Below, piece by piece: positions 1-64,000 of a DNA stretch of 64,000 bases. Origin of the DNA: a virus. The first letter of the stretch is position 1, and each line of letters begins with the position of its first letter. The notes under the pieces are model-generated. The model was not told where the DNA came from and ran no database searches. It saw only the letters and a program-made list of their open reading frames with translations. A program made the translations under genes and the position numbers. The stretch is from the IMG/VR virus record IMGVR_UViG_3300021963_000055, positions 32,001 to 96,000 of that record. One strand, 5' to 3'.

Positions 1-469
1 CTCCATCAACAAGTCGGAAGCCACCCAGCAGATCATCCTCATCGGTCTCAATAGTGATGTTGACACGAATCAGTTCACGCTTCAGGTGAGCACAAGCTTG
101 CTCTACGCTGACAGTTTTACCATTGCCAGAAAGACCAGTAATGAAAACAGGATAAAACATCCCAGACTTGATAATCCGCTTCACATCACTGAAGTTACCA
201 AACGAGACGTAGTTTTTGTCTTTCTGTGGAATGAAACTAACTACAGGAATAGCAGGAGTTGCAGACATAGAATTAAAAGTTTTTTCAAGTTGTTCAGTTA
301 CAGTCAAATTCCAGACTCCACGACCAGTTTTGTTGGGTTCAAGTGTCTTGCAGATAGATGCAAGAGAAGTGTTTGAGCTTGCAGCATATTCAATGAGTTG
401 TTGGCGAGTCACAGTTTCGCCGTAAATAGCAGTCAGGTTTTGAACAAGCTGATCAATCATTTGAGTCAT
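1..469 (-). CDS. cobS: CobS-like / MoxR-type AAA+ ATPase, 5' part (runs off the window)
   Basis: Absent from the ORF track; hand translation from ATG at 469: MTQMIDQLVQNLTAIYGETV...FYPVFITGLSGNGKTVSVEQACAHLKRELIRVNITIETDEDDLLGGFRLVDG. Walker A GLSGNGKT and the RVNITIETDEDDLxGGFRL motif typical of cyanophage CobS. Confidence 0.9.
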   Translation of the reverse strand, partial: MTQMIDQLVQNLTAIYGETVTRQQLIEYAASSNTSLASICKTLEPNKTGRGVWNLTVTEQLEKTFNSMSATPAIPVVSFIPQKDKNYVSFGNFSDVKRIIKSGMFYPVFITGLSGNGKTVSVEQACAHLKRELIRVNITIETDEDDLLGGFRLVDG

Positions 470-498
470 AATGAAGTTACCTCGTTTGGTATGAAAGT

Positions 499-527
499 AG
501 TATAGGGCAAAGGGAGTGGAGTGTCAA
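499..527 (-). promoter_or_regulatory. sigma70-type promoter for cobS (TTGACA-17-TATACT)
   Basis: Plus strand agtata 499-504 and tgtcaa 522-527, 17-nt spacer. Confidence 0.8.
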
Positions 528-2668
528 GCGATTTGCTCGATGAATTTCGATAAGATGATCTTATTAAAAGCCTTCTTACTCATTTTAGTTTTAAATGCTG
601 TCAGTACATTTGATGAATTTACTAAAGAGTCATCAGTGGGAGAACTATTTCCAATTTCAATAAAGTAGAGTTCATTGTACCCCAAAGAAGTTGCAGTAAA
701 TGACCTAGTTTTTGCCCACTCTGAAGACACTTCACTCCAAGATGAAAATTCATCTTGAAGATAACGATTAAGAAAACTCTTAGCTCCATAGAAATCAATA
801 AGTCGGAATCCCACGGCATTAGATCCAGTAATTTGACGATAGTAATCTACAAATGCACTGGTAATTCCCATACTTCCATTCTTACTGATATTCATCATGG
901 TAATTTTGTTTTTCTTGTCTTGAAGACATAGAACTTCATTAAAGTTAAGCCACCCAGAATGAACAATGTTTTTACTACCATAACTTGGACGATTGTATGC
1001 AACTGAGTTGGATTCTCCATCAGTCAAGAAAACTGTGTTAACCTTATCTACTTTATAAGTTTTTTTGAACTTGTCAAACACCTCAATAGCTGCGAATACG
1101 CATTCATTTAGAGGAGTGCTACCTAGATCATAATGACCATACTCACTAGTTAGATATGATTGCTGATCTAGAGTATGTGCGAGTTTCCAAAGATTCTTCA
1201 TCTGACTCTCCATTTGAGCAGTATTCATTTTACTACTCAGAAAATTCACAAGAAGAAAATCACTATTGATATAAATTTGATTTTCCTTTACGGTTATTTG
1301 CTTACTGCGAGACATTTGAGCATAGTTCTTTGCAATGTTCCTGTCGTTAAAGGAATACACTTCAAAAGAAATCTGTGTCTTTTTACAGAACTGAATTAGA
1401 TTGAATAGTTGCTTGATAGTGCCTACTAGGTTTCCTTGCATGGAACCAGACCAATCAAGATACATGATCAGACCATGAGACTTACCTTTAGGAACTACAG
1501 TTACCTTCTTGAAGATATCATCATTCCACTTGTAGGAATACATCTTATTGGTATCAAGAACACCAGTCCCAGCAGTAGCAGACCGATTGTATTCGGCTGC
1601 TCGCTTCTTCATTTCAAATTCCTTAATCAGATATGACACAGACTTCTTACAATCATCTTTGTAATTTTTGTAATCATTTTCTGCTTTGTTAAACATACTC
1701 TGGTAATAATTCTTGTTTTTATATCCAGAGTGATTAGCATAATCAATTATGCTGGTAAAAATCTTGGGAAGATCGTTGACACATTCTTTCCAGGGAAGAA
1801 GATGATTATCAATATTAATAGATGGTGGAGTCAAATAGATGTAGGTGTCACCAGTAAGACTAGCAAGTTGCTGTTGATTTTTAGACCATGCCTTATCCGT
1901 ATCAGAACTAAAATCTGCTTGCTTCCCTGAGTTGGTGGAAGAAGATGGAGTAGATTCCTCAGGAACATCTTCCTTATTGTCGCAATCTGATTGAGCAGAG
2001 ATTTGATTCTGACTATCGCTCACGTTACTCTGAAAACTCTGATTCTCTTGAGGATCCGACTGATTTATTTCACCTTCAAGTGAATCACCTGCAGTAGAGG
2101 TCAATTGAAGTTCAACTTCTTGTTCAGTGTGCTCTACCAGTTCTTTGACAATATTGACAACATCATCAAAAGTTTCTGCATTAGAAACTTTACCAATAAT
2201 TACCTGCTCTTCTGGAGTAAAATTGATAAACACCCCAGCATTAACGTTACCAAGTTTAAAATGAAGATTAATTTTATCAATAAATTTCAGTGAATTGATA
2301 TCAATTGTTTTAACTTCAAAGAAATCCTCATCATGAAGTTCTGAATATCCACGATAAAATGCACGAGCAAGACCAGGGTACTTGCGTTTCATGAGTTTCT
2401 CGATGCGAGCATCCTCAATCACGTTCAAGTAACCCTGAGGGAGATTTAAATCACTACCATAAAGATCTGGAGTGTAAATGGCATGACCAACTTCATGACC
2501 CACAAGAAGATCATATACATCATTAGAAGTGCCTTCCCAAATAGGAAGAGTCAGCACACGATTGTGAGTGTCAAAGCTTGCAGTAGAAACAGAACGATGT
2601 TCAACGGTGAGGTTTTCAGTCGCTAGGAGTTTCGCAAGAATACTCTTGGTCTGTTTGATGTCGGACAT
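524..2668 (-). CDS. CobT-like protein: N-terminal HExxH metallopeptidase-like domain plus C-terminal VWA domain
   Basis: HEVGH motif, NVIEDARIE, acidic linker, MIDAS DWSGS...T...LTDGE; adjacent to the AAA+ cobS gene. Confidence 0.8.
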   Translation of the reverse strand: MSDIKQTKSILAKLLATENLTVEHRSVSTASFDTHNRVLTLPIWEGTSNDVYDLLVGHEVGHAIYTPDLYGSDLNLPQGYLNVIEDARIEKLMKRKYPGLARAFYRGYSELHDEDFFEVKTIDINSLKFIDKINLHFKLGNVNAGVFINFTPEEQVIIGKVSNAETFDDVVNIVKELVEHTEQEVELQLTSTAGDSLEGEINQSDPQENQSFQSNVSDSQNQISAQSDCDNKEDVPEESTPSSSTNSGKQADFSSDTDKAWSKNQQQLASLTGDTYIYLTPPSINIDNHLLPWKECVNDLPKIFTSIIDYANHSGYKNKNYYQSMFNKAENDYKNYKDDCKKSVSYLIKEFEMKKRAAEYNRSATAGTGVLDTNKMYSYKWNDDIFKKVTVVPKGKSHGLIMYLDWSGSMQGNLVGTIKQLFNLIQFCKKTQISFEVYSFNDRNIAKNYAQMSRSKQITVKENQIYINSDFLLVNFLSSKMNTAQMESQMKNLWKLAHTLDQQSYLTSEYGHYDLGSTPLNECVFAAIEVFDKFKKTYKVDKVNTVFLTDGESNSVAYNRPSYGSKNIVHSGWLNFNEVLCLQDKKNKITMMNISKNGSMGITSAFVDYYRQITGSNAVGFRLIDFYGAKSFLNRYLQDEFSSWSEVSSEWAKTRSFTATSLGYNELYFIEIGNSSPTDDSLVNSSNVLTAFKTKMSKKAFNKIILSKFIEQIA

Positions 2669-2691
2669 AGATGCCTCAATTCAGTCCTCAT

Positions 2692-2720
2692 ATAGTAACA
2701 GGTCCATCCCACTGTGTCAA
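2692..2720 (-). promoter_or_regulatory. sigma70-type promoter (TTGACA-17-TACTAT)
   Basis: atagta 2692-2697 and tgtcaa 2715-2720 on plus; the -35 lies in the loop of the inverted repeat tccatccca/tgggatgga. Confidence 0.75.
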
Positions 2721-2742
2721 TGGGATGGATTATAAGGATTGC

Positions 2743-4455
2743 TTATAGCTCTTTTACTTTACTAAAATTCTTGACTTTCTGGAATTGTAGAACCTTTTCA
2801 AATTTATCGTGAAGCATATCTCCTTTATGAGAGATGACAAACACATTTGTATCAGCATCAATTCCACGAATAATACGAAGAAAATCTTCAGTGCCAGAAG
2901 TATCTAGTGAACTATCAAAAACTTCATCCAAGATTAGCAAATTTGTATTTGTAGAATTTTTTAGTTTAGCAACTGCTCTCCAAGTAAACATCAATGCCAA
3001 ATCAATTCGCATCTTTTCTCCTTCTGAAAATGAAGTGTAACTAAATTCATCCCGATGTCTAGATTTGATAGTTTCTTCAAAGTTTTCGTCAAGATTAAAG
3101 TTTACATAGAAGTCCATTAACTGAAGATACTTATTGATCAACTGATTCATTACTGGCAGATATTTTTTAATGATCTTAGACTTGATGCCAGTATCCTTTA
3201 ACAAACTAGAAATAATTTCAAAGTATGTTTTATTGGCTTTCATTTTGTCAACTTGCTTTTGCAGAGCAACTCCTTCAGAAGCAAGTGCGGTTAGTTTTTG
3301 TTTTTCAGTTGCAATGTCTTTATCGGATTCAGAAATTTTTTGAATTTCTTCTTTAAGTGCATCAATAAATTTTGTGAGTCCGTTACACTTATAATTTTGT
3401 GATGTCATCTTGACAGTCAAATCATTAATTTCAGCTAAAATTTTCTGAGATTTATCAATGATTTCTTGTGACTCTTGAATTTTAATTTCAACTTCCTTTA
3501 TTGAATTTTGAAGTTTTTCTATCTCAGAGTTGCATTTTGAAATGTGTTTGATTTTAACTTCATCAGTCAAATCCTGATGGCAAGTTGGGCACGTATGATT
3601 TTGATCATAAAACTGGATATTAGATTCATGATCGGATAGTTTAGTCGAAAATTTTGTCCTATAGTTTTCAAGTTCTTTGATATTAATTTTTGGAAGACTT
3701 GCAAGCTCTTTATTTTTAGCGTGAAGATCTTTACAGATTTTATCGTAGGTTTCGTTGCATTCCGTTATTTGTTGTTCGTAATCTTTTATTTGAGCTTGCT
3801 TATCTTCGATATTTTTCTGAGATTGATTTTTAATGTAGTCAATATGATTCTTTTGCATCTTAACTTTTTCTTTCAGAAACTCAATCTCATTTTCATATGA
3901 TTTGATATTGTCATTATTTGTTTTGACTCTATCTTTCAAGATGACATTCATTGTCGAGAAGATACGAATGTCTAGAAGGTCTTCAATAATTTCTCTGCGG
4001 TGTGCTGCAGGAAGTTGCATGAATGGAACAAAGGTACTTGATCCAAGAATTACAATCTGAGTAAATGATTTGTAATTTAATTTTAGAATATTTTGCTCTA
4101 GATATTTTTGCTGATCTGACGATGCAGCAGCTTGATCCAATAGCTGACCATCTATCCAGATCTCAAAGATGTTTGGTTTGAGTCCACGAATAATTCTATA
4201 TTCTTTTGAACCTATACTGAACTCTAGGTCTACTTTACAGTCTTTTTCGTTTATAGAGTTAATAAGTTGGTTTTTATTGACCTTGCGAAAGGACTTGTTG
4301 AAGAGAGCAAATACAATAGCCTCGATAACGGTACTCTTACCAGCTCCATTAGATCCAACTACCAAGGTTGTATTTGCGTCGTTTAGATTAATTTTTATAG
4401 GTGTGTTACCTACTGCAAGAAAATTAGAATATGTTATAGACTTAAATAAAATCAT
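2743..4455 (-). CDS. gp46: Recombination endonuclease ATPase subunit gp46 (SbcC/Rad50-like)
   Basis: Walker A GSNGAGKS, coiled coil with zinc hook CPTC, signature FSEGEK, Walker B LLILDEVFDSSLD. Confidence 0.97.
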   Translation of the reverse strand: MILFKSITYSNFLAVGNTPIKINLNDANTTLVVGSNGAGKSTVIEAIVFALFNKSFRKVNKNQLINSINEKDCKVDLEFSIGSKEYRIIRGLKPNIFEIWIDGQLLDQAAASSDQQKYLEQNILKLNYKSFTQIVILGSSTFVPFMQLPAAHRREIIEDLLDIRIFSTMNVILKDRVKTNNDNIKSYENEIEFLKEKVKMQKNHIDYIKNQSQKNIEDKQAQIKDYEQQITECNETYDKICKDLHAKNKELASLPKINIKELENYRTKFSTKLSDHESNIQFYDQNHTCPTCHQDLTDEVKIKHISKCNSEIEKLQNSIKEVEIKIQESQEIIDKSQKILAEINDLTVKMTSQNYKCNGLTKFIDALKEEIQKISESDKDIATEKQKLTALASEGVALQKQVDKMKANKTYFEIISSLLKDTGIKSKIIKKYLPVMNQLINKYLQLMDFYVNFNLDENFEETIKSRHRDEFSYTSFSEGEKMRIDLALMFTWRAVAKLKNSTNTNLLILDEVFDSSLDTSGTEDFLRIIRGIDADTNVFVISHKGDMLHDKFEKVLQFQKVKNFSKVKEL

Positions 4456-4717
4456 GAGTGATAGTATCAGGAGGAATTACAAAATCATCGGGGGTAATTA
4501 CACAATAGCTGTAACCAAAATTTTCACACGCTGCAATAGCATCTTCTTCTTCTATCTGAATTAATTGCATTTCGGGAAAACCATCAGCCTCTAAAAGTCC
4601 AATATATCGAGCTGCATCATCTTCATCAACAAACATCTGAAGAACTTTTGTTCCATCAGATGTTGTTACTGCGTATGCACCTTCTTCTTTTTTGTCTTTT
4701 AGAGTGAGTATGAACAT
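4442..4717 (-). CDS. Conserved cyanophage hypothetical protein (DUF3110-like)
   Basis: FVDEDDAARYIGLLEAD motif; position between g47 and g46. Confidence 0.65.
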   Translation of the reverse strand: MFILTLKDKKEEGAYAVTTSDGTKVLQMFVDEDDAARYIGLLEADGFPEMQLIQIEEEDAIAACENFGYSYCVITPDDFVIPPDTITHDFI

Positions 4718-5766
4718 TAGAGAACTTCAGAAGCTTCGATGTAAATAGATTTAACGATAGATTTCAAATGAAATTTATCATAATTATCTTTCATATCTTC
4801 TATATATTTCTGAAGAGTTGTGAGGGTATCTTCGTGTTCAATGGTTTCAATATCACCATTGTCGGAAGCTATTTGAGTATCCTCGATAATTTTAAGATCA
4901 TGGATACCTACATTATAGAACCTTTCCACAATTTTGTCAAACAGGTATAGGTCAGTTTTATTTTCGACTATGATCTTCACATAAGTATCTTTGTACTCAC
5001 TGAGATCCATTTTCAAATAATCGTTAGCGATATCATCATAATAAAACTTTCTAAACATTCGGAATGGATTACGAATGAACTTGAGTTTTCTAGCATCTAG
5101 ATCATAAAGATGAAAACCTCTTTCTTCATTGTAATCACTCCAAGTCATTTCATATGGATTGCCAAGATAGTAAATATTATCACTTCTAGACTTGTGATGA
5201 AAATGACCTGAGAATACTCGTTTAAACTTGGAGAATATATCTCGATCTAAACCACCCTCAAATGTATGTCCTGGATGGGCTTCAAATCCATTGATTTCTA
5301 GGTGTCCCATCAAAACTTCAGATTTAGTGTTCTGAAGATGAGCCATCACTTTTCCTTGATTTTCAGAGTTAATCCAGGGAACCATAGTAATGGTATTGCC
5401 AAGAACATCAATGTCGCAAATCTCATCATAGATTGTAATATTATCATAACAATCTAACAATAGAGTTGGAGTGTTTACTCTGTTAGTATTCTTGTAGTAT
5501 GCAGTATGGTTTCCAACAATCATGTGGACTTGTATACCCATATCTGCTAGTCGATCATAATAATGTCTTTTGATTCTATCCCAAGCTACAAAATCAATAG
5601 CCTTACGATTGTCAAAAGTATCTCCAAGATCAAATAAAATTTTAATGTTATATTTTTCTAGAGTGGGGAAAAATACTTCATCATAGAATTTTAGAAAGAA
5701 CTCCCAGAAAGCTTGGGAGCCTTTTCTTCCGTCGAGATGCTGATCAGTAATAATTGCAGAGTTCAT
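4717..5766 (-). CDS. gp47: Recombination endonuclease nuclease subunit gp47 (SbcD/Mre11-like)
   Basis: Metallophosphoesterase motifs DQH, GDTFD, GNH, SGHFH; upstream of g46. Confidence 0.96.
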   Translation of the reverse strand: MNSAIITDQHLDGRKGSQAFWEFFLKFYDEVFFPTLEKYNIKILFDLGDTFDNRKAIDFVAWDRIKRHYYDRLADMGIQVHMIVGNHTAYYKNTNRVNTPTLLLDCYDNITIYDEICDIDVLGNTITMVPWINSENQGKVMAHLQNTKSEVLMGHLEINGFEAHPGHTFEGGLDRDIFSKFKRVFSGHFHHKSRSDNIYYLGNPYEMTWSDYNEERGFHLYDLDARKLKFIRNPFRMFRKFYYDDIANDYLKMDLSEYKDTYVKIIVENKTDLYLFDKIVERFYNVGIHDLKIIEDTQIASDNGDIETIEHEDTLTTLQKYIEDMKDNYDKFHLKSIVKSIYIEASEVL

Positions 5767-6233
5767 CGGTTGTTGCGATATTCAAGGTTTTCTTTGATAC
5801 TATTCATATCAGACATATTAAATCCCATGATGGAATCGTCTGCAGCAAATACTTCATCAAATCCAGATCGTTCTAGAAGTTTGGTTTTAACTTCCAACTG
5901 TTTCTTTTCTTTTTGGATTCTACGAAGAAAAGCAAAGTAAATAATTTGAGTGAAGTAAGCAAATGGATTAGTAGACTTTTCTGGATCAAAGTTGTCGATA
6001 TACTGTAGACAGTTTTCAATTCCATCACAGATCATATCATCCTTGAACATATAGTTCACGAAATTAGGACGGTAAGAAAGATGAGTTGCGATTTTAAGAA
6101 AACACTCTCCAATATAATTTGGGACTCTTGGTTTTTCTTTGCCTTCTTCTTTAGCTAGTTTAACTTCTTTCCTGTAAACCATTAAGGCATCCAAAAAGTC
6201 CTTATTGTTTACGTAGTGTTCTTTTTTCTTCAT
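5763..6233 (-). CDS. gp55: Late transcription sigma factor gp55
   Basis: HYVNNKDF, YIGECFLKIATHLS, NPFAYFTQIIYFAFLRRIQKEKKQ. Confidence 0.97.
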   Translation of the reverse strand: MKKKEHYVNNKDFLDALMVYRKEVKLAKEEGKEKPRVPNYIGECFLKIATHLSYRPNFVNYMFKDDMICDGIENCLQYIDNFDPEKSTNPFAYFTQIIYFAFLRRIQKEKKQLEVKTKLLERSGFDEVFAADDSIMGFNMSDMNSIKENLEYRNNR

Positions 6234-6259
6234 TCAATCTTTTAGTTGCGAGTGTATTC

Positions 6260-6288
6260 ACTTTAACACATTTGAATAGCTTTGTCAA
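6260..6288 (-). promoter_or_regulatory. sigma70-type promoter for g55-g47-g46 (TTGACA-17-TAAAGT, extended TG)
   Basis: tgtcaa 6283-6288 and acttta 6260-6265 on plus. Confidence 0.7.
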
Positions 6289-6295
6289 GGGGGGG

Positions 6296-6324
6296 TTGAC
6301 AAGAGTGCTCAAAGTGTGTATAAT
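6296..6324 (+). promoter_or_regulatory. Perfect-consensus sigma70 promoter pointing antisense into the uvsW operon
   Basis: TTGACA 6296-6301, 17 nt, TATAAT 6319-6324; no plus-strand gene downstream. Confidence 0.75.
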
Positions 6325-6350
6325 AACCATGTCAAGGTTCAGAACTTATA

Positions 6351-6749
6351 TTAAGTATCTATATTGAGTTTAAAAGACTTCTCTAGAAGTCTTCTTGCCT
6401 CATCAATTTTATTTTTAAATCCTAATTCTTTGTCTAATGATACTCTATTAGTATTTTCTTTATTGATATATTTTTTTAAAGTATTACGATAAAGATTTAA
6501 TATTTTATTATCTGCTTCACCTACAGTAAATACTTTACTTTTTTCAATAAAGAATATATCTTCTCTAGAAAATTTAATCCAAGGTCTCATATCAACTTTA
6601 TACATTTCTCCTGCAGGAGTCATTATAAGTTCTACTAGTATTTCAAGTGGATTTTCAATAATAAATCCATCCTCTTCTTCGCAAGAAACTATAATTCCAA
6701 CTATTTCCGTTCCATCTACTAATTTAATTACTCCATAAAATTCAGTCAT
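6351..6749 (-). CDS. Conserved T4-like cyanophage protein (Sm-like fold predicted)
   Basis: YGVIKLVDGTEIVG...PWIKFS pattern; usual position downstream of uvsW. Confidence 0.65.
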   Translation of the reverse strand: MTEFYGVIKLVDGTEIVGIIVSCEEEDGFIIENPLEILVELIMTPAGEMYKVDMRPWIKFSREDIFFIEKSKVFTVGEADNKILNLYRNTLKKYINKENTNRVSLDKELGFKNKIDEARRLLEKSFKLNIDT

Positions 6750-8218
6750 GTTTGATTCCTTTTAAAATTTACTGGAATTATTTCATACTCAAAATTTTCT
6801 TCTGAGTAAGTTTTAATTCGTTCTATTAAATGATTTAACGTATAGTTTTTCTTTTCTCCTTTTGAGAAATCATCAGCAATATCGAATAGTTTTGCTTTTG
6901 ATTTATTTTCTCCTTTTCTTAATACTCTTCCAATTGATTGAAGGTTTCTAACCCTTGATTTACTAGGGGAGGCAAAAATAACATTATGTAAATTTCTAAT
7001 GTTAATACCAGTAGAAAAAGTGCCGTAAGAAGCAATGATGATAGCATTAGATTCTTCTTCTGTTAATTTTCTAATTAATTCTCTTTCTTCGGTATCAACT
7101 CCACCATATACAAAAAATACTTTTCGTTCATGCCCCACATCACTATTTATTATTTCGTAAAGTATCCTACCATGTTTTTCTACCATAGCAAACAATATTA
7201 AAGTGTTGCCATCTTGATTGATAGCTATTTTTTTGATATAATTGTTTCTCTTTTCAGATCTACAAATATAATCTATTTCTTCTTGATATGAACTAAATTT
7301 ACATGCATCATGTTGAAGAAGTAATACATTAATTTTGAGGTTTGATAGGTAACCTTTGTCGATCAATTTTTTGGTCTTAATAACCTTGTTAACAGGTCCA
7401 AATAACCCCTCTAATACGAGTTGATTTGTATTAGACCCATCCAGAGTACCTGTGAAGCCAAATCTATACTTACAATTGTGTAGTTTTGTCATGATTGATA
7501 TTAGAGACTTAGCTTTAAACTGATGAGCTTCATCTCCAATAACGACATCATATTTTTCAAAGAAACTTTTTGGAAGTTTATAAATTGACTGCCAAGTAGT
7601 GACAGTTACTGATTTATTTGTTTGCTTTGATTTTCCTGAATAAATTTTATGTGTTTCTTCTCCCCAACCATATTCTTGAAAATCTTTTGATAGTTGTTCT
7701 ACAAGAGAAGTTGTAGGAGTAATAATTAACACATTTAAATTTTTGTCAGTATAATATCTAACAATGCAATAAATTATGAGAGATTTACCTGAAGCAGTAG
7801 GAGATAACAATAACTTTCTATTGTTCCTCAGTGCTTCATAAATTGCTTTGTATTGGTAGTCTCTAACTTTAAATGGAATTCCTATAGATTTAATGTAATC
7901 TACAAGTCCTTCTGGAGTTATATTTTGATTGGAATCTTTTGGCATTCCATAATATGGATTATCCTGATCCAAATATGTGTATCCTCTAATACACAACCAT
8001 TCAGTTAGGTAATCATACAATCCAACATAAATTAATCCATCAAATGGACTAAATAATCTAATTTTTCCATCCCACAATTTATTTTTATATTGTGGCATAA
8101 ATTTAGCATTTGGGACATCGAATGTGAAATACTCAGATAATTCGTATTTAATATGAGGTTCACATTCTACAGTGAGATAAACTTCGTTCTTCTTCTTGAT
8201 AATAACATCTGTCATCAA
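6746..8218 (-). CDS. uvsW: RNA-DNA/DNA-DNA helicase UvsW
   Basis: RDYQ, SPTASGKS, GDEAH, GFTGT, TFSTGINI, LQSIGRVLR. Confidence 0.97.
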   Translation of the reverse strand: MMTDVIIKKKNEVYLTVECEPHIKYELSEYFTFDVPNAKFMPQYKNKLWDGKIRLFSPFDGLIYVGLYDYLTEWLCIRGYTYLDQDNPYYGMPKDSNQNITPEGLVDYIKSIGIPFKVRDYQYKAIYEALRNNRKLLLSPTASGKSLIIYCIVRYYTDKNLNVLIITPTTSLVEQLSKDFQEYGWGEETHKIYSGKSKQTNKSVTVTTWQSIYKLPKSFFEKYDVVIGDEAHQFKAKSLISIMTKLHNCKYRFGFTGTLDGSNTNQLVLEGLFGPVNKVIKTKKLIDKGYLSNLKINVLLLQHDACKFSSYQEEIDYICRSEKRNNYIKKIAINQDGNTLILFAMVEKHGRILYEIINSDVGHERKVFFVYGGVDTEERELIRKLTEEESNAIIIASYGTFSTGINIRNLHNVIFASPSKSRVRNLQSIGRVLRKGENKSKAKLFDIADDFSKGEKKNYTLNHLIERIKTYSEENFEYEIIPVNFKRNQT

Positions 8219-8646
8219 ATACTACCTTGCATAAATTTCTGCCAGTCAATGCTGTTTTTAATTTGAAAACCTCTAGTGCTAATATTGCTTAGAATATTTT
8301 CTAATAAAAATATCATCTCCTTATAATAATTTAGTTTATTTAAAGATGACTGAATTTCATCATCAGATTCGATATACAATTGAACATCTTGTTTGAGCAC
8401 TTTTAAATCGAATGGTTTTTGTTTATATACTTCTGGATCTGACTTTCCAGTATAATACTCATACTTTTCTTTGAGCATTTTTTTATAATCTTGCTCTTTT
8501 TTAATTTTAATTAATCTAACATCAGAAAGCCAATTTAAATATTTGCTATGAAGTTGTGGAATTTTAATAGATTCATGATCAAGAAGGTCCTCATCCATTT
8601 TAGAATCTTGAGCCCAATGATCTTTAATGAAGTCAATGTCAATCAT
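8215..8646 (-). CDS. uvsY: Recombination mediator UvsY
   Basis: KIPQLHSKYL, YYTGK, RGFQIKNSIDWQKF; sits between g3 and uvsW. Confidence 0.92.
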   Translation of the reverse strand: MIDIDFIKDHWAQDSKMDEDLLDHESIKIPQLHSKYLNWLSDVRLIKIKKEQDYKKMLKEKYEYYTGKSDPEVYKQKPFDLKVLKQDVQLYIESDDEIQSSLNKLNYYKEMIFLLENILSNISTRGFQIKNSIDWQKFMQGSI

Positions 8647-9179
8647 AGTTTTTTATCATTAATAGTGTATATATCGTATATAGTATACTTAAAATTGGCG
8701 CTAACAGTAAAATATTGAACATCTTGTGATGTAGATTCAAATCTTAATTGTCCAATATTTGTAGGAAATAAATCTTTAAAAATTACTTTAAATTTTTTTT
8801 TAAAGTTAGAATCTAGAATAAACAAAATTCCTTCGCTATAAGTTTTATTTTCTAAATCGTCGCCAGGAAGTTCTGAAATATCTTTACCTGAATATGGATG
8901 GCCAAGTTTCCTTACCCAATTATGAATGGCAAGGTAATTTTTCATGCCCTCATCCACAATAAATTCAAGATTTAAATCTTCAAAATTAATTTCATCTCCA
9001 GGATGTGGAATTGCATTCCATCGTGTAGATTGAGTAGCTACAGATAAAGATACTCCAGGAATATTTGCTGACTGACAAAAGAATGATACATTAGGATATT
9101 TAATTAATTGAAATTGAAATCCAATTCCTGTTAAAAAATTAGCTGGGCAAGAAGAATTTGTTACAAAATTAGCAGCCAT
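8643..9179 (-). CDS. gp3: Tail tube terminator / tail completion protein gp3
   Basis: NFLxxxGFQF, FFCQSANIPG, FIVDExMxNY, DLFPT; follows g23. Confidence 0.9.
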   Translation of the reverse strand: MAANFVTNSSCPANFLTGIGFQFQLIKYPNVSFFCQSANIPGVSLSVATQSTRWNAIPHPGDEINFEDLNLEFIVDEGMKNYLAIHNWVRKLGHPYSGKDISELPGDDLENKTYSEGILFILDSNFKKKFKVIFKDLFPTNIGQLRFESTSQDVQYFTVSANFKYTIYDIYTINDKKL

Positions 9180-9192
9180 GATGTTTTATTTT

Positions 9193-9199
9193 TATTTAG
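9193..9199 (-). promoter_or_regulatory. T4-type late promoter (CTAAATA) for g3
   Basis: tatttag on plus, 13 nt before the start codon. Confidence 0.65.
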
Positions 9200-9201
9200 A
9201 T

Positions 9202-9226
9202 AAAAAAAGAGCCCCAAAAGGGGCTC
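9202..9226 (-). terminator. Rho-independent terminator after g23
   Basis: GAGCCCC-TTTT-GGGGCTC stem-loop followed by T7 on the minus strand. Confidence 0.9.
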
Positions 9227-9247
9227 CTGAAGTATATAAACCAGCGA

Positions 9248-10633
9248 TCACATTAGGTTGATCACACGGGTTCTTCTGTAGTAAACGTTGTCGTTTGCTT
9301 GGAGAGCACCAGAACGCTGGGTAAGACCACCTGCAAATGGGTTTGCAACCATGCCGTAACGGGTCTTGAAGCCAATCTTAGGCTGGAAGGTGTCCTGACC
9401 GATAGAACGAACCATCTGGAGAGGGACATATGGGCAATAGAAGAGACCTGCATCGTATGCATTGCTTCCCTTATAACCCATTACATAGTAATGATCGTTA
9501 GAGATGTTTGCGGAATATGGATCAACATAAACCTTGATACGACCGTTGATAGTACCAGCAAGAGTAGAAACGGTGTCATCTGGGGTGTCACTGGTGTTGA
9601 GTAGTGGGGTGTAATCCATTACTTTAGCAGCAGCTAGAGCACTTGCAACGTCTGCGGAACAAACGATGAAGTTACCCTTTCCTCTACGAGTCTCATGACC
9701 GATTGCGTTTGCATCACGCTCGATCTGGAATAGTAGACCCTTGAACTTCTCAACTGACCAACGACCGTTGGAGTCAACGTCGAGGTCGAAAGTACCAGCG
9801 TTAGCTACGTTGTTCTGAGCACCAGGCTTTGCAGTTACGTAGATGGTACGTACAACTTCACGGTTGATTTCAGTTAAAATCTCTGAGCTTAGGATGTTAG
9901 CAAGCTCAGTCTCGGCATCAAGACCATGAATAGCCTTGAGGTCTTGTGCGAGTTCTAGGGTGTACTCAGCTTTTAGAGCACGGCTCTTTGCTGTTACAGT
10001 TACCTTCTCAATGCTGAAGCTCATTTCACGGAACTCGGAACCAGCTTCACCTAGAGCTTCTGCAGCGTTGGTATTCATACCACCAACTGCAGCGTAGTTG
10101 CCAGAAGCGTTAAGTACACCAGGGTTGGTTGCAGTCTCACCAGTTGCTGCAGAGTATGCACCACCAGCAGCAGAGTAACCAGAAGGAACTTCGTTGAAGA
10201 AGGTCTCGTTATCGAATACGTTTGGAGTAGCACCGTTACCGTTACGGTCAGTACCACGATGAGCACGCATTGCGAAGATGAGTCCAGTAGGACCGCTCAT
10301 TGGCTGAACACCGCAAATGTCATAAGCAATTAGCTTAGGCATGGAACGGCGGATTAGGCTGATTAGAACTGGATCGAAACCAGCAACTGGACCGCCAGCA
10401 GCAGCGCCGCCAGAGAAACCATGTGCTCCTGCACCTGCACCACCTGCAGTGAAGGAACCAGTGCTGTTAGCAGCTACTTCGGAAAGAACGCCACGCTCTT
10501 CACGAAGGAAAGACTCTTGGTTCTCAAGGAGAACTGCAGTTACTGCCTTACGATATCTGTCTGTAATTGGGTTTAGATCGTTATGCTCCAGAATAGGAGC
10601 CCATTTTCTTTGTAGCTGTTCTGAATTAAACAT
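9248..10633 (-). CDS. gp23: Major capsid protein gp23
   Basis: LLENQE, FDPVLISLIRRSMP, GVQPMSGPTGLIFAMR, SRALKAEY, FQPKIGFKTRYG. Confidence 0.99.
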   Translation of the reverse strand: MFNSEQLQRKWAPILEHNDLNPITDRYRKAVTAVLLENQESFLREERGVLSEVAANSTGSFTAGGAGAGAHGFSGGAAAGGPVAGFDPVLISLIRRSMPKLIAYDICGVQPMSGPTGLIFAMRAHRGTDRNGNGATPNVFDNETFFNEVPSGYSAAGGAYSAATGETATNPGVLNASGNYAAVGGMNTNAAEALGEAGSEFREMSFSIEKVTVTAKSRALKAEYTLELAQDLKAIHGLDAETELANILSSEILTEINREVVRTIYVTAKPGAQNNVANAGTFDLDVDSNGRWSVEKFKGLLFQIERDANAIGHETRRGKGNFIVCSADVASALAAAKVMDYTPLLNTSDTPDDTVSTLAGTINGRIKVYVDPYSANISNDHYYVMGYKGSNAYDAGLFYCPYVPLQMVRSIGQDTFQPKIGFKTRYGMVANPFAGGLTQRSGALQANDNVYYRRTRVINLM

Positions 10634-10681
10634 TGGGGGTTAACTCCTTGGTTGTTAAATTTATTGTTAGGAATCTATTAA

Positions 10682-10689
10682 TATTTATA
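10682..10689 (-). promoter_or_regulatory. T4 late promoter TATAAATA for g23
   Basis: Exact consensus (plus tatttata) in the g22-g23 intergenic region. Confidence 0.85.
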
Positions 10690-10702
10690 AAAATCTAGAC
10701 TA

Positions 10703-11851
10703 TCACTGAGCCCATCTGGAAACAGCATTTACATATGCTGCCATTGGTCCCTCATAGAAGTCTTGATTCTTTTCAACGAGGTCTTCCACATAATTAGACT
10801 GAACTCTTGGGAAATAATTTTCCTTAATAGTTTCAATCTTGTCACGGAAAGATTCTTCACTAATAAACTCAACACCTTCTGCAAGGTTGAACATCTTTTC
10901 CTTTTGTGTTTCTGCTAGACCTTCGGATACTTCTGCAATAATTCCATGTTTAATATAGGATCCGATTTCTTGGTTTAGTTCAACATTAACTTCAATCTGT
11001 TCGTTGAGTTTTTCCTCCATCTCATCTAGTTTAGCTGCCATTTCGGCAACTACATCTTGTTGCTCTTCTGGAAGATCAATGTTGTTCTCCATGAAGAGGT
11101 TTGCAAGACCTTGCATTAGATTTTCAGCAATTTCGGTCTTGATGCCGTTGTCAATAGAAAGCTGGTTCTCAGCAATCCACTGTTCAGCAACATAATCAAG
11201 GTGAGCGTCTACACGAGTCTCTAGGGACTCAGCAATCTCTTCAATTTCCTCGATTAGACGCTGTTCGTATAGTGCCTCAAACTTTTGAACTTCTTCAACA
11301 ACTTTAGCCTTTACTGCTGCTTCAAAAATAGTTGCAGCCTTTTGCATAAAGTGCTCGGAGAGTTCTTCTCCGTAGAAGAGTGCATTGAGATCGTCGGTAA
11401 TATCGACTTCAATCTCTTCTGCCTTCATTTCTGTTTTTTCTTTCTTGGAAGACTTTTTCTTGCCTTCCTTTTCATCTTCTTCATCCTCATCTTCATCTTC
11501 ATCCTTTTCGTACTCACCTTCAGCAAGTAGTTCATCATCCTCTAGTTCCTCTTCTTCTCTCATTCCTTTTTGGCCTGGAGCGGAACCTTGGAGATGTGGC
11601 ATTGTATCTGGAGACTTAGCTCCAGCATTTACTTTAGAAGATGACTTCTTTACTCTGGAAGAAGCTTTTTTGCCAATTTCATCACCTTCTGGCTTAGTTG
11701 TGGAAGAACCACCTAACTCTTCTGGTGATGCACCCTGTCCAGGAGTGCTGTGCTGTAATTTTTGCATACGGTCTCCTGGTTTAGCGTGAGCAGTGACAAC
11801 GTTTCCTTCTTCTAGAAATTCGTCAAATTCTGTATTTAATACATTGGACAT
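10703..11851 (-). CDS. gp22: Prohead core scaffold protein gp22
   Basis: Acidic coiled coil, KAATIFEAAV, LDYVAEQW, IKENYF; between g21 and g23. Confidence 0.93.
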   Translation of the reverse strand: MSNVLNTEFDEFLEEGNVVTAHAKPGDRMQKLQHSTPGQGASPEELGGSSTTKPEGDEIGKKASSRVKKSSSKVNAGAKSPDTMPHLQGSAPGQKGMREEEELEDDELLAEGEYEKDEDEDEDEEDEKEGKKKSSKKEKTEMKAEEIEVDITDDLNALFYGEELSEHFMQKAATIFEAAVKAKVVEEVQKFEALYEQRLIEEIEEIAESLETRVDAHLDYVAEQWIAENQLSIDNGIKTEIAENLMQGLANLFMENNIDLPEEQQDVVAEMAAKLDEMEEKLNEQIEVNVELNQEIGSYIKHGIIAEVSEGLAETQKEKMFNLAEGVEFISEESFRDKIETIKENYFPRVQSNYVEDLVEKNQDFYEGPMAAYVNAVSRWAQ

Positions 11852-11889
11852 CGAAAAAACCCTCTAGAATATGTGATATTTTCTACTAT

Positions 11890-11896
11890 TATTTAT
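11890..11896 (-). promoter_or_regulatory. Late promoter (ATAAATA) for g22
   Basis: tatttat on plus, overlapping the g21 stop. Confidence 0.6.
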
Positions 11897-12546
11897 GAAA
11901 TTTTGATATTACGGAGAAAACTTTCAAAAACTTGTAGTTTTCTTTCAGTTAAACTATTAGAAGATGCGTTATTAATTGCTCGTCTGTAACTATTAATTAC
12001 CTTTTCTTCTAACATACCATTGTTCCAAATCCACTCTTTGCCTTCCATAATGCCTTGTACAAAAGCATCTGGAGCAGAAGGATCCGCAACAATGTCTGCA
12101 GCAGTAGATAACATAAAGTCATCTTTCACTACATTTACTCCATTCCTTTCCTCAATAGATCCAATACCTCTTGAGGAAACTCCGAGTGTAACTCCAGACT
12201 CAAGGAGAGACTTAGCGATTTTACCCATAGGAGTTTCTAGAATTTGAGCTTTCCCAATGAAGTTTGTTCCTTCTGCACGGAGAGAAACAATCTTATGGGA
12301 TACTCGATCTAGATTGATTGTTGGGCTATCTGGATGTCCCAGTTCACCTAGAGCACGACCCTTGGCAACGTAGTTCTCATTGTATGAGCCTACCTCTCTA
12401 TTGAGAGTTTCCATGGGATACATTCGACCATTGCGGTTCTTTAGTTCCGCTTGAAGAAATACTCCTTCAATATATAGGTTCTTTTTACCACCTCTTTCTT
12501 CGGTGATAACTTTAATGTTTTCTATAGTTTCTGTGATTAGTTTCAT
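11893..12546 (-). CDS. gp21: Prohead protease gp21
   Basis: IEGVFLQAE, NRNGRMYP, GELGHP, GVSSRGIGS, DIVADPSAPDAFV. Confidence 0.98.
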   Translation of the reverse strand: MKLITETIENIKVITEERGGKKNLYIEGVFLQAELKNRNGRMYPMETLNREVGSYNENYVAKGRALGELGHPDSPTINLDRVSHKIVSLRAEGTNFIGKAQILETPMGKIAKSLLESGVTLGVSSRGIGSIEERNGVNVVKDDFMLSTAADIVADPSAPDAFVQGIMEGKEWIWNNGMLEEKVINSYRRAINNASSNSLTERKLQVFESFLRNIKIS

Positions 12547-12791
12547 TGTTCGTACTCTTCTTCTGGTACTTCGTCCCCATCATCTTCATATTCAACTACA
12601 GATTCACTACCGTCATAATAATCATCATCTTCTTCATAATTATTAGATGCAAACATATTTTGTGCAATTTCAATTTTTCTCATCCCAATCTTTTCGGAAG
12701 TTTTTCCAAAAAGTGAATCATAGATTTTTTCATTTGCATTTACATTATTTCTAGCAATAATGCTATCAACAATTTCCTGTGCCAAAGACAT
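12543..12791 (-). CDS. Small acidic prohead core protein (gp67/gp68 position)
   Basis: Acidic C-terminus; between portal and protease; own ATAAATA at 12826-12832. Confidence 0.55.
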   Translation of the reverse strand: MSLAQEIVDSIIARNNVNANEKIYDSLFGKTSEKIGMRKIEIAQNMFASNNYEEDDDYYDGSESVVEYEDDGDEVPEEEYEQ

Positions 12792-12831
12792 AAAAACTCC
12801 AATAATGTATAAAAATTACAATAACTATTTA

Positions 12832-14502
12832 TTAAAATTTAGCTCTTCCATAATCGGAAGGAGAGATGTAATTTTTAAATTGTGCATCTACTCCACCTCC
12901 TGCGGGACCTGCTTCACCTGATGCTGATTGATCAGTTGGAATTTGTTGGTCTTGACCTGGAGGTAATGCATCTCCACCCATTCCCTGATCCATCATCAGT
13001 GCGTTAGGATCTTGAATAATTCCAAGTTCCTTTTCTTTATCAATTTGCATATCAATTTCTTCAATCTCATCATCAGTTTGCTTGAGAATTTGTCTGCGAA
13101 CATATTCAACAGAGAAATACTTACCGAGATATGGTTCTACCTGATTAACAATGGCTAGTCTATCATTTAAAATTTCTGAATTTTTTAACTCAGTGAAATG
13201 ATTGTCAAAGATATAATCATACTGAATAAATTCCTTCATTTCTTCCCAATCATCTGCAGTGATGATTCCTTTGAGAAGAAGTTGAGTTCTGAGAAGATCA
13301 TGAAATAGATCACTAAAACGCTTACGAAGTCTTCCGACAAATTTAGCAAACTTAAGTTCATCACGAGTGATTTCGTTAGTTCTACCGATGGTAAATGAAC
13401 TTTCTTGCTCTAGTCTTGAAAGAGGAATATTTAGTGACTTATAAAGTTTCTTTTGGAAATACTTGACATCCTCAAGTTCTCCAAGATTTTGTCCCCCAGG
13501 AAGAGTTGTGATTTCTGTACCACGGCCACCTTCTCTTCTTGGTAGCCAAAAATCTTCAAGCATACTTAGATGCTTACGATCATCACGAATTTCTCCAGTT
13601 GCAGAGTCATAAACTAGCTTGTTTCTGTATCTACCCATGACTTCTCTGAGGTACTGTTCTGCCTTAACTTTAGGTAGATTACCCACGTCAATATAAAAGA
13701 TTCTACGTTCTGGAGCACGAGATAATCTGTAAATTACTAGAGAGTCTTCGATCATTCTAAGTTGATTTACAGACTTAATAGCCTTATAAAGATAACTTAG
13801 AACCATATTTCTATTATGATCATATAAACCAGATGGAACATAGGTTATAGCATCATTAGAAATTTTGATACCGTTTGCATCAGAACCTTTGTATCCTCTT
13901 GGGAAATAAATGTAGTATTCAATAAACTCACCATAGTCATACTTCTGACCTTCCATGGTGGTTAGTGAATCTACATTTTTCTGTCTTTTAATTTCTCTAA
14001 CTCTTTTTATTTTAAGTGAGTCAATATATCTTAATTCTTTAATTCCTTCTTTTGGTTTATCGAAGTCAATAATTTTATGGTAATATAGTCTTCCATCAAT
14101 ATACCAGCGACGGAAGATGTTATGACATTTTTTATCAAAATTTAAAAGTCTTAGAAGATTTCCAAACTCTTCTTTGATTGATTTTTTAATTTTATCACTC
14201 GCTTGAAGATTTGAAAGTTCTACTGATACTGGAGCAAAATCTAAATCACTACTGATAGCTTCATTAATAATATCATCAATAGCGCCATCAATTTCTGGAT
14301 GTAGAGCAATTTCTCTATATTTTCTAACCAGCTCAAATTCGTTATTATGTTGACCAACACCATCTAAATCTAGGTACTGACCAAAATAGGCACCTGCAGC
14401 AACTACTGAGGTGCCATCATCATCATTAGGTGGCGCTGGTGAAAACGCTTTTGCTGGTTTCTTCTTTCTATCCTCAATTGAGAAACCAAATAACTGGGTC
14501 AT
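12832..14502 (-). CDS. gp20: Portal vertex protein gp20
   Basis: RRWYIDGR, NQLRMIEDSLVIYRLSRAPERRIFYIDVGNLP, EDFWLPRREGGRGTEITTLPG. Confidence 0.99.
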   Translation of the reverse strand: MTQLFGFSIEDRKKKPAKAFSPAPPNDDDGTSVVAAGAYFGQYLDLDGVGQHNNEFELVRKYREIALHPEIDGAIDDIINEAISSDLDFAPVSVELSNLQASDKIKKSIKEEFGNLLRLLNFDKKCHNIFRRWYIDGRLYYHKIIDFDKPKEGIKELRYIDSLKIKRVREIKRQKNVDSLTTMEGQKYDYGEFIEYYIYFPRGYKGSDANGIKISNDAITYVPSGLYDHNRNMVLSYLYKAIKSVNQLRMIEDSLVIYRLSRAPERRIFYIDVGNLPKVKAEQYLREVMGRYRNKLVYDSATGEIRDDRKHLSMLEDFWLPRREGGRGTEITTLPGGQNLGELEDVKYFQKKLYKSLNIPLSRLEQESSFTIGRTNEITRDELKFAKFVGRLRKRFSDLFHDLLRTQLLLKGIITADDWEEMKEFIQYDYIFDNHFTELKNSEILNDRLAIVNQVEPYLGKYFSVEYVRRQILKQTDDEIEEIDMQIDKEKELGIIQDPNALMMDQGMGGDALPPGQDQQIPTDQSASGEAGPAGGGVDAQFKNYISPSDYGRAKF

Positions 14503-14525
14503 AATAATCCTATAACTCTTTTATG

Positions 14526-14532
14526 TATTTAG
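14526..14532 (-). promoter_or_regulatory. Late promoter (CTAAATA) for g20
   Basis: tatttag on plus, 23 nt before the start. Confidence 0.6.
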
Positions 14533-14534
14533 TA

Positions 14535-15170
14535 TCAAGATAAAGACTTGGATGTAGCTTCAAAGAAATTATACTGGAACTCTACAGTGAATTCCTCGAT
14601 TTGATCATTTGCTTCAAAAGAAAGATCAATTGAAGAAATTGCTGAAGGCCATGCATCATAAAATTTATATGCACGAATAACTTCTAGTTCAGCACCTTCT
14701 CCATTATTTGGATTAGCTGGAGTCTTGCTAGGGTTTTGATTATCTCTACTGAGCTGAAATACAGTCATATCTGCACAATATGACTTACCTCCATCACTTC
14801 CGTACCCTAATTGAGACGCATTTTCAGTGAGGGCATTGATACCTCTTGACCATGCTTCAAATGCTTGTCTAATTTCAAAGCTACCATCATTAATAATTGT
14901 CACAGACCATGGTTCAAAAGTTCTGTCTCCAGCAACTTTTAACATTCTTCCACGGAAGGGAACTTCAATTGTTCCAATATTTGAAGAGGGAATCTGAGCA
15001 GTTTTTACTAAAAATTCTGCTTGCTTTTGAAGATTTTGTGCAGTTTGCACATTTCCAATATCAACAATTTGAGAAATAGATGTTGGAAATGTTAACCTAA
15101 CTAGAAATAGATTAGGTCTTGCACCACCCTTTTTTAATTGTGATTTAAATTCTGTAATACTCTTAGCCAT
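14535..15170 (-). CDS. gp19: Tail tube protein gp19
   Basis: GGARPNLF, PFRGRMLKVAGDRTFEPW, IEEFTVEFQY. Confidence 0.97.
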   Translation of the reverse strand: MAKSITEFKSQLKKGGARPNLFLVRLTFPTSISQIVDIGNVQTAQNLQKQAEFLVKTAQIPSSNIGTIEVPFRGRMLKVAGDRTFEPWSVTIINDGSFEIRQAFEAWSRGINALTENASQLGYGSDGGKSYCADMTVFQLSRDNQNPSKTPANPNNGEGAELEVIRAYKFYDAWPSAISSIDLSFEANDQIEEFTVEFQYNFFEATSKSLS

Positions 15171-15204
15171 TGTTTTCTCCTAGATGGTTTACAAAATAGA
15201 ATAA

Positions 15205-17490
15205 TTACTGAGTTAGTTCGCTAAATGAAACGCCAGTTCTCGTGGCTATAAAAGTGATGGTGATGTAATTAATACTTCTAGCAGGTTTAATGTAAATCTC
15301 AGCATTAAATTCATTTCTATCAATTACATCTGCACTATTATTGGTTTCATCACATATTACAAGGAAATCGTAAATTCCTCTTCTTCCTTGTACTCCTCTA
15401 AGATAAGGCTCAACAGCAGCTTTGAAAGAACTTCTAGTTATTTCATCATTAATTTCAAATAATTGGAATTTGGAGAATGTAGCAACATTCTTTTCAAGTT
15501 CAATGAAGAGTCTGCGAACATTAATTCTGCTAAAAGCACTAGGGGAAGATAACGCAGTTTTATCACCAAATAAAACAATTCCTTGCCCTGGGAAAGAAAC
15601 AATAGGATTAATTCTATTTGTATAAAGTCTATCTCTTTCACTTTGTTTTGGTGAGTATGCAAGTTTAGTTGCATTTTTTAAGTTTCCTCTATTGTAACCT
15701 GCTGGAGAGAACCAAGTTTCAGAATTAATAGTGGTACTAATGCAAAGACCCGCAACATCAGCAGCACAAGGGACATAACGATAGGTATCATTAAATTTAT
15801 CATAAATGTATTTGTATCCAGAATCAAAAATTGCAAATGAACTACTTGCTAGACCACTGAAAAAATCAATTATAGCTTCAGTTTTTATTGAACTAGCTGA
15901 ACTATTAATAACGTCACTTCTTCTTGGAGAAATTACTGCCATGCAATCTTTTCTTGAAGATGCAATATCAATAAGTTTGGAAGCTCTCTCTACGCTAATT
16001 TTTCCAGGAATTAAAAAGTCGATATCATTAAATCCTTCAGAATCTCTTAAAAGTTCATACGCATTGGTGGTTGCAGATTCAATATCTGCAAGATCAGTAG
16101 TAAATTCATAATCTTTACCGCCACTTAAGCTAAATCCAAGTGTAGGTGAATAGTTGATAGATGAAATTAATGAATATAATTTATTTGCACTATTTGTTTC
16201 TCCAATAGATGCAGTTGAATTTGCAGGACCTTCTAAGTTAATTTTTGAATTGCCAATAAAATCTAAACCAGCTCCAAATCCTGGGAAAATATATTTGGAT
16301 TTCTCTGCAATTGCTGAGTGAAAATAAACAAGAGAACCATCTAATGTACTTGCATCTTTTGCTTTAGAAACAAATAAATATTTTTCTAAAATTGTGTTTG
16401 GGACGCCAGTAATAACGCCATCTTCATCTAAAACCAAAATGTGCATTTCATCAAATTTACCGCCTTTACTGGCAACTGAAGATGAAGTTCCTGGTTGTGG
16501 TGCTACTTCTCTCCACTTAAGACCAGAAGCATACTCAAGAGAATCATAATATGTATTATCTACTGAAATAATATCTCCAGCAGCAATTAAGGTTGTTGGG
16601 GTATCAGCATTATCAGTGATGCTATAATTATTAAATGCAGAACTTGGAACTCTTTCTGTGCTCTTATTTAAAACAATATAAAATTTATTAGTAGTAGTAT
16701 CTACTTTATAAACCCATCCAGTTCCTACTTTAGTTGCTCCATTTTTGATTACAATAGCATCTCCTGGTGTGACTGTAGGATCGACAACAACTCCAGTTAC
16801 TGTTAGTGTAATATTATTTGCTGGGGCAGCTCCACCGACATCAGAACCTAAAATAGTAATTGTATCATTGACAACAAAATTTTCTCCACCTGTTATAGTT
16901 ACAGTATAAACATTTCCTGCAGATACTTCAACATTTAAAATTGCTCCTGTTCCAGATCCATTGGTAGTATATGCAACATTTGGATATGAAGCAGCACCAC
17001 CAGTTGCAGTTCCAGTAGTTGTAAATGTAGTAATTTTTCCAGTTGTTGCAGCGTAATTAATTATTTGATCTGCACCGTGATCAACTGCAACCACTCTGAG
17101 TGAATTTAATTTTTCCCCTGCAGTTCTACCTGCAAACTTAAATGCTGTACCATTATAGTTATCAAAATCAAATTTACTCTTAATAGTAAAATTTGATAAT
17201 CCAGTATCAGAAGATGAATTTAAAGTGATATTTGAACCACTTGGTCTAATTACTGCAGCAATTCCGCCATATTCGATAATAGTTGATGCGGCAAACCAAG
17301 ATTCATAATTATAATCATTTGGTCTGCCAAATGTATCTACTAATTCTCTTTCGCTAGAAATAAAAGTTACTGTATCTACAGGACCAGTTTCTGCAGCGAT
17401 TACGACTGCACCAACGTTCTGATCAGATACATTAACTATTGGAGTTAAATCAATTTCTTTAATGGATACTCCAGGTGAAGCAAACGCCAT
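15205..17490 (-). CDS. gp18: Tail sheath protein gp18
   Basis: SPGVSIKEIDLT, WFSPAGYNRG, FGDKT, RINVRRLF, IKPARSINYI. Confidence 0.98.
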   Translation of the reverse strand: MAFASPGVSIKEIDLTPIVNVSDQNVGAVVIAAETGPVDTVTFISSERELVDTFGRPNDYNYESWFAASTIIEYGGIAAVIRPSGSNITLNSSSDTGLSNFTIKSKFDFDNYNGTAFKFAGRTAGEKLNSLRVVAVDHGADQIINYAATTGKITTFTTTGTATGGAASYPNVAYTTNGSGTGAILNVEVSAGNVYTVTITGGENFVVNDTITILGSDVGGAAPANNITLTVTGVVVDPTVTPGDAIVIKNGATKVGTGWVYKVDTTTNKFYIVLNKSTERVPSSAFNNYSITDNADTPTTLIAAGDIISVDNTYYDSLEYASGLKWREVAPQPGTSSSVASKGGKFDEMHILVLDEDGVITGVPNTILEKYLFVSKAKDASTLDGSLVYFHSAIAEKSKYIFPGFGAGLDFIGNSKINLEGPANSTASIGETNSANKLYSLISSINYSPTLGFSLSGGKDYEFTTDLADIESATTNAYELLRDSEGFNDIDFLIPGKISVERASKLIDIASSRKDCMAVISPRRSDVINSSASSIKTEAIIDFFSGLASSSFAIFDSGYKYIYDKFNDTYRYVPCAADVAGLCISTTINSETWFSPAGYNRGNLKNATKLAYSPKQSERDRLYTNRINPIVSFPGQGIVLFGDKTALSSPSAFSRINVRRLFIELEKNVATFSKFQLFEINDEITRSSFKAAVEPYLRGVQGRRGIYDFLVICDETNNSADVIDRNEFNAEIYIKPARSINYITITFIATRTGVSFSELTQ

Positions 17491-17524
17491 GTTTATTACC
17501 TCTATGAGATTTTTTTCTCAAAAC

Positions 17525-17535
17525 TATTTATTTAT
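17525..17535 (-). promoter_or_regulatory. Late promoter(s) (ATAAATAAATA) for g18
   Basis: tatttatttat on plus in the g17-g18 gap. Confidence 0.65.
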
Positions 17536-17550
17536 CTTTATATTTTGAGG

Positions 17551-19227
17551 TTACTTATATTCCCACATGTAAGCCATATCGCCATACTCATCAACATTCC
17601 ATTTACTATCAGTAGCAGAAGTCCAATAATCTCCTTTTGTATCTATAAAAGTAGTTTCATCATCAGTTAAGCCATCTAGTATAAAACCAAATGGAGCCAT
17701 ATCCTGTTCAATAGCCTCTCTTTGGTCTTCAAAAATTCTTTTTCTGACATCATTTGAAGTAAGCTCTCTAAAGTAAGGTTGAGTGGATAGCCAGGAAAAA
17801 ATCACAAGACACATGGCAAGGTCATCGTTACATCCTTCTTCTGCATTAAAGGTATCACTTTTTTGAATGAACGTAGTAAGCTCACTAATAATATCGTAAT
17901 CAGGAATCAATAATTTATCATCTTCAATCAATGCTTTCAGATTAGCACATCCATACTTTTTGACAGCTTTAGTCATCTTGACTCCTAACTGTGCTTTATT
18001 GGAAAACCCAGTGCCAACTAATTGTCCAGCACGACCTTTCATTGCACACATAAGCAAGTTATCATATTCAAGATCAAACTGAAGAATATCTGCCACTTGT
18101 CCTCCAATATCATTAACTTCAACAAGTACGTTAGCGTTGTTGTAATTTTTACCTACGGTATCAATAATATTAGGGAACAATATTGGTTTGATTTCGTTGT
18201 TTTTATATTTTGCTACTAATTTATATGGAATAGTAGTTACATCAATCACAGCAAATGCAGAGTAATCATTTCCAACTCCTCGTGCAACGTCAACAGTCAT
18301 AACATAGTCATGACCTTCTATTACGTCTTCATATACATCCAATCCACCACTTCTCTTTAGTGGATCTTCATAAACCATAGAACGAAGTTTATTTGGATTA
18401 ATGAGAGTATCAACAGATCCTAGGAAGGTACATTCAAATTCTTGCTCAAACTGTCGTTGAGAAGTGTTTGCAATAGTTTCTTCTTTCCATTTTTGGTCTC
18501 TACCTGGAACATCCCACCAATTAACTTCAAGTGGAGTGTAACTGTTTTTTCCTCGTTCTGCATCATGCCAAAACTTGTAGAACATGTTCATTCCATTTGG
18601 TGTGGAAATGATAATAACTTTAGTTGTCTTACCAGATGAAATGGTTGGATATACAGAGCTAAAGAACTGTTCTGCAATATGGTTTGGAATGAATGCAAAC
18701 TCATCCAAAAAGATGATGTTAAAAGAGTTCCCTCGGACAGCAGATGATGAGGTAGATGCAGCAATAATTTTAGATCCGTTCTCTAGCTCCAGTGAGCCAC
18801 GGTTCCAAGAACCCACGCCCTGCTGTAACCATTTGGGTAGATTTTCATAGGATAACTGCAATCTGGATAGAAGTTCCCTTGAGGTCTCTGCTTTATTTGC
18901 AAGAATAGCTATTTTTACGTTTGGGTTGAAAAGTGCATAGTGCAACAGGTAGGAAACCACAGTAGTTGATTTCCCTGTCTGTCTTGGAAGCTTTGCAATA
19001 TTGAATCTATGTTTATGAAAATTATCAATTAATCTTTCTTGAAATTCCCACATTTTAAAAGGTACTAGACCTTCATCAAGAGAAACAATTTTAATATACT
19101 TTTTGGCAAAGTAAATTGGGTCTTCTTGACACTTCAAATATTCTTCTAATTGTTCAGAAGTAAATTGTATTTGTACATTAGAAGGTTTTAGGTTGGGATT
19201 ACCCTTATAACTAGATTTATCACTCAT
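17551..19227 (-). CDS. gp17: Terminase large subunit gp17
   Basis: PRQTGKST, FLDEFAF, ISTPNG, DVARGVGNDYSA, DDLAM. Confidence 0.98.
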   Translation of the reverse strand: MSDKSSYKGNPNLKPSNVQIQFTSEQLEEYLKCQEDPIYFAKKYIKIVSLDEGLVPFKMWEFQERLIDNFHKHRFNIAKLPRQTGKSTTVVSYLLHYALFNPNVKIAILANKAETSRELLSRLQLSYENLPKWLQQGVGSWNRGSLELENGSKIIAASTSSSAVRGNSFNIIFLDEFAFIPNHIAEQFFSSVYPTISSGKTTKVIIISTPNGMNMFYKFWHDAERGKNSYTPLEVNWWDVPGRDQKWKEETIANTSQRQFEQEFECTFLGSVDTLINPNKLRSMVYEDPLKRSGGLDVYEDVIEGHDYVMTVDVARGVGNDYSAFAVIDVTTIPYKLVAKYKNNEIKPILFPNIIDTVGKNYNNANVLVEVNDIGGQVADILQFDLEYDNLLMCAMKGRAGQLVGTGFSNKAQLGVKMTKAVKKYGCANLKALIEDDKLLIPDYDIISELTTFIQKSDTFNAEEGCNDDLAMCLVIFSWLSTQPYFRELTSNDVRKRIFEDQREAIEQDMAPFGFILDGLTDDETTFIDTKGDYWTSATDSKWNVDEYGDMAYMWEYK

Positions 19228-19242
19228 AATATTTTATTTAAA

Positions 19243-19458
19243 TTAACAATTCCAGGCTCTTAAAGATTTATTGATTCTGCTGTTTGGATCGTTGGCTGTT
19301 TTTGAACTAGTAAGTTTCTTTTTCATACCACTCATCCTGGCACAAAATGATGCCCTGCGAGGATTGCCTACCTTTTTTGAAGGTGCCTTGAGATCGCTTC
19401 CAGGATTTTCTTTTTCGTATGAGCGGCGTCCTTTTTCATTCAGTCCGCCGCTTGGGGC
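19243..19458 (-). CDS. Startless -1-frame C-terminal module (71 aa, DUF6321-like) of the 19440-20504 gene
   Basis: APSGGLNEKGRRSYEKENPGSDLKAPSKKVGNPRRASFCARMSGMKKKLTSSKTANDPNSRINKSLRAWNC*; continues the AAWTKKSGK motif of the upstream ORF; an in-frame TAA lies two codons before the shift site. Confidence 0.75.
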   Translation of the reverse strand, partial: APSGGLNEKGRRSYEKENPGSDLKAPSKKVGNPRRASFCARMSGMKKKLTSSKTANDPNSRINKSLRAWNC

Positions 19459-19464
19459 TTTCCC
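19422..19464 (-). other. Candidate programmed -1 ribosomal frameshift signal (G_GGA_AAG plus downstream stem-loop)
   Basis: Heptamer at 19464-19458, spacer CCCCA, stem AGCGGCG (19452-19446) pairing with CGCCGCT (19428-19422). Confidence 0.65.
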
Positions 19465-20504
19465 GATTTCTTAGTCCAAGCAGCTCCCTCAGTCTTTAAC
19501 TTTGGCTTTTTCCACTCAGGACCTTTTAGTTTTGATTTAGCTACAGAAGCTTCCCCTGCACTAGTAGTTCTATCTGCAAGATTTCTAATCTTTGCTTGCT
19601 TTTGAGCAGTTTTATGTCCAGGACCAATCTCAAAGCTTGCTTCTTTCATAAATTCAGAGAAAGATTTTGATTCCCCTCTAAGCTGACGATAATGTGCTTT
19701 CTTTTCTGCACCAGAAGAACTCTTTAACCATGGATCATCATGATCAATTGAAGATTTATTAACTTGAACAGTCTTTACTTTATTCTTTGCATATGATTTT
19801 CCACTACCATATACAACTTTAGTTTTTGTTGGTCTAGTTGATTGATAAACTCTTCCTCCGCTACCAGTACGACCAACTTCTACTCTTCCTTTTGCTTTAT
19901 CAATTAATCGTCTAATTAATCCTTCATCCAATTCTTCATCAGATGCAAGATATTCGGCAGCAGTATCTACAAAGTCCGCAGCTCTAGTAATTTTAGATTG
20001 TACCCATGCAGGTAGTTGCTGATTTGATTTACGAATAACTTTACGAAGCATAGCAATAGATCTTTCCATTTGATCTAATTCAAGTTTTGCCATGTAACCT
20101 TCATGGTCTTTAATCTTTCCTGAAGCTATCTCTTTATGGTCTTCTTGCATGTTGAGAAGACTAGTATTCATTTCCCATGCACTAGGTCCATATGAACACT
20201 CAGATTTTTTCTCTGGTTTTTCGCAAAGATGGCAATAACGAGTTTCTTCTTTCTCTTCTTTGACGGCTTTTTTACCGTTTCTCCATTCTCCCTTTAGTTT
20301 CTTTTCCATCTTGAGTAAGTGCTTGTAGTAATCTGGAAATTCTGCAATATGCTGAAGTGCGATATTGTACGCCTCATCATGCTTTGTAACATGCTCTCGT
20401 TCTACAGTAGATCCAATTTCAGCTTGCCTGATAACGTAATCTACTGAGACGCCATGTTTTTTAGCAATCTCCTTTTCAGTAGGAACTCTTTTGTGTGCCA
20501 TCAC
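19440..20504 (-). CDS. Multi-module basic protein, probable internal head protein (N-terminal DUF5661-like module)
   Basis: GSTVEREH...IALQHIAEFPDYYKHLLKME; LPAWVQSKITRAADFVDTAAEYL; internal KSFSEFMKEA motif; located between g16 and g17. Confidence 0.7.
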   Translation of the reverse strand: MMAHKRVPTEKEIAKKHGVSVDYVIRQAEIGSTVEREHVTKHDEAYNIALQHIAEFPDYYKHLLKMEKKLKGEWRNGKKAVKEEKEETRYCHLCEKPEKKSECSYGPSAWEMNTSLLNMQEDHKEIASGKIKDHEGYMAKLELDQMERSIAMLRKVIRKSNQQLPAWVQSKITRAADFVDTAAEYLASDEELDEGLIRRLIDKAKGRVEVGRTGSGGRVYQSTRPTKTKVVYGSGKSYAKNKVKTVQVNKSSIDHDDPWLKSSSGAEKKAHYRQLRGESKSFSEFMKEASFEIGPGHKTAQKQAKIRNLADRTTSAGEASVAKSKLKGPEWKKPKLKTEGAAWTKKSGKPQAAD

Positions 20505-21052
20505 CCACCTACAATCTGAACTTCAGTAATATGTCCTGTAGCAGCGCCATTGCCATCAGGCTTTACAGAAAATTTAATTGAATTTGAAAGAGTTGCAGTG
20601 TCAGTAAAATCTGCATATGCAGATGAATTTAATGCAACAGTAATTGAAGTATCTGTAACTGCAATAACTTCTAGGTGTGCAATGCCAGTATTGTACGCAG
20701 CAACTGAAGATCCAGTTAAAGTTACATAGTCTCCAACCGCAAAAGGATGTCCAGGAGTACCAGTATCAAGAGGAATATTCATCACTGTATTGGTTGCACC
20801 TTTAGTGATTGAAGTTATTCTTACTCTTTTTGGAGTAGCACACTTTACAATTTCAGAACTTTCTTTTGGGATATGAAAATCATTTCCATCTACTGCAGTT
20901 GGATTGCCACCCCATGCTACATGAATTGCATCACTAGCATCAGCAGTAAAACGATAAATTCCACTTCGTACAATTACTGCAGCGGACTGTGTAGCGTTAC
21001 CACCAGTACACGCCACCGCAGCAATATTTTGGACAACCTTAAGTACAGACAT
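20501..21052 (-). CDS. Conserved hypothetical (probable virion) protein
   Basis: 183-aa beta-rich ORF (HPFAVGDYVTL) in the late operon, coupled to the next gene. Confidence 0.6.
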   Translation of the reverse strand: MSVLKVVQNIAAVACTGGNATQSAAVIVRSGIYRFTADASDAIHVAWGGNPTAVDGNDFHIPKESSEIVKCATPKRVRITSITKGATNTVMNIPLDTGTPGHPFAVGDYVTLTGSSVAAYNTGIAHLEVIAVTDTSITVALNSSAYADFTDTATLSNSIKFSVKPDGNGAATGHITEVQIVGG

Positions 21053-21062
21053 TAAAATACTC

Positions 21063-21491
21063 CTATTCTTCTGTATTATTTATTTTTGATTGTTTTAGAA
21101 ACTTTTGTAGTTCTGCGGTGGAACCAACAAACATAGTATTATTTACAGTAGATGGACCTTTAGTTGGTTTATCTTCTTCAATATCTTTCATCTTTTTCTG
21201 AACTTCTATTAGTTTTTCTGCAAGCTCTGAAACATTTTTAATCCCTTGGAAAGCAACTTCATAAGCTCTTGGATGATCACTTTGAGAAGCTACATCTAAA
21301 ATTCCATCAATTGCTTTTTGTCCTTTTTGAATTAAATTGTATAGTTGACCTCTACTATATTTGTAATCTTTTTTTAGATCTTCTAAATCTGAATCTAAAA
21401 TAACTTCAAGTTCTGAAACTATTTCTGATGTGTCATTTGAGTTAGTTGGAACTATATCAAAAGTGTCATCTAATTTATCGTATGCTGACAT
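21063..21491 (-). CDS. gp16: Terminase small subunit gp16
   Basis: DYKYSRGQLYNLI, HPRAYEVA, FVGSTAELQK; start placed at MSAYD. Confidence 0.92.
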   Translation of the reverse strand: MSAYDKLDDTFDIVPTNSNDTSEIVSELEVILDSDLEDLKKDYKYSRGQLYNLIQKGQKAIDGILDVASQSDHPRAYEVAFQGIKNVSELAEKLIEVQKKMKDIEEDKPTKGPSTVNNTMFVGSTAELQKFLKQSKINNTEE

Positions 21492-21493
21492 AA

Positions 21494-22291
21494 TTATTGT
21501 GTCCAAAGTTCATTAAATCCAAAGTTATCGTCAGATTCAACTAATAAATCATCTGCAGAGTTAATTTTACCATCTTTATTTAAATCTGTTAGTGCCTTAG
21601 GAGTTACACTATAAGTAACATATCTATTTGCATTGATAGCAGTTCCAATATCAACGTTAACCTTTTTAATGACATCAGAAGTAGTAATAGGACCATAAAT
21701 ATATGACTTTGCAGTGAATGTTAAAGTATAAATAATTGTTCTTCTTTGTGTAAAATCACCTTCATAGTCATCTTGAATAGAAACATTATTCAGTAAAATT
21801 GGAATATCTCTTTTCTCATTTGTCTCTGCTACCATATTAATAGTAATTGAAAAATATGGCTGAAAGAATGGTAAAATTTGCTCTAAAATTTGAACGGCAT
21901 CATCATTATTCTTGCTGATGATTGCAACTTCAAAGTCTAGATTGTATGGCACTGGCAGATAATGAGAATATGTTTTTTCAGTATCTCCAGATTTTGGGGT
22001 TCTGCAGATTTGAGTAGGTCCAAGCTTTCTCGCAGCATCATAAGAAATTCCTTTCATCTCAAAAGAAATTCTGGGAAGCTGAATTTGTGTTGGTCGTCTC
22101 TTGTCTAAATCTGGCTCTGCTTCTATTCTAGCAAGAAATTTTTCTGTAGGTCCATATGCAAGAGGAACCTTAATTGTCTGCTTAACAACTCCGTCTTTGT
22201 CTTTACGTTGAAGTTCTATATTATTGAATAATGTACCAAATCCAACAATAGTTTTACGAATTGATTCGTTATAAAAATGTGTACCTAACAT
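21494..22291 (-). CDS. gp15: Tail sheath stabilizer / completion protein gp15
   Basis: FGTLFNNI, VPLAYGP, LPRISFE, QILEQILPFFQP. Confidence 0.95.
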   Translation of the reverse strand: MLGTHFYNESIRKTIVGFGTLFNNIELQRKDKDGVVKQTIKVPLAYGPTEKFLARIEAEPDLDKRRPTQIQLPRISFEMKGISYDAARKLGPTQICRTPKSGDTEKTYSHYLPVPYNLDFEVAIISKNNDDAVQILEQILPFFQPYFSITINMVAETNEKRDIPILLNNVSIQDDYEGDFTQRRTIIYTLTFTAKSYIYGPITTSDVIKKVNVDIGTAINANRYVTYSVTPKALTDLNKDGKINSADDLLVESDDNFGFNELWTQ

Positions 22292-23388
22292 TAAAATTCT
22301 CCCATGTTTGAATATTCACCAAATGGATTTCGTTCGGACCAGTCAATAATTTTATTTCCTTCGTCTTCAAACCATTTGTTTTCATTGAAATCATCATTTT
22401 CATTTTCAATAGAACTGAATGTATTAATTACCCATTCAGCATTACTAGTTCTACCAATTAAGGTTTCTCCATCAACAAATTTACCTACTATATCTATAAG
22501 CTCAAGTTCTTTAGTTGTGACATCATAACGAATAACCTTACCTTTTGCTCCGCTTCTGGAACCAGTTACAGTTTCTTCATATTTATAAGTTCCTCTTGGG
22601 GCTAAAATTGCTTGTGCAGTTGCACCAGTTCCAGCTCCAGTAATTGTAACTGCAGGTACAGAAGTGTATCCAGTTCCAGGCTCAATTACTTTTATACCTG
22701 TAATAACTCCAGCAGATACTGTAGCAGATGCTCTAGCTCCAGATGCTCCATTTACAGAACCAAAATTAACTGTTGTTCCTGATGCAGTATATCTAGTTCC
22801 ACCAGAAATAACATTAATTTGTTTAATACCTTCGGTAAGTTTAAATGTAATTGAATATCCTTCATCTCTTCTAATTTTATCAATTTCATCAATTCCAGTT
22901 TCAAATCTTTCGCCAGAATCTTCCATCACTTCACAAACTAGTTGATACGTTGCAATCTGCCCTAGCTGTCTGAATGGTTTATTATGTTCTACAAATTTAA
23001 TTTGGAACAACTGATTAGTTAATGGGAAATAAATTACATCACCTTCATTAGGTCTTTTAGATGTAATTAAATTATTTGATTTAGAAATTAAATCTTCCCA
23101 ACGTCGTTTGGATACAATAAAGGTAGCTTCTTCGGCAATTCTAACTCCAAATCTAGTTAATAAAGTTCCTTCTCCAGTAAATCCCTCATAATTTGAAACA
23201 TACATTTCAATTATATAATTTTCATCAAATTTTGCTAAAGGGTCTTCGCCAAACAATCTTTCATCGTTAGAAAATTCTCTTGGCAAATAATAAACATCAA
23301 ATCCATATATTTTTAAAGATTCTATTATTAAATCTTCATAAAGTTTTTGTTCAGATGAAGTTCCGTGAGAAAAATAAACGTTTTTCAT
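22291..23388 (-). CDS. gp14: Neck protein gp14
   Basis: EQKLYEDLIIESLKIYG, YYLPRE, RPNEGDVIYFP, SERNPFG. Confidence 0.94.
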   Translation of the reverse strand: MKNVYFSHGTSSEQKLYEDLIIESLKIYGFDVYYLPREFSNDERLFGEDPLAKFDENYIIEMYVSNYEGFTGEGTLLTRFGVRIAEEATFIVSKRRWEDLISKSNNLITSKRPNEGDVIYFPLTNQLFQIKFVEHNKPFRQLGQIATYQLVCEVMEDSGERFETGIDEIDKIRRDEGYSITFKLTEGIKQINVISGGTRYTASGTTVNFGSVNGASGARASATVSAGVITGIKVIEPGTGYTSVPAVTITGAGTGATAQAILAPRGTYKYEETVTGSRSGAKGKVIRYDVTTKELELIDIVGKFVDGETLIGRTSNAEWVINTFSSIENENDDFNENKWFEDEGNKIIDWSERNPFGEYSNMGEF

Positions 23389-24209
23389 TATCCTACCATA
23401 TCAAGTGGTGGCAATTCATATGTGTTAAGTAATTCTTCATATAGCTTGTCTAATTCTCCTATTGCGTCATCATATAACTGACGGCCATTAAAAGTTACTC
23501 CACCTGGCATTTGAATACCTTCAAATTTAGATAAATTTTGTCCCCACTGTTTTTTAATAAGTGAAGTTAAATATTTTTTAACCCAAATTTCATTATAAAG
23601 TTTGGTAAAACTATTTGGATCTAACGCTCTATAGCAGTCTACTACAATAAAATCATTAACAGATTGCATACCCCAATCTAGATCAATATACAGCCTATTT
23701 TGAACTTTGTTATATCTAATATCTTTATTACCTTCTAACATAAAATCAAGAGTTTCAAGATAAGTCAATACCATGTAATAATTCATGATATCATATGAAT
23801 AAAAATTATAAAAATCATTTAGGAAAAATTGATACCTAAAACCAAACATATTATTCACAAAAGCATTAGATACTTTAAAAATTCCTTGAACACCAACAAC
23901 ATGGTCTGGAACTGTTAAATATCCTCTACCTTCTTCAAAATTTAAAGTTCTGGAATTAACAGAACCGTTTGTATCAGTTTGAGTTGTAGTGAAATTACGT
24001 TTTTTTCCATTATCAATATCTTCTTGAGTAAGTTTGTACTTTAAGTACATTCTTTCCATTCCATTATAAGCTCTTTCATTAAAGATCTGAATGGTGTCAT
24101 CAATAAGATCTTCAACTTGGTCATCATCTACGTTAATTTCAATTACTGGTTTGCCAAGCTTACGAAGACAATATTCTTTTAATTGTAATCTACTACTTGG
24201 TTTTGACAT
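23388..24209 (-). CDS. gp13: Neck protein gp13
   Basis: YCLRKLGKPVIEINVDDDQ, KKQWGQNLSKF, PGGVTFNG, ELPPLDMVG. Confidence 0.95.
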   Translation of the reverse strand: MSKPSSRLQLKEYCLRKLGKPVIEINVDDDQVEDLIDDTIQIFNERAYNGMERMYLKYKLTQEDIDNGKKRNFTTTQTDTNGSVNSRTLNFEEGRGYLTVPDHVVGVQGIFKVSNAFVNNMFGFRYQFFLNDFYNFYSYDIMNYYMVLTYLETLDFMLEGNKDIRYNKVQNRLYIDLDWGMQSVNDFIVVDCYRALDPNSFTKLYNEIWVKKYLTSLIKKQWGQNLSKFEGIQMPGGVTFNGRQLYDDAIGELDKLYEELLNTYELPPLDMVG

Positions 24210-24269
24210 TATACTAACCTTTTAAATTTTTACGATTTGTTTGGACAATTATTAACGCAATTTTATTTT

Positions 24270-24602
24270 TTATGTTACTCCAGGATTAATAGTGACAACA
24301 CCTTCAATTACTCTAATTTTTTTGTTGGATGGATCTGAAAGAACTACATCATATAAGTATCTTCCTTGCTCCATTAAAGAAGTTTGTGAAGATGTCAAAT
24401 TTAAATTTACGATTCCGTCAGTTCTAGTTGAAGAAAAGGTCACTAAAAAGCTCACATAAGTTGTACTATAATAAGATTTTTTTATTTTAGCCAATCCAGT
24501 GTAATCAGTTAAATCACGAGGATTATTATTATTATTGTACACTACAAATTGAACATCAAAATCAGCTCCTTGGTCAACATATAAGTTTTTTACCGCTGCC
24601 AT
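24270..24602 (-). CDS. Small virion structural protein (conserved in T4-like cyanophages)
   Basis: NLYVDQGADF...GRYLYDVV...RVIEGVVTINPGVT; preceded by TATAAATA at 24626-24633. Confidence 0.7.
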   Translation of the reverse strand: MAAVKNLYVDQGADFDVQFVVYNNNNNPRDLTDYTGLAKIKKSYYSTTYVSFLVTFSSTRTDGIVNLNLTSSQTSLMEQGRYLYDVVLSDPSNKKIRVIEGVVTINPGVT

Positions 24603-24640
24603 TTTATGTAGGGAGATTTCAATAATATTTATAATAAGAC

Positions 24641-24799
24641 CTATTTGTTTAATAACATATTTAATATGAGATGTTGTTGCATATGATATAATTTAGCAAA
24701 TTCTTTTGCTATTTTTTTAGCTTCTTCTTCATTTAAAGTATCTATATCATTATAAATTTTTTGAAGAGTAAATTGTTTAGTTAGAGGAAGTTCGTTCAT
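24641..24799 (-). CDS. nblA: NblA-like phycobilisome degradation adaptor (52 aa)
   Basis: Below the track cutoff; MNELPLTKQFTLQKIYNDIDTLNEEEAKKIAKEFAKLYHMQQHLILNMLLNK matches the NblA length and the LxLxQQF...I..LxxEQA...LY..Q helix-loop-helix pattern. Confidence 0.6.
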   Translation of the reverse strand: MNELPLTKQFTLQKIYNDIDTLNEEEAKKIAKEFAKLYHMQQHLILNMLLNK

Positions 24800-25010
24800 T
24801 TAATTTTAAAAGTAAATTTTTGATATCATTGATATCAGATTTTAAAGAATTTAAATCTTCTTCTATTTTATCAATTCTTTCAGATTTGTTTTTTCTTAAT
24901 TCATAATTTTTAATATAGTTATCGTATTCATACGAATTATCATTTATTATTGCACCACTAGATGTATCTCTGTAGAGACTTGGGTGCCCGTCTACTATTA
25001 ATTTATTCAT
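24777..25010 (-). CDS. Conserved cyanophage coiled-coil protein
   Basis: VDGHPSLYRDTSSGAIIN...LKSDINDIKNLL; follows the VrlC-like gene. Confidence 0.7.
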   Translation of the reverse strand: MNKLIVDGHPSLYRDTSSGAIINDNSYEYDNYIKNYELRKNKSERIDKIEEDLNSLKSDINDIKNLLLKLNERTSSN

Positions 25011-25011
25011 A

Positions 25012-28000
25012 TTATACTGCAAGTGCAATAGCTCTAAAGTTTCTTATTTTTGGAATGTTTGTTTGATCATTACTGATCATACAAATTTTAATTGAAAATT
25101 GTTTAAATTCTGAAACATTTTTTAGTTCAAAATCGAAAGCTTTATAATCTTTTGAATTTAATGATTTTGGATATGATACTGCAGGAATTTCAATATAACT
25201 CATTGAATCAAAAGATCCTAAATTTCCTTCACTATATATTTTTGCAAATACTTTAATATCAGAATACTCTCCATTTAGTCCTTGTTCTCTAATTGCATCC
25301 AATAAAACTTTAATAGAAGTTGATGTATTTTGTAAAGTAATTTTTTTGGTAATATAAGAAGAATAAATTCCAGATAAAGGAGTAAGTTCTTGTGTTATAT
25401 CAATTTTATTATTAGCAATTTTTTTAATGATTCTATTTGAAACTGCAATCGCAGATGAACCATTAATATCTAATGCGGGACTGACATTATCTTTTTCTGT
25501 AGATAAATTTACATTTAATGTTAAAGATGCAGAATTTTCAGAACCAAAATACTGATTTGAATTAGTTGGAGATGCAACTAATCTAGAACTACTTAACTCA
25601 TTGTATTGTCTATTTTGTACTGACTGCTCAGAAATTCTTACAAATGAAGTTTCCGCTTGATAAGGACTGTTTGCACTAACGCTTTCAAGTCCAAAAGAGA
25701 CATTTGTAAATGGAATTGATAAAATATTTAAATTTGGATATAATTCTTCATACTGTATATTTCGTGAAGCTTTAATATAAATGCCTCCAGAAATTACATT
25801 AGAATTAGCATTCACTCCAGAACTAATTTTATATCTATCTAAATCAATAATTTGCGTAATTTTATGAATTTTATTAATTTGATTTAATGGAACTCCATTG
25901 ATAGAATAGCAATACAATACACTCCCTGCTGCATGTGTCGTTGCAGTTGTTCCAAACTGACCTCTTCCATCAGGAGGTATGGACAACGTAGTTCCAGATA
26001 TAGCAGTATATTTTATAATTTCATTATTTACTAAAATATATCCAGGGTTAGTTGCTGAAACAGGTGTCTCTGCTATAGTACTCCAAGTAGTATCGGAAGT
26101 ATTTCCTACATTTATAGCTCCACTTTGAGTCGCTGTTGTAATTGAAGTATTTAAAGATGTTACTAAAGCTTCTGAAACTACAGAAGAAATTTTGACATAA
26201 TTTTGAATACTATTCATTCCATGATTTGGATGATAGACTTCAATTGATCCTGAAGATTGAGTGAATTTTAATGCATTAGCAGGAAGAGTTACATCTGTCA
26301 CTGGACCATTTATTAGTTTACAATTATATGTCGTTTCAGTAACAAATTTGGCTCTATTGAGTGTAAATTTAAGATCTTCAAATTGATCTGGAGTCCATAC
26401 AGACATATTCTGAGATTTATAAAGAGAACCAGAATATGGTTGCTTGTCAATAATAAATCCTCCCAATACATCAGTTTCAGAAAGTCTTGAAATCCAAACT
26501 TTATAATTCTTGGAAGCACTTCTAACAATAAATGCGTATTCTGTATTCTGATTTAAATAAATTGGACATGGGAAGGTGAATCTAGTAGCAACAGAGCCAT
26601 TGTTTGATACATTTACATTTGCAGATTGAACAGTAGCAATACTATTTGGAACTACTGTATTTGTTAAAGTGCCATTTTCCATGGTTCTAACTTCAACAGA
26701 TACTGGAAGTATAGAATCTTTGGTCTGGAAATACAAATCAATAGATGTAGCAAAGATTCCACCTTCAATATCAACCAAGAATGATTGTGCTAAAGGATCT
26801 CTTCCTGCTGGAGCTGGTGGTGGAGGTGGTGGGAATGGAATAAATACCGTTCTTGTTCCAATACCTGCGGTAGAAGAAATTTGTGCAGTAGTAAGTGAAA
26901 CTACGTTACTAGTGAGAGATACGTTTGTACCTAGTGTATTGTAAGTTGTTTGAGCACTTGAATCAGAAATTCCGTAAATAGAAGTTCCTGTAATTTGATC
27001 ACATAGTTTAAATACAGTTTCTCCAGTTTGATATGTATTTGGTGGAATAACTAAAAATGCTTCAACTGTTCCATTTACATCTGACTTTACTCTAGGTCCA
27101 GTGAATTGAACAGTTCCAGTAGCTCCAGATGCCAATCCTCTAATCTGAATTGTATCAATAAGTGCAGTTGGATTGATTTCTGTACCATCTCTTGTAGTAA
27201 TGTTATCAATTTTTAGGAAAGTTGTTGTTGATGTGTAACTTCCTAGGGGAGATGTTACTACTATTCCTCTTACTGGATTTGTAGCATTTGTTGCAGGAGA
27301 GAAAATCTCTACAGTTTCGCCATTGACAAAAGCAACACCATTTCTATTAGTCATCCCAGTTATTTGTTTGGGGAAGATCATAGAATTATTTAATCTATCA
27401 TCAACAAAGAAATGGAATAGTGTATCTGGCTTTAGCTTTGTTGATGTAAGCTCAACAATTCTAGATCTAATAAATCTTTCTGCAGAGATATTATTGATAC
27501 TATCTCCAACTTGAATATCTTGTGTTACTGGTGTAAATGTATTATTTCCACCTGGAGTGTTTTGAACACTTAAAGTTCCTCCTCCAACTACAAGACGTGG
27601 AACAATGTTTCTATTCCAGTCATTCCATTGATCTGCAAGAGCAGAAGTTCTATCGAATAGTGCTCTTAGGGGCTGAGATAAATCAATTCGTTGGACTTCT
27701 CTTGCAGTTCTTACTGTATCGAACCAAACATCCTTTTCTGGTTCTAGTTGAATGTCGCCATACCATTGAATAACTTCAAATGGCTGAAGATTTTCAACTC
27801 TGCTTGCATAACTTTGAACAACAAATGGAGTCTCCGTATATGGGAGAGTAACTAAGCTACCAGTCTGCTTTGCTGTAAATCCAGAAGTTGCTGGTTTTAA
27901 CTGAATATTAGTAACATATGGATATGGTCTTAGTATAGCTTTTTCAGTGTCAATACATGCAGTATATGAAGTATTATTTAAATCGGCTAAATCTGTAGTT

Positions 28001-31000
28001 TTAAAATTATCTGCAACAAATCCAGTTTTAAATCTATTATTGCCATCTTCATCAACAATTGTTAAACTGTTAGTGCCAATTTCCAAAAGATTTAATGAAG
28101 TTAACTCTTCTACTGTTTCTAGACGTTTATCAATTAATCCAATATCTTTCATTGTATAACGTCTTGATTTAATGATTTCTAATGTAGAATCATTTACTGA
28201 TTTCATATATGGAGGTATTGTTAAAGTGCCAATATGTAAAGTATTTGGCACATCTTCAGGTTCTTTAGGAATTAAAGAATCTGAACCTTTTGCAATGATT
28301 ATATTTCCATTTTCATCAAGAAAAATTTTATCAATTCTTCCAAGATAATAATCATAATCTAAACTAATTATTTCTCCAGGAAATGCAAACGATGGAATTA
28401 CTCTGTATAAAGATAATACATCAAATGCAGAAGCAGATTCTTGATATGGAGTGATTAAAGAACCTCCAGAACCAGGGGAAGGAACAGTTTCAAATCTAAA
28501 ATCTACTATATTACTATATGGAGTTCCATCATAACATAGTGGAATTTCTGAATATTCAATTTGTGAAGTATCATATGAATTTGTAGAATAAAAATCATTA
28601 CTAGTATTATTATGAATAAAATAATCAAATACAACTATAAATTTATTTTGTGGAGTTGGGCTACTTGAACGTCTAACTAATTTGGAAATATTATAAAACT
28701 CAGGTCCATCATTTTTATTTAATATAAAATCATTTGTAATATCTTTATAATTTCCATTTGTAACAGAAGTAATAAATTTGCCAACTACTGGAGAAATGGA
28801 TGTTATATCTACTGATAAAGTTAAATTAGTTCCATTTTGAAATTTATTATCTGAAAGATATACAATATAGAGAGTATTTCCACTAATTGAAATAATTTTT
28901 GCTCTAATATTTTGGTATGATATAATATCTCCAGCTACTAATCCAGTGGAATCATTGATATTAATTTTATCAAATAAGTCTTGATTTGATGCTTGCGAAT
29001 TTAGTGCTTGTCTAATAGCATGAATTTTATATACATCTGGAAATTTTAAAGATATTTCATTATCTACAAATCTAGTTCCATATATTGTGTTTGTACTAGT
29101 TTTTAATTTATCAACTAGCAAAAAGTTAAATTTACTTGCAGATTTTGTTTTTAATGAAGGGTTATTAGATCTAACTTTATAAGTAATATTTACATTAGTA
29201 TTACTCAATGAATCGCTAACAAAAATATTTACAGATGATGGAGATATTGAAGAAGCAGAAAATTCAACAATTCCAGAACTATTTGTGATTATAATATCAT
29301 TGGGAGATATAGTAAAATTAGAAGTTGTGGAAATAGTAAATCCAGCATTTGAAACTAGTTTCGTTTCTGTTATGGCTTTATAATATGATAGATCTGAAGT
29401 TGTTTTGACAGAATTATTTGAAATTCTTGAGAAAAAATTTGTCCCTGAAGTTTTAACTTTAGGAATTAATTTTTTTACATTATAATAAACTCCATCAGCT
29501 ACAGTTTCAGTAATAGTTATTTCACTATCAGTAACATTAGTTACTGTAGCAACAGAAGTTCCAATCAATAGTTTCATAGGAACTTGAATTTCGGATGAAA
29601 ATCTTGATCCGATTCCAGATAAAGTATTTCCAATAACTTTAAATGAAGTTCCAGAAATTGATACTTGTTCTAATTTTACGCTTGAACTAAATCCAGGTGC
29701 GCTTAAATTTGTAATATTTTCAATATTATTTGCAATTACTGTGGATATAGTGTATGTTGAATTATTTTTGCTATTTGTAAATGTAGATCCTGGTAAAAGT
29801 GTTCCTGCAACTTGTCTTAATGTAAGGGTAGAACCATTAATTGAATCTATTACTGCACTTGCACCATTATTTGTAAAAATAAAATCTCCTATAGCTAATG
29901 CGGGAGAATTTTCAGATGTTGTAACAACAGTAAACATCGAAATATCTGCCAAATATAATTTTCCACCTACTATTAATGATAATGCTACTGCTTTACCAAT
30001 CGAAGTTTCTACACCGCTTGCAATTTTTTTTAGTGTTACTAAATTTCCTGGTAACACTGATCCCTGTATTGTTGTCGTATCTAATTCAATATAATTGCCA
30101 AATGCAGAAATTAATCCTTGATTATTAATTGCTAAAGATTTTCTTGGTTTTTCTATCGTTACATATTTTTTATCTGTGTTATTAATTTCAAATCCTTTTA
30201 CATATGCTTTTATGGGAGAAAGTTCCATAGTATAATAATTTCTTCCATCAATAGATTTCCCATCTGTAATACTTGGAGTTCTATTTAATACTACTGTTCC
30301 ATCTAGTAAAGTATCGTTATAAGAATATACACCATTATTTTCACCATCATTATAAGTTTCTCGTAAATTTAAGTTAAAATCTGTTACAGTATAATTTCCA
30401 GATTCATCAAAAGTTCTTCTGGCTAAGTTTTTTTCAAGTTGATTATATACAGAATTTTCTACTAATTTAGCTACTTTTCCTTCTTCTAGTCTGAGAAGTT
30501 CAATAAATGTAGAATCTGTAGGGAGATCAATATCTTGTTTAGATAAGATAGCTTCAATTTTTAATCTATCTGCTCCTGGTGCTGCAAAATTAGGAGAACC
30601 AATTGCATTATCATATAAAGAATTATCTTCGTCTGTAGTTACAACACTTTCTAATATAGATAATCCAATTTTATATGATGAAAAATTGTTATATTGATCT
30701 AAAATAATACTTTGTTCTGGAACTTCTACAAAAAATCCACGAATAAAATATACTCCAGCTGTAATATATGCGGCACTTCCGACAAATGATGTTGCATTTT
30801 GTGTTGCAGTTACAGCTACGGGATTGTTATTTTCATCTTGTAATATTTCTCCATTTGTAAATTTTGTTAATTGAACGCCATTTACAACATTTCCAGAAGC
30901 AACATATTTTACATATAATGTTGCTGTAGATTTATCAGATTGTGTGGCACTAATGCTATTTAAAACTTTAGCTTTAACTCCTGAAGTTTGACCCACTAAA

Positions 31001-31293
31001 GTTTTTTCTGTCAGATTAGTTCTAATGCTTTCAAATGATATTCCTCCAATTGATGGCTGAACTAAAACAGCCTGATATTGAAGGTCATACCCAACTTGTC
31101 CTGGAATTACTACAGAACCGTGTTTAAATATGTGCTTACCAAATTTTTCAATTTGTCCCTGAAGGATTGATTGTAGAGTAGTTAATTCTCTAGCTTGAAT
31201 AGGATAATTTGGTTTAAATAGTACCCTATAAAAATTTTTAGATGAATCAAAATCGTCAAAATATGGCTGCAAATTAAGATTAGTATCTTGCAT
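25012..31293 (-). CDS. Large virion structural protein, VrlC/DUF4815-like
   Basis: PYFDDFD...FYRVLFKP..IQARELTTLQSILQ, APGADRLK, RRTFDESG, DPLAQSF, FRAIALA C-terminus. Confidence 0.88.
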   Translation of the reverse strand: MQDTNLNLQPYFDDFDSSKNFYRVLFKPNYPIQARELTTLQSILQGQIEKFGKHIFKHGSVVIPGQVGYDLQYQAVLVQPSIGGISFESIRTNLTEKTLVGQTSGVKAKVLNSISATQSDKSTATLYVKYVASGNVVNGVQLTKFTNGEILQDENNNPVAVTATQNATSFVGSAAYITAGVYFIRGFFVEVPEQSIILDQYNNFSSYKIGLSILESVVTTDEDNSLYDNAIGSPNFAAPGADRLKIEAILSKQDIDLPTDSTFIELLRLEEGKVAKLVENSVYNQLEKNLARRTFDESGNYTVTDFNLNLRETYNDGENNGVYSYNDTLLDGTVVLNRTPSITDGKSIDGRNYYTMELSPIKAYVKGFEINNTDKKYVTIEKPRKSLAINNQGLISAFGNYIELDTTTIQGSVLPGNLVTLKKIASGVETSIGKAVALSLIVGGKLYLADISMFTVVTTSENSPALAIGDFIFTNNGASAVIDSINGSTLTLRQVAGTLLPGSTFTNSKNNSTYTISTVIANNIENITNLSAPGFSSSVKLEQVSISGTSFKVIGNTLSGIGSRFSSEIQVPMKLLIGTSVATVTNVTDSEITITETVADGVYYNVKKLIPKVKTSGTNFFSRISNNSVKTTSDLSYYKAITETKLVSNAGFTISTTSNFTISPNDIIITNSSGIVEFSASSISPSSVNIFVSDSLSNTNVNITYKVRSNNPSLKTKSASKFNFLLVDKLKTSTNTIYGTRFVDNEISLKFPDVYKIHAIRQALNSQASNQDLFDKININDSTGLVAGDIISYQNIRAKIISISGNTLYIVYLSDNKFQNGTNLTLSVDITSISPVVGKFITSVTNGNYKDITNDFILNKNDGPEFYNISKLVRRSSSPTPQNKFIVVFDYFIHNNTSNDFYSTNSYDTSQIEYSEIPLCYDGTPYSNIVDFRFETVPSPGSGGSLITPYQESASAFDVLSLYRVIPSFAFPGEIISLDYDYYLGRIDKIFLDENGNIIIAKGSDSLIPKEPEDVPNTLHIGTLTIPPYMKSVNDSTLEIIKSRRYTMKDIGLIDKRLETVEELTSLNLLEIGTNSLTIVDEDGNNRFKTGFVADNFKTTDLADLNNTSYTACIDTEKAILRPYPYVTNIQLKPATSGFTAKQTGSLVTLPYTETPFVVQSYASRVENLQPFEVIQWYGDIQLEPEKDVWFDTVRTAREVQRIDLSQPLRALFDRTSALADQWNDWNRNIVPRLVVGGGTLSVQNTPGGNNTFTPVTQDIQVGDSINNISAERFIRSRIVELTSTKLKPDTLFHFFVDDRLNNSMIFPKQITGMTNRNGVAFVNGETVEIFSPATNATNPVRGIVVTSPLGSYTSTTTFLKIDNITTRDGTEINPTALIDTIQIRGLASGATGTVQFTGPRVKSDVNGTVEAFLVIPPNTYQTGETVFKLCDQITGTSIYGISDSSAQTTYNTLGTNVSLTSNVVSLTTAQISSTAGIGTRTVFIPFPPPPPPAPAGRDPLAQSFLVDIEGGIFATSIDLYFQTKDSILPVSVEVRTMENGTLTNTVVPNSIATVQSANVNVSNNGSVATRFTFPCPIYLNQNTEYAFIVRSASKNYKVWISRLSETDVLGGFIIDKQPYSGSLYKSQNMSVWTPDQFEDLKFTLNRAKFVTETTYNCKLINGPVTDVTLPANALKFTQSSGSIEVYHPNHGMNSIQNYVKISSVVSEALVTSLNTSITTATQSGAINVGNTSDTTWSTIAETPVSATNPGYILVNNEIIKYTAISGTTLSIPPDGRGQFGTTATTHAAGSVLYCYSINGVPLNQINKIHKITQIIDLDRYKISSGVNANSNVISGGIYIKASRNIQYEELYPNLNILSIPFTNVSFGLESVSANSPYQAETSFVRISEQSVQNRQYNELSSSRLVASPTNSNQYFGSENSASLTLNVNLSTEKDNVSPALDINGSSAIAVSNRIIKKIANNKIDITQELTPLSGIYSSYITKKITLQNTSTSIKVLLDAIREQGLNGEYSDIKVFAKIYSEGNLGSFDSMSYIEIPAVSYPKSLNSKDYKAFDFELKNVSEFKQFSIKICMISNDQTNIPKIRNFRAIALAV

Positions 31294-31338
31294 TTAGTTA
31301 AACCTTCAAGAATTTATGGTCGTTTTTTATTATTTATT

Positions 31339-32949
31339 TTAGAATTCTACTACTAATTTAATATCTTCAATTTGATCATTAGATCTGAAAACTGGTTTTC
31401 TATTTTCAATGTAAATAATTTTACCACTATATTTTTTAATTTCTCCGTTAGAATACCCGTTTACAAAGGTAGTTCCTGAAAGAACTGTCCCCACTGGAGT
31501 GCTATATGAAGTATCTGGCATTGCAGTAACATTACCTTGAGAAATTGCAAAATTACCAGAAAAATTAATAAATTTATCTTTATTTGCTCCTTCTTGAGTT
31601 TTATTGATATGCTCATTTTGATAATATTTTAAAATTTTATTCACTGAATCCCAATGAATAATTCTTCCTTTTGCACCAGTAGTTGGCTGAGTGATAATTT
31701 CTCCGTTTGTAAAATCATCAATCATTGTGGATGGAAATTTAATTGCTTTGCATACTGAAGCAGTAGGAGCAGTATAATCTAAATTTCCTATAGTTTGGGG
31801 ATCTTCAATAAGCCCAAATCTTCTAAATTGCATGTTGATTGGAATATCTCCATTTCCATCAAGAAAATCAAGACTTTTATTAATCATTACTCTATACCCT
31901 CCTAATTCGTAAATAGAATTTGATCCATGTCCGCCAGGAGGAGAAATAATAATTTCAAGTTTTGCAGTTGTTCCAAGACTAGTCACTGCACCAGATTGGG
32001 AATTTGCATCTGAAATACTAGAATAACATTTAGTTAAATCTGCTACGCCATAGGTATATCCAGTGCCAAGATAATTGTTTACTACTTCTACTGCAGTGAT
32101 CTTTGAAGAAGATACTGTAATACCTAAAATTGCTTTTGTAGACCCATCTCCAATTACTGGAGTGTACCAAGTTCCATTTGTGAGGCCAGAACCTCTATTA
32201 ACAATTAAAACTTGATGAATAGCACCATCTACTGCTGCATTTTTAACAGATGAATCTAACCTAACTGGAATAAAATCAGACGAAACAAATTTGATATAAT
32301 CAGAAATTGAAATAGTATACATGTACTTCCATTTATACCCATCAGAAGTACTAAAAATACCAGTGCTTGTTCCAGTTGGCTCTATAGTTGAAACTTTACC
32401 ATTTTGATTTACATCTGGATCTTGGCCATTGTATATGCATTTATATACTTGAAAATCTTTGTTCATGACATAAAATTGAGTATCATATAGTTTTGATTGG
32501 CCAGTAGAAGATATTTTTGGTTGGCCATTAACTATAGTTCCGTAATCATGTTTGTACATATCATAAACTAGTCCAGATTGCCAAACTCTTCTTCTAATAA
32601 CTTCAGATACATCACTTCTAGTTACTCTTTTTATGGCAATCATATCATCATAAATTTCACTCATTTCATCAAATGAATCTACTGGATTTGGAGGAGAAAA
32701 ATCTGAAATAGTAGATACGCCAGCATATTTTTCTGGAACTGCGCCCACAGTAGGATCATTCCAATTATAAGAACGACCAATAAAAAGATAAATCTTACTT
32801 CTATATGCTTGAGAAGCAGAAGATTCTGCAGGAGAAGCTACTTCGTCTTCAGATGCAGGTAAATAAGAACTATTATATGGTTCTTCTAATGATTCAATAA
32901 ATTGCTGTGAAGCAAAAATTCTAAAATTATCTGATACTAATGAAGGCAT
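31339..32949 (-). CDS. gp8: Baseplate wedge subunit gp8
   Basis: YDMYKHDY, FYVMN..FQVYKCIYNG, DGYKWKYMYTI, IISPPGGHG, QIEDIKLVVEF. Confidence 0.93.
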   Translation of the reverse strand: MPSLVSDNFRIFASQQFIESLEEPYNSSYLPASEDEVASPAESSASQAYRSKIYLFIGRSYNWNDPTVGAVPEKYAGVSTISDFSPPNPVDSFDEMSEIYDDMIAIKRVTRSDVSEVIRRRVWQSGLVYDMYKHDYGTIVNGQPKISSTGQSKLYDTQFYVMNKDFQVYKCIYNGQDPDVNQNGKVSTIEPTGTSTGIFSTSDGYKWKYMYTISISDYIKFVSSDFIPVRLDSSVKNAAVDGAIHQVLIVNRGSGLTNGTWYTPVIGDGSTKAILGITVSSSKITAVEVVNNYLGTGYTYGVADLTKCYSSISDANSQSGAVTSLGTTAKLEIIISPPGGHGSNSIYELGGYRVMINKSLDFLDGNGDIPINMQFRRFGLIEDPQTIGNLDYTAPTASVCKAIKFPSTMIDDFTNGEIITQPTTGAKGRIIHWDSVNKILKYYQNEHINKTQEGANKDKFINFSGNFAISQGNVTAMPDTSYSTPVGTVLSGTTFVNGYSNGEIKKYSGKIIYIENRKPVFRSNDQIEDIKLVVEF

Positions 32950-32990
32950 TATTCGCTGTCCTTTTAGTTAGTCTTTGTTATAATTATTTA

Positions 32991-35900
32991 TTATATAAAT
33001 TTGTCATAATATACGATACTGTTTTGAATATGTGTAGTGGGTGATTGAGATCTAGTGCAACCAACTAATTGATTTGATAAAATATAAGTGTATTCTATAA
33101 TCTCTCTGTCAATAATTGCTCTAAACGTGTCATATCCCTCTCCAGAATTTCTAACAATTACTGAAGTTACTCGTCCCATACTATCTAGAATAACCTCTGG
33201 AACACAACCACTTCCACCTCCACCAATAACAATTACTTCTACATCTCTATCATCATACCCAATTCCCTGTGTAAGTACATCAATTTTTTTAATTCTTCCA
33301 TTGCTAATAAATGGTCTAAATGTCGCTCCAGATCCAGTAGAAGATTTAATTTCAACTCTAATTTCGCTCTGTTCAAAATTTTGTGCGTTTGCTACTGGAA
33401 TTATTTCTGATGTTGAATTAATTGTTGAAGTTAATTTTGTTCCTATTTTTATATTTGAAGTACTTAATGGCCTTTGTTTGTATGAATATGCATATGTAGT
33501 AGGAACTACAATTTGAGGTCCATATTGATTATATCCAGGATATTGAATTTGAACTGGAGTTTCTATGGTTCCACCTTTTATTGCGTTTATATTAGTTGTT
33601 ATTTTTGCTCCAAATCCAGTTCCTAAAGTTCTCAATATAGTTGGATTTTTATATCCTTTACCTCCGTTTGATATTGAAATTGAAGTAACTTTGCCATTTG
33701 TTGTGGATGCAGATCCAATAAACCCAGATGGTTTTTCTCCAATATATGAAGTTGTTTTTAACAATGTTGGTGATAAAATATCTGTAACAACTCTTGGATT
33801 AGATTCCCCATCAATATGTAATTCATCACCAACATTAATTTGATATGATCTACTATTCACATTTACATCCAACCTAGTTCCTCTAAAATCTAAAATTACT
33901 ACTTTACTTCCAGCTGCAACTGTGTTTGTAAAAATAATTTTATCATTATTGATATAATAATCATAAAGTGGACTTTGAATATTGCCATCTTTGATAACTA
34001 AAATTTGATTTTCATGACTTCTTGGCCTTTCAATAATAGCATTTGGATAATAAGGTCCAAATTTTGCAGCAACACCAGAATTAGTCATTTGAACTGGGCC
34101 AGTTCTAGTCATTACAATTTGCTCTAAAATTGGCATTAATATTCCATTTCTAGTTAATGTCGAAACAGGAATTCCTGATGACATTTCTAATATATTAGTC
34201 GCTGATGTGACTAATATAGTATTTAATTTATTAAATGAACCAACACACTTAACTGACACTATATCAGTAGAAATTAATGGAGAATTAAATTCAATTTGAC
34301 TCTTTATATCTCCTTGTAAAGTATAATCTACTCCAGCCTCTAAAAATTTTCCATTTTTAGTAACAATTAAACTAGATTCTGATGCTACGGAATCCACACT
34401 TACCGTACCTGGAGGCATAAAATTATCTTCATTTAAGAAAAGATTAAATTTAGTATTTACTCCATTAAATGGAGTATTAGTTTGATCTAGTAAGTGAAAA
34501 ACTCCAGCAAATTTAATGCCAAAAATATATGCTGATGTATTTGGGGATGTAAGTGTAATTCTATATCCAGTATTGTAAGTATATTCATTTAATTCATTGA
34601 ATTTCCAACTATTATTTGAGAATACAACTAAATTTTCTGTTGTACTGAGATTATCAATATCATATACTGTATTTGAATTAGATACTGAAGTTAAATTTAC
34701 AACCTGATTTCCATACATTCGGATCCTGAAAATTTCATCGGTAAATTGTGGGGGAGTTGCAAATTCTACAATTCCTCTGTTTGGAGATATTGTATATTGC
34801 ACTCCAGGATATTGTATAACACCATTGACAGATATTAAAATGTCTGCATCCTGAATAATATCGGAACTAATTAAATTTTGTTCATTATAAAATAATCTAA
34901 ATTTCTTTCTAGTTCCATTTGGACAATCATCTGGGTCATTTAAAAAATGTATTGAAGGATATTTAATTGCAAAAATAGAATCTATTTCAGTATTTGAAAG
35001 TAATGTTACTGTATTTCCTGAAATGGTAAAATTTTGTCCATAAAATTGAGGAACACCATTAATATGAAGAACTAAATTTGCCCTTTCATTTGTTGAAATA
35101 GCAGTTCCGAGAGTTATGGAAGTTCCAGAAATATTTGTTATAGGTATTTCTGTAGTTCCATGTCTATATGCGATATAAATTTCATCATCTTGCGTTATAT
35201 TTGTAGTAAACGTAATATAACCATTTCCAACTATAAAATCTTCTCCAGGATTTTGTGAAACTCCATTTCTTAAAACAAAAACATCAGAATTTGCTGGAGG
35301 ATTAAAACTTCCATAATTTTTTTGCAATTTATATGTAGATTTTGAAAAATCATCATTTAAATAATCTACAATTATTGTATCAGTCGCAGAAGTTCCTACC
35401 TGGTAGATATGCACAGGTGATAGTGAATAATCACGAATATTAAATAATTCATGAGCATTAGTTAGTTCTATAATTGCAGAATTGCAATTATATGTGGAAG
35501 TTTTTTGAATAACTCCATTTACTAGTAAAATTAAATTTTCACTCGTTGCGGGCAGTAAAGTGTTTATAATAGTGTTATTTTTAAGTAAATTATATTTATA
35601 ATTTGCAATAGTAATTATATCGGATGAAGATATATTAGAAGTAAACGTAATATATCCAATACCATAATTATAATCAACACCAGGAATTAATAATGTATCA
35701 TTTTTATAAACAAAAATATTTCCACTTATTGTATTATCATAATATACATAATTTGATGATAATTTATAAGTATTTTTGCTATAATTGTCATTAATATAAT
35801 CTAAAACATCAACATTATAAGAAGAAATCTGAAATACTTTAGAACGGTAATTTACATAATTAATTACATTATTCAATCTTAATATATTTCCATTTATAGT

Positions 35901-38900
35901 ATAATTCACTGATGGAACTAAAATTGAATCATTTATATCTAAAATTAAATCCTGAGCCCTTGGAAGATTTGTAGTTATAGGAATTAAATTGGTGCATAAT
36001 TGATACTCATTAACATAAATTTCAATTGCATCAGATTCTAAAATAGGATTTGCAAAAGTAATATACCCAGTTAAATTTGCATAATCAGTTATTGGATTTA
36101 AAGTAATTCCATTTTTTATCACAGTTAAACTATTAATTCCAAAAATTACATGTGTTTTATAGTTAAATTGTAGTTTAAAAGTAGTTTTTGTAAAATTATC
36201 ATCTATGGGATCCAATAAAACTGTACCATAATTTACACCCAATTTGTAAATTAAAACTGTTGAATTTATATTTAAATTTTGATTTAATAATGTTATTTCA
36301 TTATTTGAAGCTGTATATGAAATCTCGGGTATTTGAACTACACCATCAATGACTACAATTAAATCTGAAGCTTTAGTTAAATTATCTGGAATATTGACAT
36401 TGTTTTTTTGTAAAGTATAAGTTGAAATATTATTTTGTACAGTAAATGAATCTAATTGCACTTTTGCAGAAATAAACCCAAATATTTTTACTTTATCGGT
36501 AGATAAATTTACATTTTCATCAAAAGTTAATATACTAGTACTAGAATTGTAATTCCATGAACTAATTTGAATAATTCCATTTACATATATCAAAAATACA
36601 TCAGTATCTATTATTGGAGTTAATGATGTATATTGTAAAGAATTTGATGACAGCTGTGTAAATCTATTAGTTACATCTACTATATCTGAATTTGGATAAC
36701 TAACAATATGAACTGCCTCAGTTGAATTTGGAGCAGTTAAAAATTCAATAGATGGTGAATTGTCTGGTCCAACGATAGAATAATCAACATTTTCATATTG
36801 GTATACTCCATTTCTAAATACATGAAATGTTGAATCATTGGTAACATTTAAATAATTTTTAGTTAATGCAAATTTTACATTTACAGAATTAAAATTTTTA
36901 AAATTATCAAGTTGAATCACATTAAAACTATCAATTTTTGGTTTTGATGTTTTAAATGCAATTATTTTTAAATTATCTATATTTAAATTTGTTGGTTGAA
37001 TAAAAGTTAATACGTTAGAAGAAAAACTCCAAGTTTCATTGCTCAATAATATTCTGCCTTGTGCAGTATCTTTGTATATTAAAAATGTATTGGTATCTAT
37101 TGTTGGTGATGTTGATGTATATTGAAGTTGGGTTGGTGAACTTTGACTAAATCTATTAGTTACATCTATAATATCGTCATTAACAATATTTCTAATATCA
37201 AATTTGTCGGTCGAAATTGGTGCAGTTTCAAGCTCAAGATATTGGGCAGAATTTTGACCAACAATAAATTTGGAATTGTTGCTGGTTTTTACATCATATA
37301 CATCTGAATGTAAATATTTTCCATTTTTGAAAATTTGTAAATTAGTATTACTTAATATAGGAGTTTTGATATAATTTTTTGTTAACGCAAACGTTTTATT
37401 TACTCCATTAAATTCTTTAAATGAATCTAATCTTTCTGGAGTAATTTGATCTAAAAATCTTTTTTGTGATTTAAAAGCTAATATAGAAACTTTATCTAAT
37501 GCTAAACTTACAAAAGATCCACTAAAAGATAGAATATTTGTAGTTGTATTAAAATTCCACGCAGTATTATCCTGTAAAACTCCGTTAAGATAAATTAAAA
37601 ATATATCAGTGTTAACTATTGGAGATTGACTTGTATATCTCAATGAAGTTGTATTTTCTTGTGTAAACCTATTTGTGATATCAATTAAGTCATCTCCCAT
37701 GAATGCAGTGATAACAATATCATCATCTGTAGTTGGCGCAGTTGCAAAATTTATATAATTATAATTAGAAGTTCCAGCCATAGTGTAATCAATTCCTGGA
37801 TATTGATACGCACCATTTCGGATAACTTGTAAATTACTAGATGTTGCAGGATTAATACTAATATAATTTTTAGTTAATGAAAATTTAGTTTCAATGCCAT
37901 TATATTTTTTAAATGTATCAAATTCAAAATTTTGATTCAATCCATCATATGCATAATACATTGATATAATTTCTCCATATAATGGAGTTGTTGTGAAAGT
38001 TATATTTGATCCTACTATTATATAATCTGTTACTGGTTTCTGATATACACCATTTCGGATTACAATTACATGATGTTCAGTTATTGGAGCAAATAAAATT
38101 CCATCTAAAGTGATTGGGAATGTTGCTCGGACACCATTGAAACAAATAAAAGGATCTATAAGTACATTTTTAGTTTTTTGTGGAGATAATTGACGATTGA
38201 AATATGCAAGTTTTATATTATCGGTAGAAGTTGGTGCCAAATTAAAAGTAATTTTATTGGCGAAAACAGTATGACTTTGAGAATCTGGTTTAATTAAATT
38301 TCCGTTTTTAATTACAAAAATATCTTCAAGATTTTTAACATAATGAGGAACACCTCTATCAGATAAATTAAAAGTTTTTCTAGTGCCATTTTGAATGACA
38401 TTTAATCTATCTAAATCTGCACCTTTAGATGATGTAGTGGTATTTGACAAATATTTACTTATAAAATCTACAATGGTGCATTTTGTTCCAGTAGGATAAA
38501 CCTGATTAAATGTAATATTAGAACCAGATAATGTATATTGAGAAGAATCTAAAATAGTATTATTTACATATACAATTAAATTATTTTTTCCATTTATTGG
38601 AGTATAAGAAATTCCATCCGCATATTTAAGTGCAAATGTAGTTAAAGTTCCATTAAATTTAATTTCATTTAAAACTTCTACATAACTGGTTGAATATTCT
38701 GGATTTGAATAAGTAAATCTTGTATCATATCCATATACAGTAGTATTGTCAGGATCTGTATATACAGTGCCATCTAATAAATCTTTAGTTGTTTGATATA
38801 AAGATTTTGGAGTTTTTATTGCATTAGATTCAATGTAGCAATTTAATTTATGTACATCACAATCATAAATTTGCGTAATTTTATTTGGTTGTGATGTATT

Positions 38901-41900
38901 AATATTATCTAAATAGCAAGCTACAGATTCATCAATATACCAACCAAAAATATCAGATGCATTCACAGAAGATGACAAACTAATTTGATTTCCAAATATT
39001 GTAAAATCTGTAACAAGCTCGGATTGAAATACGGAATTTGCAAAAATTAATAAGTTGCAAGTATCTGATGGCGTATAATTTAAAGTATAATTAAACCCAG
39101 AACCATTAAATGTCAATACTTTTAAATTTTGATGATATAAAACAAAAATATTACTTTCTGGAGATATAATTGAATTAAATGTCACTACATTTTCAGAAAC
39201 AGTAAATGTAGGCTCTTGGACAACACCATCAATAGAAATTAAAAGTCTTTCTGCAAATTGTGGATTAAATTTTTGTCTTCCTTTTAATAAATTTAATTTA
39301 TTCCCTTCAAGTACAAAATTTAATACCTCAAAATTAGTAGTTAATTTGTGGGCTACAATATTATCAGTAGGATTTAATGCAAAATTAAAAATTAAATTGT
39401 CATTAGAAACATAATATGAATCTATAGGTTTTTGTAATATTCCAGAATAAAATACAAATGCATAGTCAGTTTGATTAGCTCCTGTCGCTGCAAACTCTTT
39501 TGAAACTTCAAATATAAAATCTCCAACAATAAATTTAGTTTGTTTTAGTATTAATACTTCTATGTAATTTTCGGAAAATGATTGTATGATTCCAAATGCA
39601 CCTGATAAATTTCCATATATGAATTGTCCAACTGCAAATAAAGATACATCAGATATAGAAATTTTTTGTGTTTTACAGTCTGATAATTTTAAATTTAAAT
39701 CTAATAGATTTAATAATGTAGCTTTAAAAATTACAGAACTATTAAATATATCTTGTTCATTTTTAAATAATGCTGTTTGATTATGGATTAAATTTTTTCC
39801 AAATAATTTAAACCCAGTAGGATGTGTATTTTTGATTACGTCATTTTTCCAATCTAAAGTATTTTTTGATGATGCAATACTATATGACCAATCTTGGTAG
39901 TAATTACTATCATGAATTTTTTGAGTTGTATCATTTAAAAATCCATAATTATCTAAAAATTTATATGGAAATGATACATTTGTTGATGTCTTTGCATGTG
40001 CAGATGCAGTTTTAATTGAAAATATATTTCCATATAAAGAGCCATCTGGCAGATAAATTAAATCATTATTATTAACAGTTCCACTAATTTTTTCAAATTC
40101 AATCGTAGATGATGGAACATCAAAATTTATAACCTTGCAAATTGCAGTTGGATTTACAAAGGAACCAATTTTTAATTCATCATTTGCGAATATTAATTTT
40201 CTGCTCAAATTAACTTTTAATTCTACACCAACACCATATTCACTTTCTATAGTAACAGTTGGAATATAATTTAAATTACTGCCGCCATTTATTACGGTAA
40301 TATTTGTTATAATTCCACATGAAGTATCAATTTTAAATTTATAATTGTTATCAATAATTCCATTTATTTTTATTTTATCTGTAGGTCTATAATTTACTCC
40401 TCCAGATATAACTTCAATACTTGCAATTTGGAAATTATTTTTAATTTTAGCAGTACTTGAAAATTTTATTGGAAATTGTTTTTTTCTATCTCCAATTAAT
40501 TCTCCAGTTACAGATTGGCAATTAATTGCTGAAATTTTTCCAATATTAGATGAATTTAATTGCATCAATGCTCCATAACCAGAAGTTGTTTCTACACCTA
40601 TAACTTCTGGTAATTTTTTATAATTATTTCCTTTACTTGAAATATTAATTTTTACAATGCCACCCATAGCTGTTTTGGATGTGGTAGTATAATTTAAAGT
40701 TTGAATTAAACTACTAAATTGCTTTGGTTTTGGAATCAAAAATTTAGTTGAACTTCTTACAGAAAAAACTTTTTGTTTTAAAAGTAAGGGATTATCAAAA
40801 ATTAACAAATCATTAGTTTGTAAATTGTGATTTATTGTGGTATTAATTTCTATATAAGAATTTCCAAATTCAGTTACAAAATTATAGGAAGAAATATTTA
40901 CTCCATATACTTGTGCAACATATGCAGAAAATCCAGTCCCATATGTAAATGAATTGTCTACTTTTAATTTATCATTTGTTCTATAATTAAACCCTGGATT
41001 TTCAATTATAACTTCATCAATAGATCCAAAATTATATGATTTAGACTTTAAAATTGAATTTGTTGTACTTTCATTAAATTTAAATATAGATGAAGTATAC
41101 AATGCCCCTCCATCAGTAACTGTAATATCAGATGGCAGAGCTAGCATTCTAAAAATTATTGGAGATTTTGTTCTATCTCCATTTAAATAACCATTTAAAA
41201 AATAATTTACATTTCCAGAAGTTAAACAAGTTCTTCCATATAAGTAAATAGCAGTTGAATTGCTAATTGTAAGTGGAGATGTTCCAGAAATTATTCTACA
41301 ATTTAAAAATTGAGTATTAGTTCTTGTAGAATATTCTATTACCCTTCCATTAATATATAATTTTCCAGATTTTTGTGGAAAATTTTTAGCATCAATAGTA
41401 CTTATTGATGAAAGTGAATTTGATGTTACCGTTGAAGTCTGGGTAGCGATTGTAGATGGTGGCAAAAATAATTTTTTATAATTTAAATTTGAATCTATTT
41501 CAAATTCATATAAATTATTTTCTAAATTTTGAATTTCTGAAATTTGCAAAGAAATTCCTGGAATTTTATAACTTAAATCTCTAGACTGAACTAATTCAAT
41601 TAATTTTACATTATCTAAATTTTCAGCTCCAGAAATTAATTCGCAACGAATAATTCGTCTTTCATAAAAGTTTGCAGATGAACCTTTAATTACATTCTCT
41701 TTAGGTCTTTCTATTTTTGGATCAATTGAAATAATTTCAATTGATGGATTTCCTTGTTTATTTGTTTCTGTTAGGTATGCAGCAGCAATTCTTGCCCTTG
41801 GAGATTCTCCTCCAATTCCAACTATTCTAGAATTAGAAGTAAAATACCCAGAAATTTGATATAATATTAATTCTCGTGAAGAATCACTCCAACTATAAAC

Positions 41901-42950
41901 TTTGCCGCTGCCAATAATGTTATTATTAGAATCAATACAATTTACTATTTGATCTGGATCAAAACTTCTTTCACGTACCTCTGCTGTAATAGGTCCAACA
42001 TATCCAAATCCTTTATTTGCAATTTTAACTCCATCTACAGCAATTCCTCCAGATGAAGTCATTTTGGTGACAATCATCTCTGCTGTTTTTGTAGTAGTTA
42101 ATGTTAACGGATTTACGGATCCAGTTCCAGATCCAATTATTTTAATTATTGGAGGAGATAGTAATTCATTATTAATTTTTTCGTAATAATATCCAGAACC
42201 ACTATTTACAACTTGAAAGGAACTTATATCGCCAGAATAATTTAAAATATTAATATATGCTCCAAATCCACTTGGATTCAATTTTAATTTTACTCGTTTT
42301 TCATTAAATAAAATTCTAAACAATAATTTGTGAGAATTTTCGGTTCCTTTAGAACGATAAAAAGAATTAATATTTTTTAAAAATGATACTATATTTAATT
42401 CGGGAGTTAATACTTCTGGAAGAGTTGGCGAAATTTCGGATTTAATTCTATTAAAAAATTCAATTGTAAATTGATATGAAATATTGTATACTAATGTGCC
42501 AGATGCATAAGATTTTGCATCTCCTCCGTTTGTGTATACAATATTTGTAGAAGGAATTTTTTCTAATGTAAATGCGCCTGTAGATCGAACGCAATTTAAA
42601 AATTGCTGTTTAGTTTTTGTTTTGTAAAATATTATTTCGTCTTCGATTTGAATATAACCATTTGAATCAGGAAATCCATCAGTGCTGGCAACAGTAAGGG
42701 TAGTTTCAGTTGCAGATATTGAAGAAGAAATACTAGTATACTCTTTTAACTTACTAATAGAGTAATGGCCAATGTTATAATATTCAATTAAATTTTCAAC
42801 AATATCCAAAGAATTATATTTAACTTCCTGGGATTCATAGTAAGAAGTTAAAAATGATATAAATTTTGGATTAGATTCCCTTACAAATGACGGAAGTTGC
42901 TTTTCAATTAATACTGAAGTATTAATAATTTTTTCGTCTAAATTTGTCAT
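32991..42950 (-). CDS. gp7: Giant baseplate wedge initiator (gp7-like) with many repeated beta modules
   Basis: QLPSFVRE..PKFISFL..YY, FYRSKGT, QKIHDSNYYQDWSY, HPTGFK; between g6 and g8; numerous NGVxQxPxxDY repeats. Confidence 0.75.
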   Translation of the reverse strand: MTNLDEKIINTSVLIEKQLPSFVRESNPKFISFLTSYYESQEVKYNSLDIVENLIEYYNIGHYSISKLKEYTSISSSISATETTLTVASTDGFPDSNGYIQIEDEIIFYKTKTKQQFLNCVRSTGAFTLEKIPSTNIVYTNGGDAKSYASGTLVYNISYQFTIEFFNRIKSEISPTLPEVLTPELNIVSFLKNINSFYRSKGTENSHKLLFRILFNEKRVKLKLNPSGFGAYINILNYSGDISSFQVVNSGSGYYYEKINNELLSPPIIKIIGSGTGSVNPLTLTTTKTAEMIVTKMTSSGGIAVDGVKIANKGFGYVGPITAEVRERSFDPDQIVNCIDSNNNIIGSGKVYSWSDSSRELILYQISGYFTSNSRIVGIGGESPRARIAAAYLTETNKQGNPSIEIISIDPKIERPKENVIKGSSANFYERRIIRCELISGAENLDNVKLIELVQSRDLSYKIPGISLQISEIQNLENNLYEFEIDSNLNYKKLFLPPSTIATQTSTVTSNSLSSISTIDAKNFPQKSGKLYINGRVIEYSTRTNTQFLNCRIISGTSPLTISNSTAIYLYGRTCLTSGNVNYFLNGYLNGDRTKSPIIFRMLALPSDITVTDGGALYTSSIFKFNESTTNSILKSKSYNFGSIDEVIIENPGFNYRTNDKLKVDNSFTYGTGFSAYVAQVYGVNISSYNFVTEFGNSYIEINTTINHNLQTNDLLIFDNPLLLKQKVFSVRSSTKFLIPKPKQFSSLIQTLNYTTTSKTAMGGIVKINISSKGNNYKKLPEVIGVETTSGYGALMQLNSSNIGKISAINCQSVTGELIGDRKKQFPIKFSSTAKIKNNFQIASIEVISGGVNYRPTDKIKINGIIDNNYKFKIDTSCGIITNITVINGGSNLNYIPTVTIESEYGVGVELKVNLSRKLIFANDELKIGSFVNPTAICKVINFDVPSSTIEFEKISGTVNNNDLIYLPDGSLYGNIFSIKTASAHAKTSTNVSFPYKFLDNYGFLNDTTQKIHDSNYYQDWSYSIASSKNTLDWKNDVIKNTHPTGFKLFGKNLIHNQTALFKNEQDIFNSSVIFKATLLNLLDLNLKLSDCKTQKISISDVSLFAVGQFIYGNLSGAFGIIQSFSENYIEVLILKQTKFIVGDFIFEVSKEFAATGANQTDYAFVFYSGILQKPIDSYYVSNDNLIFNFALNPTDNIVAHKLTTNFEVLNFVLEGNKLNLLKGRQKFNPQFAERLLISIDGVVQEPTFTVSENVVTFNSIISPESNIFVLYHQNLKVLTFNGSGFNYTLNYTPSDTCNLLIFANSVFQSELVTDFTIFGNQISLSSSVNASDIFGWYIDESVACYLDNINTSQPNKITQIYDCDVHKLNCYIESNAIKTPKSLYQTTKDLLDGTVYTDPDNTTVYGYDTRFTYSNPEYSTSYVEVLNEIKFNGTLTTFALKYADGISYTPINGKNNLIVYVNNTILDSSQYTLSGSNITFNQVYPTGTKCTIVDFISKYLSNTTTSSKGADLDRLNVIQNGTRKTFNLSDRGVPHYVKNLEDIFVIKNGNLIKPDSQSHTVFANKITFNLAPTSTDNIKLAYFNRQLSPQKTKNVLIDPFICFNGVRATFPITLDGILFAPITEHHVIVIRNGVYQKPVTDYIIVGSNITFTTTPLYGEIISMYYAYDGLNQNFEFDTFKKYNGIETKFSLTKNYISINPATSSNLQVIRNGAYQYPGIDYTMAGTSNYNYINFATAPTTDDDIVITAFMGDDLIDITNRFTQENTTSLRYTSQSPIVNTDIFLIYLNGVLQDNTAWNFNTTTNILSFSGSFVSLALDKVSILAFKSQKRFLDQITPERLDSFKEFNGVNKTFALTKNYIKTPILSNTNLQIFKNGKYLHSDVYDVKTSNNSKFIVGQNSAQYLELETAPISTDKFDIRNIVNDDIIDVTNRFSQSSPTQLQYTSTSPTIDTNTFLIYKDTAQGRILLSNETWSFSSNVLTFIQPTNLNIDNLKIIAFKTSKPKIDSFNVIQLDNFKNFNSVNVKFALTKNYLNVTNDSTFHVFRNGVYQYENVDYSIVGPDNSPSIEFLTAPNSTEAVHIVSYPNSDIVDVTNRFTQLSSNSLQYTSLTPIIDTDVFLIYVNGIIQISSWNYNSSTSILTFDENVNLSTDKVKIFGFISAKVQLDSFTVQNNISTYTLQKNNVNIPDNLTKASDLIVVIDGVVQIPEISYTASNNEITLLNQNLNINSTVLIYKLGVNYGTVLLDPIDDNFTKTTFKLQFNYKTHVIFGINSLTVIKNGITLNPITDYANLTGYITFANPILESDAIEIYVNEYQLCTNLIPITTNLPRAQDLILDINDSILVPSVNYTINGNILRLNNVINYVNYRSKVFQISSYNVDVLDYINDNYSKNTYKLSSNYVYYDNTISGNIFVYKNDTLLIPGVDYNYGIGYITFTSNISSSDIITIANYKYNLLKNNTIINTLLPATSENLILLVNGVIQKTSTYNCNSAIIELTNAHELFNIRDYSLSPVHIYQVGTSATDTIIVDYLNDDFSKSTYKLQKNYGSFNPPANSDVFVLRNGVSQNPGEDFIVGNGYITFTTNITQDDEIYIAYRHGTTEIPITNISGTSITLGTAISTNERANLVLHINGVPQFYGQNFTISGNTVTLLSNTEIDSIFAIKYPSIHFLNDPDDCPNGTRKKFRLFYNEQNLISSDIIQDADILISVNGVIQYPGVQYTISPNRGIVEFATPPQFTDEIFRIRMYGNQVVNLTSVSNSNTVYDIDNLSTTENLVVFSNNSWKFNELNEYTYNTGYRITLTSPNTSAYIFGIKFAGVFHLLDQTNTPFNGVNTKFNLFLNEDNFMPPGTVSVDSVASESSLIVTKNGKFLEAGVDYTLQGDIKSQIEFNSPLISTDIVSVKCVGSFNKLNTILVTSATNILEMSSGIPVSTLTRNGILMPILEQIVMTRTGPVQMTNSGVAAKFGPYYPNAIIERPRSHENQILVIKDGNIQSPLYDYYINNDKIIFTNTVAAGSKVVILDFRGTRLDVNVNSRSYQINVGDELHIDGESNPRVVTDILSPTLLKTTSYIGEKPSGFIGSASTTNGKVTSISISNGGKGYKNPTILRTLGTGFGAKITTNINAIKGGTIETPVQIQYPGYNQYGPQIVVPTTYAYSYKQRPLSTSNIKIGTKLTSTINSTSEIIPVANAQNFEQSEIRVEIKSSTGSGATFRPFISNGRIKKIDVLTQGIGYDDRDVEVIVIGGGGSGCVPEVILDSMGRVTSVIVRNSGEGYDTFRAIIDREIIEYTYILSNQLVGCTRSQSPTTHIQNSIVYYDKFI

Positions 42951-45154
42951 GAGCAGGTATCTGGATTTATTGGAGTGAAGTCTTCGATATTTGGATCAAG
43001 TGGAGGACATCCTAATGTAGCAAGTTGCTGTAATGTTTGAGTATCAGCATAACCTTGAGTAATAATTTTATCATATAATTTTTGACAGTCTGTAATTGCT
43101 GTAGTTGGAGGAATAATAACTTGAGAACCGTCTGGATTTGTAGTTATAGAAGTTCCATCATCTTCAATAACTGTAATACTTCCATCAGCATTTCTTGTTG
43201 CACTTCCTAAAATATCTGTGACTGGTGAAATACCAAACGGATCTCCAGTGACAGGAAAAGCACTAGTAGAACTAGTAGCAGTTGGTCTAGGCAATTCAGT
43301 TTCTGGATTTAAATCATTATTTGTATAATCTTTTATATCAATTGGGTTTGTTGCGAACAATTCGGCGTTTGGATATGTATCCGAACCCGTTGTAATATCA
43401 GGACTTTCTGGTATTACGTAAATATTTATTGGATCATCTTGACAAGAAGCTATAGTAAATTCTACTTCTCCTGTTTCATAATTAACACTACCAACTTTAG
43501 CAATTACTCTTTCCTTTAAAGTTAAAAGATAAATATCAGAATTATTTCTAGGTGAACAATCATTAACATTATAACCAGCAAATTTATTGCTAAATGCAGC
43601 TAAGAAAAGAGGTTCATTATAACCTTTAACACAAAAAGCGTCACTGATCATTGTGTATTTGTCTTGAACATTATTTTTAATTTTAGAATAAAATTTTAAT
43701 TTATATCTATAATATAAATTATTGTATAATTCTACAATTCTTTTAAAAATTGGTTTTATTACGACAAATTTTATAGATGAATCTAAATCACGAATTTGGC
43801 AAATTAATTTGGAAGATGAAAATACTCCATTAAAATTTTTAAAATCATCATCTAAATTATATTTTGCAACTTCTTGATTAATTAATTCACTAAGTTTTCC
43901 AGAATCTTTTTTTGTTCTATTTTTTTCGTAAATTATATTAATTGCCATTAAAATATAGAATGGATTTGCATCTTCAATAATTGGAGTTATAGATCCTACA
44001 GTATAGGTTTTAATTTCATCTGCAATTCTTTTCTTTTCAGCCGTAGAAATTTTAGTCCCTACTTTTGGTTTAATTGAAATAAAAACTTTACCATATTCGG
44101 GAGGAGATTTAGTTTCTCCTCCGACAACTCGCACTAAATCTGCATTTGCGTAAATATTTTGCAAGATACTTTCATAATCATCATTAACTACTGCTCTTTG
44201 CTGTGCGGCATAATATCTTGGAGCCCTGTATTTAATTGATTTTATAGGTTCAAACTCAGCCCCACCATCAGTTTTTGTTGATATTGCTAATGGAGTTACA
44301 TTTACATTACCAATTACAGATTCTCCACTAGTATTGGATCCTTTTACTGTGCCAACAAATTTTAATTGTGAGGTATTAATAGAATTTGCAGCAGAACCAT
44401 TAGTAATTACATAACTTATGATAATGACTTCTCCATTCTGTAATTTTCTTCCTATGACATCATCTCCAAAAATTACTTCATATTTCTGATCTTGAACTTC
44501 TTCTACAAAGAAAATTTTATCTGAAGAAGATACTCCAACAATACTAGTTCTTTTCTCATATTCTACTTCTAAATTAGTTGCTGGATCGGAAATTACAGAA
44601 ACTTTAATTGAATTTGCATCTATGAAGTTATTTGGAATAAAAAATCTTTGATTTTCGTTGCTATCATCTACAGTATATCTAATTAAAAACTGTTGCCCTT
44701 CCTGAACAGTAATATTTGAAAATGTTACTGTAGAATTACCTTGGACATTTTCAACAAGTTTATCTCTAGTAATATAAGTGTAAGTTTTATTATTTTCAGT
44801 AACTGAAAATAATGGACCTGGTTCAATTACAACACTTTGGTATTGCGAAACATTATTTACTGTAATATCAAAAACAGCAGTGGATGATGTATAAGAATTT
44901 GGTGTATATCCTAACTTTTTTGCATGGGAAACTACATTATCTCTAAGAACAGCAGTATCTAAATTTAATTCATTCGCCGCCATATTGATATTATATGACG
45001 AATACATGCTATTATACGCCAAAATATCCATTAACATAGACAGATTAGATCCTTCAAAATCGTAATCTTTAAAATCTGTCTTTGTTTTGATGTAATTTTT
45101 AATAGATTCTCTGATTTGAGAAAATTCTAAAGCAGAGATAGTAGGTAGTTCCAT
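42947..45154 (-). CDS. gp6: Baseplate wedge subunit gp6
   Basis: FKDYDFEGSNLSMLMDILAYN, LGYTP, AQQRAVVNDDY, PPEYGKVFISIKP. Confidence 0.95.
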   Translation of the reverse strand: MELPTISALEFSQIRESIKNYIKTKTDFKDYDFEGSNLSMLMDILAYNSMYSSYNINMAANELNLDTAVLRDNVVSHAKKLGYTPNSYTSSTAVFDITVNNVSQYQSVVIEPGPLFSVTENNKTYTYITRDKLVENVQGNSTVTFSNITVQEGQQFLIRYTVDDSNENQRFFIPNNFIDANSIKVSVISDPATNLEVEYEKRTSIVGVSSSDKIFFVEEVQDQKYEVIFGDDVIGRKLQNGEVIIISYVITNGSAANSINTSQLKFVGTVKGSNTSGESVIGNVNVTPLAISTKTDGGAEFEPIKSIKYRAPRYYAAQQRAVVNDDYESILQNIYANADLVRVVGGETKSPPEYGKVFISIKPKVGTKISTAEKKRIADEIKTYTVGSITPIIEDANPFYILMAINIIYEKNRTKKDSGKLSELINQEVAKYNLDDDFKNFNGVFSSSKLICQIRDLDSSIKFVVIKPIFKRIVELYNNLYYRYKLKFYSKIKNNVQDKYTMISDAFCVKGYNEPLFLAAFSNKFAGYNVNDCSPRNNSDIYLLTLKERVIAKVGSVNYETGEVEFTIASCQDDPINIYVIPESPDITTGSDTYPNAELFATNPIDIKDYTNNDLNPETELPRPTATSSTSAFPVTGDPFGISPVTDILGSATRNADGSITVIEDDGTSITTNPDGSQVIIPPTTAITDCQKLYDKIITQGYADTQTLQQLATLGCPPLDPNIEDFTPINPDTCS

Positions 45155-45157
45155 TTA

Positions 45158-45574
45158 CTAGCTTTCTCTTACGAGGATAAAATCTACGGTTTGTAATATT
45201 GGAGGCAATCCAACTATAAAATATTCAATACTTACATCAAACTCATTTGAATCGTCCTCAACATTTACTGTAATATTTTTTAATGTTATTCTAGATTCAT
45301 ATAATTGAAGGACATTTTCAATTTCTTCAATCAAAGAATTAGCGGAAAAAGTTGTTGTCAATTCAAACAAATATCCAGTAGTATTGGTTCCTACATTTGG
45401 ATTGAAAAGACGTTCTCCTAATTTAGTTAAAACTAAATTTTTAACAGATTGCTTGATCGCTTCTTCATTTTTTAATATAACAACGTCTTTTGTAATTGGA
45501 TTTAGGCCAAAATTTAAACTAATGTCTTTAAATGACCTAGATATTTTGCCTAATTCTTCCGAGACAGTAGACAT
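45158..45574 (-). CDS. gp25: Baseplate wedge subunit gp25
   Basis: FKDISLNF..NPIT.D, AIKQSVKNLVLT..GERLFNP, YESRI. Confidence 0.95.
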   Translation of the reverse strand: MSTVSEELGKISRSFKDISLNFGLNPITKDVVILKNEEAIKQSVKNLVLTKLGERLFNPNVGTNTTGYLFELTTTFSANSLIEEIENVLQLYESRITLKNITVNVEDDSNEFDVSIEYFIVGLPPILQTVDFILVRES

Positions 45575-45600
45575 GTATGTAAAAAAATAAGAATTATAAA

Positions 45601-45756
45601 CTATTTAGATGTATCTTCAAAATATTCGCAATAGTCTACATGATAAATTTTTTTATTTGTTTGTTTTATTGGAATATAATCAGTGATTAATCGTGTAGTT
45701 CCCCACATTTGTTTCATATATGAGGTATCTCTATCAGGGTTTGGGTGAATTGCCAT
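45601..45756 (-). CDS. Small hypothetical protein (51 aa)
   Basis: Hand translation MAIHPNPDRDTSYMKQMWGTTRLITDY...; SD GGAG and a late promoter (45818-45824) upstream. Confidence 0.65.
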   Translation of the reverse strand: MAIHPNPDRDTSYMKQMWGTTRLITDYIPIKQTNKKIYHVDYCEYFEDTSK

Positions 45757-45828
45757 CTGTCTTCTCCAAAAAATGGGTCTAACAGAACTTTTAAAGGGGT
45801 TGCTATCCCTTCGGTAGTATTTATGGTT

Positions 45829-45854
45829 AAAAAAAGAGGGTCTAACGACCCTCT
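45829..45854 (-). terminator. Rho-independent terminator
   Basis: AGAGGGTC-GTTA-GACCCTCT plus T-run on minus. Confidence 0.9.
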
Positions 45855-45860
45855 AAATTA

Positions 45861-46004
45861 CTATTTTCCCTGTCCTCGATAAGCTTTTTTACGTCCATTT
45901 CGACTAGTTGCCGAAAGTTTAGTGTTTTGTGAACGTCCTTGACGAGTACATTTGGGTTTCCCAGGAACATAGCTGGTCTTATTGAAACTAGGTGATTTTG
46001 CCAT
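45861..46004 (-). CDS. Small basic protein (47 aa) ending YRGQGK
   Basis: MAKSPSFNKTSYVPGKPKCTRQGRSQNTKLSATSRNGRKKAYRGQGK; resembles a family found next to PAAR/g25 in cyanomyoviruses. Confidence 0.7.
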   Translation of the reverse strand: MAKSPSFNKTSYVPGKPKCTRQGRSQNTKLSATSRNGRKKAYRGQGK

Positions 46005-46006
46005 AA

Positions 46007-46330
46007 TTAACTCACGAATAAATTTGTAGGAGCTGGTAATATTGTACGTGGAGAAGCTGGATTTGTCAAGTCCCCTACGTGTGCGGATGGCCTTCCATTA
46101 ATAAAAACTTTACTTGGCGCAATAATTGTTCTTGCTAATGGTGGACAAAAAGTGTCTTTACATACTGGAAAACCTGGAGCTGGGGTTAAAACGTCTCCAG
46201 CTTTTGCTCGTGGGCGACCTTGAGAAAAAACTGTAGATATGATAGGTGTAACTACATTAGGAGGGTATACACAACAAGGTCTAGTAGATACAGAGTCGGG
46301 GTTTCCTAATGCTGCAATTGGTCTTGTCAT
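46007..46330 (-). CDS. PAAR-repeat spike tip protein (gp5.4-like)
   Basis: RPIAALG, GRPRAKAGD, KVFINGRPSAHVGD; Cys/His metal ligands; ATGA overlap at 46330. Confidence 0.85.
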   Translation of the reverse strand: MTRPIAALGNPDSVSTRPCCVYPPNVVTPIISTVFSQGRPRAKAGDVLTPAPGFPVCKDTFCPPLARTIIAPSKVFINGRPSAHVGDLTNPASPRTILPAPTNLFVS

Positions 46331-49300
46331 AGAACCTCTTTGTTTTGAATCTCTACTGGCCAATATTGAGAAATGTAATTGTCTTTTCCATAACTATGTA
46401 CTGTAAAAGTACTGCCTTCAAATGGAACTAAAATACTTCCAAATAGATAAACTTCACCCGACTCAATAGTTCCAGATCCATCTGCAGTTGCAGTAAATAC
46501 AGTTCCTGCAGTGTACCCATCAGGAGCACCATAATCTTTCCAATTTACACTTCCGAGAGTCTTTATTATATATGTAATTCCTTGTTCGATAAATGCAGAG
46601 TTAGAACTTTCTTCAAATGTATAAGTTGTATTAAACATTTGACGTGTGCAACTTAAAAATTGAGTTTCTGTTTTATCTTTATAATATATAATTTCCTCTC
46701 CCAAATAGTAATGCATTAATGTTTCATTTTTTGTTTCTAAATTTATATGTTTTTTGATAATAAATTTTGGAATAATTATATACCCAGAAGAAATAAATTG
46801 ACTTGTATCATCAACTTTTATTACAGTATCATTTGGTTTCAATTCTTCTGTTAATTTTGCATATGGGGGTTCATCAATAAATGGATTTCCTTTATTTTTA
46901 ACTGCTTTTGCAATTGTTTTGCTTACTTCATTTACTCTAAAGTTTAAAATTTTTGGATATCCCGATTGATAATTAGTTCCATATATATCGGATGCAAGAT
47001 TTGCTTCTCCATGCCAAATATATTGCGGTGCAGGTCCTGCAGCCCAAGCTTTTGTCCCACCACCCAAAACAACATTAAAAGGCTCAGATGCTGTGGTAAC
47101 ACTGGTTATAAACCCATTTGAATCTTTATTGGTGAGAATACGAAGGCCATCTATAGGATTAATATCAGGACCAGTTTGACCGTTTGAACTAGCATTCCCA
47201 GTCCATCTAGGAATAGATTTTAACATAATAGTAATTCTATTCTCTTCTGAATCTGGAATTAAACTTGAATCACTAGTAAAACTAAAATCATCAATTATAT
47301 ACTCTAAAGATTTAAATCTTGGAGGAATACGATATCCAGTGTTACTTCTAAATATTTTTCCAGATTTATCTTCGCCCTCAATAGATGGAGGTAAGTTTGG
47401 AATAGTAGTTTTCTTTGGTACAGAAGAACCAATTGTACCTACTGCCCTCAAAAGAATATTTTGTAAAGAATTTTCATCTGAAATAACTCTTTTATACATT
47501 TCTTGTGGAAGATTTAATGAAGCTACATCAAAACCTCCCTGAAGATTTGATGTAATAAGATTACTTAATTCATCTTGATTTAAAGCATCAGGAGTTTTAA
47601 CATCTACACATTCATCATAACCTGCATTTTTTTCAACTGGATTAATATATTCTTTAAAAGTATCAAATTCTTGATGTGGATAATATACTTTACTATAGTC
47701 TGGATTAATTACACTGTCACATTCTATATCTTTGACTGATACCACAACTTTATTATTTAATCGTTGGTTCTCAAAATTTATAATTTCTTTTTGAATTGCA
47801 ACATAATTAGAATTTTTTAATTTTAAAGTCCAAGTTTCTAATTCTTCTTTTTCAGCAGGCCGTTTAAAATAAGTCCAAAAAATATTATTTACTTCATATC
47901 TATCATTTGTGGCAGGACTAACACATAAAAATTTCTCTTTAATGTAGTAAGTTCCATCATTTAATATTACATTTCCAAGTAAATATTTGCCAGTTTCATC
48001 CTCAAGAGGAGTAGTTTCACAAAAATTATCTTTAGAATAAAATAATGGAGTATATGTATAGAATTTTTTGTCATTACTGATATAAACTCCGCATACTGCA
48101 GATCTGTCAATAATACCTTTACCTGCAACTACTTTAATTCTATTTGGCGCAATTAGAGCAGAACCCTGAACTCGGGTTACACTCCAACCACGAATATAGG
48201 TATTAACCTTGTTGCTATCACGTTTAAACCAAACTCTAAAGGTTTTTGTATTTACAACGTCTACTTTAGAGACAAAATTAAAAGAATTTTTGACTCCAGA
48301 TGCAGATTGATCATCAGTAATTCTAATATTTACATCAGATGGTTTAGTAATTGTAGTTGAATCTAAAAATGTAACTTCATAGTACTTCCTATTCAAGCTA
48401 TCATTAGATCCACCTTCATCGTTTTGGTTCTTTGCTACAACTTTAATGTCCTTTGAGCTGCTTAGTTGTATATTTTTGTTTTTATTGTCGTTAAAAACAT
48501 GATAAACAGTACTTGTATACTGAGGAGTTGAAGGGGTATTTTTTGCATAGAAGGCGTCTTTAACAAAATTAGCACTTCCACCACTAATTTCTGCGTAACA
48601 AAGAATCTGATTTGAAATATTATTTACTAATTCTGTCTTAGTAAAGGCCACATTACGAACTTTTCGCTTATTTTTGTACTTTAGTGGCTTAGATAAGAAG
48701 ATTTTAAGCCCTTGAATACCTTCAACAACAGTATCTTTTTGAATTCCATAACCAGAAACCTTATCTCCAATATTAATAATTCTATCTTCAGTATCATCAT
48801 TTTTGTTTACAAAGATAAATGATGGGGTTTTATTTTTTTCAGATAGTTTAGAGACTCTTCTACGAACGGTTTCTGAAGTACGAATGGTTTTTTCGTTCAA
48901 ATATTCTGAATTATAGTTTACAACTTTATTTACAGTCCAACCATTGATGACATCACCAACGGCAATCATATCTTTATTAGCAGTATTTTCATAAAAGAAA
49001 AAGATTTTATTGTCTATTGTACCACCATGATACACAATAGTTCCTTCTGGAATTCCCTCAACTTGACTATCAACTCTAGCTAAGTTAAAAGTGCCAGATA
49101 CAGTAGTACTTTCAACTGCATAAACTGGACAACCTGCCGCACCGTCAGGTGAAGGAGGTGGAGTAGTTACTGTAATGCCACCAGCAGGACGACTTGGCAA
49201 CGTATGAGTTAGTGGCCATTCAAAAATATGAAAGAAATATTGTTCATCATATGAAGGATCAGCTTTGCAATATCTTCTATAAACTGGTTTAGAAATTATT

Positions 49301-49623
49301 TCATCATCATTAGATGAAATAATTTCATACTCTGGCTGATAATAAACAGTATCAATAAAATTAACTACGTCTCCACTTGCGTTTTCTGGATTATTCAGAT
49401 CAGGAACTTTGATGATAGACTTTTTTAGTTTTTCTTGCTTAGTTCCATTTATAATTGTTTTTCTAGATGCACTGGGTGGCCTGACTTCAAACCAGTGCTT
49501 TTCTTTATAATTAAATTCTATTGTAATTTTAGCTGGAGGTCCATTTTCTGGCGGAGGGCACTGATCATAAGTAAAAGTTAATTTTGCATCAATTGCCTCT
49601 GATTTTCCACTGCAGTTAGCCAT
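46327..49623 (-). CDS. Large hypothetical virion/baseplate-associated protein (1098 aa)
   Basis: Long AT-rich ORF upstream of PAAR; C-terminal IKVDDTSQF..SG...EEIIYY.DKT...F..CTR module shared with the gp7-like and VrlC-like proteins. Confidence 0.65.
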   Translation of the reverse strand: MANCSGKSEAIDAKLTFTYDQCPPPENGPPAKITIEFNYKEKHWFEVRPPSASRKTIINGTKQEKLKKSIIKVPDLNNPENASGDVVNFIDTVYYQPEYEIISSNDDEIISKPVYRRYCKADPSYDEQYFFHIFEWPLTHTLPSRPAGGITVTTPPPSPDGAAGCPVYAVESTTVSGTFNLARVDSQVEGIPEGTIVYHGGTIDNKIFFFYENTANKDMIAVGDVINGWTVNKVVNYNSEYLNEKTIRTSETVRRRVSKLSEKNKTPSFIFVNKNDDTEDRIINIGDKVSGYGIQKDTVVEGIQGLKIFLSKPLKYKNKRKVRNVAFTKTELVNNISNQILCYAEISGGSANFVKDAFYAKNTPSTPQYTSTVYHVFNDNKNKNIQLSSSKDIKVVAKNQNDEGGSNDSLNRKYYEVTFLDSTTITKPSDVNIRITDDQSASGVKNSFNFVSKVDVVNTKTFRVWFKRDSNKVNTYIRGWSVTRVQGSALIAPNRIKVVAGKGIIDRSAVCGVYISNDKKFYTYTPLFYSKDNFCETTPLEDETGKYLLGNVILNDGTYYIKEKFLCVSPATNDRYEVNNIFWTYFKRPAEKEELETWTLKLKNSNYVAIQKEIINFENQRLNNKVVVSVKDIECDSVINPDYSKVYYPHQEFDTFKEYINPVEKNAGYDECVDVKTPDALNQDELSNLITSNLQGGFDVASLNLPQEMYKRVISDENSLQNILLRAVGTIGSSVPKKTTIPNLPPSIEGEDKSGKIFRSNTGYRIPPRFKSLEYIIDDFSFTSDSSLIPDSEENRITIMLKSIPRWTGNASSNGQTGPDINPIDGLRILTNKDSNGFITSVTTASEPFNVVLGGGTKAWAAGPAPQYIWHGEANLASDIYGTNYQSGYPKILNFRVNEVSKTIAKAVKNKGNPFIDEPPYAKLTEELKPNDTVIKVDDTSQFISSGYIIIPKFIIKKHINLETKNETLMHYYLGEEIIYYKDKTETQFLSCTRQMFNTTYTFEESSNSAFIEQGITYIIKTLGSVNWKDYGAPDGYTAGTVFTATADGSGTIESGEVYLFGSILVPFEGSTFTVHSYGKDNYISQYWPVEIQNKEVL

Positions 49624-49646
49624 ATTTATTAAGAACGGATAAAGCC

Positions 49647-49829
49647 TTAGTCTCCTACTTTATGTATGCGAATTCCTGGAGTATCATGATGATCAAAGTA
49701 CTCAAACTCTAAAGTATCTCCCTCTTGCCATTGCATCTCATCGAGGATCTCATCAGGAAATGTAATGAAGTACTCACCAGATTTGTCATCATATTGCACT
49801 TCAGTTGTAAACGAAGAAAGACTAGACAT
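49647..49829 (-). CDS. Small AbrB/MazE-like (swapped-hairpin) protein
   Basis: GEYFITFPDEILDEMQWQEGDTLEF pattern. Confidence 0.6.
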   Translation of the reverse strand: MSSLSSFTTEVQYDDKSGEYFITFPDEILDEMQWQEGDTLEFEYFDHHDTPGIRIHKVGD

Positions 49830-49882
49830 TTTTATTTTTTAAAACTTACAGTATATAGCCAAAATAAATATTTAAAAAACAC

Positions 49883-50293
49883 ATGAAAACATACTCCGAA
49901 TTCATTACAGAAGCTAAAAGAATTAAGATGACAAGATATTATCATGGGACATCATCATCTTCTGCAGATAGCATTCATAAGTCAGGGTTTAAAGGCTCTG
50001 AAGTACATGCATCAACATCTGCTAGAACTGCAGATGCTTTTGGTAAGAGGTATGGTAAGGATACTAGAACTCTTTCAATTCGTGTCCCTTCAAAATCAAA
50101 GCATGTAGAAAAAACAAAGGGTCAGCAAGGTATTGATGCTTGGGGAAGAAGACATCACTCTGCTATAATGAGTCCAGAGTATGCTTCTAAACACATTACA
50201 AAATCACCAACAATTCCTGCACCTAAGGTTCCAAAGAAGTATGCACATCTGAGTCCTTTTAAAAAACGAACTAAAACTCAAATAAAAAAATAA
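49883..50293 (+). CDS. Putative packaged internal head protein with an ADP-ribosyltransferase-like (YHGT) domain
   Basis: N-terminal MKTYSEFITEA resembles the T4 capsid-targeting sequence; YYHGTS...SIHKSGF...VHASTS..TA..F; late promoter ATAAATA at 49864-49870. Confidence 0.65.
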   Translation: MKTYSEFITEAKRIKMTRYYHGTSSSSADSIHKSGFKGSEVHASTSARTADAFGKRYGKDTRTLSIRVPSKSKHVEKTKGQQGIDAWGRRHHSAIMSPEYASKHITKSPTIPAPKVPKKYAHLSPFKKRTKTQIKK

Positions 50294-50301
50294 ATTATTT
50301 T

Positions 50302-50336
50302 TTCCGAGGATCTAAACGGTTCTCGGAATTTTTTTT
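50302..50336. terminator. Terminator-like hairpin between convergent genes
   Basis: TTCCGAG-13nt-CTCGGAA followed by T8 on plus, right after the 49883-50293 stop. Confidence 0.65.
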
Positions 50337-50434
50337 GCTGAAAATTTTTTCCGAGATTATTTTGATGCCCTCGGTAAGGCAGAGGGCAATATATCTGAAT
50401 TGCTCGGAATACGTTGTGCGGGTAGGGAGGGGCT

Positions 50435-50812
50435 TCATTTTTTTCCAAAGGTATTTCCTACCATCCATCGTTGGTTTTCCTTTCTATCTACCCATCTCAG
50501 ATTTTCTATGGAGTTGTTTTGTTTGTTTCCATCAATATGGTCTACTTCTTTGAAATTTTGTGGGTTTTCTATAAGGGTCTCTGCTATGAGTCTATGTGAG
50601 TAATATTTGATTTGTTTTGTAGTCCTTCCGTTTGCATCCTTTAGAGAAATATTGATAGATTGATACCTATCAGATTCTTTGAGACCTCCTCGTGGATTTT
50701 GAGTCATTTTTCTAGCTTCTCCTCGTCTATGAGGATTTCTGTGCCACTCAGTCCATATAGAGCCATCTTCACAGACATAGTATCCTTCAAATTTTGTTGG
50801 AAATTTTTTCAT
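50435..50812 (-). CDS. HNH homing endonuclease (free-standing)
   Basis: GYYVCEDGSIW; YSHRLIAETLIENP...VDHIDGNKQNNSIENLRWV...EN. Confidence 0.9.
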   Translation of the reverse strand: MKKFPTKFEGYYVCEDGSIWTEWHRNPHRRGEARKMTQNPRGGLKESDRYQSINISLKDANGRTTKQIKYYSHRLIAETLIENPQNFKEVDHIDGNKQNNSIENLRWVDRKENQRWMVGNTFGKK

Positions 50813-51017
50813 GATATTTTGGAAATTTTTTTTTATTTAAATCACTATATCTAGGTCGATCTAGGAATGGTATAGCTTAGGGTAGTTAAGGCTTTTTGTA
50901 CGGGTACGGGGGGCGGCGACCCATAAGGGCCGCTTATACTGCCCCTGCCCACTGATAAGCACTGCTGATGGATCAGATCTGCTGATGGGTGGGGGAGGCT
51001 GGCTCCCCCTCTGCTTA

Positions 51018-51185
51018 TCAGTCCCAGAGCAGGTTGGCGATGGCTTCCAGTCGCTGCTGGCGGGTGGCCAGCTCGGCTTCGATGGCCTCGGCTTCCTGTT
51101 CGGTAGGGTTGCCCTCATCGAGCCATTCCATCAGCTGGAAGCTGCTCAGGTCGTCGAAAGCGGTGGCGATGGTTGCGTCGAGCAT
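51018..51185 (-). CDS. Small acidic early protein (55 aa)
   Basis: Hand translation MLDATIATAFDDLSSFQLMEWLDEGNPTEQEAEAIEAELATRQQRLEAIANLLWD; GC-rich third positions; SD GGAG and -10 TAGACT upstream. Confidence 0.7.
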   Translation of the reverse strand: MLDATIATAFDDLSSFQLMEWLDEGNPTEQEAEAIEAELATRQQRLEAIANLLWD

Positions 51186-51211
51186 GGTTGGCTCCGTTGG
51201 TTTGCTTGATC

Positions 51212-51266
51212 AGTCTACCATGGATGGGGCCAGCTTGTGGCCAGCCCCGTTACAAAGGTTTACACA
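51212..51266 (-). promoter_or_regulatory. Early promoter: extended -10 TAGACT plus HLR1-like direct repeat GTTACAAA-GG-TTTACACA
   Basis: -10 at 51212-51217; repeat at 51249-51266 (plus orientation), one mismatch from the HLR1 consensus. Confidence 0.6.
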
Positions 51267-51574
51267 GGGCTGGGGCGATCCTGGCTCCAGCGAACTAGCC
51301 TGCGGTTGCTGGCCTTGCTGTAGACTCGGTTGCCAATGGTTCGGCCATCGGCCAGCGTGATCACGCTGCGGCCAGCGGCGTCAGCAGCAGCCTGCAGAGC
51401 CTGGCGTCCCAGCTTGCGCTCCTCCTTGAGAGCAGTCTCACTGGTGGCCAGATCAAACAGCCACTGTGCCCGATGGCGGCCAACGATGACGCCATGGCGG
51501 ATGGTGACCTTGGCAACAGCAACAGCCACTGCGGTGGGGATGCTGGTGCGGGTGAGGCGGTCAGAGCGGGTCAT
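51260..51574 (-). CDS. Hypothetical basic early protein
   Basis: GC-rich ORF downstream of a TCGACA-16-TATAAT promoter (51618-51645). Confidence 0.6.
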   Translation of the reverse strand: MTRSDRLTRTSIPTAVAVAVAKVTIRHGVIVGRHRAQWLFDLATSETALKEERKLGRQALQAAADAAGRSVITLADGRTIGNRVYSKASNRRLVRWSQDRPSPV

Positions 51575-51679
51575 GGTCTCAGGTGGTTGTGGGGGCTTCT
51601 CTCGCCCCCGTGTTCAAATTATAGGGCATGGGTGGGGGCTGTCGATGCCCCAGACCCGAACTGTTACAAACCGAAATAA

Positions 51680-52438
51680 TTATACTTTAGCGGCCAGAAT
51701 AGCCTGGCGTTCCTTCCTGTAACCGCTGAACTTACCAGCACGGCGGCGAGCATGGACAGCTTTGCCATAGGTTGAACCTTTAGGCTGTGTTGAGTGTACC
51801 AACAGTGCAAACGGTTTGTCACCAAAACAGTGCGAGTCGTCGTGATCAACCTCTAGCCCAATCGCTTCAGCTTCTTCATCGTTATGCACAACTTTACTGT
51901 AGCGAGTGAACACACCTGCGTCGATATAGTGGTCGAATTTGCCACCATAACTTGCCGTCATGAAGAAGTTAGAGGGCAACTCCAAACCTACAAACAGTGG
52001 CAGGTTTTTGCTGTAGCAGTAGAACTTGAGATCAGGGTTCAGCTTTGCCACTGTGATCCAGGCATCCAGATAGGCACCCGAGAAGAAATCACCAGACTCG
52101 TGAATCCTGACGAGTTTGCTATTCTTCTTGCGAGCATTCTGCAGGCTGTTGTTGATCAGTTCGGCTGCAGTGTTGGTTTGGATCGCCTCAACAACCAGCT
52201 GCAGATTGCGAGCCCGAGCATAGAAAGGGCCATCGTATTGTGCTTCACTAGTTGCAGCAAAACACCTAAATTGTGTTTGAGGGCCATCCTGAACTTTACG
52301 CTTGCCGTCTTCATTAACAACAGCAAACGAGAGACAGAATAGAGCGCCAGGGCAGGTTTTGCCAGCTGGCAGGCTAAAGATCAGGGTGCCCTTACCGAGC
52401 TTGGCGTTACCGTGGCTGAAGGTCAGAAGGTCAGACAT
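51680..52438 (-). CDS. GP88-like phage protein (degenerate radical-SAM-like)
   Basis: GNAKL, FSLPAGKTCPGALFC...CFA, VRIHESGDFFS, FYCYSK. Confidence 0.7.
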   Translation of the reverse strand: MSDLLTFSHGNAKLGKGTLIFSLPAGKTCPGALFCLSFAVVNEDGKRKVQDGPQTQFRCFAATSEAQYDGPFYARARNLQLVVEAIQTNTAAELINNSLQNARKKNSKLVRIHESGDFFSGAYLDAWITVAKLNPDLKFYCYSKNLPLFVGLELPSNFFMTASYGGKFDHYIDAGVFTRYSKVVHNDEEAEAIGLEVDHDDSHCFGDKPFALLVHSTQPKGSTYGKAVHARRRAGKFSGYRKERQAILAAKV

Positions 52439-52511
52439 TGGTGGTTTGGGTGTGAACTGAGGTTAGTCTACCAGATGGGAAGGGCCAGGCTGGCTGGCCC
52501 TGTTGCAAAGC

Positions 52512-52757
52512 TTAATGCTGTGTCACCCAGTGGTCCATGGTCATGATCCAACCCTCACCGTGCCACGTATGGAAGCGATCGGTTTTGAACTGCTCCCACT
52601 GGGCTTTGGTGATCAGATGGCCCTCAACCCATACCAGGGTCTGATCCTGCTCCCGCTCAGCTTGCTTGGCCCCAGCCCGCACCCGAAACATTTCGGCTGC
52701 AATGGTTCCCTGGCTGGCGTCAGGGCCGATTCCTGGGAGGTGCTCGGTGTTCAGCAT
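52512..52757 (-). CDS. Hypothetical early protein
   Basis: Start moved to the ATG (MLNTEH) downstream of -10 TAGGAT at 52781-52786; SD AGGA. Confidence 0.6.
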   Translation of the reverse strand: MLNTEHLPGIGPDASQGTIAAEMFRVRAGAKQAEREQDQTLVWVEGHLITKAQWEQFKTDRFHTWHGEGWIMTMDHWVTQH

Positions 52758-52834
52758 TGGTCCTTTGCGACTGCTCACGAATCCTACACCATCGGGTGAG
52801 CCCTGAAGCCCACCCCTGTAACAGAATGAAATAA

Positions 52835-53029
52835 TTACATTTCCAGCTCCCAGTTCTGATCTTTGTGCATATCAACCCAGAAAATCTCTTCAGGGTCAGC
52901 TATACTTGCCAGCAACATTCTGCCATCCATGTGTCGTAGGATGGTGCAATGCTCGCAGCGTTTGAGTGCATTAGCGAACCTGTTTTTGGCTTTCTTGCTG
53001 ATAGGTTTGACTGAAATGATCTGTGCCAT
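52835..53029 (-). CDS. Conserved cyanophage small protein
   Basis: VKPISKKAKNRFAN...FWV...D.NW motif. Confidence 0.65.
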   Translation of the reverse strand: MAQIISVKPISKKAKNRFANALKRCEHCTILRHMDGRMLLASIADPEEIFWVDMHKDQNWELEM

Positions 53030-53153
53030 TAGAGTAGTTTCCTCTTGAGAGATTGTAACAGAGTGAAGAACACCAGAACAAAAAGAAGCTCGAAAGTCAC
53101 AGAATGAAACAATGAAGAACTGGAAGGGGGGAATTGATCCCCCCAGAATCCTA

Positions 53154-53417
53154 TCAGATCGCTTTCAGTTCTTCAGTCTTGCGAGCATCTGCGATAGTGG
53201 AACCGATGCTTACATTCTTCAGGATCTCATCATTGTTGAGCAGATCACTGAGGAATTGAATGTAACTATCTGATGCAATAAAGTTGTAAACTTTATCAGG
53301 ATTGCTGTGATAAGTTATAAAAACATCATTGCTATCTAGGGGCATAGTGATAGATTGAATGGCGCTAGATTGCTCTTTAGTGAATTGACGATGGATGGGG
53401 GAGATTGCAACGGTCAT
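53154..53417 (-). CDS. Hypothetical early protein
   Basis: ORF behind TTGACA-17-TAAATT (53444-53472); followed by a GGGGG/CCCCC hairpin at ~53126-53144. Confidence 0.6.
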   Translation of the reverse strand: MTVAISPIHRQFTKEQSSAIQSITMPLDSNDVFITYHSNPDKVYNFIASDSYIQFLSDLLNNDEILKNVSIGSTIADARKTEELKAI

Positions 53418-53497
53418 GATGTTTGTTCAGGTGTACGTTTAATAATTTACAGGTTGGGGGCTGAGGTGTCAACCCCCTGATTGATTAGTAATACTAA

Positions 53498-53629
53498 TCA
53501 GAACTCAATTTCGTCTAGAGTTGGCTCTGTAATAGTATCATCAGAGCCTGCAATCATGTCGAGAATGGTGAGAATTTCATCACCAGTCTGACCTTTCCGA
53601 AGCATCGAAACAAGTACCTCTTTAGACAT
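53498..53629 (-). CDS. Small hypothetical protein (43 aa)
   Basis: MSKEVLVSMLRKGQTGDEILTILDMIAGSDDTITEPTLDEIEF. Confidence 0.55.
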   Translation of the reverse strand: MSKEVLVSMLRKGQTGDEILTILDMIAGSDDTITEPTLDEIEF

Positions 53630-53637
53630 AATAATTC

Positions 53638-53775
53638 TCAGTAATCGTAATTAGAGTTAATAAATTGATGAAAGTTTAGTTCGCTTTCATCATCATCAGC
53701 TGCAGGAATCAGCATATCATCCTGCCAATCGTAAATCTCAGCTTCAAGATCTACGAAATCAAACGTAGTTTCCAT
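53638..53775 (-). CDS. Small acidic hypothetical protein (45 aa)
   Basis: METTFDFVDLEAEIYDWQDDMLIPAADDESELNFHQFINSNYDY-like; promoter TTGACA-17-CATACT at 53800-53828. Confidence 0.5.
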   Translation of the reverse strand: METTFDFVDLEAEIYDWQDDMLIPAADDDESELNFHQFINSNYDY

Positions 53776-53849
53776 TGGTTCAGTGAAGTGAACGATTCAA
53801 GTATGACCTGGATTGTCTGGGATGTCAACCCTTTGAGCCATAAGCATTG

Positions 53850-54056
53850 CTAATCTGACTGATTAGCTTTGATAAAGTTTTCTAATGTGTCCAGTTCAGT
53901 TTCATTTAAGCCTAACACATATTCTTCAATGATTTGCTCCATTAGAACATATTCATTGCTGTAAAGTTGTTCTTTAAGAGCATCAATCATCTCATCTTGT
54001 TTCATTGATTTGGAATGAAAGAACTGTACCACGTCAGAATAGTTGATTGTGTGCAT
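53850..54056 (-). CDS. Hypothetical protein
   Basis: ORF track; co-oriented in the early cluster. Confidence 0.55.
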   Translation of the reverse strand: MHTINYSDVVQFFHSKSMKQDEMIDALKEQLYSNEYVLMEQIIEEYVLGLNETELDTLENFIKANQSD

Positions 54057-54082
54057 GATGTCAAGTAGGTGAATGATAAGGA

Positions 54083-54253
54083 TTACTTATTAATAACTAA
54101 TGCACCATATTTGTTTAATTTACCTGCACACGGTTTGTTATCATATAGCCCAAAGTAATACTTACCAATACTAATACCAAATTGTTCGTCACCTTGCTTA
54201 GCCTTGGTGTTAGCACCAATGTAGAAGATTCGGGAGTCAAGTGAGAATTTCAT
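54083..54253 (-). CDS. Small hypothetical protein (56 aa)
   Basis: MKILTLDSRIFYIGANTKAKQGDEQFGISIGKYYFGLY...; promoter TTGACA-17-TATAGT at 54278-54306. Confidence 0.55.
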   Translation of the reverse strand: MKFSLDSRIFYIGANTKAKQGDEQFGISIGKYYFGLYDNKPCAGKLNKYGALVINK

Positions 54254-54386
54254 GGTTGTTCATGTGTGAACATAGTCACTATAGAGGTTTCTCAGAGGGT
54301 TGTCAAGGGTTCTTTGATTAGTGTATCTTATATGGTTAATAATTTCTAAGTATACTTAATAATAAGTTCTGAACCCTGACATGGTT

Positions 54387-54415
54387 ATTCTAGCAGGTTT
54401 TGGGTGTGTTGTCAA
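54387..54415 (-). promoter_or_regulatory. sigma70-type promoter (TTGACA-17-TAGAAT)
   Basis: attcta 54387-54392 and tgtcaa 54410-54415. Confidence 0.7.
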
Positions 54416-54438
54416 GTGTATATTGATAATAATTTCTG

Positions 54439-54517
54439 ATCGGTGGCCTCCGAGTGATTTGGAATGCTTATATTAGTAATACTTATCGGTGGCCTCGGAG
54501 TGATTTGGAATCCTTAT
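54439..54517. repeat. 33-bp direct repeat, two copies (ATCGGTGGCCTCSGAGTGATTTGGAATSCTTAT)
   Basis: Copies at 54439-54471 and 54485-54517, 2 mismatches, period 46. Confidence 0.9.
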
Positions 54518-54538
54518 GAGTTTTTTGGGCCTGGGGGC

Positions 54539-54567
54539 TTGACAAAATGGCCGAGTGATGATATAAT
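54539..54567 (+). promoter_or_regulatory. Perfect-consensus sigma70 promoter on the non-coding strand
   Basis: TTGACA 54539-54544, 17 nt, TATAAT 54562-54567. Confidence 0.8.
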
Positions 54568-54636
54568 GCTCGCCAAGACTGCTGCACCCCCGCACATTTC
54601 AGATACTTTCTCTGACACACTCGGACACATACAGTA

Positions 54637-54752
54637 TATACTTAATAATTTCACACATATACCCTATACACTTAATAATTTCTCTCTTTCAGTCTCTCTC
54701 TATACAACACAAACATATATTTTTTATTACATTTATTATATACTTAATAATT
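54637..54752. repeat. AT-rich tract with TAYACTTAATAATT repeats
   Basis: Copies at ~54637, ~54667 and ~54739; a further copy at ~54351. Confidence 0.8.
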
Positions 54753-55320
54753 ACACAAAAAACGACTGATTGTTTACATATACCTGCGGACTATACATTA
54801 CATAAACTAACTTTAGATTCTTTTGGAAGTCTGTTTCATAGTGAGATCTCTTATGACGATCAATCACTATATTAGTATTCTTTACAAAGAATCCATCTTC
54901 TCTTATTGGTACATATTGTGCATCTACTTCCCAGATCATTACTCTCTGATGTGTAAGTAATACATGATAATATAAATCAATTTTCTCTGTTGATAGATTC
55001 TGTTGTGTATTCTGGAATGTTAGCTGGAATCTATCTTTAATCTCACCATCTGTATTGGTGGTATCCTGGCGGAGTACAACTTTTTTGATTTGTGCATTGA
55101 GCCAGATCTTAGGTTGTTTCTCTACAAGTAAATCTACACCTGTATCTACTTTTGGTTCTGCTACATTGATTTGATTCATGGTAAGATAGCCCATGACGAA
55201 GCTTTGGCACGAGATACCTGAATAGTTTGGATCCGCCAGGATAACCTTCTCTTCTTGCAATAAAGGAGGCATTGTTGGTGGTATAAAGCTGGGTGCGATC
55301 AGATCAGTTACTTTATTCAT
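54751..55320 (-). CDS. Putative PD-(D/E)XK nuclease-like protein
   Basis: VAEPKVDTGVDLLVE...NAQIKK...DLYYHV matches a D-x-G-x-D...Q-x-K catalytic pattern. Confidence 0.55.
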   Translation of the reverse strand: MNKVTDLIAPSFIPPTMPPLLQEEKVILADPNYSGISCQSFVMGYLTMNQINVAEPKVDTGVDLLVEKQPKIWLNAQIKKVVLRQDTTNTDGEIKDRFQLTFQNTQQNLSTEKIDLYYHVLLTHQRVMIWEVDAQYVPIREDGFFVKNTNIVIDRHKRSHYETDFQKNLKLVYVMYSPQVYVNNQSFFV

Positions 55321-55468
55321 TATAGTGCAAAAAAGTAGTGTTTTTTGGTTGTAAATACTTGGCTTTGAGGTGATTTAGAGATTGCTTCCTGGCTTTGATT
55401 TTGGCTTTTGATTGACCTTTGGTGGTCTTTGGTTTGTTAGAGTGATGTTGCCAGTTTGGTGTGTTCAT
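55313..55468 (-). CDS. Small basic conserved protein
   Basis: MNTPNWQHHSNK...ARKQSLNHLK; ATGA overlap with the upstream gene. Confidence 0.6.
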   Translation of the reverse strand: MNTPNWQHHSNKPKTTKGQSKAKIKARKQSLNHLKAKYLQPKNTTFLHYNE

Positions 55469-55917
55469 GGTAGTTTGATTTCTTGCTTTGGTTGAAAGAG
55501 ATTTGTGGAATAACATTTCCACTGATTCTTGCGAGTGAACAGATACACATACTCTTCACCACCTAACTTACCAGAAACAAACTTATGAAATGTAGTATGC
55601 TGAACTTCGATTTCCTCACCACGCTCTGTATAATAGAGTGGCTGCGGAATACGATCATTCTCATACATCAAATAGCCCGCATCATCACAAATATATTCAC
55701 CTTTTTCATCACGAAGAGAAGAACCAGAATTCCAGGTTTCACGAGTGCGAAGGGAAGAAATAGCTCCACCATCAATCAGATTGACGACTTGATCTCTGAT
55801 GGAGTAATGTTCCTTCAGAATCTTAGCATGGTGCTCAGGATAACCATCCCAATGGCAGTACACTGAAACAACAGAGCGATCCTTGAGTTGAATGCCGATG
55901 CGTGAGCGGGTAGCCAT
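55465..55917 (-). CDS. Conserved phage hypothetical protein (YCHWDGYP family)
   Basis: MATRSRIG...SVYCHWDGYP...GGAISSL...EEYVYLF. Confidence 0.75.
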   Translation of the reverse strand: MATRSRIGIQLKDRSVVSVYCHWDGYPEHHAKILKEHYSIRDQVVNLIDGGAISSLRTRETWNSGSSLRDEKGEYICDDAGYLMYENDRIPQPLYYTERGEEIEVQHTTFHKFVSGKLGGEEYVYLFTRKNQWKCYSTNLFQPKQEIKLP

Positions 55918-56079
55918 TGGAGTGGTTTGAACTGTGTTCAGTATAGAGGTGGAATCAGCCCTGAGGACTGGGCTGTGTGCCAGCTTGAGAACTGGCCTTG
56001 GATGTCTTGCTGTAGGTATGGAGTGAACCGAAGATCTTTACAGTCTTTGGCTTGGGATTGTTGTGATAAGGTTTGTTGC

Positions 56080-56346
56080 TCATAGTGATTGTACTTCTTC
56101 TAGAATGTTGTTAATGTCTTGTTCATCACGATGACCTAATACATCATCAGTGATTGGTGTATCATAGGTGATTTCCCAATTATCTTGGGTTCCTTTGAGA
56201 ATGGCTACTTCATACAGATCATCTTCAAAACCATAACTACCAGGAAAACGAACTACAGATACACCATAACCATTAGGAAAGAAATGTGTAGCTTGTACAC
56301 CATCTTGAATCTTGTGTTTTTCAAACTTTAGATCAGTGAAGTTCAT
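56080..56346 (-). CDS. Conserved phage hypothetical protein
   Basis: FPNGYGVSVV...SYG....LYEVAIL...YDTPITDDVLG. Confidence 0.7.
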   Translation of the reverse strand: MNFTDLKFEKHKIQDGVQATHFFPNGYGVSVVRFPGSYGFEDDLYEVAILKGTQDNWEITYDTPITDDVLGHRDEQDINNILEEVQSL

Positions 56347-56501
56347 TGACAATGATGATGAGTTGGGTTTTTGGTGCAAAATAGTTTGTGAACTGCTCTG
56401 TATTCAGTATCAATCAGTTTACCATTGTCACGAAGAATAGCAAGTGTATTCCATCCAACAATGATACCAATTCCACAGATGATAACTGGTAGGCACTTCA
56501 T
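56343..56501 (-). CDS. Small membrane protein (52 aa)
   Basis: MKCLPVIICGIGIIVGWNTLAILRD...; ATGA overlaps on both sides. Confidence 0.6.
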   Translation of the reverse strand: MKCLPVIICGIGIIVGWNTLAILRDNGKLIDTEYRAVHKLFCTKNPTHHHCQ

Positions 56502-56683
56502 GCGTTGTATCCTTCCGCTTTCAAAATAGCACGACGAGCTTCATATGCTTGAAACTGAGTAGCAAATTCAGCAATCTTTTGAAATGAATGCCGACGATAC
56601 AATCCCCATCGAGTTGTACCATAAATTTGGCAAATTTGATAAGGATTGTCGATACCGAGAGGATAGGGTTTCATGGTAGTCAC
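56498..56683 (-). CDS. Hypothetical protein
   Basis: ORF track; GTGA overlap with the upstream gene. Confidence 0.6.
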   Translation of the reverse strand: MTTMKPYPLGIDNPYQICQIYGTTRWGLYRRHSFQKIAEFATQFQAYEARRAILKAEGYNA

Positions 56684-56841
56684 ACCGAAAGAGAAACTTC
56701 AATTTGTTTGATGTTAAGTCCACAAAGTTGTTCATGGACACGTTTGCAAATCAAATCTGTTGCAGACTTTGCTTTAGACTTTTCATACCAGATGGTACAA
56801 AGACCATCATAGGTTTCAACACGAACTTTGTAGTTTTTCAT
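56680..56841 (-). CDS. Small hypothetical protein (53 aa)
   Basis: MKNYKVRVETYDGLCTIWYEKSKAKSATDLICKRVHEQLCGLNIKQIEVSLSV; fills the gap in the operon. Confidence 0.6.
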   Translation of the reverse strand: MKNYKVRVETYDGLCTIWYEKSKAKSATDLICKRVHEQLCGLNIKQIEVSLSV

Positions 56842-56843
56842 GT

Positions 56844-57113
56844 TCAGTCAGGAAGAATACAGAATGAAGCACAGAACTGTCGAACCCATTCTAGTGTGGC
56901 ACGGTAGCCTCTGGGATTCGACATCACCATACTAGCACCTTTTCGGGGATTGTGGGCGATGGCAACATACTTGTAAACATCAGGGGATTCTTCAATCTCT
57001 TCAATCCACATCTGGTTCACGTCACCATCTTGCCAATCCCAGCGACTGGTGGTGTAATGGTACACTTCACGGAATCGTGGTTTGACTGGTGTGAGTGTGA
57101 TGATGTCGTTCAT
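56844..57113 (-). CDS. Hypothetical protein
   Basis: ORF track; tight operon spacing. Confidence 0.6.
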   Translation of the reverse strand: MNDIITLTPVKPRFREVYHYTTSRWDWQDGDVNQMWIEEIEESPDVYKYVAIAHNPRKGASMVMSNPRGYRATLEWVRQFCASFCILPD

Positions 57114-57114
57114 T

Positions 57115-57390
57115 TCAAACAGTCTCCTGATAGATTTTCATACCCTTACGGAGACGGATTGTATCATCAATCATTTCACCAACCTGTTCGTAAATGTAGG
57201 AAGAACCTCCTACATCACAGAGAACATCTTCAGTGAGTTCTTTAGAGAAACGCACTTCGTCGCAGTTTTCACCAACGATCTCAAATACATCATCTTGAGT
57301 GAATACAAACGCAGCACAACCTGCGTTCTCACCTTGACGCTCAATCATTTGGTTGATTGAGTCACGAAGTTCAGAAAGTGTGCGGTACAT
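57115..57390 (-). CDS. Hypothetical protein
   Basis: ORF track; promoter-like TTGACA-17-TAACCT at 57417-57445. Confidence 0.65.
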   Translation of the reverse strand: MYRTLSELRDSINQMIERQGENAGCAAFVFTQDDVFEIVGENCDEVRFSKELTEDVLCDVGGSSYIYEQVGEMIDDTIRLRKGMKIYQETV

Positions 57391-57419
57391 GGGTTGGTTC
57401 CCTTGACTACCTCAGTAGG

Positions 57420-57605
57420 TTAACCGATCTGCGGGGGCATGTCAACCTTTGATTCATTAGCCTTCTTAATACGTGCGGAACGTTTCCGCATTTCATACTG
57501 ATGGTTCCGTGTGAAAGCATAAAGAATCACAACAAGTGCTCCAGCTAGTCCAGCAACAGCTGCGATAGCATTGACTTCAACAGGGAATGTAGTGGTTTCA
57601 ATCAT
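57420..57605 (-). CDS. Small single-TM protein
   Basis: Hydrophobic AIAAVAGLAGALVVILYAF followed by a basic tail. Confidence 0.55.
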   Translation of the reverse strand: MIETTTFPVEVNAIAAVAGLAGALVVILYAFTRNHQYEMRKRSARIKKANESKVDMPPQIG

Positions 57606-57870
57606 TGAGAATACCTTCAAGATGGTCAAGACAGAGTGTAACATAGGTTTGATCTTCTTCGATCAGTTCACGATACTCTGCATAGAGAGCATCAGCAATT
57701 CTGAAGTTCTTGTGCATTGTTTTGTAGGTCTTAGCCTTTACTGCACGATTATTGAACTTCTCCATTCTCTCCATAGCATTTGCATGTGAGAGATAGATTG
57801 AATAATCAGCTTCGTCCATTATGGTTGGGATCTCCTTTACCTTCAAGTGATTTTGCAAGAAGTTCTGCAT
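57598..57870 (-). CDS. Hypothetical protein
   Basis: Start moved downstream of promoter TTGACA-18-TATGAT (57890-57919). Confidence 0.55.
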   Translation of the reverse strand: MQNFLQNHLKVKEIPTIMDEADYSIYLSHANAMERMEKFNNRAVKAKTYKTMHKNFRIADALYAEYRELIEEDQTYVTLCLDHLEGILND

Positions 57871-57960
57871 ACTTCTCAAGATATGCTGTATCATAGGCTG
57901 CTAGATGGTTCTTTGTCAATTCTTTGTGCATGTTGTTGAGGTTAATCCAATCTTCTGTGT

Positions 57961-58575
57961 TCATAGTTCTAGGTCCACGTAATTTAATTCAGCCAAACCG
58001 ATATATTCAACACCTTTGTATATGGTGTGGTGATCAACATGCCAGTGACCATGAATGAATAGATCAGGTTTGTGAATCTCTAGTATATTATCAAGAAATT
58101 GACGAGTTATAGATGTGTCGTCATATTTCGTTAGATTACACTTAGAGCACACTATGTAGGTGAGGCTTTCTGGCATTTCATGTGCCACTACAACTTGTGG
58201 TTTCAGTTTCTCATAGTCATCGCACAACTTTAGAAACTGCTTGTAAGATAACTCTTCATCACTCCACCAGTTTAGTCCTTCTGTTCTCATGTGTGCATCA
58301 ATTGATTTTGCACCACCAACACAGAAGATCTTATCATGAATCAAAGTACCATCTTTTATCCAGAATGGATGATTTGCACATACATTTGGATTGTCATGGT
58401 TGCCACGAATAAACTTGTGGTCTCCCTTTTTCATGTGATCATATGGTGGATTGGAATGACCAGAGAATCCTACACCGAAATCACCAACTTGAATTGAAAC
58501 ATCGCATTCATTGATGATCTTCTTGTATCGTTTCCAATTGCCATGAACATCACCAATGAAGCGAATAGTTTTCAT
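57961..58575 (-). CDS. Calcineurin-like metallophosphoesterase
   Basis: GDVHG, QVGDFG, RGNHD, GGAKSID, HGHWH. Confidence 0.9.
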   Translation of the reverse strand: MKTIRFIGDVHGNWKRYKKIINECDVSIQVGDFGVGFSGHSNPPYDHMKKGDHKFIRGNHDNPNVCANHPFWIKDGTLIHDKIFCVGGAKSIDAHMRTEGLNWWSDEELSYKQFLKLCDDYEKLKPQVVVAHEMPESLTYIVCSKCNLTKYDDTSITRQFLDNILEIHKPDLFIHGHWHVDHHTIYKGVEYIGLAELNYVDLEL

Positions 58576-58895
58576 TTCTTAAGCCATTTATACAGAAGAT
58601 AGATGCCCCCAATTACAATGAGAGCAAGAATAATGTAGCGGAACACCCAAATAGCAAGCAAGCATAAAAGTATCAGAACTCCACCAAAACTAACATCAGG
58701 ACTGAAACTAGATGATGAAGATGAATCGCTGCTAGATGATTTACTAATTGGATTGCAAAACTTTACTTCCTTTGCCCCATACATTGACTTTACTTGTGCA
58801 ATTGCATCTTCACGCCATGGTCCAGGAGTTTCGATTTCTACATTCTGAAGCACATTGGATTGTGTCAGAATGAGTGCTTTCCAATAGTGTGTCAT
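58572..58895 (-). CDS. Hypothetical membrane protein
   Basis: Ser-rich linker followed by two hydrophobic segments. Confidence 0.65.
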   Translation of the reverse strand: MTHYWKALILTQSNVLQNVEIETPGPWREDAIAQVKSMYGAKEVKFCNPISKSSSSDSSSSSSFSPDVSFGGVLILLCLLAIWVFRYIILALIVIGGIYLLYKWLKK

Positions 58896-58896
58896 G

Positions 58897-59073
58897 TCAG
58901 CGACTCATGCGATAGATGATACAACGCTTGAACTCTTGCCATTCAGTATCACTAAAATTGTCGCTAGCATAAGGAATGCCAACATCAGAGGCACATTGCT
59001 TTGCAACACTTTCAGGAACAGGAGTCGATAGGAAATCATACTGAACAACTGTAGCAAGTAGAAAGGGAAGCAT
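58897..59073 (-). CDS. Small hypothetical protein (58 aa)
   Basis: MLPFLLATVVQYDFLSTPVPESVAKQCASDVGIPYASDNFSDTEWQEFKRCIIYRMSR; TGATG coupling. Confidence 0.6.
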   Translation of the reverse strand: MLPFLLATVVQYDFLSTPVPESVAKQCASDVGIPYASDNFSDTEWQEFKRCIIYRMSR

Positions 59074-59303
59074 CAGTTTTCCTCAGTTGGGGTGAAACGA
59101 TCAGACCAAAGTTCATAGAACATTTCTTTCATGTTCTCAACCATAGTATATCGTTGAATGATGGGGTTGTCAAGTGGGAGATCCCACATACCATCATCAT
59201 ATGGAGACACAAGTTGAAATGCCTCCATTGTGTGGCATAGAATTTCATTCAACAATTCGTGTTGAGATTCAGTCAGAGTGACTGTGATGTTACCTTCGTT
59301 CAT
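59073..59303 (-). CDS. Hypothetical protein
   Basis: ORF track, start moved to MNEGN. Confidence 0.55.
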   Translation of the reverse strand: MNEGNITVTLTESQHELLNEILCHTMEAFQLVSPYDDGMWDLPLDNPIIQRYTMVENMKEMFYELWSDRFTPTEEN

Positions 59304-59305
59304 AA

Positions 59306-59569
59306 TCAGTTTTTGTTTACAGTAACGAGGCCAGAGAATACAAGTCGAACACCAAGAATGATGCCCCAGACTTGCCAAATAGTCAGTGCAGTGTAATTAA
59401 ATAAGCTAACCAGAATCCAGTGAACAATCCATGCTACAGGAATCATGAGTAGAGCACTCAAAGCGAATGCAAATACTGCAACGATGATAAGCCCTGTAAT
59501 AGCACCTAGAGCTTCAGCCCAGGTATAGTTTTTGTTGTCCATGCGTTTGCGTCGTCGTGTGTAGGTCAA
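59306..59569 (-). CDS. Hypothetical membrane protein
   Basis: Hydrophobic; TTG start with SD GGAGG; promoter TTGACA-17-TATTGT at 59593-59621. Confidence 0.6.
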   Translation of the reverse strand: MTYTRRRKRMDNKNYTWAEALGAITGLIIVAVFAFALSALLMIPVAWIVHWILVSLFNYTALTIWQVWGIILGVRLVFSGLVTVNKN

Positions 59570-59648
59570 GAAACCTCCGTGTCAACAAAGACACAATAGG
59601 TCAGATTGGCTGGGCTGTCAAGTGGTATGTGACAGCCCATGGACTGGA

Positions 59649-60890
59649 TCAGTCAACATAGTATTCAGGTGGGATGCCCTGCCTGAATACGAAGTCTACC
59701 ACACTCTGGAGCCGTTGCTGGATGTTCTTGCCATGGTTCTTGTGAACTGGTACAGTCACAAAGCCATATGATTTACGATAGGACAGATAATCACCAGGAG
59801 TGAGTACACCATTGGCCATATCTTGTGCATCTTCTCTATCAACACGAATAACTCGGCCAATAGTTTGACACATTTCAATCACGTTGAGATTTCGCAGGAG
59901 AATGGAGTGCGTGAGCCCTGGACAGTTGATGCCCTCACTCAAAATAGAATAGTGAAACAATACAAACTTCTTTTGTCTGTCTTGACCCCATTTAGTCATG
60001 GTGTCAAAGAATACTTCACGATTCACTTTCTTGTCATTGACATATGCACCTTCTTTAGATGTGATGTGCATAATCTCATAGCCACGTTGTTTGAATTGAT
60101 TCATGACATCAGTACGAAACAACATCTGACATAAAACCTTGGTACTAGGTGCAGCAACTAGTACTTTTTGAGATTTATTTGAGTCTAGGCCATCTAGTAT
60201 GGATAATAGCGTTTTAGCATCATGTTTTGCTGCATTATCTTTCTCACGCACACCATCTACCTCAAAGACTTGCACCATGGGAGGAATGATGCTACCATTC
60301 TCAATCAACTCAGGTGCAGGTACATTCTCAATAACTTGACCAAACACAATAGAGTTATTCATGCCACGACCTTTTGGATTCTGTGACAGTTTAGGTGTAG
60401 CAGTGAAGTAATATGCAGACTCTGCATGTTGAGACATCATTGCAGTAGAAACAAAGAAGTCTCGCTTACAGGCATTGTGAGCCTCATCAAAGTAGACTGT
60501 ATCAATGTGTATTCCACTGTCAACAATACGATGAAGAGAATGATAAGTAGTAAAAAGTAGTTGGTGTTCATTATTAGATTTAACCATGTTGTGGAACATG
60601 GTGATATGATCAGGATTAGTTGTAGAGAAGTGCTTAGTCTCGCCAGAATGAATGTGAGCAACCACAGCATTCTTGATTTCTTGAGTAAACTCTGCACATA
60701 ACTGATTCGCAAGCAAGATGCGAGGAGCAACAATCAGTGCAGTAAAAGGTTTGTCTGATTCTGATAATCTACGCATGAGATCACGAATCATGATCAGAGT
60801 CTTGCCACCACCTGTAGGAACATATACCTGGCCCATACGAACCAGTTCCATCTTGGTGAGGCTTCGGGCTTGGTGGGGACGGAGCTTCAT
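59649..60890 (-). CDS. Superfamily 2 (DEAH, type III restriction Res-like) helicase
   Basis: LRPHQ, PTGGGKT, FDEAH, FTATP, ILSEGIN, QTIGRVIR; start at MKLRPHQ, downstream of promoter TTGACA-18-TATGGT (60912-60941). Confidence 0.9.
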   Translation of the reverse strand: MKLRPHQARSLTKMELVRMGQVYVPTGGGKTLIMIRDLMRRLSESDKPFTALIVAPRILLANQLCAEFTQEIKNAVVAHIHSGETKHFSTTNPDHITMFHNMVKSNNEHQLLFTTYHSLHRIVDSGIHIDTVYFDEAHNACKRDFFVSTAMMSQHAESAYYFTATPKLSQNPKGRGMNNSIVFGQVIENVPAPELIENGSIIPPMVQVFEVDGVREKDNAAKHDAKTLLSILDGLDSNKSQKVLVAAPSTKVLCQMLFRTDVMNQFKQRGYEIMHITSKEGAYVNDKKVNREVFFDTMTKWGQDRQKKFVLFHYSILSEGINCPGLTHSILLRNLNVIEMCQTIGRVIRVDREDAQDMANGVLTPGDYLSYRKSYGFVTVPVHKNHGKNIQQRLQSVVDFVFRQGIPPEYYVD

Positions 60891-60937
60891 GGGTGATGAA
60901 CGAATGGGTCCACCATACCATGGCAGACCCACACATG

Positions 60938-62743
60938 TCAATAGCCTATCTTCAAATATACTGGATTCAAACGATTTACCATTTTCTTCAATCTTTGTCT
61001 GCCACCAAGATTTTTAAGATTTATGTGTCTACCATCGAATATAATCAATCCAATTGAAGATGCTGCTGCATATAGTGACATAACAAATGAATCTTTAATC
61101 CAGTCATGAACTATTTTTTCATGAGATACAACATATGATGCCATTTCAAACATCGACATCTTTTGTGCATATGATTCTGCTTTATTAGATATGCTACTGA
61201 ATTTAGGATATTTATCACTAAAATTAAAATTGCCAAGTGGTTTCATATTTTTAGATAAACGATTGACATATTCAAATAGTATTTGTTTTACTTGTTCATC
61301 AGTTCTATTGTTCATTAAGTCTGTGATTAATGCTTTAAAATCACCTTCCGTCAACATTTTTCCAGATTTAATAATAGGTGACTTGCTATACTTAGAAAAG
61401 ACTTCCTTTCTAGATTTTAATAATGCACTCATAAAAGCTGCTTTTCTTGGAAGTTTCAATATAATTTTCTGAAATAGATATTGCCTTGCAATTCCGCCAA
61501 GTCCAGCATTAGAAGTACTTTTATCTGGCATGATATGTATTTGCCCACTAGTAAACCATAATTTATTACCTTTAAATTTTCCTTTTTTGAACTGCGTCTT
61601 AAACGGAATATCCATTCCTTGCTTGCCAATACCTAAATTTGCAGAATCAAATTCAATGTCTATCATATCATTAATTTTTTTAATAAATGATTGTTTAGAA
61701 TTTGTATCAAATAATTCTATAACTGCTTTCATATATTCATCTTCCAACGATTTAGAATCATCTAACTTATATGAACCTACCACTTTAATTCTTGACGTGA
61801 TGAAATTGTCATCCGTAGAATCTATATCCTTAGTTACTAATTGTTTCAATGAAATAGGAATAATTACTCCATTTTTAAACGCATGATTCATAAAATGTCT
61901 ATATTGATTGTGAGTTAATTTTTTATCTTTACGATTAAATACAGCCATTACTTTTTCATACATTTCATCACTTTCATCATAGATGTACATGTCTGCCGTA
62001 GTAAGTTTATCTGGAGATGAATAATAATTTGATTCTGTCGATTGAATCCTTTTGAATGGACCACTTTTTAAATGAGATGCAGATTTTTCTTCTGCAACAG
62101 TATATTCCGAGAGAGTTTTAGATAAGTTTAATTTAGACTTATTTGCATATATTGTTTTTGCATTAGCATATGCATCCACAAGATACATGTAATTATCATT
62201 GTGTGACATAATTTGAAAATCTTTAACATCACTCTTAATGAGTAATTTATTTGATTTTGTTATATTTCCTGTTTCTAAATTAAACAATATATCATATATT
62301 TTAACTTTTGGATTGTTGAAGAAGTAGTTAATTACATAACAAATAAATTCTTGTCTGAATTCAACTTTAGGTTTTGTAGCTGATGTAAAATTATAATATT
62401 TTACAGTATCTGCAGGATTGAATGCAAGTCCAGTTAGTTTTGATATTGCCCCAATAATTGCAGATTGTGTAAAACCTAGTTTAGGTTTATTTGAATCTAT
62501 CATAGTTTCCAATACTATTCTAGATATGCATATTTTATTTCCAATATCATAACAAAATTTCTCAGTGTCTTTAAGAGTTTTTAATTTATTTCTTGTTTCT
62601 ACTCTGCTTCGTTCTTTTATATTTTTTGGCTGATCTATTTGAACTAAATTATCTCTACATGCGATTAAAAACTCATCCAATACTGAACTATTTTTTAATT
62701 TAGTGTCGTTCAATACATCCTTTACTGTGTAAATAGTAGTCAT
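60938..62743 (-). CDS. Large low-GC basic protein, possible PD-(D/E)XK nuclease fold
   Basis: PDKLTTADMYIY...IIPISLKQ motif; late promoter CTAAATA at 62766-62772. Confidence 0.6.
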   Translation of the reverse strand: MTTIYTVKDVLNDTKLKNSSVLDEFLIACRDNLVQIDQPKNIKERSRVETRNKLKTLKDTEKFCYDIGNKICISRIVLETMIDSNKPKLGFTQSAIIGAISKLTGLAFNPADTVKYYNFTSATKPKVEFRQEFICYVINYFFNNPKVKIYDILFNLETGNITKSNKLLIKSDVKDFQIMSHNDNYMYLVDAYANAKTIYANKSKLNLSKTLSEYTVAEEKSASHLKSGPFKRIQSTESNYYSSPDKLTTADMYIYDESDEMYEKVMAVFNRKDKKLTHNQYRHFMNHAFKNGVIIPISLKQLVTKDIDSTDDNFITSRIKVVGSYKLDDSKSLEDEYMKAVIELFDTNSKQSFIKKINDMIDIEFDSANLGIGKQGMDIPFKTQFKKGKFKGNKLWFTSGQIHIMPDKSTSNAGLGGIARQYLFQKIILKLPRKAAFMSALLKSRKEVFSKYSKSPIIKSGKMLTEGDFKALITDLMNNRTDEQVKQILFEYVNRLSKNMKPLGNFNFSDKYPKFSSISNKAESYAQKMSMFEMASYVVSHEKIVHDWIKDSFVMSLYAAASSIGLIIFDGRHINLKNLGGRQRLKKMVNRLNPVYLKIGY

Positions 62744-62771
62744 CTAGACTGTACTGCATTTTAAATATTTA

Positions 62772-62798
62772 GAAAAAAAGAGGGTCTTTCGACCCTCT
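62772..62798 (-). terminator. Rho-independent terminator
   Basis: AGAGGGTC-GAAA-GACCCTCT plus T-run on minus; same stem as 45835-45854. Confidence 0.9.
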
Positions 62799-62802
62799 AA
62801 AA

Positions 62803-63213
62803 TCACTTATTCATTTGAAGTGTCGGAACTGGCATTCCACCTTCAGTCGGTACATAGATGGTCACGTTACCATTCTTGCTACCATCTTCAAGACCAGTGA
62901 TATACAGATACTGAAGATACTCACGATTATCCTTCAGACTGTCACCAATAATCTGGTTTGCCTTAGCAACACCAGTAGCACGGATGATCTCAGCATCAGC
63001 AAGTTGTTGTGCTGAATCTTTCTTTGCTTGTGCTTCCAGTACTGCTACCTGTCGGGTGTATTCTGCTTTCTGCAGTTCTGCTTTACCTGCAAGAGATTGT
63101 TGCCACACATTGTATTGTGGACCACCAATGAAGATGAGACCACCAATCACAAAAAAACCACCGACAATCAGAATAACAGCGGGGTCAATAAAACCATTAC
63201 GATCAGTTTTCAT
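62803..63213 (-). CDS. Membrane-anchored SPFH/band-7-like coiled-coil protein
   Basis: TM helix, PQYNVWQQ..AGKAEL, AEIIRATGVAKANQIIGDSL, YVPTEGGMP. Confidence 0.7.
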   Translation of the reverse strand: MKTDRNGFIDPAVILIVGGFFVIGGLIFIGGPQYNVWQQSLAGKAELQKAEYTRQVAVLEAQAKKDSAQQLADAEIIRATGVAKANQIIGDSLKDNREYLQYLYITGLEDGSKNGNVTIYVPTEGGMPVPTLQMNK

Positions 63214-63391
63214 AAATCATTCCTTCCATTTGTGCAGAGAGTTCAAGAAGTTCATTCTTGAGTTTTAGATTTTCTTCTTCAAGAATCCCAAGCCTACGCT
63301 TGAGATCAAGGTTTTCAGAATACAAACACATTGCATCAAGTTCTGCATCTGTGTATTTGTTTGTGGTGCCTGAAATTGTGAATTCATTCAT
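63203..63391 (-). CDS. Small coiled-coil hypothetical protein
   Basis: ORF track; overlaps its neighbours. Confidence 0.55.
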   Translation of the reverse strand: MNEFTISGTTNKYTDAELDAMCLYSENLDLKRRLGILEEENLKLKNELLELSAQMEGMIYEN

Positions 63392-63555
63392 TTGAGACCA
63401 ACCTCTTTGAGATAATCATGATACCGCATGAATCTTGTGAGTGATGGATGTCCTGGCGGCTTCAGGCTCCAACAGCATTCAGTATAGGACAAAAACTCAT
63501 ACCAAGGAGTCGTTGGGTCCAGTACGTGGACTGGTACATCATTAGAGTTTTCCAC
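63388..63555 (-). CDS. Small hypothetical protein (55 aa)
   Basis: GTG start; ...DVPVHVLDPTTPWYEFLSYTECCWSLKPPGHPSLTRFMRYHDYLKEVGLK; ATGA overlap downstream. Confidence 0.55.
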   Translation of the reverse strand: MENSNDVPVHVLDPTTPWYEFLSYTECCWSLKPPGHPSLTRFMRYHDYLKEVGLK

Positions 63556-63778
63556 CTACCACCCCTTCGTAAGATTTACTGTCGGAAAAACCTTCTTGTT
63601 TTCCTTTAAGATAGAATCTTGTTGCAGCGATGCAAGATTCTCGTGAGAGAGAAGTAATAAGCGAGTCCCCATTCTTATGAAAACTCTTCCAAGTTTTCCA
63701 GCGACTTTGTTCAACACGGAATTCATCATCAATCCAGTCTACCTCTGCAATTTCAGGATGTTCGTTTTGGTTTGTCAT
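63542..63778 (-). CDS. Conserved cyanophage hypothetical protein
   Basis: WIDDEFRVE..RW.TW.S...TRFYLKGKQEGF...YEGVVGGKL. Confidence 0.7.
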   Translation of the reverse strand: MTNQNEHPEIAEVDWIDDEFRVEQSRWKTWKSFHKNGDSLITSLSRESCIAATRFYLKGKQEGFSDSKSYEGVVGGKL

Positions 63779-64000
63779 TCAAATTCTCCAGTGCGGTTCT
63801 TGATTGTTCCTGACAAATATACTCCCTCAATTCGGGTGTCTCCGTCCATTCCCAGATAGTTCCGTCTTTCTGAGTATAACTTTTCGGCATAGTTTGCATT
63901 TTCATAAATTTCTACCTCAACTTTAATTTCTCGGTCATTCCAATGTCTTACCACTCCAGCAATAATAAATGCATTGGTAATAAGATATGTAGTAAAGATA
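63775..64000 (-). CDS. Hypothetical membrane protein, 3' part
   Basis: ...IFTTYLITNAFIIAGVVRHWNDREIKVEVEIYEN...NRTGEFE*; the start lies beyond the window. Confidence 0.6.
   Translation of the reverse strand, partial: IFTTYLITNAFIIAGVVRHWNDREIKVEVEIYENANYAEKLYSERRNYLGMDGDTRIEGVYLSGTIKNRTGEFE

Follow-up and report, generated by a model that had tools for sequence, protein, structure and literature searches.

A conserved, probable programmed -1 ribosomal frameshift site before the DUF6321 tail of a gene between the terminase genes of uncultured T4-like phages

In an uncultured T4-like cyanophage, a gene located between those for the two terminase subunits stops shortly after the point from which a complete conserved domain can be read in the -1 frame. 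The question raised by this locus is whether the broken frame is an error in the DNA record, the trace of a lost tail, the border of a separate gene or a site at which ribosomes change frame. The window analyzed here, a stretch of 64 kb, belongs to a 105-kb IMG/VR virus record with an estimated completeness of 57%, and its nearest DNA relatives are Kyanoviridae cyanophages. Its genes run in the order gp15-like (T4-gp15_tss), gp16-like small terminase, DUF7243 protein, frame-broken gene, large terminase and tail sheath; the homologues of gp15, gp16, gp17 and gp18 (T4-gp15_tss, small terminase, Terminase_6N/6C and tail sheath) stand in T4 order and identify the structural and packaging module of a T4-like myovirus. 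The gene and its neighbors are as follows.

21063-21506, minus strand: small terminase (gp16-like)
20501-21052, minus strand: DUF7243 protein, upstream neighbor
19440-20504, minus strand: zero-frame ORF of 354 aa from GTG 20504, N-terminal DUF5661, ending ...AAWTKKSGKPQAAD, stop TGA 19440-19442
19243-19464, minus strand: -1 frame extension (GGG AAA GCC...), complete DUF6321, open to 19246, stop TAA 19243-19245
17551-19227, minus strand: T4-type large terminase (gp17-like), downstream neighbor

The C-terminal letters of the zero-frame ORF are ...GAAWTKKSGKPQAAD or ...EGAAWTKKSGKPQAAD, each up to the stop. Although the ORF finder chose the GTG, the ATG at 20499-20501, one codon inside it, is the likelier start; it overlaps the upstream stop as TGATG, and the N terminus of a relative known from its protein (P0008), MAHKRV, supports it. 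The -1 frame reads GKAPSGGLNEKGRRSY...SLRAWNC down to 19243 and matches Pfam DUF6321 (PF19846) over positions 1 to 72 of 72, with 85.2 bits against a gathering cutoff of 28.5 and an E value of 5e-24, which bears out the DUF6321-like module that the initial annotation had recognized from the letters alone; the C-terminal ends of eight PHROG families are matched as well. A -1 slip would place 71 residues after Lys349, for a product of 349 + 71 = 420 aa (419 from the ATG), with the predicted junction peptide ...SGKAPSGGLNEK instead of the zero-frame end ...SGKPQAAD. The ORF and its extension are thus as first described, and the product sizes given then, 354 and about 420 aa, would more likely be 353 and 419 aa with the ATG as the start.

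The DUF6321 domain is basic, spans about 72 residues and has an invariant GGLNEKG, SFC.RM and C-terminal W.C. Its AlphaFold model consists of four helices (pLDDT, 77.5) and had no match in the PDB (best E value, 4.1), so that no function follows from the fold. The domain occurs once in the 105-kb record, and a search of the protein atlas gave DUF6321 clusters only. It was also observed that the DUF6321 tail sits on many otherwise unrelated cyanophage proteins.

The point at which the two frames meet carries the elements of a frameshift signal.

19471-19473, minus strand: TAA of the -1 frame, two codons before the heptamer; at the same position in locus L130
19458-19464, minus strand: slippery heptamer G_GGA_AAG, read TC-G GGA AAG, in the X_XXY_YYZ phase of the zero frame
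19453-19457, minus strand: 5-nt spacer CCCCA (CACCA or CAGCA in relatives)
19422-19452, minus strand: predicted stimulatory hairpin, with 5' arm AGCGGCG at 19446-19452, 17-nt loop at 19429-19445 and 3' arm CGCCGCU at 19422-19428

GGGAAAG occurs three times in the 64-kb window, one of them at the junction, and the zero-frame ORF stops 7 codons past this in-phase copy. The hairpin arms are complementary at all 7 bp (100%), and the zero-frame TGA at 19440-19442 sits in the loop; the predicted fold has an energy of -17 kcal/mol (z score, -3.9), and none of 200 shuffled sequences folded as well. The sequence statements of the initial annotation (ORF end, in-phase heptamer, 5-nt spacer, perfect 7-bp stem and UGA in the loop) therefore all hold. 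The TAA at 19471-19473 closes the DUF6321 frame upstream, so that entry into this frame must fall within about 33 nt. The heptamer has been reported to be highly shift-prone in Escherichia coli (PMC5009743), which may not be the translation system of the host. A second helix proposed by RNAalifold, in which the heptamer pairs with AAUCCUGG 55 nt downstream, was discounted: the conserved ENPG motif is encoded in that segment, and a ribosome on the heptamer would unwind the helix.

The same arrangement was found in other phages by means of a junction pattern that fixed protein anchors only (Ala-Trp, x, x, Lys, x, Gly ... Gly-Gly-Leu-Asn-Glu-Lys-Gly), with varied spacing, and that was run against IMG/VR and JGI metagenomes. 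Spacing for a -1 break was seen in five IMG/VR loci (L088, L107, L130, L151 and L184) and one metagenome contig (L193), and in all six GGGAAAG lies in phase. Their upstream zero-frame ORFs are long, at 269 to 596 codons, some of them ended by the contig edge, and stop at codon +7 (UGA or UAA), as in the window; DUF5661 starts the ORF wherever the N terminus is present, and in every case the small and large terminase genes lie on either side. The DUF6321 frame is open for 73 codons in the seven loci and is closed 2 to 32 codons upstream of the heptamer in the six. The large terminases (TerL) of these six loci are 95%, 89% or 68 to 70% identical to that of the window, so these are clearly different phages. 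Spacing for a +1 break was found at a single locus (L191), which lacks the heptamer and has additional breaks inside DUF6321, as would be the case for a copy that is damaged or full of errors; in-frame spacing, at no fewer than 120 loci, makes up the large majority of homologues.

A search of 5.8 billion proteins added three more truncated proteins (P0008, P0034 and P0037), known from protein only, with the C termini SGKLQAAD, SGKQQAAA and SGKHQAAA. The exact junction pattern had no matches in IMG/VR, as searched with near-identical records possibly withheld, and the junction pattern none in genome contigs, and in cultured phage genomes the junction matches were all in frame, none with the break. 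The frame-broken set so far comprises about 10 uncultured freshwater and estuarine T4-like phages.

Across the seven frame-broken loci the heptamer is invariant and the 5-nt spacer is kept, and all share a predicted hairpin of 7 to 11 bp (11 bp in several relatives), 5 to 6 nt downstream, with energies of -14 to -20.7 kcal/mol and z scores of -2 to -4.6. The stem has the same register in six of the seven, that of L088 being shifted by one. Over the seven sequences 96% of stem cells are paired, against 23 to 79% when the partner is offset by 1 to 3 columns. Of six degenerate codons with an unchanged residue that lie in the heptamer or the stem arms, one varies, compared with 39 of 51 elsewhere (Fisher P value, 0.007), the latter being the sum of the loop (5 of 6) and the remainder of the domain (34 of 45); the sole arm change, CGC to CGU opposite G, keeps the pair. 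Changes in the stem are from G-C to G-U only, with five of eight pairs invariant and none changed on both sides, so that strict covariation is not shown. The conserved break, heptamer and stem that the initial annotation proposed to look for in homologous loci are thus present in the six loci, together with the spacer and the stop, although most homologues are in frame and the covarying stem that it had hoped for was not seen.

The in-frame homologues provide the contrast. With the 354-aa protein as the query, 79 IMG/VR loci were found; where both parts are present they lie in one frame, and heptamer and stem are absent. Among junctions retrieved independently of the heptamer, pairing at all seven stem positions was seen in none of 111 unique in-frame junctions among the matches listed and in none of 27 from loci selected by their N termini. 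The heptamer itself occurs in 2 of the 111, a set that omits loci already retrieved by the GGGAAAG pattern and so understates the in-frame frequency by a few percent. In the in-frame junctions, the 45 nt downstream fold with an average of -7.1 +/- 3.8 kcal/mol. Cultured cyanomyoviruses (S-RIM2 SWUG_00084, Bellamy gp123, S-H38, SynMITS9220M01_097 and DSL-LC02/03) resemble the window in that the gene occupies the slot between gp16 and gp17, and their DUF5661...DUF6321 proteins have the same C-terminal domain, with 87 to 89% identity at the protein level; their genes differ in being a single in-frame ORF, with one more base at the junction and neither heptamer nor stem. When its DNA is aligned with these phages, the window lacks 1 nt immediately 3' of GGGAAAG.

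In a tree of 213 unique modules, the frame-broken loci fall within an 11-tip clade (support, 0.92) together with four in-frame modules, and because of these four a single origin is not proven. A single ancestral cassette is the probable source of all seven loci; the contrast with the in-frame homologues is therefore one of association and long retention rather than of seven independent events.

Downstream of the overlap, the -1-frame DUF6321 has a dN/dS of 0.03 to 0.15 at a dS of 0.69 to 1.8 in diverged frame-broken pairs; the near-identical pair L107/L151, which differs at only 2 sites, is uninformative. These ratios indicate strong purifying selection on the trans-frame domain within the frame-broken set and are not what a nontranslated remnant would show. 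They bear directly on the alternative that survives best, namely, that a one-base deletion cut off the DUF6321 tail, that the short protein alone is made and that the downstream frame is a remnant that has yet to decay. Natural relatives that lack any DUF6321 show that loss of the tail can be tolerated: several loci (L006-L014, L017-L019 and L026-L028) end naturally just before the TEGAAW module, with no DUF6321 anywhere in the locus, and are presumably functional, and the C terminus of protein P0019, ...TEGAAWNC, looks like the AAW start of the domain joined to its AWNC end, with the part between them deleted. At a further locus (L016) the best N-terminal segment is 96% identical and the module 41% identical, so that a close N-terminal relative carries a distant DUF6321 variant. 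The tail thus appears, from these comparisons, to be a module that comes and goes, and L191, with its +1 break and other damage, is an instance of a broken copy. Against this explanation, the break persists across large terminases that differ by up to 32%, the supposed remnant keeps its low dN/dS at saturated dS and its 73 open codons in seven loci, the synonymous sites of the signal are frozen, and at the break there are both a canonical heptamer in phase and a hairpin, the latter absent from all 138 in-frame junctions among the matches listed. A tolerated mutation is therefore an improbable account of the locus.

A second alternative is a separate small DUF6321 protein, produced through internal initiation or through termination and reinitiation. 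The conserved GCN-TGG (Ala-Trp) a few codons before the heptamer does supply an NTG in the -1 frame (ATG in L193; TTG in L107, L151 and L184), and the protein atlas holds stand-alone DUF6321 clusters of 75 to 81 aa. In the window and in L130, however, a TAA lies between this NTG and the heptamer, and the next ATG, GTG or TTG in the -1 frame is about 45 codons into the 72-residue domain, so that the module could not easily be made alone, as the initial annotation had argued. Reinitiation at the AUG that follows the zero-frame UGA was discarded as an explanation, since this codon belongs to the zero frame and not to the DUF6321 frame. A separate protein would also leave the conserved heptamer, spacer and stem unexplained, and we consider it very improbable. 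Transcriptional slippage was rejected as implausible, since no homopolymer is longer than A3, G3 or C4.

The initial annotation had also proposed that raw reads be used to look for a base missing from the AAA run. The stretch is present in runs from at least five studies, and contigs of four runs from four studies were compared.

18900-20100: X1 contig, depth 41
19411-20100: X4 contig, depth 11
19397-19584: X6 contig, depth 8
19411-19605: X8 contig, depth 3.7

All four span 19440-19470 with no differing letters, no gaps and no indels; the source sample itself may account for one or two of these runs, and the remaining ones are independent. Because the contigs that bridge the junction are identical in four studies, an assembly indel is excluded, and the frame break is real DNA. 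That a base was lost in sequencing or assembly from the short homopolymers AAA or CCCC adjoining the break (true letters GGGAAAAG or CCCCC) is extremely improbable, given also that six other assemblies with the spacer CACCA or CAGCA keep the spacing and that assemblies of in-frame relatives sharing the stem show a spacer of 6 nt.

Based on the retention of this arrangement in at least six other, quite diverged phages, it is very probable that the junction is a conserved programmed -1 ribosomal frameshift site that makes a protein with and without the 71-residue tail. The conserved signal and the purifying selection on the trans-frame domain support the frameshift that was initially suggested from the window alone. 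Most ribosomes would pass G_GGA_AAG and stop 7 codons on, at the UGA in the loop, to give a product of about 353 aa. A fraction would be paused by the GC-rich hairpin 5 nt downstream and would slip back by one base, from GGA-AAG to GGG-AAA, through tandem slippage of the Gly and Lys tRNAs; these ribosomes would read 71 more codons, and their product of about 419 aa would carry DUF6321 at its C terminus. We infer the slippage itself, the ratio of the products and the role of the tail from sequence comparison.

Programmed frameshifts in tailed phages are textbook knowledge for tail chaperones and a few capsid genes, and G_GGA_AAG is the slippery site of the lambda G/GT pair. The likeness to lambda gpG/gpGT extends to a -1 shift near the end of a gene in a structural module, where a single start would yield a short product in the larger amount and a product lengthened at the C terminus in the smaller. 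Unlike the lambda gene, the gene described here lies between the terminase subunits of a T4-like myovirus and not upstream of a tape-measure gene, and its extension is DUF6321. Furthermore, lambda gpG/gpGT relies mainly on the heptamer, whereas the present site has a conserved, strong predicted hairpin 5 nt away. In this respect the site is reminiscent of E. coli dnaX (tau/gamma; A_AAA_AAG plus a stem-loop), which shares with it a slip at a Lys AAG in the A site and a GC-rich hairpin some 5 to 6 nt downstream. The dnaX shift leads to immediate termination and a shorter product, however, whereas the shift proposed here leads to an extension, and no upstream Shine-Dalgarno stimulator was established for it. 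In T7 and T3, the capsid gene 10A/10B, which belongs to a virion module, has a -1 shift at its 3' end through which a minority of the molecules carry a short extra stretch at the C terminus, as is proposed here; the heptamer, the protein and the phage family differ, and the virion location of the present protein is putative. Frameshifting is a known mechanism, and we found no report of it in this cyanophage gene family; a literature search gave no mention of DUF6321 or DUF5661 and nothing relevant on cyanophage frameshifting, and a 2016 review of recoding did not include cyanophages.

Five distinct in-frame alleles (L085, L103, L162, L179 and L183) retain GGGAAAG and a stem, AGCGGUG/CGCCGCU, with a 6-nt spacer, TCTGAG or TCTAAG, at a dS of 0.9 to 2.3 in the rest of the module. 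The N-terminal bodies of these sister alleles are very different, at 143 to 926 aa, and none of the five has a DUF5661 match. A -1 slip in them would read GGG AAA GUC UGA (UAA in L162), leaving the protein without its tail, so that they would behave like dnaX. It can be envisioned, as a tentative and rather doubtful extension of the argument, that the heptamer-plus-hairpin cassette works in both polarities, adding DUF6321 in the seven out-of-frame alleles and removing the tail in the five in-frame ones. If this is true, a one-base change in the spacer would invert the ratio of tailed to tail-less protein, and if the protein is also a protease-processed polyprotein, the amount of the free DUF6321 module would be tuned in the manner of Gag-Pol.

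The zero-frame ORF contains the motif KSFSEFMKEA, which we take to resemble the T4 capsid-targeting peptide, and another ORF in the window starts MKTYSEFITEA. The basis for the putative label of head protein, or internal head protein, is this motif resemblance. In relatives, a hydrophobic-x-Glu (MKE, IGE or IEE) precedes the AAW module, a site of the T4 prohead-protease type. If the protein is a processed polyprotein, the frameshift would set the amount of its last module, as in Gag-Pol. A possible role lies in fixing the proportion in which the last module is present in a virion protein that is modular and perhaps cleaved by a protease.

In conclusion, loci of this kind are now annotated as a truncated gene and an orphan fragment, and recognition of the frameshift corrects this. 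The frameshift points to the dosage of the DUF6321 tail as something that matters to these phages, and the signal, at about 50 nt, would be a compact natural element for -1 frameshifting on cyanobacterial ribosomes, for which few cases are known.

Judged from sequence comparison, the frameshifted gene (window 19243-20504, minus strand) is a mosaic: in relatives whose N-terminal segments are 90 to 96% identical, the DUF6321 domain is distant (41 to 56% identical) or absent, and window residues ~195 to 277 are missing from the frame-broken loci L184 and L193.

L016, compared with window 19243-20504: example of a mosaic relative
Window 20499-20504, minus strand: start region of the gene

The GTG start called by the ORF finder is probably wrong; an ATG one codon inside it overlaps the stop of the upstream gene as TGATG and agrees with the start of the related protein P0008.

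Shortened natural versions occur in the family (protein P0019; loci L006 to L014, L017 to L019, and L026 to L028), some of which stop directly upstream of the TEGAAW module. The last residues of P0019, ...TEGAAWNC, look like the AAW start of DUF6321 joined to its AWNC end by a deletion of what lies between.

Window about 19640-19667, minus strand: KSFSEFMKEA motif, inside the frameshifted gene
Window 49886, plus strand: ORF beginning MKTYSEFITEA

We take both motifs to be T4 capsid-targeting-like; their presence hints that the two products are head-internal, protease-processed proteins.

L191:about 2036-2089, minus strand: DUF6321 junction with one additional base (+1 break)

Unlike the conserved -1 break of the window-type loci, with which it contrasts, this junction lacks the heptamer, and the domain contains further frame breaks. 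L191 resembles a copy that has decayed or is laden with errors.

L103:2041-4818, plus strand: example of an in-frame DUF6321 gene with heptamer and stem

The in-frame genes of L085, L103, L162, L179, and L183 retain both the GGGAAAG heptamer and an AGCGGTG/CGCCGCT stem with a 6-nt spacer. Since a -1 slip there leads immediately to GUC-UGA or GUC-UAA, these phages may produce a tail-less isoform from the same heptamer-stem cassette.
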